This document shows, in pieces, positions 1 to 32,000 of a stretch of DNA of 32,000 nt (position 1 is the stretch's first letter; each line of letters opens with the position of its first letter). This DNA comes from Bacillus subtilis subsp. subtilis str. 168 (lineage in GTDB: Bacteria > Bacillota > Bacilli > Bacillales > Bacillaceae): assembly GCF_000009045.1 (NCBI RefSeq), contig NC_000964.3, positions 300,001-332,000 on the forward strand, given 5' to 3'. Position numbers and translations under genes: made by a program. The notes under the pieces were generated by a model that had not been told where the DNA came from, did no database searches, and saw only the letters and a program-made list of their open reading frames with translations.

Positions 1-502
1 CCGTCGCCAGGATTTTTTTGTCTTTTCCGTCAATTTTAAAAGTAACTGATTTTGGCTTTTTATCACCGTAAGATTCCGGCGTATAGTTAAGCTCGTATTG
101 CTTGCCTTTATCTACAACGAAGAAAAGATTTCCTTCAACGGATTTGTCAGCGTTAATCGTGCTGCCCTGAAGCTTTTCGCTATAGTCTTCAGGGTCTGTG
201 TCAGACATTTTGGTATCACCTTGATACAATGTGAAATCCATACTGTCTACATTCAGCGGGTCTTTTCCTGTGTTTTTCACCGCGACATTGACTTTTAACA
301 CAAGCTGGTCATCTGAAGTGGACTTATCATATTTAGACGGAAGTGTGTAAGAGACATCCTTGATTTTGACTTGAGCTATATCTGAGCTTTTTTCTGTTTC
401 TGATTCTTTCTTCTCCGCGCTTGTTTTGCTGCCGGAACAAGCAGCTGTAAACATCATCAGCAGAAGAATTAGGAAAACAGCGTACGTTTTTTTCTGAAAC
501 AT
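1..502 (-). CDS. ycdA: Lipoprotein YcdA, N-terminal part (3' end lies outside the window)
   Basis: The minus-strand ORF is open to the window edge. ATG at 502..500 lies 7-8 nt after a GAGGAGG RBS. Translation begins MFQKKTYAVFLILLLMMFTAAC-SGS, a signal peptide with a lipobox. The ATG at 506 is in another frame and gives no signal peptide. Confidence 0.8.
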   Translation of the reverse strand, partial: MFQKKTYAVFLILLLMMFTAACSGSKTSAEKKESETEKSSDIAQVKIKDVSYTLPSKYDKSTSDDQLVLKVNVAVKNTGKDPLNVDSMDFTLYQGDTKMSDTDPEDYSEKLQGSTINADKSVEGNLFFVVDKGKQYELNYTPESYGDKKPKSVTFKIDGKDKKILAT

Positions 503-829
503 TCATTTTTCCTCCTCAAATGGTTTAGGAAAGGGGAGTCTTTTGTCTTTGAGAAATGGATCTTTTTGAATGGATTAGCATCATATAACCAAAAAAATCA
601 GTTCTTTTCTCACGGTTTTCACCGGATTTTCTGGAAACTCCGCCCTCCTTTGTCATGAATGGACCTATAAAAAGTTACAACGGAATTAATTTTAAGATTA
701 TTAGCTTTTATATTGAATAGGTTCATCATCCTATTTTTGGTGAAAAATGTTCTGGTAAAACTGGTAAACTCAGAAAACTGTGTATTTTAGACTATTACTT
801 TTTGATTAGTTGGAGGGAACTTAAGAAGG

Positions 830-2248
830 ATGAAAGGGGCCGCCTTTGTGAAGAAAGAGGGACTGAAACAAAAAGCACTGGAAATCGGCCGGGTGCCGAC
901 ACACTTAAAACTGGAAATTGAAGATTATGGCGGTGATGATAAAAGAGCTCATTTTTGTTGGGCAGATCCTCAGGATGAGAATACCGGCATTATCGTGGAG
1001 CTTGGACCGGACGGAGAGCTGGAATCCCTTTCCCGTGATATTGAGCCTGAAAGCGGAGAAAGGCTGTCTGAGGAGAAACTAGAGGATATCATGCGCCAAT
1101 TTGTCGAGACTCATCATCCGGGGGCACTCTCTGCCTTTGTTCGTGAAGAAAATGACCGTGCATACGGCGATAAAGTGAGATTTTCATATGTTCAAATGGA
1201 GGCTGGGCTTCCTCTCCCCATGAGCGGATTTATGGCTGATGTTTCCTTATCAGGTGAGATTGTTTACTTCCGTTATTACGGCGAAGCGGGCAGCATCATC
1301 AAGCCAAAGCGGGTCGCGGATGTTGAAGAGGCACTTGCCTTTATCAAGAAGGACGTGGAGTTCGACCTTTTGTTTGAGGTTCTCCATCGTTCTGTTTACA
1401 AAAACGGAGATGATCAGCCGCATTTGGTGTACGAGCCTGAAGGTAGGGCGATTACCGTACCTGCGGATTTGGTTCAAGAAGAACAAGCAGTTGATGATGA
1501 CGATGATTACAGGGAGCCGGAGAGCTTTCCTCTCCCTTTATTCGAGGGCATCCGCGAAAAGGCCGATCCTGACAGCATGATTGGTATTGAAAATGGGTTT
1601 GTCAAAGAGCGGGAAGCGGATTTGGGAGATGGGAGAATTGGAATCGTTTGGCGGAATCCGGATGACCCTGTGTATCAGCCGGCGGATAAAAGCATGGACA
1701 GCTGGTTTAAGGGACGGACTCATCAAGTGCTGAAAACCATCTATAACAAAGAAACCGGAAAACTCGAAGGCGTCATGTCATTTATGGAGAAAAAAGGGCC
1801 GCTGACAGTAACCTTGGCAGAGTGTGAAAAAATCGCGCTTCGCTTTCTATTTGCTTTATTTCCGAATGCCGATCAATATTTTAGGATCAGATACGACGAA
1901 AAAGATGAAGAAGAAAACGCAGTCGCTGGTTTTACGTTTGAAGCGCATTGTCACGGAGTTCCGCTCCGATTTGGGCAGATCAGAATTTGTGTCAGCCGCC
2001 AGACAGGGTATATCACCGTTTATATGGGACCGGATATTGACCCAAATAAGCTGGCAACCATTGATCCTGTGCCGGCTATTTCAGTTGAACAAGCCAAGTC
2101 TATCTTTTGGCAGCATTTTAAAGTTGAGCTTGGCTGGGAAAGAGAGTACGGGGATGATGAAGAACACAGCTACCGGCTCGTCTATAAGCCGGTGTATCCG
2201 CATTTTATCGATGCACATACAGGGGAGCCTGTCTTCAGCATATGGTGA
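830..2248 (+). CDS. ycdB: Uncharacterised protein YcdB (472 aa), paralog of the downstream YcdC. Two internal repeats each end in a PepSY-like segment, and there is no signal peptide.
   Basis: ORF track entry. GGAGGG lies upstream. It aligns along its full length with the 2426..3796 product (EIGxVPTHxxLEIEDY, RFxYxxMExGLPxPxSGF, LVYEP, KPVYPxxIDAH). Confidence 0.9.
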   Translation: MKGAAFVKKEGLKQKALEIGRVPTHLKLEIEDYGGDDKRAHFCWADPQDENTGIIVELGPDGELESLSRDIEPESGERLSEEKLEDIMRQFVETHHPGALSAFVREENDRAYGDKVRFSYVQMEAGLPLPMSGFMADVSLSGEIVYFRYYGEAGSIIKPKRVADVEEALAFIKKDVEFDLLFEVLHRSVYKNGDDQPHLVYEPEGRAITVPADLVQEEQAVDDDDDYREPESFPLPLFEGIREKADPDSMIGIENGFVKEREADLGDGRIGIVWRNPDDPVYQPADKSMDSWFKGRTHQVLKTIYNKETGKLEGVMSFMEKKGPLTVTLAECEKIALRFLFALFPNADQYFRIRYDEKDEEENAVAGFTFEAHCHGVPLRFGQIRICVSRQTGYITVYMGPDIDPNKLATIDPVPAISVEQAKSIFWQHFKVELGWEREYGDDEEHSYRLVYKPVYPHFIDAHTGEPVFSIW

Positions 2249-2345
2249 AACAGCCAAAAGTCACGCAATTGCCTCAGATATAGAAGAGAGTATGTGATGA
2301 AAGTAACAGAAAGAATCTCAAAAAACAATGACAATAATAGAAAAG

Positions 2346-2383
2346 GACCTTTCTTCACTTTAAATGAAGAAAGGTCTTTTTAT
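2346..2383 (+). terminator. Rho-independent terminator after ycdB
   Basis: A perfect 12-bp stem, gacctttcttca (2346-2357) with tgaagaaaggtc (2365-2376), has a 7-nt loop and is followed by TTTTTAT. Confidence 0.8.
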
Positions 2384-2425
2384 ATAATAAACAGGATTCT
2401 CTTTGTCGTAGACTCTTTGAAAGGG

Positions 2426-3796
2426 ATGACTTCATTGGTTAATAAACAGCTGAAAAAGAAGGCGCAGGAGATCGGAAATGTACCGACGCATTATGAGCTT
2501 GAGATAGAAGATTACGACCAAAAGCAAAAGAAGTACGGGCAGGCATATTTTATCTGGAAGGACCCTAAAGATCCGGAAAAGCACATTACAGTTGAACTTA
2601 GAAATGACGGCGCCTTGCTCACCTTTTCAACAACTGTCCACTCCGAGACAGACAAAAAACTTCCAGATGCCGAGCTGAAGCTGACGGCTCTTCAGTTTGC
2701 CGCTGCCAATCATCCCGGCACATTTATGAATTTTCATTTTCAAGGCAAGGAAGAAAGGGGGCAGCACATCCGGTTTGTCTATACCAAAATGGAGCTGGGG
2801 CTTCCGATTCCCAATTCAGGCTTTTTAATTGATATGACACGAAGCGGTCAGATTGTCCACTTTCTATATTACGGGGAAGGGCATAAAGCCGAAGTTCCGA
2901 CGGAATTTGTAGCAAAAGAGAAGGTTGTATCCCATTACTTAAACACAATGTCTTTTGAGCTGATGTACGATGTCATTGATGGCGAACAGGAACCAAGGCT
3001 TGTATATGAACCGATTCTACCGGGATACAGCTATCCCGCAGATGTAGACGAAATTGTGCCCGACCAGCATATCGCAGATGAAAGAATAGAAAACACGGCG
3101 CCACTGCCGCCGCTTCAGAACAAGGAAGAAGTTGATATATTTGCCTTGCTGGGTTTTACCTCTGATATGCAGAAAGTCAGTGAAAGAGACTTTGGAGAAC
3201 AAATTGGAAGCACGTGGCGCAGGGGCGCTGCGCCGGAGCGTAAGGATTTAAGCATAGGAAGCTATTTTGAAACGAGAAATAAAAATACAATCAAAATGAA
3301 GACGGATAAAAGAACCGGAAAATTAAAAGCAGCGCTTTCTTTTATGGACTGGCGGAACAACCTCCAATGCTCCACGGAAGAATGCCAAGAGATAGCGCTT
3401 CAATTTTTGTATGCCCTCTATCCGAGAGCGGCTGAGTTTTTCAGGGTGAATCCCGTCCGAATTGATGAAAGAGGGAGAGTCCGCAACCATTTTTCTGTCT
3501 GGTATAAAGGAGTGCCGCTGCGGTTCGGCGCTGCCCGCATCATTGTCAATCCGGAAACTGGGTTGATTGACGCTTTTATGGCGCCTGATATTGAACCTGA
3601 ACAATTGGAAGCGATAAATCACAGGCCGGATGTTTCCGCTGAAGAAGCGAAAGAAGCATTTTTAGCCGCTTTTGATGTGAAACTGGAATGGCAGCCTGAT
3701 TTTACAGCAGGCAGTGACCAGCACTGCAAACTTGTCTATAAGCCGGTTTACCCTTCCTATATTGATGCGCACATAAGGAAAAAGAAAAGGCTGTGA
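2426..3796 (+). CDS. ycdC: Uncharacterised protein YcdC (about 453-456 aa), paralog of YcdB
   Basis: The ORF-track frame 2294..3796 includes the ycdB terminator, so the true start must be downstream. Candidates are ATG 2426 (MTSLVNKQLKKKAQEIGNVPTH, aligning with the YcdB N-terminus) or TTG 2435, which has better spacing to the GAAAGGGA RBS. Confidence 0.85.
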   Translation: MTSLVNKQLKKKAQEIGNVPTHYELEIEDYDQKQKKYGQAYFIWKDPKDPEKHITVELRNDGALLTFSTTVHSETDKKLPDAELKLTALQFAAANHPGTFMNFHFQGKEERGQHIRFVYTKMELGLPIPNSGFLIDMTRSGQIVHFLYYGEGHKAEVPTEFVAKEKVVSHYLNTMSFELMYDVIDGEQEPRLVYEPILPGYSYPADVDEIVPDQHIADERIENTAPLPPLQNKEEVDIFALLGFTSDMQKVSERDFGEQIGSTWRRGAAPERKDLSIGSYFETRNKNTIKMKTDKRTGKLKAALSFMDWRNNLQCSTEECQEIALQFLYALYPRAAEFFRVNPVRIDERGRVRNHFSVWYKGVPLRFGAARIIVNPETGLIDAFMAPDIEPEQLEAINHRPDVSAEEAKEAFLAAFDVKLEWQPDFTAGSDQHCKLVYKPVYPSYIDAHIRKKKRL

Positions 3797-3803
3797 GGGG
3801 TGT

Positions 3804-4307
3804 CTAGTTAGGAATCATCTCCAAGTGGGGGTAGTCCTTGAATCGTTTCCAATCCCCGCCCCATTCGAAACCGAGTGTCTTAGCGATCTCGACAACCTCC
3901 AGCCAATCTGATTTTCCGTTTTGATTGCCGTCATATTCCATATCCCATATGATGCTGCCATCCTTTTTTTGAAGGGCGAAATCAATCGCTAAACCATAGT
4001 TATGATACGATTCCCCTCCTCTTGCATAGGTGACAATATTCCCTTTTTTTGTACGTCCCTGTTTATATAATTCATCTTGTTCCTTAAAGGACCTGAATCC
4101 TTCAGTAATGACGACGTCAATGCCTTTATTCGCTGCAGCGGCTTTGAGTGCATCGGCATTCTGCTTCACAATCGGATGAAGATCCGAGGGGACAGGCATG
4201 TCCTGCAAGGCGTTTTGAGAATGCCATTCATGCCGAATATAACTAAAACAAAGATCTAGAAGAAATAGAATACATAAGATAACAAATGTTTTTGCGGGTA
4301 AGTTCAT
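3804..4307 (-). CDS. cwlK: Peptidoglycan L,D-endopeptidase, VanY/peptidase M15B family (167 aa), with an N-terminal membrane anchor
   Basis: ORF track entry. Zn-ligand motifs are ESYHNYGLAIDF and DYPHLE. The hydrophobic N-terminus is FVILCILFLLDLCF. Confidence 0.9.
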   Translation of the reverse strand: MNLPAKTFVILCILFLLDLCFSYIRHEWHSQNALQDMPVPSDLHPIVKQNADALKAAAANKGIDVVITEGFRSFKEQDELYKQGRTKKGNIVTYARGGESYHNYGLAIDFALQKKDGSIIWDMEYDGNQNGKSDWLEVVEIAKTLGFEWGGDWKRFKDYPHLEMIPN

Positions 4308-4429
4308 ATCGGTCTCACTTTCTCAAGATGTGCTGAATGTTAACGCTTTTAAGTGATTGACTCTCTCTAAAAGCGAACAGCTATGATAAAATATAACATA
4401 AATAGTAGCAGGAGGAAGGAGGCAGACCG

Positions 4430-5551
4430 ATGAGAGCAAAGATTCCATCAGAAGAAGTAGCAGTAAAGCTGAATGAATGGTACAAGCTCATTCGCGCATT
4501 TGAAGCAGATCAAGCAGAAGCGTTAAAGCAGGAGATTGAATATGATTTAGAAGATATGGAAGAGAATCAGGACTTGCTTTTATATTTTTCTTTGATGGAA
4601 TTCCGGCATCGAATCATGCTTGATAAGCTGATGCCGGTGAAAGACAGCGATACCAAGCCTCCGTTCTCTGATATGCTGAACGAAATTGAAAGCAATCAGC
4701 AAAAACTCACGGGCTTACTGGAATACTACTTTTATTATTTCAGAGGAATGTACGAATTCAAGCAGAAAAATTTCATATTAGCGATTGACCATTATAAACA
4801 TGCCGAGGAAAAGCTCGAGTATGTCGAGGATGAGATCGAAAAAGCTGAGTTTCTTTTTAAAGTCGCAGAAGTGTATTATCACATCAAACAAACGTATTTT
4901 TCCATGAATTATGCGAGCCAGGCGCTTGATATCTATACGAAATATGAACTGTACGGTCGCCGCCGGGTTCAGTGTGAATTTATCATCGCCGGAAATTTGA
5001 CCGATGTGTATCATCATGAAAAAGCACTGACCCACTTGTGCAGCGCTTTAGAACATGCCAGGCAGCTTGAAGAAGCGTACATGATCGCTGCTGCCTATTA
5101 TAATGTCGGACACTGTAAGTACAGTCTGGGTGATTACAAAGAAGCGGAGGGCTATTTCAAAACAGCCGCCGCCATTTTTGAGGAGCACAACTTTCAGCAA
5201 GCTGTTCAAGCTGTATTTTCACTGACCCATATCTACTGTAAAGAGGGAAAATACGACAAGGCAGTAGAGGCTTATGACCGCGGGATAAAGAGCGCGGCTG
5301 AATGGGAGGATGACATGTACTTGACGAAATTCCGCCTCATTCATGAGCTGTATCTTGGAAGCGGCGACCTGAACGTGCTTACAGAATGCTTTGACCTGCT
5401 GGAATCCAGGCAGCTTCTTGCTGACGCCGAAGATCTGCTGCATGATACAGCGGAACGTTTCAATCAGTTGGAACATTACGAGTCCGCCGCTTTCTTTTAC
5501 CGCAGGCTGATGAATATTAAAAAGAAGCTTGCCGAGCAGCGTTTTCAATAG
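4430..5551 (+). CDS. rapJ: Rap-family response-regulator aspartate phosphatase / quorum receptor (TPR protein, 373 aa)
   Basis: ORF track entry. A strong RBS, GGAGGAAGGAGG, lies upstream. It has a typical Rap N-terminus (IPSEEVAVKLNEWYKLIR) and TPR repeats. Confidence 0.92.
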   Translation: MRAKIPSEEVAVKLNEWYKLIRAFEADQAEALKQEIEYDLEDMEENQDLLLYFSLMEFRHRIMLDKLMPVKDSDTKPPFSDMLNEIESNQQKLTGLLEYYFYYFRGMYEFKQKNFILAIDHYKHAEEKLEYVEDEIEKAEFLFKVAEVYYHIKQTYFSMNYASQALDIYTKYELYGRRRVQCEFIIAGNLTDVYHHEKALTHLCSALEHARQLEEAYMIAAAYYNVGHCKYSLGDYKEAEGYFKTAAAIFEEHNFQQAVQAVFSLTHIYCKEGKYDKAVEAYDRGIKSAAEWEDDMYLTKFRLIHELYLGSGDLNVLTECFDLLESRQLLADAEDLLHDTAERFNQLEHYESAAFFYRRLMNIKKKLAEQRFQ

Positions 5552-5557
5552 GAAATG

Positions 5558-5587
5558 GCAGAGAACTACAGGTTCTCTGCTTTTTTT
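5558..5587 (+). terminator. Rho-independent terminator after rapJ
   Basis: Stem gcagagaac (5558-5566) pairs with gttctctgc (5572-5580) around a 5-nt loop, followed by T7. Confidence 0.85.
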
Positions 5588-5657
5588 GTGCTGTTTTCAA
5601 CTCGGAAAAACAGGGTATTTTCCACTGCATAGTGAGAAACAGAGGAGGATATCAAGT

Positions 5658-6434
5658 ATGTACAAAGATTTAACCGGAAAAACAGCGATTGTGACAGGGT
5701 CTTCAAAAGGAATCGGGAAAGCCATTGCGGAACGGTTCGGAAAGGAGAAAATGAATGTTGTTGTAAATTACCACAGCGACCCGTCTGGAGCAGATGAAAC
5801 TCTGGAAATCATTAAGCAGAACGGAGGGAAAGCCGTCTCAGTTGAGGCGGACGTGTCAAAAGAAGAGGGGATTCAGGCGCTCTTGGACACAGCTTTAGAG
5901 CATTTCGGCACGCTCGATGTGATGGTAAACAACTCCGGTTTTAACGGCGTTGAGGCGATGCCGCATGAGATGAGTCTTGAAGATTGGCAGAGAGTGATTG
6001 ATGTCAATGTTACCGGAACCTTTCTGGGAGCGAAAGCAGCACTTAACCACATGATGAAAAACAATATCAAGGGCAATGTGCTGAATATCTCAAGTGTTCA
6101 TCAGCAGATTCCGCGCCCTGTAAACGTTCAGTATTCCACATCCAAAGGCGGCATCAAGATGATGACGGAAACGCTGGCGCTCAATTATGCGGATAAGGGA
6201 ATCCGCGTCAATGCGATAGCGCCCGGCACCATTGCCACAGAATCAAATGTTGATACGAAAAAGGAAGAGAGCAGGCAAAAACAATTGAAAAAAATCCCGA
6301 TGAAAGCCTTCGGAAAGCCTGAAGAAGTGGCGGCAGCAGCAGCTTGGCTCGTATCTGAGGAAGCAAGCTATGTGACCGGCGCAACACTTTTCGTCGACGG
6401 CGGAATGACACTTTATCCATCTCAGCTTGAATAG
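5658..6434 (+). CDS. ycdF: Short-chain dehydrogenase/reductase, glucose 1-dehydrogenase-like (258 aa)
   Basis: ATG 5658 lies 9 nt after AGGAGG (5643-5648). It carries TGSSKGIG (NAD(P) binding) and a YSTSK catalytic motif. The upstream in-frame extension from 5529 crosses the rapJ terminator. Confidence 0.9.
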   Translation: MYKDLTGKTAIVTGSSKGIGKAIAERFGKEKMNVVVNYHSDPSGADETLEIIKQNGGKAVSVEADVSKEEGIQALLDTALEHFGTLDVMVNNSGFNGVEAMPHEMSLEDWQRVIDVNVTGTFLGAKAALNHMMKNNIKGNVLNISSVHQQIPRPVNVQYSTSKGGIKMMTETLALNYADKGIRVNAIAPGTIATESNVDTKKEESRQKQLKKIPMKAFGKPEEVAAAAAWLVSEEASYVTGATLFVDGGMTLYPSQLE

Positions 6435-6458
6435 AAGACAAAACAGGGGGATTGCGGG

Positions 6459-8144
6459 ATGAAAACAGACTGGTGGAAGGATGCAGTGGTGTACCAAATT
6501 TACCCGAGAAGCTTTCAGGACAGCAATGGAGACGGAATTGGGGACTTGCGGGGGATTATTTCCCGTCTTGACTACATAAAGGAGCTCGGGGCAGATGTGA
6601 TTTGGATTTGCCCGATCTATCCTTCTCCGAATGTTGATTACGGCTATGATGTGACAAACCATAAGGCGATTATGGATTCTTACGGAACAATGGACGATTT
6701 TCACGAGCTGCTGGACCAGGTGCATCAGCGGGGATTAAAGCTGGTGATGGACTTTGTGTTAAATCACACCTCGGTCGAGCATCCGTGGTTTAAAGAAGCG
6801 GAGCTGGACAAAAACAGCAAATACCGTAGCTATTATTATTGGCGTCCCGGCACAAAGAACGGCCCGCCGACGGACTGGCTCTCAAACTATGGATGCCCGG
6901 TCTGGCAATACGAAGAGCACACCGGAGAATACTATCTCCATATGAATGCCGTCAAACAAGCTGATTTAAACTGGGAAAATCCCGAAGTTCGCCAGGCGGT
7001 GTATGACATGATGAAATTTTGGCTCGATAAAGGGGTCGACGGTTTGCGAATTGATCAGCTCCATCTCATTTCTAAGAAAGAATATCTTCCTTCGTATGAG
7101 GACTATATCAATCAGCAGGCAGAGCCGAAGCCCTTTCAGCCAAATGGCGAACGAATCCATGACTATTTAAAAGAAATCACAGATGAAGTGTTTTCTCATT
7201 ATGATGTCATGTCTGTCGGAGAGGTCGGCAGTGTCACACCGGAAGAAGGCCTGAAATATACGGGAACAGATAAGCATGAGCTGAATATGATTTTTCACTT
7301 TCAGCATATGGAGCTTGATCAGCAGCCCGGAAAAGAACATTGGGATTTGAAGCCCCTTGAGCTTTCTGATTTAAAATCGGTTTTGACAAAATGGCAAAAG
7401 AAGCTTGAACATCAAGGCTGGAATACATTGTTTTGGTGCAACCACGACCAGCCCCGGATTGTGTCCAGATTCGGAGACGATGGGGAATACCGCAAAGCAT
7501 CAGCGAAAATGCTGGCAGCCGTAATTTATTTTATGAAGGGCACGCCGTATATTTATCAGGGAGAAGAAATCGGGATGACAAACGCGCCGTTCACCCGGAT
7601 TGAAGACTACAAAGATATCCAAACGATCAATATGTATCATAAACGGGTGTTTGAAAAAGGCTATGATCCAAATGATGTGATGAGATCGATCTTAGCCAAA
7701 AGCCGGGATCACGCCCGGACCCCGATGCAGTGGAACAGCGGCAAAAATGCCGGATTTACTGACGGCACGCCTTGGCTGAAGGTCAATCCGAACTTCACCG
7801 CAATCAATGTGGAGGAAGCGCAGGGAGATCCTGATTCTGTCTTAAACTATTACAAAAAGCTGATCAGCCTGAGAAAGCAGTACGCTGACCTCATGAAAGG
7901 GAGCTTTGATCTTTTGCTTCCGGACGATCCGCAGTTGTTTGTATACATGAGAGAAAACAGTAAACAACAGCTTTTGTCGGTCAATAATTTTTCAAAAGAG
8001 CAGGCTGTTTTTCAGTGGCCTAAGAACTGCGGCAAAGCTCAGGCCTCACTGCTTCTCAGCAATTATAACAACGATGATCTTGATGACGAAATGGTGTTCC
8101 GGCCTTATGAGAGCAGGGTCTATCTTCTGGACAAAACAAACTAA
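6459..8144 (+). CDS. ycdG: GH13 oligo-1,6-glucosidase / alpha-glucosidase (561 aa)
   Basis: ORF track entry. GH13 signatures are DFVLNHTS, GLRIDQLH, GEVG and FWCNHDQPR. It starts 25 nt after ycdF, so the two are probably one operon. Confidence 0.92.
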   Translation: MKTDWWKDAVVYQIYPRSFQDSNGDGIGDLRGIISRLDYIKELGADVIWICPIYPSPNVDYGYDVTNHKAIMDSYGTMDDFHELLDQVHQRGLKLVMDFVLNHTSVEHPWFKEAELDKNSKYRSYYYWRPGTKNGPPTDWLSNYGCPVWQYEEHTGEYYLHMNAVKQADLNWENPEVRQAVYDMMKFWLDKGVDGLRIDQLHLISKKEYLPSYEDYINQQAEPKPFQPNGERIHDYLKEITDEVFSHYDVMSVGEVGSVTPEEGLKYTGTDKHELNMIFHFQHMELDQQPGKEHWDLKPLELSDLKSVLTKWQKKLEHQGWNTLFWCNHDQPRIVSRFGDDGEYRKASAKMLAAVIYFMKGTPYIYQGEEIGMTNAPFTRIEDYKDIQTINMYHKRVFEKGYDPNDVMRSILAKSRDHARTPMQWNSGKNAGFTDGTPWLKVNPNFTAINVEEAQGDPDSVLNYYKKLISLRKQYADLMKGSFDLLLPDDPQLFVYMRENSKQQLLSVNNFSKEQAVFQWPKNCGKAQASLLLSNYNNDDLDDEMVFRPYESRVYLLDKTN

Positions 8145-8154
8145 TGATTGAAGT

Positions 8155-8182
8155 AGCCCGGCATTTTTAGCCGGGTTTTTTT
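8155..8182 (+). terminator. Rho-independent terminator after ycdG
   Basis: Stem AGCCCGGC (8155-8162) pairs with GCCGGGTT (8170-8177) around a 7-nt loop. The T7 run is 8176-8182. Confidence 0.8.
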
Positions 8183-8236
8183 AGTACATATATTCGCTCT
8201 GCAGGCGGGAAGAATAAATGAAAATGAAATTTATTC

Positions 8237-8266
8237 TTGCAAAACGTAATGACTTCGGTTTATTAT
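8237..8266 (+). promoter_or_regulatory. Candidate sigma-A promoter of znuA (-35 TTGCAA, -10 TATTAT)
   Basis: TTGCAA is at 8237-8242 and TATTAT at 8261-8266, an 18-nt spacer. It lies about 65 nt upstream of the start codon. Confidence 0.5.
8241..8261. promoter_or_regulatory. Candidate Zur box 1 (overlaps the promoter spacer)
   Basis: AAAACGTAATGACTTCGGTTT matches my recollection of the B. subtilis Zur consensus AAATCGTAATnATTACGATTT at 16 of 20 positions. Confidence 0.45.
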
Positions 8267-8280
8267 GATATAGGATTACA

Positions 8281-8301
8281 AAATCGTTATCATTTTGATT
8301 T
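8281..8301. promoter_or_regulatory. Candidate Zur box 2 (downstream of the -10)
   Basis: AAATCGTTATCATTTTGATTT matches the consensus AAATCGTAATnATTACGATTT at 17 of 20 positions. Confidence 0.55.
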
Positions 8302-8331
8302 AAAGTTACTGAAAAAGAGGGGATATACGAT

Positions 8332-9291
8332 ATGTTTAAAAAATGGAGCGGTTTGTTTGTGATTGCAGCGTGCTTTTTATTAGTTGCAGCATGCGGCAAC
8401 TCATCAACAAAAGGGTCGGCGGATTCAAAGGGTGATAAACTGCACGTTGTCACAACGTTCTACCCGATGTATGAATTCACAAAACAAATTGTAAAAGACA
8501 AAGGCGATGTGGATCTGTTAATCCCATCTTCCGTTGAACCGCATGATTGGGAACCGACGCCGAAAGACATTGCCAACATTCAGGATGCTGATTTGTTCGT
8601 TTATAATAGTGAATACATGGAGACATGGGTTCCGTCAGCTGAAAAAAGCATGGGCCAAGGCCATGCCGTTTTCGTTAATGCAAGCAAAGGCATTGATTTA
8701 ATGGAAGGCTCTGAAGAAGAACACGAAGAGCATGATCATGGGGAGCATGAGCACAGTCATGCAATGGACCCTCACGTATGGCTTAGCCCTGTTCTGGCAC
8801 AGAAGGAAGTTAAAAATATTACGGCTCAAATCGTGAAGCAGGACCCGGATAACAAAGAATACTATGAGAAAAATAGTAAAGAATATATTGCAAAACTGCA
8901 GGATCTTGATAAACTATATCGTACAACCGCAAAAAAAGCGGAGAAAAAAGAATTTATCACGCAGCATACAGCTTTTGGCTATCTGGCAAAAGAATACGGC
9001 TTGAAGCAGGTTCCGATTGCAGGGCTTTCACCTGACCAAGAACCGAGCGCAGCCAGCTTGGCAAAGCTGAAAACATATGCCAAAGAACATAATGTAAAAG
9101 TTATTTACTTTGAAGAAATTGCATCCTCAAAGGTCGCAGATACGCTCGCCAGTGAAATCGGCGCGAAGACAGAAGTGCTGAATACACTGGAAGGCTTGAG
9201 CAAAGAAGAACAGGATAAAGGTTTAGGGTATATCGACATTATGAAACAAAACCTCGATGCCCTGAAAGATTCACTATTGGTTAAATCATAA
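8332..9291 (+). CDS. znuA: High-affinity zinc ABC transporter, substrate-binding lipoprotein (319 aa; also called adcA or ycdH)
   Basis: Lipobox LLVAAC-GNSS. Cluster-9 SBP fold motifs are present. It has the His/acidic loop EEEHEEHDHGEHEHSHAMDPH typical of Zn-specific ZnuA/AdcA. Confidence 0.92.
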   Translation: MFKKWSGLFVIAACFLLVAACGNSSTKGSADSKGDKLHVVTTFYPMYEFTKQIVKDKGDVDLLIPSSVEPHDWEPTPKDIANIQDADLFVYNSEYMETWVPSAEKSMGQGHAVFVNASKGIDLMEGSEEEHEEHDHGEHEHSHAMDPHVWLSPVLAQKEVKNITAQIVKQDPDNKEYYEKNSKEYIAKLQDLDKLYRTTAKKAEKKEFITQHTAFGYLAKEYGLKQVPIAGLSPDQEPSAASLAKLKTYAKEHNVKVIYFEEIASSKVADTLASEIGAKTEVLNTLEGLSKEEQDKGLGYIDIMKQNLDALKDSLLVKS

Positions 9292-9292
9292 G

Positions 9293-9328
9293 ATAGTGTG
9301 CGCCGGAGGGGTGCACACTATTTCTTTG
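9293..9328 (+). terminator. Intercistronic hairpin / partial terminator between znuA and znuC
   Basis: Stem atagtgtgc (9293-9301) pairs with gcacactat (9313-9321), extendable by 2 bp, followed by TTTCTTTG. It sits inside an apparent operon. Confidence 0.55.
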
Positions 9329-9346
9329 TGAGAAAGGAAGATTAAC

Positions 9347-10842
<1,496 letters not shown>

Positions 10843-10845
10843 CAT

Positions 10846-10881
10846 GAAAAGCAGTTTTCCCTAGGGAAAACTGCTTTTTTT
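10846..10881. terminator. Bidirectional terminator shared by znuB (+) and yceB (-)
   Basis: A 15-bp inverted repeat, aaaagcagttttccc with gggaaaactgctttt, is flanked by an A-run on the left and a T-run on the right. The T-run overlaps the yceB stop codon. Confidence 0.85.
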
Positions 10882-11875
10882 ATAGAAACAATTCGGCAAG
10901 GCGCTCATAAGATTCTTTTTTCGCCTCAAAATCAAACACATTGCACAGAACCATGATTTCATTTGTTTCGTAGCAGCCTGTGAGGTCTAACAGCTGTTGT
11001 TTGACAGTGGTGGGAGAACCGATCACCATCCGCTTTCTGTTTTCTTCTATGAGTTTTTTATCGGACGCTGTATAGGGATGAGCTTTCGCTTCCTCGATGC
11101 TTGGCACGCGGCTGTCCAAGCCTTTTCCGACGCGAAGAAGCCACAGATCCTGGCTTAATGCGAGTTCTTCTGCCTCTTCATCTGTTTTTGCGCAAATGAC
11201 AAAAATCGTAAACAGTGCGGATGGATTCGAAAAATGGGCTGAGGGCCGAAAGCTTTCCCGGTAGATGCGGAATGCATTTTCTCCTCGCTCGGGATTAATG
11301 AAATGCCCAAATACATATCCAATCCCCTGGTGCGCCGCGCGTCTTGCGCTGTTTTCACCAAGACCGAGCACCCATAGCTCGGGTGCCGTACCAATAAGGG
11401 GCGCCGCTTTGATTCCGGCATACGGATGGTCGGGAGGAAGGGAATCTGTTAGAAAATAAGAGACATCCTGCAGCTGTCTGTTAAATTCGGTTAAGCTTTT
11501 TTTCACCCCGTCCGTTAATGCAAGTCTGGTTTTTGTCGTGCCGCCGGGGGAGCGACCGACGCCGAGGTCAATCCGGTTTGGATACAGGGCCTCAAGCTGG
11601 CGAAAGGTTTCAGCCACTTTAAATGGGCTGTATTGGGGCAGAAGCACGCCGCCTGATCCGACACGAATGGTGTTTGTCTGTGCTGCGATGCGGGCGATCA
11701 TGATTTCAGGCGCTGTGCTTGCCAGTCCTTTCGTGCTGTGATGCTCGGCAAACCAATAACGCTTATAGCCCCACTGTTCGCTTAATTGGGCAAGCTCAAC
11801 CGAATGCTGGAGAGTTGTCACAGGGCTTTCTCCTTTAGAAACAGGTGCCTGATCAAGTATGCTTAAATGAATCAA
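10880..11875 (-). CDS. yceB: Luciferase-like (LLM class) flavin-dependent oxidoreductase (331 aa)
   Basis: ORF frame 10880..11926. The likely start is TTG at 11875 (MIHLSILDQAPV, a typical LLM N-terminus), about 7 nt after AAAGGAAG. No RBS precedes the ATG at 11926. Confidence 0.85.
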   Translation of the reverse strand: MIHLSILDQAPVSKGESPVTTLQHSVELAQLSEQWGYKRYWFAEHHSTKGLASTAPEIMIARIAAQTNTIRVGSGGVLLPQYSPFKVAETFRQLEALYPNRIDLGVGRSPGGTTKTRLALTDGVKKSLTEFNRQLQDVSYFLTDSLPPDHPYAGIKAAPLIGTAPELWVLGLGENSARRAAHQGIGYVFGHFINPERGENAFRIYRESFRPSAHFSNPSALFTIFVICAKTDEEAEELALSQDLWLLRVGKGLDSRVPSIEEAKAHPYTASDKKLIEENRKRMVIGSPTTVKQQLLDLTGCYETNEIMVLCNVFDFEAKKESYERLAELFL

Positions 11876-12044
11876 AAGGCCGCTTCCTTTCTGTCTGTTT
11901 TTAGATGGTGACACCAGAATAGGCAAAATGACTTGCCCGCGTCAAATGGTTTGTTTAAGAAGCGCACTTTATAGCATTTGCAAATCATATATCAAATATG
12001 GAAGTTTTTTTTCGAGGTTTTTCGTCAATTATTCTTAACTTTTA

Positions 12045-12073
12045 CGAAACTTTGATATAATAACAAACGTATA
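12045..12073 (+). promoter_or_regulatory. Candidate ECF-sigma (SigW/SigM/SigX-type) promoter of the yceC operon
   Basis: cGAAAC (12045-12050), a 17-nt spacer, then CGTATA (12068-12073). Compare the ECF consensus TGAAAC-N16/17-CGTA. Confidence 0.5.
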
Positions 12074-12115
12074 TATTAGTAATTTACGGCTTATTTTCCT
12101 TGTGAGCGTAAAAAT

Positions 12116-12137
12116 AAATGTGACTATCTTCACATTT
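12116..12137. promoter_or_regulatory. Perfect 8-bp inverted repeat AAATGTGA-N6-TCACATTT in the yceC leader (Rex/Fnr/CRP-type palindrome or 5'-UTR hairpin)
   Basis: aaatgtga (12116-12123), ctatct, tcacattt (12130-12137). It sits 8 nt upstream of the AGGAG RBS. Confidence 0.4.
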
Positions 12138-12158
12138 TGATGAGTAGGAGTGAATCGT

Positions 12159-12758
12159 GTGGCAATTTCTTTAGAAAAAGGTCAACGAATTGATTTAACA
12201 AAAGGAAAAGCCGGTCTGTCAAAATTGATGGTCGGTCTCGGCTGGGACCCAGTGTCCTCAGGCGGAGGATTCTTCAGCAAACTGCTTGGCGGAGGCGGTC
12301 CGAATATCGACTGTGACGCTTCAGTGCTGATGCTGGAAAACGGAAAATTCACCGATAAGAAAAACCTGATTTATTTCGGCAACCTGAAAAGCCGCTGCGG
12401 CGGTGTACAGCATACAGGCGACAACCTGACGGGTGACGGTGCGGGCGATGACGAGCAAATTATGATAGATTTAGATAAAGTGCCTGGAAACATCGATAAG
12501 CTTGTATTTGTAGTGAACATTTACGATTGTGTCAGAAGAAAACAAGATTTCGGCATGATTCAAAATGCGTTTATCCGCGTAGTTGATCAATCTAATCACG
12601 AGGAAATGCTCAAGTACAATTTGAGAGACAATTACGCCGGCAGAACAAGCCTGATTACAGCAGAAATCTACCGCAGCGGCAGTGAGTGGAAGTTTGCGGC
12701 GGTCGGTGAAGGCACAAACGATACGAGATTAGAAGATATTATCAGTCGATACGTATAA
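12159..12758 (+). CDS. yceC: TerD-family stress protein (199 aa) with a Gly-rich insertion
   Basis: GTG 12159 is 8 nt after AGGAG (12146-12150). The GTG at 12150 overlaps the RBS. It carries the TerD motif GDNLTGDGAGDDE. Confidence 0.88.
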   Translation: MAISLEKGQRIDLTKGKAGLSKLMVGLGWDPVSSGGGFFSKLLGGGGPNIDCDASVLMLENGKFTDKKNLIYFGNLKSRCGGVQHTGDNLTGDGAGDDEQIMIDLDKVPGNIDKLVFVVNIYDCVRRKQDFGMIQNAFIRVVDQSNHEEMLKYNLRDNYAGRTSLITAEIYRSGSEWKFAAVGEGTNDTRLEDIISRYV

Positions 12759-12779
12759 AAGAAAAGGAGTGGATGAAAC

Positions 12780-13361
12780 ATGACAATTTCATTGGCAAAA
12801 GGACAAAAAGTAGATTTAACAAAAACAAATCCGGGTCTTTCAAAGGTTGTTGTCGGTTTAGGCTGGGATACGAACAAGTATGACGGCGGGCACGACTTTG
12901 ATCTTGACTCAAGTGTGTTTCTGTTAGACGCCGCGGGCAAATGCGCGTCACCAAACGACTTTATTTTCTACAACCAGCTTGAAGGCGGCAACGGTTCAGT
13001 CGTTCATTCAGGCGACAACCTGACTGGTGCTGGCGAAGGCGACGATGAGAATGTAAAAGTAAATCTCAGCGCTGTACCGGCAAACATTGATAAAATCTCA
13101 TTTGTTATTACCATTCACGATGCAGAAGCGCGCAGCCAAAACTTTGGACAAGTATCAAACGCGTTTGTCCGCATCGTAAATGAAGAAACAAATGAAGAGC
13201 TCATCCGTTACGATCTTGCAGAAGATTTCTCTATTGAAACGGCAATCATTGCAGGGGAGCTTTACAGACATAACGGCGAGTGGAAATTCTCAGCAATCGG
13301 CTCAGGCTACCAAGGCGGCCTTGCCCGCATTGCAACAGACTACGGTTTGCAAGTCGGTTAA
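12780..13361 (+). CDS. yceD: TerD-family stress protein (193 aa)
   Basis: RBS AAGGAG. Motifs are GLGWD, DLDSS and [13 protein letters not shown]. Confidence 0.92.
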
Positions 13362-13395
13362 GACAAATACGAAGAGCAGAAAGGAGAGAGGCAGT

Positions 13396-13974
13396 ATGGC
13401 CATTCAATTATCAAAAGGACAGCGCATTGATTTAACAAAAACAAATCCGGGACTGACTAAAGCGGTGATCGGCTTAGGCTGGGATACAAACAAGTACTCC
13501 GGCGGACACGATTTTGACCTGGATGCTTCGGCCTTTTTAGTTGATGCGCATGATAACTGCGTAAATGATCTCGATTTCGTCTTCTATAATAACCTTGAAC
13601 ATCCGAGCGGCGGTGTCATCCATACGGGTGACAACCGCACGGGTGAGGGCGACGGAGATGATGAGCAGATTATCGTTGATTTCTCAAAAATCCCTGCTCA
13701 CATTGAGAAAATCGGCATCACAGTGACCATTCACGACGCTGAAGCACGCAGCCAAAACTTTGGACAAGTTTCCAATGCATTTGTCCGCGTTGTGGATGAA
13801 GAAACGCAGAATGAGCTTCTTCGCTTCGATTTGGGAGAAGACTTCTCCATTGAAACAGCTGTTGTCGTTTGTGAGCTTTACAGACACGGCGGCGAGTGGA
13901 AATTCAATGCAATCGGCAGCGGATTTTCCGGCGGGCTGGCTGCATTGTGCCGGAATTACGGTTTGCAAGTGTAA
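13396..13974 (+). CDS. yceE: TerD-family stress protein (192 aa), close paralog of YceD
   Basis: ATG 13396 follows [26 protein letters not shown] aligns with the YceD N-terminus. Motif [13 protein letters not shown] is present. Confidence 0.92.
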
Positions 13975-14024
13975 GCGAGTGACAAATAGAGAAGTCACCG
14001 TTTCAAATTATAGGAGGAAAAAAC

Positions 14025-14798
14025 TTGGACTTTTTACATCATATTTTGTCTACGTATGCTTCATTTTTCGATTGGAAAATGTGGGGGGAAGTTCTGACTG
14101 ATCCTGTTTCCTGGGGTTTGATCGGTTCCCTTGTTGTTCTGGAAGGCCTTTTATCGGCCGATAACGCGCTTGTTCTTGCGGTCATGGTTAAACACCTGCC
14201 GGAAAAACAGCGGAAAAAAGCGTTAACGTATGGTTTGTTTGGAGCTTATATTTTCAGGTTTATTTTCATCGGGCTCGGTATGCTTCTCATTAAATTCTGG
14301 TGGATCAAGGTGCTTGGCGCGCTTTACCTGGCTTGGCTCGTCATTAAGCACTTCTGGATAGGCGAAAAAGAAGAGGAAGCGGACGGCATGAAGAAAAACT
14401 CTTGGATGGTCCGCACGTTCGGGATCTTCTGGGCGACTGTCATTTCAGTAGAATTAATGGATCTTGCCTTCTCTGTGGACAGCATCCTGGCCGCGTTTGC
14501 AGTATCTGAAAAAGTATGGGTGCTTCTGATTGGCGGTATGCTTGGTATTTTAATGATGCGTACAGTGGCAAAAGTGTTCCTTGTGCTGATTGATAAAATT
14601 CCTGAGCTGGAAAACACAGCATTCGTCTTAATCGGCATTATCGCGCTGAAAATGGCGGGGAGCGCTTTCCATTACGAAATGCCGCACTCTGTATTCTTCA
14701 TTATCATTATCGCTGCATTTGCGGTAACATTGATCATTCACTACATCAATAAACAAAAGCAGGTGCGCGAACAAACAGCCGCTTCAAAAGAAGAATAA
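14025..14798 (+). CDS. yceF: TerC-family integral membrane protein (257 aa; also called meeF)
   Basis: The TTG start follows AGGAGG (14012-14017). It is multi-TM, with the TerC hallmarks LSADNALV and FSVDSILA. Confidence 0.9.
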   Translation: MDFLHHILSTYASFFDWKMWGEVLTDPVSWGLIGSLVVLEGLLSADNALVLAVMVKHLPEKQRKKALTYGLFGAYIFRFIFIGLGMLLIKFWWIKVLGALYLAWLVIKHFWIGEKEEEADGMKKNSWMVRTFGIFWATVISVELMDLAFSVDSILAAFAVSEKVWVLLIGGMLGILMMRTVAKVFLVLIDKIPELENTAFVLIGIIALKMAGSAFHYEMPHSVFFIIIIAAFAVTLIIHYINKQKQVREQTAASKEE

Positions 14799-14806
14799 AA
14801 CAAAAC

Positions 14807-14837
14807 AAGGAGGGAGGTTCAATGTCCTTCCTTTTTT
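14807..14837 (+). terminator. Moderate intrinsic terminator / attenuator after yceF
   Basis: A 9-bp stem, aaggaggga with tccttcctt (one G.U pair), has a 9-nt loop and a T6 tract. Confidence 0.55.
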
Positions 14838-14879
14838 GTTACCGAAATATCGTTTCAATGACAAACCGGAAAGGAGGAT

Positions 14880-16496
14880 ATGATGAGACAAGAAGAACTA
14901 ACCATTCATAAAGCACTTCCGGCTGATGGCGATTGGAAAAGCCTGCTGTTTCAGCCATTGCCGGAGCGGGATCACTATGAAACTGCACAAGGCCTTTCTT
15001 TTTCTCGTCTTGCCGGTCAGATATTGGGCACGCCTATTGATGAGACGGACTACTATAACGAGCTGTATGAGCTGTCTGTAAACGACCGCATAACGATTTT
15101 GAGTGAAACGCTTGATAAAACAATCGAACCGGAAACATTTCAAAAGCTTCAGCATATTCATTCCATCAATCAGAAAGAAAAAGGGCTGTCAGTCAGCCGC
15201 TTTGTTGCCTTTCTGGACGGGGAAAAGCTGATTGCGAAGCACTCAAATCCCTTGATGCACCGCCATTTAAGAAAAGCGTTGATGACGCTTTTACATACCT
15301 TTGCGGACAGTCATGAAAAGGGGCTGAATCATCCTGATTTTCGCAGAGTGCTGCTTGATGTCTCGAAGTTTTCCTTAAACCATCTGAACCCTTGGCTGGA
15401 AAAAACCGATATAGAGCGGGAGATGCCGAAGGTTGTTTGGTATGGAGATGCGACGAAAAGCCAGCTCTATTTCTTATATTATCTGATGCTGGTCGGCTGT
15501 GATGTACTGCTGTTCCATCCGGCGGGAACGGATCAGCTGGCGCTTGTCGACCCGAAGCAGGAGCTCGGTTTTACGGAAAAGCTCCCGGATGTTTCGGAGC
15601 TTCAGCCGTTTCCGAAAGAAAAACCAGACCGGAAATCAACAGTGGCTTACCGCTCAACAAAGGAAATTGAACATGTGCTGAATCACGAGGAATCCATGCT
15701 ATATAAGCCGTGGCAGTTCAGAGATCACACACCGGTGTCCGTTACGCTGAAAACGACCTATGATGAATTGTTTTTAATCACGAAAGAACGCGCCTTTATT
15801 CGGCCGAATTTCAAAGCTGATAAACATTCCATTGAGATTCCGAATGTATTCGCCAAAATTATGGGCGTGTCGAAAGACAATAAGGAATATTGGAACAGGC
15901 TTCATACTCTAGCGGATTATCAGGAAACAGAAATGGTCAGAAGCTTTCCATTTACAGAAGAAATAAAGTCGAACTATCAATTTCACTACAGCCACGCACT
16001 TGATCAAGAAGGGAACATTGATCCGGACAAGCTGATGGCAAGCAATGTGTGGCAGTACAAACAGCTGCCGGCGGGCGTTCAGACTGCCATTGCCAAAACG
16101 ATTTCGAGAATGTGCAGGTACCCGCGGCTTAAAGCCTTGCATCAGGAACAAGTCAAGGATGTTCAAATCTATTTGTTTAAACAAACAACAAACCTGCCTG
16201 CTAATCTGCTGAAATTGATTCAAATGTTCGACTATGCGCAAACCGTTCCGAAACTCGTTTTATATCATACGGAAATGAGCGGCGGACTCACGCGTTCGGA
16301 TGCTGCCGCCCTGCTGTTCCTGAATGAAATCGGAATCGATATCATCATTTATAATCCGCCCGGACACCAAGATATTGAGCAGTTTATTGAAGAGGATCAG
16401 TATGATATCCACTGGCTGGATGACATGGTGTTTCAGCAGGACTACAAAGAGCCTTCGCTTGTGAAAAGGCTCTTCAGAACCATTACCCAAAAATAA
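14880..16496 (+). CDS. yceG: Uncharacterised YceG protein (about 537 aa), conserved partner of TelA/TerD clusters
   Basis: ORF track entry. AAGGAGG lies just upstream (start ATG 14880 or 14883). An internal repeat of a PK(V/L)V.Y...G.D(V/I)(L/I)(L/I).(H/N)P.G module is visible. Confidence 0.88.
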   Translation: MMRQEELTIHKALPADGDWKSLLFQPLPERDHYETAQGLSFSRLAGQILGTPIDETDYYNELYELSVNDRITILSETLDKTIEPETFQKLQHIHSINQKEKGLSVSRFVAFLDGEKLIAKHSNPLMHRHLRKALMTLLHTFADSHEKGLNHPDFRRVLLDVSKFSLNHLNPWLEKTDIEREMPKVVWYGDATKSQLYFLYYLMLVGCDVLLFHPAGTDQLALVDPKQELGFTEKLPDVSELQPFPKEKPDRKSTVAYRSTKEIEHVLNHEESMLYKPWQFRDHTPVSVTLKTTYDELFLITKERAFIRPNFKADKHSIEIPNVFAKIMGVSKDNKEYWNRLHTLADYQETEMVRSFPFTEEIKSNYQFHYSHALDQEGNIDPDKLMASNVWQYKQLPAGVQTAIAKTISRMCRYPRLKALHQEQVKDVQIYLFKQTTNLPANLLKLIQMFDYAQTVPKLVLYHTEMSGGLTRSDAAALLFLNEIGIDIIIYNPPGHQDIEQFIEEDQYDIHWLDDMVFQQDYKEPSLVKRLFRTITQK

Positions 16497-16511
16497 GGAG
16501 AGAAGAAAAGC

Positions 16512-17603
16512 ATGACAACAGAAAATCAAAATCCGCTTGTTCTCGATAAAAATGAAGAGATTTCCCAGCAAAAAGCTGACGATATCCGTCTTCAGCTCCG
16601 TCAGGAACCAGAAGTGAAGCGGCTTGCTCAACAAATTGACGTCAAAAACCAAATGGAGCTGCTTGAGTACGGCAAGGAGCCGGCCGTTGAAATATCCAAG
16701 TTCTCTGACCGCATCTTGGGGATGATGAAAACAACAAGCGTGACAGACTCCGGCACAATGCTGACTCAGCTTGGGAAAATCATGGACCGCTTCGACAAAA
16801 ATGATTTTGATGAGCCAAAGGGATTAATGGCGAAAATTTTCAAACGCGGCGGCAGCATGATTGAAAAAATCTTTAAAAAGTATCAGACGCTTGGCGGAGA
16901 GATTGAAAAAATCCACGTTGAGATTTCAAAATACAAAGATGAGATGACGAAGACGAACTACACGCTCGATGAAATGTATGAAAACAATATCAAATACTAT
17001 ATGGAGCTTGAAAAATACGTCGTTGCCGGGCAGATGAAACTGGAAGAGATGCAGTCGATCCTTCCTTCATATGAGGAAAAAGCGGCAAGCGGGAACCAGC
17101 TGGCGCAAATGCAGCTCGATACGTTGCGCAACGGCATTCAGGCGCTTGAGGAACGGGTGTATGATCTTGACATGGCACGGATGGTGGCGCTTCAAACCGC
17201 ACCTCAAATCCGTCTCCTGCAGCGAGGAAATGCAAAGCTGATCGGGAAAATCAACTCCGCGTTTATCATTACCATTCCGATTTTCAAAAACGGCATTATT
17301 CAGGCTGTTACGGTAAAGCGGCAAAAGCTTGTGGCTGATTCCATGAGCGAGCTTGACCGCCGGACAAACGAGATGCTGAAACGAAATGCTGAAAACATCT
17401 CGAGCCAAAGTGTTGAAATTGCGAGAATGGCCGGCAGACCGAGCATAGATATTGAAACGATTGAATCGTCTTGGAACACGATTGTCAGCGGCATGCAGGA
17501 AACAAAACAAATCGAAGAAGAAAACAAGCGCCTCCGCGAAGACGGCGCGAGACGAATTGCCCAGCTTCAGGATAATATTAAAAAAGCAGCATTGCAGCAA
17601 TAA
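16512..17603 (+). CDS. yceH: TelA-like toxic-anion-resistance family protein (363 aa)
   Basis: RBS AAGGAGAG. It is a long, coiled-coil-rich protein typical of TelA/KlaA and starts 16 nt after yceG. Confidence 0.9.
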   Translation: MTTENQNPLVLDKNEEISQQKADDIRLQLRQEPEVKRLAQQIDVKNQMELLEYGKEPAVEISKFSDRILGMMKTTSVTDSGTMLTQLGKIMDRFDKNDFDEPKGLMAKIFKRGGSMIEKIFKKYQTLGGEIEKIHVEISKYKDEMTKTNYTLDEMYENNIKYYMELEKYVVAGQMKLEEMQSILPSYEEKAASGNQLAQMQLDTLRNGIQALEERVYDLDMARMVALQTAPQIRLLQRGNAKLIGKINSAFIITIPIFKNGIIQAVTVKRQKLVADSMSELDRRTNEMLKRNAENISSQSVEIARMAGRPSIDIETIESSWNTIVSGMQETKQIEEENKRLREDGARRIAQLQDNIKKAALQQ

Positions 17604-17605
17604 TA

Positions 17606-17640
17606 AAAACCCCGCTTGTGGAACATAAGCGGGGTATTTC
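17606..17640 (+). terminator. Rho-independent terminator after yceH
   Basis: Stem ccccgctt (17610-17617) pairs with aagcgggg (17627-17634), followed by TATTTC. Confidence 0.75.
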
Positions 17641-17724
17641 AATTACATCATTTAGTTAATGACAATGTGTAAAGACAGGTGTAAACTTAAACGGTAATCA
17701 TTTTGCATATCAGAGGTGTTGGCA

Positions 17725-18927
17725 ATGGGAAAACAACAGCCTATATCCCAGCGTAAACTGCTGGGCGTCGCCGGTTTGGGGTGGCTGTTTGATGCAATGG
17801 ATGTCGGAATATTATCGTTTATTATCGCCGCGCTCCATGTAGAGTGGAATCTGTCGCCCGAAGAAATGAAATGGATCGGAAGCGTCAATTCCATCGGCAT
17901 GGCTGCGGGTGCGTTTTTGTTTGGTTTGCTTGCTGATCGAATCGGCCGCAAAAAAGTGTTCATCATCACCCTTTTATGCTTTTCCATCGGAAGCGGCATT
18001 TCCGCTTTTGTGACGAGCTTATCGGCATTTCTAATCCTTCGTTTCGTGATTGGTATGGGACTTGGCGGCGAGCTTCCAGTCGCTTCAACACTCGTTTCGG
18101 AAGCGGTTGTGCCTGAAAAGCGGGGCAGAGTGATTGTGCTTTTGGAAAGCTTTTGGGCCGTGGGCTGGCTCGCAGCGGCCTTGATTTCTTACTTTGTGAT
18201 ACCAAGCTTCGGCTGGCAGGCTGCCCTTCTGTTAACTGCGCTGACTGCTTTTTATGCGCTGTACCTGCGGACGAGTCTACCTGATTCGCCGAAATATGAA
18301 TCGCTTTCTGCCAAAAAGAGGTCGATGTGGGAGAATGTAAAAAGCGTCTGGGCAAGACAGTATATACGGCCGACGGTGATGCTGTCGATCGTTTGGTTCT
18401 GTGTGGTGTTTTCTTATTACGGCATGTTCCTATGGCTCCCGAGTGTCATGCTGCTGAAAGGCTTCAGCATGATTCAAAGCTTTGAATATGTCCTGCTGAT
18501 GACGCTTGCTCAGCTACCTGGCTATTTCTCTGCCGCATGGCTGATTGAAAAAGCGGGCCGGAAGTGGATACTCGTCGTTTACTTGATTGGCACAGCAGGA
18601 AGCGCCTATTTCTTCGGAACGGCGGATTCCTTAAGTCTTCTGCTTACGGCTGGAGTGCTGTTATCGTTTTTCAATCTCGGTGCGTGGGGCGTGCTGTATG
18701 CTTATACCCCGGAGCAATACCCGACTGCGATTCGAGCAACAGGTTCAGGAACGACAGCAGCGTTTGGAAGAATCGGCGGCATCTTCGGGCCTTTGCTCGT
18801 CGGAACCCTGGCAGCCCGTCATATTTCGTTTTCGGTCATCTTTTCAATCTTTTGCATTGCAATCTTACTTGCGGTTGCTTGTATTTTGATTATGGGGAAA
18901 GAAACGAAACAAACTGAGCTAGAATAG
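17725..18927 (+). CDS. yceI: MFS transporter (400 aa), niacin transporter NiaP type
   Basis: ATG 17725 is 8 nt after AGAGG. It has 12 TM segments and the MFS motif GLLADRIGRKK. Confidence 0.88.
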   Translation: MGKQQPISQRKLLGVAGLGWLFDAMDVGILSFIIAALHVEWNLSPEEMKWIGSVNSIGMAAGAFLFGLLADRIGRKKVFIITLLCFSIGSGISAFVTSLSAFLILRFVIGMGLGGELPVASTLVSEAVVPEKRGRVIVLLESFWAVGWLAAALISYFVIPSFGWQAALLLTALTAFYALYLRTSLPDSPKYESLSAKKRSMWENVKSVWARQYIRPTVMLSIVWFCVVFSYYGMFLWLPSVMLLKGFSMIQSFEYVLLMTLAQLPGYFSAAWLIEKAGRKWILVVYLIGTAGSAYFFGTADSLSLLLTAGVLLSFFNLGAWGVLYAYTPEQYPTAIRATGSGTTAAFGRIGGIFGPLLVGTLAARHISFSVIFSIFCIAILLAVACILIMGKETKQTELE

Positions 18928-18930
18928 GAA

Positions 18931-18955
18931 AAGCACCTCTTAAAAGAGGTGCTTT
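18931..18955. terminator. Terminator hairpin A after yceI (U-tract is better on the minus strand)
   Basis: aagcacctctt (18931-18941) pairs with aagaggtgctt (18944-18954). The plus-strand tail is TTTC. The minus-strand tail is TTTTCCTATT. Confidence 0.7.
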
Positions 18956-19150
18956 CAGCGTGTCGACAAACCCTCGCATTCGTTGTCAGGACTGCGCTTC
19001 GGTGCTCAATGCGAAGTGGATCAACGGCTAAATTCTCAGGCGTCCTGCCTAAACGCCGTCGTCATCACATCCTGTGAATGTCCGCTCCTATGCTCGTCCT
19101 TCCTAGACTTCAAGGGTTTTCAATCACGCTGAAAAGATTTTGTCAACAAT
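18956..19150 (+). ncRNA. Candidate structured non-coding RNA / intergenic repeat element (about 195 nt, GC-rich)
   Basis: No ORF. Nested helices: 18956-62 with 19125-31; 18968-74 with 19113-19; 18975-80 with 19008-13; a GCGC-UUCG-GUGC tetraloop hairpin at 18994-19005; GGCGU/ACGCC at 19039-57. It ends at the strong plus-strand terminator B. Strand is inferred from the UUCG loop, the G.U pair and the terminator polarity. Confidence 0.45.
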
Positions 19151-19154
19151 CTGA

Positions 19155-19181
19155 GGCACCTCTTGAATGAGGTGCTTTTTT
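19155..19181 (+). terminator. Terminator hairpin B (near-copy of hairpin A) with a T6 tract overlapping the yceJ stop codon
   Basis: gcacctc (19156-19162) pairs with gaggtgc (19169-19175), followed by TTTTTT (19176-19181). Confidence 0.7.
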
Positions 19182-20352
19182 ACAATTGCGCCCGGGCTGT
19201 GGATTGGCGTTTCCCGGTTTTACTGATTGTCTGGTAGAGCGTCATAGAAAGTATGAACAGAATGGCAGTAAATCCTGTGACAGCTCCGAAATGCTGTGTG
19301 CTTTGATATAAAAAACCTGCAATACTTGTACCGACAGTGGTTCCGGCATACATAGCGGCATTGGAAAGGGAAGCGATGGTTCCTCGCGCATTTGGTGCAA
19401 TGGATTGAAAGACACCCATCATTAACGGAAAGATGATGCCAGCTGTAAAGAACGTGAGAAAAAAGCCGGCTTCTACTAAAAACAAGTTTGGAAAGAACGG
19501 AAGAGCGAAATAGAGAGCGCCCATTAGCAGCATCCCGCTGATCAGTGTTTTAAACATGCCCAGCTTTTCTGAAACCCGGCTGCCGATAAGGCTCCCGAGC
19601 ATATTTCCCAGTCCGAGTACAAGCATAGCTGCGCCAATTTGTGACACGGTTAAATGATAATCCGCGGAAAGCCAAGTACCCAGAAAGCTGAACGATGCGA
19701 AGTTTCCGGTTTGAAACAGAAAATAGGCAAGCAGAATGACCGATGTTTTCGGCAATGAAAAAAGCTCCCGATAGGGGTTGACAATTGATGGGCGCGCCAA
19801 TGGTTCAGAAGGCCGGATGCCAGGCATGACCGCCGCCAGGATCAATAGAAGAATAAGCGAGCACGCTGACAAAACGAAAAATGGCGTATGCCATGTAAAG
19901 GAAGCGAGAAACCCTCCAATAGGAAGTCCGAGCATTTGTGAAGCGGCCAAACCTGCTGTCGCAATCCCCATGCCTTTTATGATCTGAGAAGGCTGGACAA
20001 TGACTGGGATGGACGCCCAAATTTGAGGCGTCACAAACGCAGCGCTAACGCCTGCGGCAAAACGGAACAGGCACATGGCGGCAAAAGAGGGAGCGATGCC
20101 GCATAAAAATGTGGATACGATAAAGCCTGCAAGTCCCCACAGCATGACTGTTTTCCTGTTCAGCCGGTCTGAGATTGGGCCTGCAATGAAAGCGAAGAGT
20201 GCATAACCGAGTGCATAAGCACTGACCATCCAGCCTGACAAATCAGTAGAGACATGAAACTGATCCTGTAAAAGGGGGAGAAGCGGCGAAAGCAAAAAGG
20301 TATCCGTGCCAATGACAAACATGACACTGAAGAAAAGCCAAATGCGATTCAA
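19180..20352 (-). CDS. yceJ: MFS efflux-type transporter (390 aa)
   Basis: The TTG start at 20352 follows AGGAGTGA by about 7 nt. It has 12 TM segments and the motif GPISDRLNRK. Confidence 0.88.
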   Translation of the reverse strand: MNRIWLFFSVMFVIGTDTFLLSPLLPLLQDQFHVSTDLSGWMVSAYALGYALFAFIAGPISDRLNRKTVMLWGLAGFIVSTFLCGIAPSFAAMCLFRFAAGVSAAFVTPQIWASIPVIVQPSQIIKGMGIATAGLAASQMLGLPIGGFLASFTWHTPFFVLSACSLILLLILAAVMPGIRPSEPLARPSIVNPYRELFSLPKTSVILLAYFLFQTGNFASFSFLGTWLSADYHLTVSQIGAAMLVLGLGNMLGSLIGSRVSEKLGMFKTLISGMLLMGALYFALPFFPNLFLVEAGFFLTFFTAGIIFPLMMGVFQSIAPNARGTIASLSNAAMYAGTTVGTSIAGFLYQSTQHFGAVTGFTAILFILSMTLYQTISKTGKRQSTARAQL

Positions 20353-20420
20353 ATTTTATCACTCCTATTGTTTTATAACTTTAAAACTATGAAACAGATA
20401 TGTATAGAGAAAACCCTTTG

Positions 20421-20723
20421 TTAGAGGGTTTCCAAAAAGCCAGGCAGGTATGTTTGAAATGTGTCTTCACGCAGACTGACGTATTTTGTCCGCGAATCTT
20501 TCCGGGTTGCCGTCAATCCCGCTTCACGCAGCGTTTTAAAATGATAAGATGCCGTGGTTTTGACAATATTGCACTTTTCACCTACTTCACCGCAGCTGAG
20601 TTCTTTTCCGCTGACATAAAGCGTACGAATAATGGCAAGCCTTGATTCATCAGACAGTGCTTTAAAAATTTGCGCTCTGATTTGATCATCTGATTGTTTC
20701 ATAGTCATGAAACTATAATACAT
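20421..20723 (-). CDS. yceK: ArsR/SmtB-family winged-helix transcriptional regulator (95-100 aa)
   Basis: The HTH region is SCGEVGEKCNIVKTTASYHFKTLREAGL. None of the three candidate ATGs (20723, 20708, 20702) has an RBS. See the leaderless-mRNA finding. Confidence 0.85.
   Translation of the reverse strand: MYYSFMTMKQSDDQIRAQIFKALSDESRLAIIRTLYVSGKELSCGEVGEKCNIVKTTASYHFKTLREAGLTATRKDSRTKYVSLREDTFQTYLPGFLETL
20696..20713. promoter_or_regulatory. Palindromic operator candidate GTTTCAT-N4-ATGAAAC overlapping the yceK start
   Basis: gtttcat (20696-20702), agtc, atgaaac (20707-20713). It is a perfect 7-bp inverted repeat with the TGAA/TTCA core typical of ArsR-family operators. Confidence 0.5.
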
Positions 20724-21012
20724 AATGGGTGTTGAAAAAGCAACTTATTTTTCCAGTAAAGGAGCAGGAAGTCATAAGAGGAAGGAGGAATTCAATTCCA
20801 ATAAAAGCGTTTTCAACTAAAGGTAGGAGAAAAATCACCCGTAAAATACAATCATATAGGAGGATTACAGAGCATTTAGAAGCATAAATAAGATCATGTG
20901 GTCACATGGATGTTTATAAAGAAATGGTACAGAATAAAAGAGAATATGCTGTTTGTGTGGGAAGTTACATAAATGTTACGGTAATAAAGATTGCTTAATA
21001 TGGAGGGAAAAT

Positions 21013-22269
21013 ATGAGTGTAGATGAGAAACCAATTAAGATAAAAGTCGAGAAAGTCTCTAAGATTTTTGGGAAACAAACAAAGAAGGCAGTTCAAATGC
21101 TTGCCAACGGAAAGACAAAAAAAGAGATCCTGAAAGCAACCGGATCAACCGTTGGGGTTAATCAGGCAGATTTTGAAGTATATGATGGTGAGATATTTGT
21201 CATCATGGGTCTATCAGGGAGCGGTAAATCAACTTTAGTACGGATGTTAAACCGGCTTATTGAACCGACTGCCGGAAATATTTACATTGATGGTGACATG
21301 ATAACAAATATGTCAAAAGACCAGCTCCGGGAAGTCCGCCGGAAAAAAATCAGCATGGTCTTCCAAAAGTTCGCTCTGTTTCCGCACAGAACGATACTTG
21401 AAAACACAGAATACGGACTGGAGCTTCAAGGTGTAGACAAACAAGAGCGGCAGCAAAAAGCGCTTGAGTCTCTTAAGCTCGTTGGACTGGAAGGATTTGA
21501 ACACCAATATCCCGACCAGCTTTCCGGCGGGATGCAGCAGCGTGTCGGCCTTGCCCGCGCGTTGACGAATGACCCGGACATCCTTCTGATGGACGAAGCG
21601 TTCAGTGCGCTCGATCCACTGATTCGTAAAGATATGCAGGATGAGCTTCTTGATCTTCACGATAATGTCGGAAAAACAATTATCTTTATTACGCATGACT
21701 TGGACGAAGCGTTGCGGATCGGCGACAGAATTGTCCTAATGAAGGACGGCAACATCGTTCAAATCGGCACGCCTGAAGAAATCCTGATGAATCCATCTAA
21801 CGAATATGTTGAGAAATTCGTCGAAGATGTTGATTTGTCTAAAGTCCTCACAGCAGGCCACATTATGAAACGCGCTGAAACAGTGCGGATTGATAAAGGG
21901 CCTCGCGTAGCATTGACACTGATGAAAAACCTTGGAATTTCTTCAATTTATGCAGTGGATAAACAAAAGAAATTATTAGGTGTTATCTATGCGTCTGATG
22001 CGAAAAAAGCGGCTGAGTCTGATTTGTCACTTCAAGACATCTTGAATACAGAATTTACGACTGTACCAGAGAATACGTATCTGACTGAGATTTTTGACGT
22101 TGTGTCCGATGCGAATATTCCAATTGCGGTTGTGGATGAGAAGCAAAGAATGAAAGGAATTGTCGTAAGAGGCGCGCTGATTGGCGCACTTGCCGGCAAT
22201 AACGAGTATATCAATGCTGAAGGCACTAACGAACAAACACAAGATCCTTCTGCACAGGAGGTGAAATAA
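21013..22269 (+). CDS. opuAA: Glycine betaine ABC transporter ATPase with C-terminal tandem CBS domains (418 aa)
   Basis: ATG 21013 follows GGAGGG (21002-21007). Walker A is GLSGSGKST, signature LSGGMQQR, Walker B LLMDEAFSALD. Confidence 0.93.
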   Translation: MSVDEKPIKIKVEKVSKIFGKQTKKAVQMLANGKTKKEILKATGSTVGVNQADFEVYDGEIFVIMGLSGSGKSTLVRMLNRLIEPTAGNIYIDGDMITNMSKDQLREVRRKKISMVFQKFALFPHRTILENTEYGLELQGVDKQERQQKALESLKLVGLEGFEHQYPDQLSGGMQQRVGLARALTNDPDILLMDEAFSALDPLIRKDMQDELLDLHDNVGKTIIFITHDLDEALRIGDRIVLMKDGNIVQIGTPEEILMNPSNEYVEKFVEDVDLSKVLTAGHIMKRAETVRIDKGPRVALTLMKNLGISSIYAVDKQKKLLGVIYASDAKKAAESDLSLQDILNTEFTTVPENTYLTEIFDVVSDANIPIAVVDEKQRMKGIVVRGALIGALAGNNEYINAEGTNEQTQDPSAQEVK

Positions 22270-22270
22270 G

Positions 22271-24000
<1,730 letters not shown>

Positions 24001-24003
24001 TCA

Positions 24004-24035
24004 AAAAAGCAGCCTGTGTCAGGCTGCTTTTTTTG
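24004..24035. terminator. Bidirectional terminator between opuAC (+) and amhX (-)
   Basis: gcagcctg (24009-24016) pairs with caggctgc (24020-24027), flanked by A6 and T7 runs. Confidence 0.85.
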
Positions 24036-24037
24036 CG

Positions 24038-25189
24038 TTAAGAAGCGTTAGCGGCAGCAAGTGATTCCGCCTTCTGAAATGTTTTGAGCACGGCGTTCGC
24101 CAAAATATGAATGCCGGTAAACATCGCATTTCTGTCAAAGGTCATGTGCGGATGATGGAGCCCCGGCTGGAGCCCGCAGCCTAGTCCGAGCATCGTTGTT
24201 TTCAGATTCGGCACCTTCACGGCGTAAAAATGGAAATCCTCGCCGCCGGTGGTGACAAGCGGGTCATCAAGCCGCTCAGCCCCGATGATTTCCGTAATGG
24301 CTTCTGCCATGATCGCTTCAGCTTCTTTATTTTGTGTTGCCGCAGGAAGGCTGTGTTCTTTGTGCAGCTCGATCTTTGCGCCAAATGCAGCGGCGGCCGC
24401 TTCACAGGCTCTTTCTGTTTCGGCGATTAATGCCTCCATGGCTTCATTGGTCTGTGCGCGCAAATCAAGGCTGAACGATGCTTTTCCTGGAATGATGTTA
24501 GAGCTTTCACCGCCGGCTTGCAGTTTTGTCATTTTGACGGTATGCGGGATTTGCGGGTCAATATGAATGAGTCCGAGCTTGTGTACAAGAAATGCCGCAA
24601 TTTCAATGCTGTTTTTCCCGAGGTGCGGACGGGCGCCATGAGCCTCTTCCCCGATGATCGTTCCCTCAATGTGCTGGCTTGATCCGTGCAGAATAGAAGG
24701 AGCGCAGCGGCCGTTCTGTGTTTCCTGGATCGGACGGACGTGAACGCCATACAAATAGTCGATATCATCAAGCACGCCTTCTTCTATCATTTTCAAGGCG
24801 CCGCCGCCTTTTTCTTCTGCCGGCTGAAAGATAAAACGGATTGTGCCCTTCGGAAGCTCAGGTTGTTTTTTTAGCAGCATTAACGTGCCCAATGCCATTG
24901 TCATATGTGAATCGTGTCCGCAGGAATGGTTGGCGCGAAATGTGCCGTTAACCTCCTGCCACAGCGCGTCAATATCAGCGCGTACCGCTACAACAGGTGA
25001 GCCTGAGCCGATTTCGCCGACAACCCCGGTGCAGTCTGAAAACGTGCGCGTCCGGCACCCTAAATCCTCAAGCTTTTGTTTCAAAAATGAAGTTGTCTCA
25101 TATTCCTTCCAGCTGACTTCAGGGTTCGCGTGCAGATGCTCGAAGATGTCCATAATGGTTTGTTTCATTTCTTCTGAAAGCTTTTGCAT
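24038..25189 (-). CDS. amhX: M20-family amidohydrolase / aminoacylase (383 aa)
   Basis: ORF track entry. M20D motifs are [10 protein letters not shown] and [13 protein letters not shown] lies upstream. Confidence 0.92.
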
Positions 25190-25246
25190 GGTAAGAAATA
25201 CCTCCTTCTATCAGAATGAATTTTTACCTTCTTTACTTTATTTATA

Positions 25247-25275
25247 TTGAAACAGGAAGATAGGCTGTATATAAT
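25247..25275 (+). promoter_or_regulatory. Near-consensus sigma-A promoter upstream of ycgA
   Basis: TTGAAA (25247-25252), exactly 17 nt, then TATAAT (25270-25275). Confidence 0.6.
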
Positions 25276-25338
25276 ATAGCACATATTGCTACTATTCAGA
25301 ATAATTAATATTTTCAAACAGAGGGGATGGATCGAAAT

Positions 25339-26772
25339 ATGAGTATGCCAGCAGCCGAAACACAGCCTAAGAAAAAACGTATGACATTTAAAATGCCTGA
25401 CGCCTATGTCCTCTTATTTATGATTGCTTTCATTTGCGCAATCGCTTCATATATTGTGCCGGCAGGTGAATTTGACCGCGTGACAAAGGGGGATGTCACG
25501 ACCGCTGTTCCGGGAAGCTATCATTCAATTGAACAGTCTCCGGTCAGATTGATCAGCTTTTTTACTTCTCTACAGGATGGAATGGTTGGATCAGCACCCA
25601 TCATCTTTCTGATTTTATTCACAGGCGGCACCATTGCTATTCTAGAAAAAACGGGTGCCATCAATGGCCTGATTTACAATGTCATCAGCAAATTCCGCAC
25701 AAAGCAATTATTATTTATTTGTATTGTCGGCGCATTGTTCTCCATTCTCGGAACAACCGGGATTGTCGTGAATTCAGTTATCGGTTTTATCCCCATCGGC
25801 CTCATTGTGGCACGATCCTTAAAATGGGACGCAGTCGCGGGAGCCGCTGTTATATACATCGGCTGCTACGCTGGATTTAACTCCACCATATTATCACCGT
25901 CACCGCTCGGTTTATCACAATCAATCGCGGAGCTCCCTCTTTTCTCAGGAATCGGCCTGCGAGTTGTGATATACATATGCTTTTTGCTGTCTTCTATTAT
26001 TTATATCTATTTGTATACGAGAAAATTAAAAAAATCAAAAGATGCCAGTGTGTTAGGAACAGATTGGTTCCCTGCGGCAGGAATGGGCGAAGCCGGTAAA
26101 GAAGAAGATCAGTCAGTGCCGTTTACCGTTCGCCATAAGCTGATTTTGGCTGTGGCGGGACTCTCACTTGTCGGATTTTTATACGGCGCTTTGAAGCTTG
26201 GCTGGTCAGATTCCCAAATGGCTGCGACATTTATTTTTATTTCTGTCCTTGCCGGTTTAATAGGCGGGCTTGCGGCGAACGATATTGCCAAAACCTTCAT
26301 TACGGGCTGCCAAAGTCTTGTATACGGGGCGCTGATTGTCGGGATGGCACGAAGCATTTCCGTTATCCTTGAAAATGGAAAGCTTCTCGATACTGTCGTC
26401 AATGCTTTGGCTTCACTTTTGGATGGATTCAGCCCGATTGCTGGGGCAATCGGCATGTATATCGCCAGTGCGCTGCTTCATTTTCTCATCTCTTCAGGTT
26501 CTGGCGAAGCCGTTGTATTTATTCCAATCCTGGCGCCGCTCGCTGATTTGATGGGAATCACGAGACAGGTTGCGGTTGAAGCGGTTATGCTTGGAGAAGG
26601 GGTCGTCAACTGTGTGAACCCGACATCCGGCGTTCTCATGGCGGTGCTTGCCGCCAGCGGTATTCCGTATGTCAAGTGGCTGCGGTTTATGGTGCCGCTT
26701 GCTCTGATTTGGTTCTTGATCGGGCTTGTCTTTATCGTGATCGGAGTCATGATCAATTGGGGGCCGTTTTAA
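25339..26772 (+). CDS. ycgA: YfcC/ArcD-like anion-permease superfamily membrane transporter (about 477 aa)
   Basis: The ORF frame starts at 25327, but that ATG abuts the GAGGGG RBS. ATG 25339 is 12 nt downstream. The protein is highly hydrophobic and polytopic. Confidence 0.85.
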
Positions 26773-26780
26773 CGATTGCT

Positions 26781-26807
26781 GCCCGCCGGCTTGTACGGCG
26801 GGCTTTT
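26781..26807 (+). terminator. Rho-independent terminator after ycgA
   Basis: gcccgccg (26781-26788) pairs with cggcgggc (26796-26803), followed by TTTT. Confidence 0.8.
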
Positions 26808-26887
26808 GAGTTATTCATTGCAGAAGCGCAGGCTGTTATTGTAACATGTAAGCCATAAGCCATTCGTAAAAGTGCGGGAGGAAGGTC

Positions 26888-27469
26888 ATGAATAATCTGC
26901 GTAATAGACTTTCAGGCGTGAATGGGAAAAATAAGAGAGTAAAAGAAAAAGAACAAAAAATCTGGTCGGAGATTGGGATGATAGCGGGAGCATTTGCGCT
27001 GCTTGATGTGATCATCCGCGGCATTATGTTTGAATTTCCGTTTAAAGAATGGGCTGCAAGCCTTGTGTTTTTGTTCATCATTATCTTATATTACTGCATC
27101 AGGGCTGCGGCATCCGGAATGCTCATGCCGAGAATAGACACCAAAGAAGAACTGCAAAAACGGGTGAAGCAGCAGCGAATAGAATCAATTGCGGTCGCCT
27201 TTGCGGTAGTGGTGCTTACGATGTACGACAGGGGGATTCCCCATACATTCTTCGCTTGGCTGAAAATGATTCTTCTTTTTATCGTCTGCGGCGGCGTTCT
27301 GTTTCTGCTTCGGTATGTGATTGTGAAGCTGGCTTACAGAAGAGCGGTAAAAGAAGAAATAAAAAAGAAATCATCTTTTTTGTTTGGAAAGCGAGGGAAG
27401 CGTTCACAGTTTCGGGCAGCTTTTTTTATAGGAACATTGATTTGTATTCACTCTGCCAAGTTGTTTTGA
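26888..27469 (+). CDS. ycgB: Small integral membrane protein of unknown function (193 aa, about 4 TM)
   Basis: A strong RBS, GGAGGAAGG, is 4 nt before the ATG. Hydrophobic segments alternate with K/R-rich loops. Confidence 0.8.
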   Translation: MNNLRNRLSGVNGKNKRVKEKEQKIWSEIGMIAGAFALLDVIIRGIMFEFPFKEWAASLVFLFIIILYYCIRAAASGMLMPRIDTKEELQKRVKQQRIESIAVAFAVVVLTMYDRGIPHTFFAWLKMILLFIVCGGVLFLLRYVIVKLAYRRAVKEEIKKKSSFLFGKRGKRSQFRAAFFIGTLICIHSAKLF

Positions 27470-27489
27470 TAGAGTGATTGTGATAATTT
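27461..27489 (+). promoter_or_regulatory. amyE promoter candidate (-35 TTGTTT, -10 TAATTT, or TGnGATAAT extended -10)
   Basis: TTGTTT at 27461-27466, a 17-nt spacer, then TAATTT at 27484-27489. The position is consistent with the cre box spanning about -3 to +11. Confidence 0.55.
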
Positions 27490-27493
27490 TAAA

Positions 27494-27507
27494 TGTAAGC
27501 GTTAACA
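27494..27507. promoter_or_regulatory. Catabolite-responsive element (cre, amyO operator) bound by CcpA
   Basis: TGTAAGCGTTAACA is an exact match to the classical amyO cre and fits the cre consensus WTGNAANCGNWNNCW. Confidence 0.9.
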
Positions 27508-27605
27508 AAATTCTCCAGTCTTCACATCGGTTTGAAAGGAGGAAGCGGAAGAATGAAGTAAGAGGGATTTTTGACTCCGAAGTAAGTCTTCAAAAAATCA
27601 AATAA

Positions 27606-29597
<1,992 letters not shown>

Positions 29598-29622
29598 GGG
29601 CAAGGCTAGACGGGACTTACCG

Positions 29623-29652
29623 AAAGAAACCATCAATGATGGTTTCTTTTTT
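29623..29652 (+). terminator. Rho-independent terminator after amyE
   Basis: A 12-bp stem, aaagaaaccatc with gatggtttcttt, has a 3-nt loop and a T-rich tail. Confidence 0.85.
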
Positions 29653-29689
29653 GTTCATAAATCAGACAAAACTTTTCTCTTGCAAAAGT

Positions 29690-29707
29690 TTGTGAAGTGT
29701 TGCACAA
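29690..29707. promoter_or_regulatory. Rex (redox repressor) box 1 upstream of ldh
   Basis: TTGTGAAgtgtTGCACAA differs from the Rex consensus TTGTGAAnnnnTTCACAA at one position. Confidence 0.7.
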
Positions 29708-29712
29708 TATAA

Positions 29713-29730
29713 ATGTGAAATACTTCACAA
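29713..29730. promoter_or_regulatory. Rex box 2 upstream of ldh
   Basis: ATGTGAAatacTTCACAA differs from the consensus only at the first base. Confidence 0.75.
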
Positions 29731-29770
29731 ACAAAAAGACATCAAAGAGAAACATACCCTGGAAGGATGA

Positions 29771-30739
<969 letters not shown>

Positions 30740-30770
30740 CCGCAACTTTAGAGTAAAGGGCTGATTGTCA

Positions 30771-32000
30771 ATGTGGGAGCAGTTGTATGATCCGTTTGGA
30801 AACGAGTATGTGAGCGCACTTGTGGCGCTCACTCCGATTCTCTTTTTTCTTTTGGCTTTAACTGTTTTGAAAATGAAAGGCATTCTTGCGGCATTTCTTA
30901 CCCTAGCCGTCAGTTTCTTCGTCTCCGTTTGGGCATTTCATATGCCGGTTGAAAAAGCGATTTCTTCTGTTTTGTTAGGAATCGGGAGCGGGCTGTGGCC
31001 CATTGGCTACATCGTCCTGATGGCGGTGTGGCTGTATAAAATCGCCGTGAAAACCGGGAAATTTACCATTATTCGGTCCAGCATTGCCGGCATTTCGCCT
31101 GACCAACGATTACAGCTATTATTAATTGGTTTTTGTTTTAACGCGTTTTTAGAAGGCGCGGCCGGTTTTGGTGTTCCGATTGCGATTAGTGCGGCGCTGC
31201 TCGTCGAACTTGGTTTTAAACCGTTAAAAGCGGCGGCGCTCTGCTTGATTGCAAACGCTGCCTCCGGAGCCTTTGGGGCGATTGGGATTCCTGTCATCAC
31301 AGGGGCGCAGATTGGTGATTTGTCTGCTCTTGAGCTGTCTCGGACATTAATGTGGACACTGCCGATGATCTCATTTTTAATACCATTCCTGCTTGTATTC
31401 TTATTAGACCGAATGAAAGGAATCAAACAGACATGGCCCGCTCTTCTGGTTGTGAGCGGTGGGTATACAGCGGTTCAGACACTGACAATGGCGGTGCTCG
31501 GGCCGGAATTAGCAAACATTTTGGCGGCCTTATTCAGCATGGGCGGGCTTGCCCTCTTCCTCCGCAAATGGCAGCCGAAAGAGATTTACCGCGAGGAAGG
31601 GGCCGGCGATGCTGGTGAGAAAAAGGCATACCGTGCCGCTGACATTGCGAAAGCGTGGTCTCCTTTCTACATTTTAACTGCGGCGATCACCATCTGGAGC
31701 CTTCCTGCCTTCAAAGCGCTTTTCCAAGAAGGCGGGCTGTTATATCAATCAACGCTCCTGTTCAAAATGCCTTTTCTGCATCAGCAAATTATGAAAATGC
31801 CGCCGATTGCGCCATCTGCCATGCCGTTAGATGCAGTCTTTAAAGTTGATCTGCTGTCAGCGACTGGTACAGCGATTTTAGCGGCGGTCATCGTGACAGG
31901 GCTGTTCAGCAAAAAGTTCTCCTCTCGGGATGCCTTTGCTTCCTTGAAGGAGACGGGAAAAGAGCTGTGGGTGCCGATTATGACGATCTGCTTCGTGATG
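30771..32000 (+). CDS. lctP: L-lactate permease, LctP family, N-terminal 410 codons (continues beyond the window)
   Basis: ATG 30771 is 10 nt after AAAGGG. The frame is open to the window end (hand-translated for about the first 150 codons, not codon-checked beyond that). Translation [26 protein letters not shown]...[20 protein letters not shown] is typical of LctP. Confidence 0.9.

Follow-up and report, generated by a model that had tools for sequence, protein, structure and literature searches.

A repeated element of ~190 bp, present 10 times in Bacillus subtilis 168 and divided into two subgroups, was reportedly noted by Kunst et al. in 1997. The repeat family described below is presumably the same one, which it resembles in size, in its ~10 copies, in having two subgroups (long and short forms), in its B. 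licheniformis relatives, in its stable RNA structure, and in its orientation. A second close parallel, in behavior, is IS1630, which Calcutt, Lavrrar and Wise are said to have described in 1999 as targeting rho-independent terminators.

The same DNA has also been met from the side of RNA. Using tiling arrays, Rasmussen et al. (2009) counted yceJ with the genes whose 3' untranslated region (UTR), ~220 nt long, is conserved and structured (PMC2784878). They gave seven loci, noted that both orientations occur and that most of the genes are membrane associated, mapped the efeN copy as part of an mRNA by 3' RACE, and proposed that the structure protects against 3' exonucleases or controls translation or localization (PMC2784878). 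Repeats, mobility, and terminator duplication receive no mention in that paper (PMC2784878). In 2010, the discovery alignment of the Bacillaceae-1 RNA motif included the yceI-yceJ locus as NC_000964.2/318464-318931, with the hairpin that we call B as a predicted terminator (Weinberg et al. 2010, PMC2864571). Which strand carries the motif was left uncertain by its discoverers (PMC4333381), and BSGatlas has 8 hits to it. The locus as an object is therefore not new, having been described as a conserved 3' UTR (PMC2784878), as an Rfam motif (PMC2864571), and, reportedly, as a genome repeat. Neither a link between those descriptions nor a function was found in the sources examined.

How does the yceI-yceJ locus fit with these descriptions? 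We consider it highly probable that it holds one copy of a non-coding, MITE-like family, inserted in the terminator shared by niaP (yceI) and yceJ.

The niaP-yceJ gap and its twin hairpins

The features of the locus are collected in Table 1; the window is the whole 32,000-nt stretch of B. subtilis 168 DNA that was analyzed. niaP and yceJ are convergent and 250 bp apart. The exact NiaP protein is present in B. subtilis genomes at ~316-320 kb, and its homologues are named niacin permease NiaP or MFS transporter. The niaP stop codon lies 5 nt upstream of hairpin A, while that of yceJ overlaps the T-run of hairpin B. The first-pass annotation had seen an ORF-free, GC-rich module bracketed by two near-identical terminator hairpins. 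Its first point is borne out, as the gap has no ORF of at least 60 amino acids, only two unconserved ones of 42 and 49. Its second holds weakly: GC is 0.55 at 18950-19099, above the adjacent spacer (0.37-0.46 just upstream and 0.44-0.45 just downstream), but flanking coding DNA reaches 0.45-0.57. The bracketing is confirmed, with 21 of 23 positions (91%) identical between the two members of the direct repeat around a 199-nt module.

Hairpins A and B each fold to about -16 kcal/mol with their tails (A, -16.3 kcal/mol). Taking an intrinsic terminator to be a G+C-rich hairpin followed by a U-run, B qualifies on the plus strand, with its T6, and A on the minus strand, where its U-tail reads UUUUCC (TTTTCC in the DNA). 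The inner-facing sides are weak or have no U-tail: A retains only TTT ahead of the element start, giving a plus-strand tail of TTTC, and on the minus strand B is followed by the letters CUCAGAUUG (inner-facing side, CTCAGATTG). A simple consensus terminator scan returned neither hairpin.

Table 1. Coordinates of features at the niaP-yceJ locus (positions in the window)
Feature	Position	Strand	Sequence, pairing, or basis
niaP (yceI), MFS transporter gene	17725..18927	+	ORF list; homologues carry Pfam MFS_1 and Sugar_tr
Hairpin A, left copy of duplicated host terminator	18933-18955	.	GCACCTCTTAAAAGAGGTGCTTT; direct repeat and palindrome
Left terminal inverted repeat	18955..18970	+	TCAGCGTGTCGACAAA; 81% complementary to 19139-19154
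Inserted element, 199 nt, long-form repeat family member minus 3' hairpin module	18956..19154	+	Boundaries from 91 aligned copies
Helix P1, 5' arm, CAGCGTG	18956..18962	+	Pairs with 19125-19131; 96-98% of cells paired, few changes
Helix P2, 5' arm, AAACCCT	18968..18974	+	Pairs with 19113-19119; fold and family helix model
Helices P3a and P3c, 5' arms, GTCAG ... TGCGCTTCGG	18985..19002	+	Pair with 19087-19108
Bacillaceae-1 RNA motif (Rfam RF01690), apical module of long form	19012..19078	+	cmscan
Helices P3c and P3a, 3' arms, CCTATGCTCG ... CCTAGAC	19087..19108	+	Helix model and alignment
Helix P2, 3' arm, AGGGTTT	19113..19119	+	Fold and family helix model
Helix P1, 3' arm, CACGCTG	19125..19131	+	Fold and family helix model
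Right terminal segment, AAAAGAT/TTTGTCAACAATCTGA	19132..19154	+	Right terminal inverted repeat, 19139-19154
Hairpin B, right terminator copy	19155..19181, including T6 tail (19176-19181)	.	Repeat unit 19156-19178, GCACCTCTTGAATGAGGTGCTTT
yceJ, MFS transporter gene	19180..20352	-	ORF list; Pfam MFS

Parts and fold of the element

A profile built from the short form of the family (nhmmer) matches 18956-19008 and 19081-19138 and nowhere else in the window. The terminal inverted repeats are imperfect (13 of 16 nt), but the same ends recur in all copies, with outer sequences CAGCGTGTAGACAAACC ... GGTTTGTCAACAATCTGA and inner motifs TGTAGAC and GTCAACA, and the reverse complement of the left end fits the right-end motif in nearly every copy. 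A fuzzy left-end match at window position 21426 lies inside coding DNA and was rejected as a chance match.

The 255-nt stretch folds to -88.2 kcal/mol on the plus strand (z = -5.3, with 0 of 200 shuffles equally good) and to -101.5 kcal/mol on the minus strand (z = -7.8). An automatic RNAalifold consensus picked local hairpins of short span, in which two-sided changes were nearly absent, and was replaced by a hand-built long-range model. In the latter, 96.1% of cells are paired and 18 pairs have two-sided changes (178 cells); none of 500 shuffles reaches its value, and controls slid along the alignment give 2-8 such pairs. Covariation supports several of the predicted internal helices. Across the family, three pairs of P3 covary strongly (alignment columns 43-83, 45-81, and 46-80), and the yceI-yceJ copy has mismatches there (19000 C versus 19089 T; 18998 T versus 19091 T). 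The 34-nt hairpin module P5 (GACAAAATCCTAAAAC...GTTTTAGGAT), with 10 pairs showing two-sided changes in other copies, is absent here between 19138 and 19139 in the alignment; on the minus strand it forms a hairpin (-26 kcal/mol) with UUCUUUUC after it. That internal helices covary suggests a folded strand under selection, for which a purely selfish DNA element has no obvious need.

The two closing helices of the first-pass annotation (18956-62 with 19125-31 and 18968-74 with 19113-19) recur in the minimum-free-energy fold and in an inverted-repeat search. Two hairpins that it placed inside them do not survive. The GCGC-UUCG-GUGC hairpin has a single cell of two-sided change, in contrast to the strong covariation of a competing long-range pairing; the GGCGU/ACGCC hairpin is at odds with the Bacillaceae-1 structure in Rfam.

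The Rfam scan that the annotation had proposed identifies RF01690 over its full length (1-67 of 67), at 59.9 bits (gathering score, 35) and with E-values of 9.1e-09 for the window and 1.4e-10 for the region. The motif consists of two stem-loops with RUCCU terminal loops, here GUCCU (19042-19046) and AUCCU (19069-19073). The Rfam model covers 67 of the element's 199 nt and leaves out the arms, both terminal inverted repeats, and the flanking terminator copies, and most copies of the larger repeat lack the core altogether. Conversely, 98 of 101 metagenomic instances of the core are without subtilis-type arms.

A dispersed family in long and short forms

Copies of the family occur in the B. subtilis, B. 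licheniformis, and B. pumilus groups, and about 90 were compared (91 complete). A 23-mer from the left arm matched at least 120 genome tiles, nearly all of them, among the matches listed, from those Bacillus groups. These tiles, together with the covarying helices, bear out the earlier suspicion of a multi-copy intergenic family with compensatory changes. One B. altitudinis genome has at least 15 complete copies. Copies within a genome are 89-95% identical, and lengths other than the 199 nt seen here range from 175 to 241 nt. Most members are of the short form (175-178 nt), which lacks the Bacillaceae-1 core. All long-form copies match RF01690, and the alignment shows a module swap and the deletion of P5. 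Long and short forms can share an orthologous site, as in the loci L069 and L002 and again in B. subtilis 168 at 514 kb and L008, so copies also change by conversion or indels, beyond transposition.

As for genomic setting, 38 copies lie between convergent genes, 19 lie after a tandem gene in the sense orientation, and 11 lie antisense; because both orientations occur, insertion is independent of the direction of transcription. The copies placed in B. subtilis 168 (318 kb, plus strand; 514 kb, plus strand; 3773 kb, minus strand) all point along replication, and the B. subtilis copies look old and inactive. Contigs of B. xiamenensis terminate within the element. A phage collection gave no match to the element, and a plasmid collection gave only four, three of which are probably Bacillus DNA in mislabeled records. 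The arm sequence was not found printed in the literature searched.

Duplication of the target hairpin

Why should one spacer contain the same terminator twice? Locus-specific copies of a terminator hairpin stand on both sides of the element in 86 of the 91 complete copies, a duplication being counted where the flanking direct repeat scores above the 95th percentile for control pairs, in which each flank comes from a different copy; a clear duplication is absent in the remaining 5. The duplicated stretch has a median length of 25 nt, is typically 20-33 nt long, and reaches 39 nt at most. In 80 of the 86 it is centered on the dyad of the hairpin to within 1 nt, usually with no more than 1 unpaired nt at each end.

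Five empty orthologous sites, each with one hairpin, complete the picture: four filled/empty pairs and the yceI-yceJ site itself. The empty yceI-yceJ site, in a close relative (L128 and L130), has the single hairpin aaaaggcacctcatgatgaggtgcttttt and no element next to a NiaP that is 97% identical, which upholds the first-pass idea of a terminator duplicated around an inserted module. What that annotation missed is that the module is a mobile, MITE-like insertion and that the hairpin duplication is the target-site duplication of a whole family. Comparison of these sequences shows that insertion duplicates the entire terminator hairpin, symmetrically about its dyad, to yield a hairpin-element-hairpin arrangement. 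We found no earlier report of this insertion signature in the literature searched. Mismatches between the two hairpin copies number 0.087 per unpaired position versus 0.019 per paired position, and the stems of both copies are under purifying selection.

The family is small and non-coding, has terminal inverted repeats and a target-site duplication, and is dispersed with presence/absence of copies, all of which characterize MITEs; atypically, the duplication varies in length and equals the target hairpin. From its sequence, the element looks like a MITE-like element with an IS1630-like target duplication. Where, then, is the autonomous partner? Neither a transposase nor another partner with matching ends was found in ~1 Mb of family loci, the same loci contain no paired left and right ends 0.3-3 kb apart, and tblastn with the E. 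coli IS30 transposase gave no IS30-like ORF in the Bacillus loci. One locus considered as such a partner, L109, is merely a truncated copy beside a cysK-like gene. A plasmid-wide tblastn for IS30 transposase gave matches dominated by other genera.

Insertion would take place at the DNA level. An enzyme recognizing a palindrome or cruciform would cut both strands, at the hairpin's two feet, and subsequent repair would copy the hairpin onto both sides, for which IS1630 offers a parallel. The enzyme behind the family could be that of a lost insertion sequence or a host protein. Insertion at the RNA level, primed by terminated transcripts, was dropped in view of the gene contexts given by the ORF analysis (tandem, 19 sense and 11 antisense; convergent, 38).

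Consequences for transcripts

As a presumed consequence of such an insertion, the outer-facing hairpin sides would keep their U-tails and the inner-facing ones would lose them. From the tails and the arrays, it can be proposed that transcripts of either gene pass the first hairpin and stop at the second, because the inner U-tails are lost. The result would be a structured 3' UTR of ~220-250 nt on the gene, and the arrays show the yceJ case, on the minus strand. The published 3' UTR of yceJ indeed passes through the element (Table 2 of PMC2784878). With yceJ in that table and its sequence aligning with subtilis-group copies, the yceI-yceJ element belongs to the conserved 3' UTR family. A structured tail of this kind may slow 3' exonucleases.

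The first-pass annotation had favored a plus-strand transcript, citing the UUCG loop and a G.U pair. The loop is not conserved; G.U-type cells (160 on the plus strand versus 100 on the minus strand) lean toward plus but are not decisive; and the arrays assign yceJ a minus-strand transcript (PMC2784878), antisense to the Rfam model. The claim is not sustained.

Alternative explanations

What else could the locus be? A strong Rfam match, covarying internal helices, and a core that also occurs beyond the element (immediately before 16S rRNA, on its sense strand, in L137 and B. pumilus) would suit a stand-alone, trans-acting sRNA gene, Bacillaceae-1, lying between the terminator of the upstream gene and its own, with the family arising by duplication of a useful gene. 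This reading, toward which the independent sRNA of the first-pass annotation pointed, is improbable, since no promoter-like site was found in 18600-19500, most members have no core at all but retain both the arms and the duplication around them, copies of both orientations sit at the 3' ends of genes, the hairpins on the two sides are one locus-specific sequence, and the arrays show a 3' UTR that for yceJ is antisense to the Rfam model (PMC2784878). A non-mobile cis element evolved by the host, i.e., a 3' UTR stabilizer or bidirectional terminator spread by recombination and kept for the regulation of membrane protein genes, is more doubtful still. Homologous recombination is unable to make locus-specific hairpin duplications at new sites, and the terminal inverted repeats, the presence/absence at orthologous sites with exact one- and two-hairpin states, and the many complete copies at unrelated genes of one B. 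altitudinis genome likewise tell against it, even if the purifying selection in the stems of both hairpin copies, the resemblance of P5 to a minus-strand terminator, and the exonuclease, translation, or localization roles proposed by Rasmussen et al. for mostly membrane-associated genes (PMC2784878) are in its favor.

Could the element instead be a remnant of an RNA-mediated, terminator-targeting element, such as kin of the class C group II introns, whose homing sites are intrinsic terminators? Such introns would share with it the targeting of terminator hairpins, a high degree of structure, and insertion a few nucleotides past the stem, but this origin is very unlikely: the copies lie both sense (19) and antisense (11) relative to the terminated gene, a symmetric target duplication is not a product of reverse splicing, Rfam gives no match to group II or any other ribozyme family, and the copies are not accompanied by a reverse transcriptase gene. 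Least credible of all, to the point that it can be practically dismissed, is chance structure in ordinary spacer DNA. The fold z scores, the many homologous copies, the covarying helices, and the Rfam match all oppose it, and only the general ease with which 250 nt will fold speaks for it.

Significance of the insertion reading

The reading that we prefer, a mobile element inserted into a shared terminator, unifies the three descriptions of the locus and explains both the siting at gene 3' ends in either orientation and the twin hairpins. It also makes the 3' UTR question testable, as filled and empty alleles can be compared for read-through, mRNA stability, and the convergent overlap of niaP and yceJ. 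A caution follows for annotation: some instances of Bacillaceae-1 in Rfam are carried along by a repeat and are not sRNA genes in their own right.

A broader proposal, which we hold with no stronger leaning for than against, is that a single object, a previously unrecognized family of structure-guided mobile elements, has been described as the "190-bp repeat," as the conserved 3' UTR, and as the Bacillaceae-1 locus. Its targets would be palindromes of ~20-39 nt and of any sequence, cut at their feet with termination kept on both sides, and one sublineage would have spread an rRNA-adjoining RNA module to unrelated 3' ends.

Comparison with known systems

The 3' UTRs of Rasmussen et al. are of the same sequence family and from the same genome, but were read there as linked to genes. 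Among MITE-like repeats, bcr1 of the B. cereus group, RUP/BOX/SPRITE, Correia, and ERIC are likewise small, non-coding, intergenic, multi-copy, and transcribed with their neighbors (PMC3184786, PMC10969869). They share as well a folded RNA with compensatory changes and presence/absence among strains (PMC3184786, PMC10969869). Neither review includes a B. subtilis-group repeat (PMC3184786, PMC10969869). The difference lies in the target: bcr1 makes a fixed 5-bp duplication, and duplication of a whole hairpin is reported for none of these repeats (PMC3184786, PMC10969869).

The ends resemble those of IS30 only in a TGTAGA motif, which in the element is shifted inward by 5-6 nt; IS30 ends start TGTAGATTCAA, and the element carries TGTAGACAAAC and TGTTGACAAAG, both beginning 5-6 nt in from its ends. 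The flanks of four IS30-family copies from plasmids of Firmicutes (Listeria, Enterococcus, and Lactiplantibacillus) are ordinary and show no duplicated hairpin, which makes the link to IS30 no more than an analogy. We would not file the element as an IS30 member, as the likeness appears to be one of behavior alone.

In that behavior, IS1630 comes closest, duplicating inverted-repeat (terminator) targets of variable length as the family does. It is a 1.4-kb autonomous insertion sequence of the IS30 family from a Mollicute, Mycoplasma fermentans, with a transposase and 27-bp inverted repeats, whereas the element is 175-240 nt long, non-coding, and in Bacillus, with no partner found in the loci searched. 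In the literature searched, IS1630 is the sole precedent that we found for duplication of a whole terminator. Palindrome-guided insertion with a hairpin-length duplication, so far described only for IS1630-type elements of mycoplasmas, would thereby gain a model organism in B. subtilis.

The insert between niaP and yceJ

In the B. subtilis 168-type genome, the element is flanked by the convergent genes niaP (yceI) and yceJ. Two hairpins, A and B, form a 23-nt direct repeat (21/23 nt identical) around 199 nt that contain no conserved ORF. The sequence here is as the first-pass annotation described it, with twin hairpins around a module, and the closing helices proposed there (18956-62 with 19125-31, and 18968-74 with 19113-19) are found. 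That annotation also called the segment GC-rich; the contrast with its surroundings is present but modest. On either strand, shuffled versions of the 255-nt stretch fold far less stably than the real one (plus strand z = -5.3, minus strand z = -7.8). AP012496.1 and two further B. subtilis chromosomes encode precisely this NiaP protein at ~316-320 kb, followed by the same 252-nt gap.

Features of the niaP-yceJ gap
Feature	Position in window	Strand	Remark
niaP (yceI) ORF	17716/17725-18927	+	convergent with yceJ
Hairpin A	18933-18955		followed by TTTC
RF01690 Bacillaceae-1 match	19012-19078	+	59.9 bits (gathering score 35); sole Rfam match in the 32-kb window
-35-like hexamers	19139-19144	both	also at the right end of most copies
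Hairpin B	19156-19178		followed by T6
yceJ ORF	19180-20352	-	convergent with niaP

The neighborhood varies in another respect. Neither yceJ nor the HTH_20 regulator gene next to it is present in one B. mojavensis-type strain, B. atrophaeus, or B. velezensis (L129:3703-4060, L125:3706-4473, and L126:3703-4086, compared with window 19180-20700), and an opuA-like ABC transporter operon directly follows niaP in relatives lacking them. Because some close relatives lack both genes, the yceJ module is itself an indel in the region.

A repeat family with two forms

A family profile search of the window returns only the niaP-yceJ copy. The suggestion that this copy belongs to a multicopy family is borne out elsewhere: a left-arm 23-mer, used to scan genomes, hit at least 120 tiles, each genome contributing many, and among the tiles listed nearly all come from the B. 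subtilis, B. licheniformis, and B. pumilus groups. A blastn search of a plasmid collection found shorter relatives (~128 nt) that match it only in its two arms, are without the Rfam core, and are likewise flanked by paired, similar, locus-specific hairpins. The family set comprises 91 complete extracted copies. The short form (175-178 nt) is the commoner, while the long form (229-241 nt) has the Bacillaceae-1 module in place of a small hairpin; every long copy tested matches RF01690. The copy in the window is of the long form, minus a 34-nt 3' hairpin module (P5) whose loss lies at 19138/19139. All copies have the ends (T)CAGCGTGT.GACAAA ... TTTGTCAACAATCTGA, an imperfect inverted repeat of 13/16 nt.

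In draft genomes many contigs break off within the element, as commonly happens with a repeat that is too numerous to be assembled from short reads. Examples are L010, L016-L018, L020, L033, L043, L054, L071, L076, L079 (B. xiamenensis HYC-10) and, from B. pumilus 36R, L055, L097, and L102. The odd, degenerate continuations at some B. xiamenensis contig ends look like assembly artifacts. Typical chromosomal sequence of the B. subtilis/licheniformis group, repeat included, also appears in Gram-negative or plasmid records: a Klebsiella variicola "plasmid" (L002, CP063894.1), two Stutzerimonas stutzeri "plasmids" (L003/L004, NZ_CP078512.1/NZ_CP078511.1), a 407-nt Microvirga contig (L092), and B. 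subtilis "plasmid unnamed2" (L001). These records are probably contamination or misassigned contigs.

Duplication of the terminator

What happens to the target when the element inserts? In 86 of the 91 copies, one locus-specific sequence both ends the left flank and starts the right flank, with a score beyond the 95th percentile of control pairings between flanks of different copies. This flanking repeat (median 25 nt, typically 20-33, up to 39 nt) is in each case a terminator hairpin. The hairpin dyad coincides with the center of the repeat within 1 nt in 80/86 copies, and usually no more than one unpaired base is left at either end. Empty orthologous sites, available for four insertions, have exactly one hairpin each. 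At niaP-yceJ itself, B. mojavensis-type genomes (NiaP 97% identical) lack the element; there the yceI stop and the end of yceJ are separated by just one hairpin, aaaaGGCACCTCATGATGAGGTGCttttt. The earlier suggestion, a single terminator duplicated on either side of an inserted module, is thus correct, and not at this locus alone but throughout the family.

Selection acts on both hairpin copies: unpaired positions differ between the two 4.6 times as often as paired ones, and in 33 of the 86 pairs the copies are still identical. Two loci, L121 (minus strand, ~6200-6660) and L006 (minus strand, ~1-400), have tandem arrays of the type hairpin-element-hairpin-element-hairpin. Both elements of an array have rare variants in common, so unequal recombination between the duplicated hairpins, and not a second insertion, is the probable origin of these arrays. 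L046 has a partial internal duplication.

Structure and covariation

Covariation was assessed with a hand-built model on 78 short-form copies (alignment A2), comprising the closing helices P1 and P2, the long-range P3, a small apical hairpin (P4), and the 3' hairpin P5. Under this model 96.1% of cells are paired. Two-sided changes occur in 18 pairs (178 cells), a level reached by 0/500 shuffles, and slid controls give 2-8 such pairs, in keeping with the compensatory changes mentioned in the first pass. Most of the signal lies in P3 (three pairs with 22-26 compensated cells each) and P5 (ten pairs). P1 and P2 scarcely vary, so their conservation as DNA is equally possible. The first-pass helices were partly wrong. 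Its UUCG hairpin is a local alternative to P3, with a two-sided change in a single cell and a loop that varies between copies, and its GGCGU/ACGCC hairpin is at odds with the Rfam structure.

Strand and predicted effects on transcripts

Which strand is transcribed? Wobble pairs (160 cells on the plus strand versus 100 on the minus) lean toward plus but are not decisive, and where the core adjoins rRNA genes it lies on their strand. At niaP-yceJ, arrays assign a structured tail to yceJ (PMC2784878), and on the minus strand hairpin A has a U-tail (UUUUCC) and hairpin B none. Hence the transcript documented at this locus comes from the minus strand, antisense to the Rfam model, and the earlier preference for a plus-strand RNA is probably mistaken. 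A putative plus-strand read-through from niaP is possible.

After insertion, the outward-facing hairpins would keep their U-run and the inward-facing ones would lose it. Termination would thus be preserved on both sides but shifted ~220-250 nt outward, giving the genes a long folded tail. The P5 module of full copies, absent from the window copy, resembles a minus-strand terminator, with a -26 kcal/mol hairpin followed by UUCUUUUC.

Prior descriptions and the Bacillaceae-1 core

The niaP-yceJ element fits a repeat of 190 bp, reported in ten copies in the B. subtilis genome paper of 1997, and is probably the same object. It is catalogued both as Rfam RF01690 and as the conserved 3' UTR of yceJ. 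As an object it is already known, since the locus is in the motif-defining alignment (NC_000964.2/318464-318931) and, independently, in the tiling array work of Rasmussen et al. 2009. The latter reported a conserved, very stable ~220-nt 3' UTR common to nine B. subtilis genes at seven loci (tcyC, dagK, phrG/argI, ytvA/yttB, efeN, yceJ, and ydcA), reverse-complemented in the last three and, for efeN, part of the mRNA by 3' RACE (PMC2784878). The discoverers of Bacillaceae-1 noted many gene contexts, some adjoining rRNA operons, wrote that it "likely functions in trans," and took its RUCCU loops to suggest a homodimeric protein (PMC2864571). A later paper considered the strand uncertain, with CsrA-like GGA loops on the reverse complement (PMC4333381). 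Family-wide duplication of a whole terminator hairpin does not appear in the sources consulted, PMC2784878 among them, or in two reviews of bacterial MITEs (PMC3184786, PMC10969869), though an older report is possible. The literature searched yielded no printed instance of the arm sequence.

Searching metagenomes for the core pattern yielded 119 loci, and only 3 of the 101 matches with enough flanking sequence have subtilis-type arms. Other instances of the core lie on the rRNA strand, 16 nt upstream of the 16S gene (L137; B. pumilus), in Geobacillus rRNA spacers, or at the apex of further long-hairpin repeats. It follows that the module predates the element and has a wider distribution; in the long form it appears to travel as cargo. 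In L137 the core (81-145, minus strand) lies beside 16S rRNA (1-64, minus strand), ~16 nt from the mature 5' end; other cores in 16S leaders or rRNA spacers, on the rRNA sense strand, are in L146, L155, B. pumilus NC_009848.1/138137-138604, and Geobacillus NC_006510.1. The mobile repeat of B. pumilus is the short form without a core, and the core sits in rRNA leaders, which suggests that the long form acquired its module from an rRNA operon. A second, apparently multicopy long-hairpin repeat with the core at its apex (metagenome loci such as L139, L147, L153, L156, L165, L167, L173, L175) has the arms ...gattggagtggagactgggcgactccttgggg... / ...ccccaggaaagcgcccagtcggaacggaaatcaacc....

In two pairs of related genomes, long and short forms occupy the same orthologous site: L069:6982-7210 (minus) versus L002:3004-3176 (plus), and B. 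subtilis 168 514293-514760 versus B. rugosus L008:352-529. In addition, the two long B. subtilis 168 copies, at 318 kb and at 514 kb, scarcely differ in their apical modules. Either conversion between copies or repeated indels would account for this pattern.

Proposed mechanism of insertion

How might the element enter a terminator? An RNA-linked mechanism was suspected from a T-rich tail seemingly always on the right, and the gene contexts ruled it out: 38 copies have convergent neighbors, and in tandem contexts 19 follow a gene in sense and 11 are antisense. Insertion at the DNA level is favored by the use of either orientation, the inverted-repeat ends, the dyad-symmetric duplication, and a duplication length that tracks hairpin size. 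An enzyme would read the palindrome or its cruciform and cut at both feet.

The family is old, given that copies within one genome diverge by 5-11% and many insertions are common to different species; the B. subtilis copies are probably only fossils. At its right end the element has -35-like hexamers of a type that many IS ends carry: TTGTCA (plus strand) and, on the minus strand of the consensus, a perfect TTGACA. No -10 to match them was found, and a promoter scan was negative. No transposase tied to the element was found in the loci examined. IS1630, an IS30-family element of Mycoplasma, is reported to duplicate inverted-repeat targets in a comparable way, and reportedly targets terminators. 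The flanks of other Firmicute IS30-family copies are ordinary, and the element ends resemble IS30 only in a TGTAGA motif, displaced by 5-6 nt.
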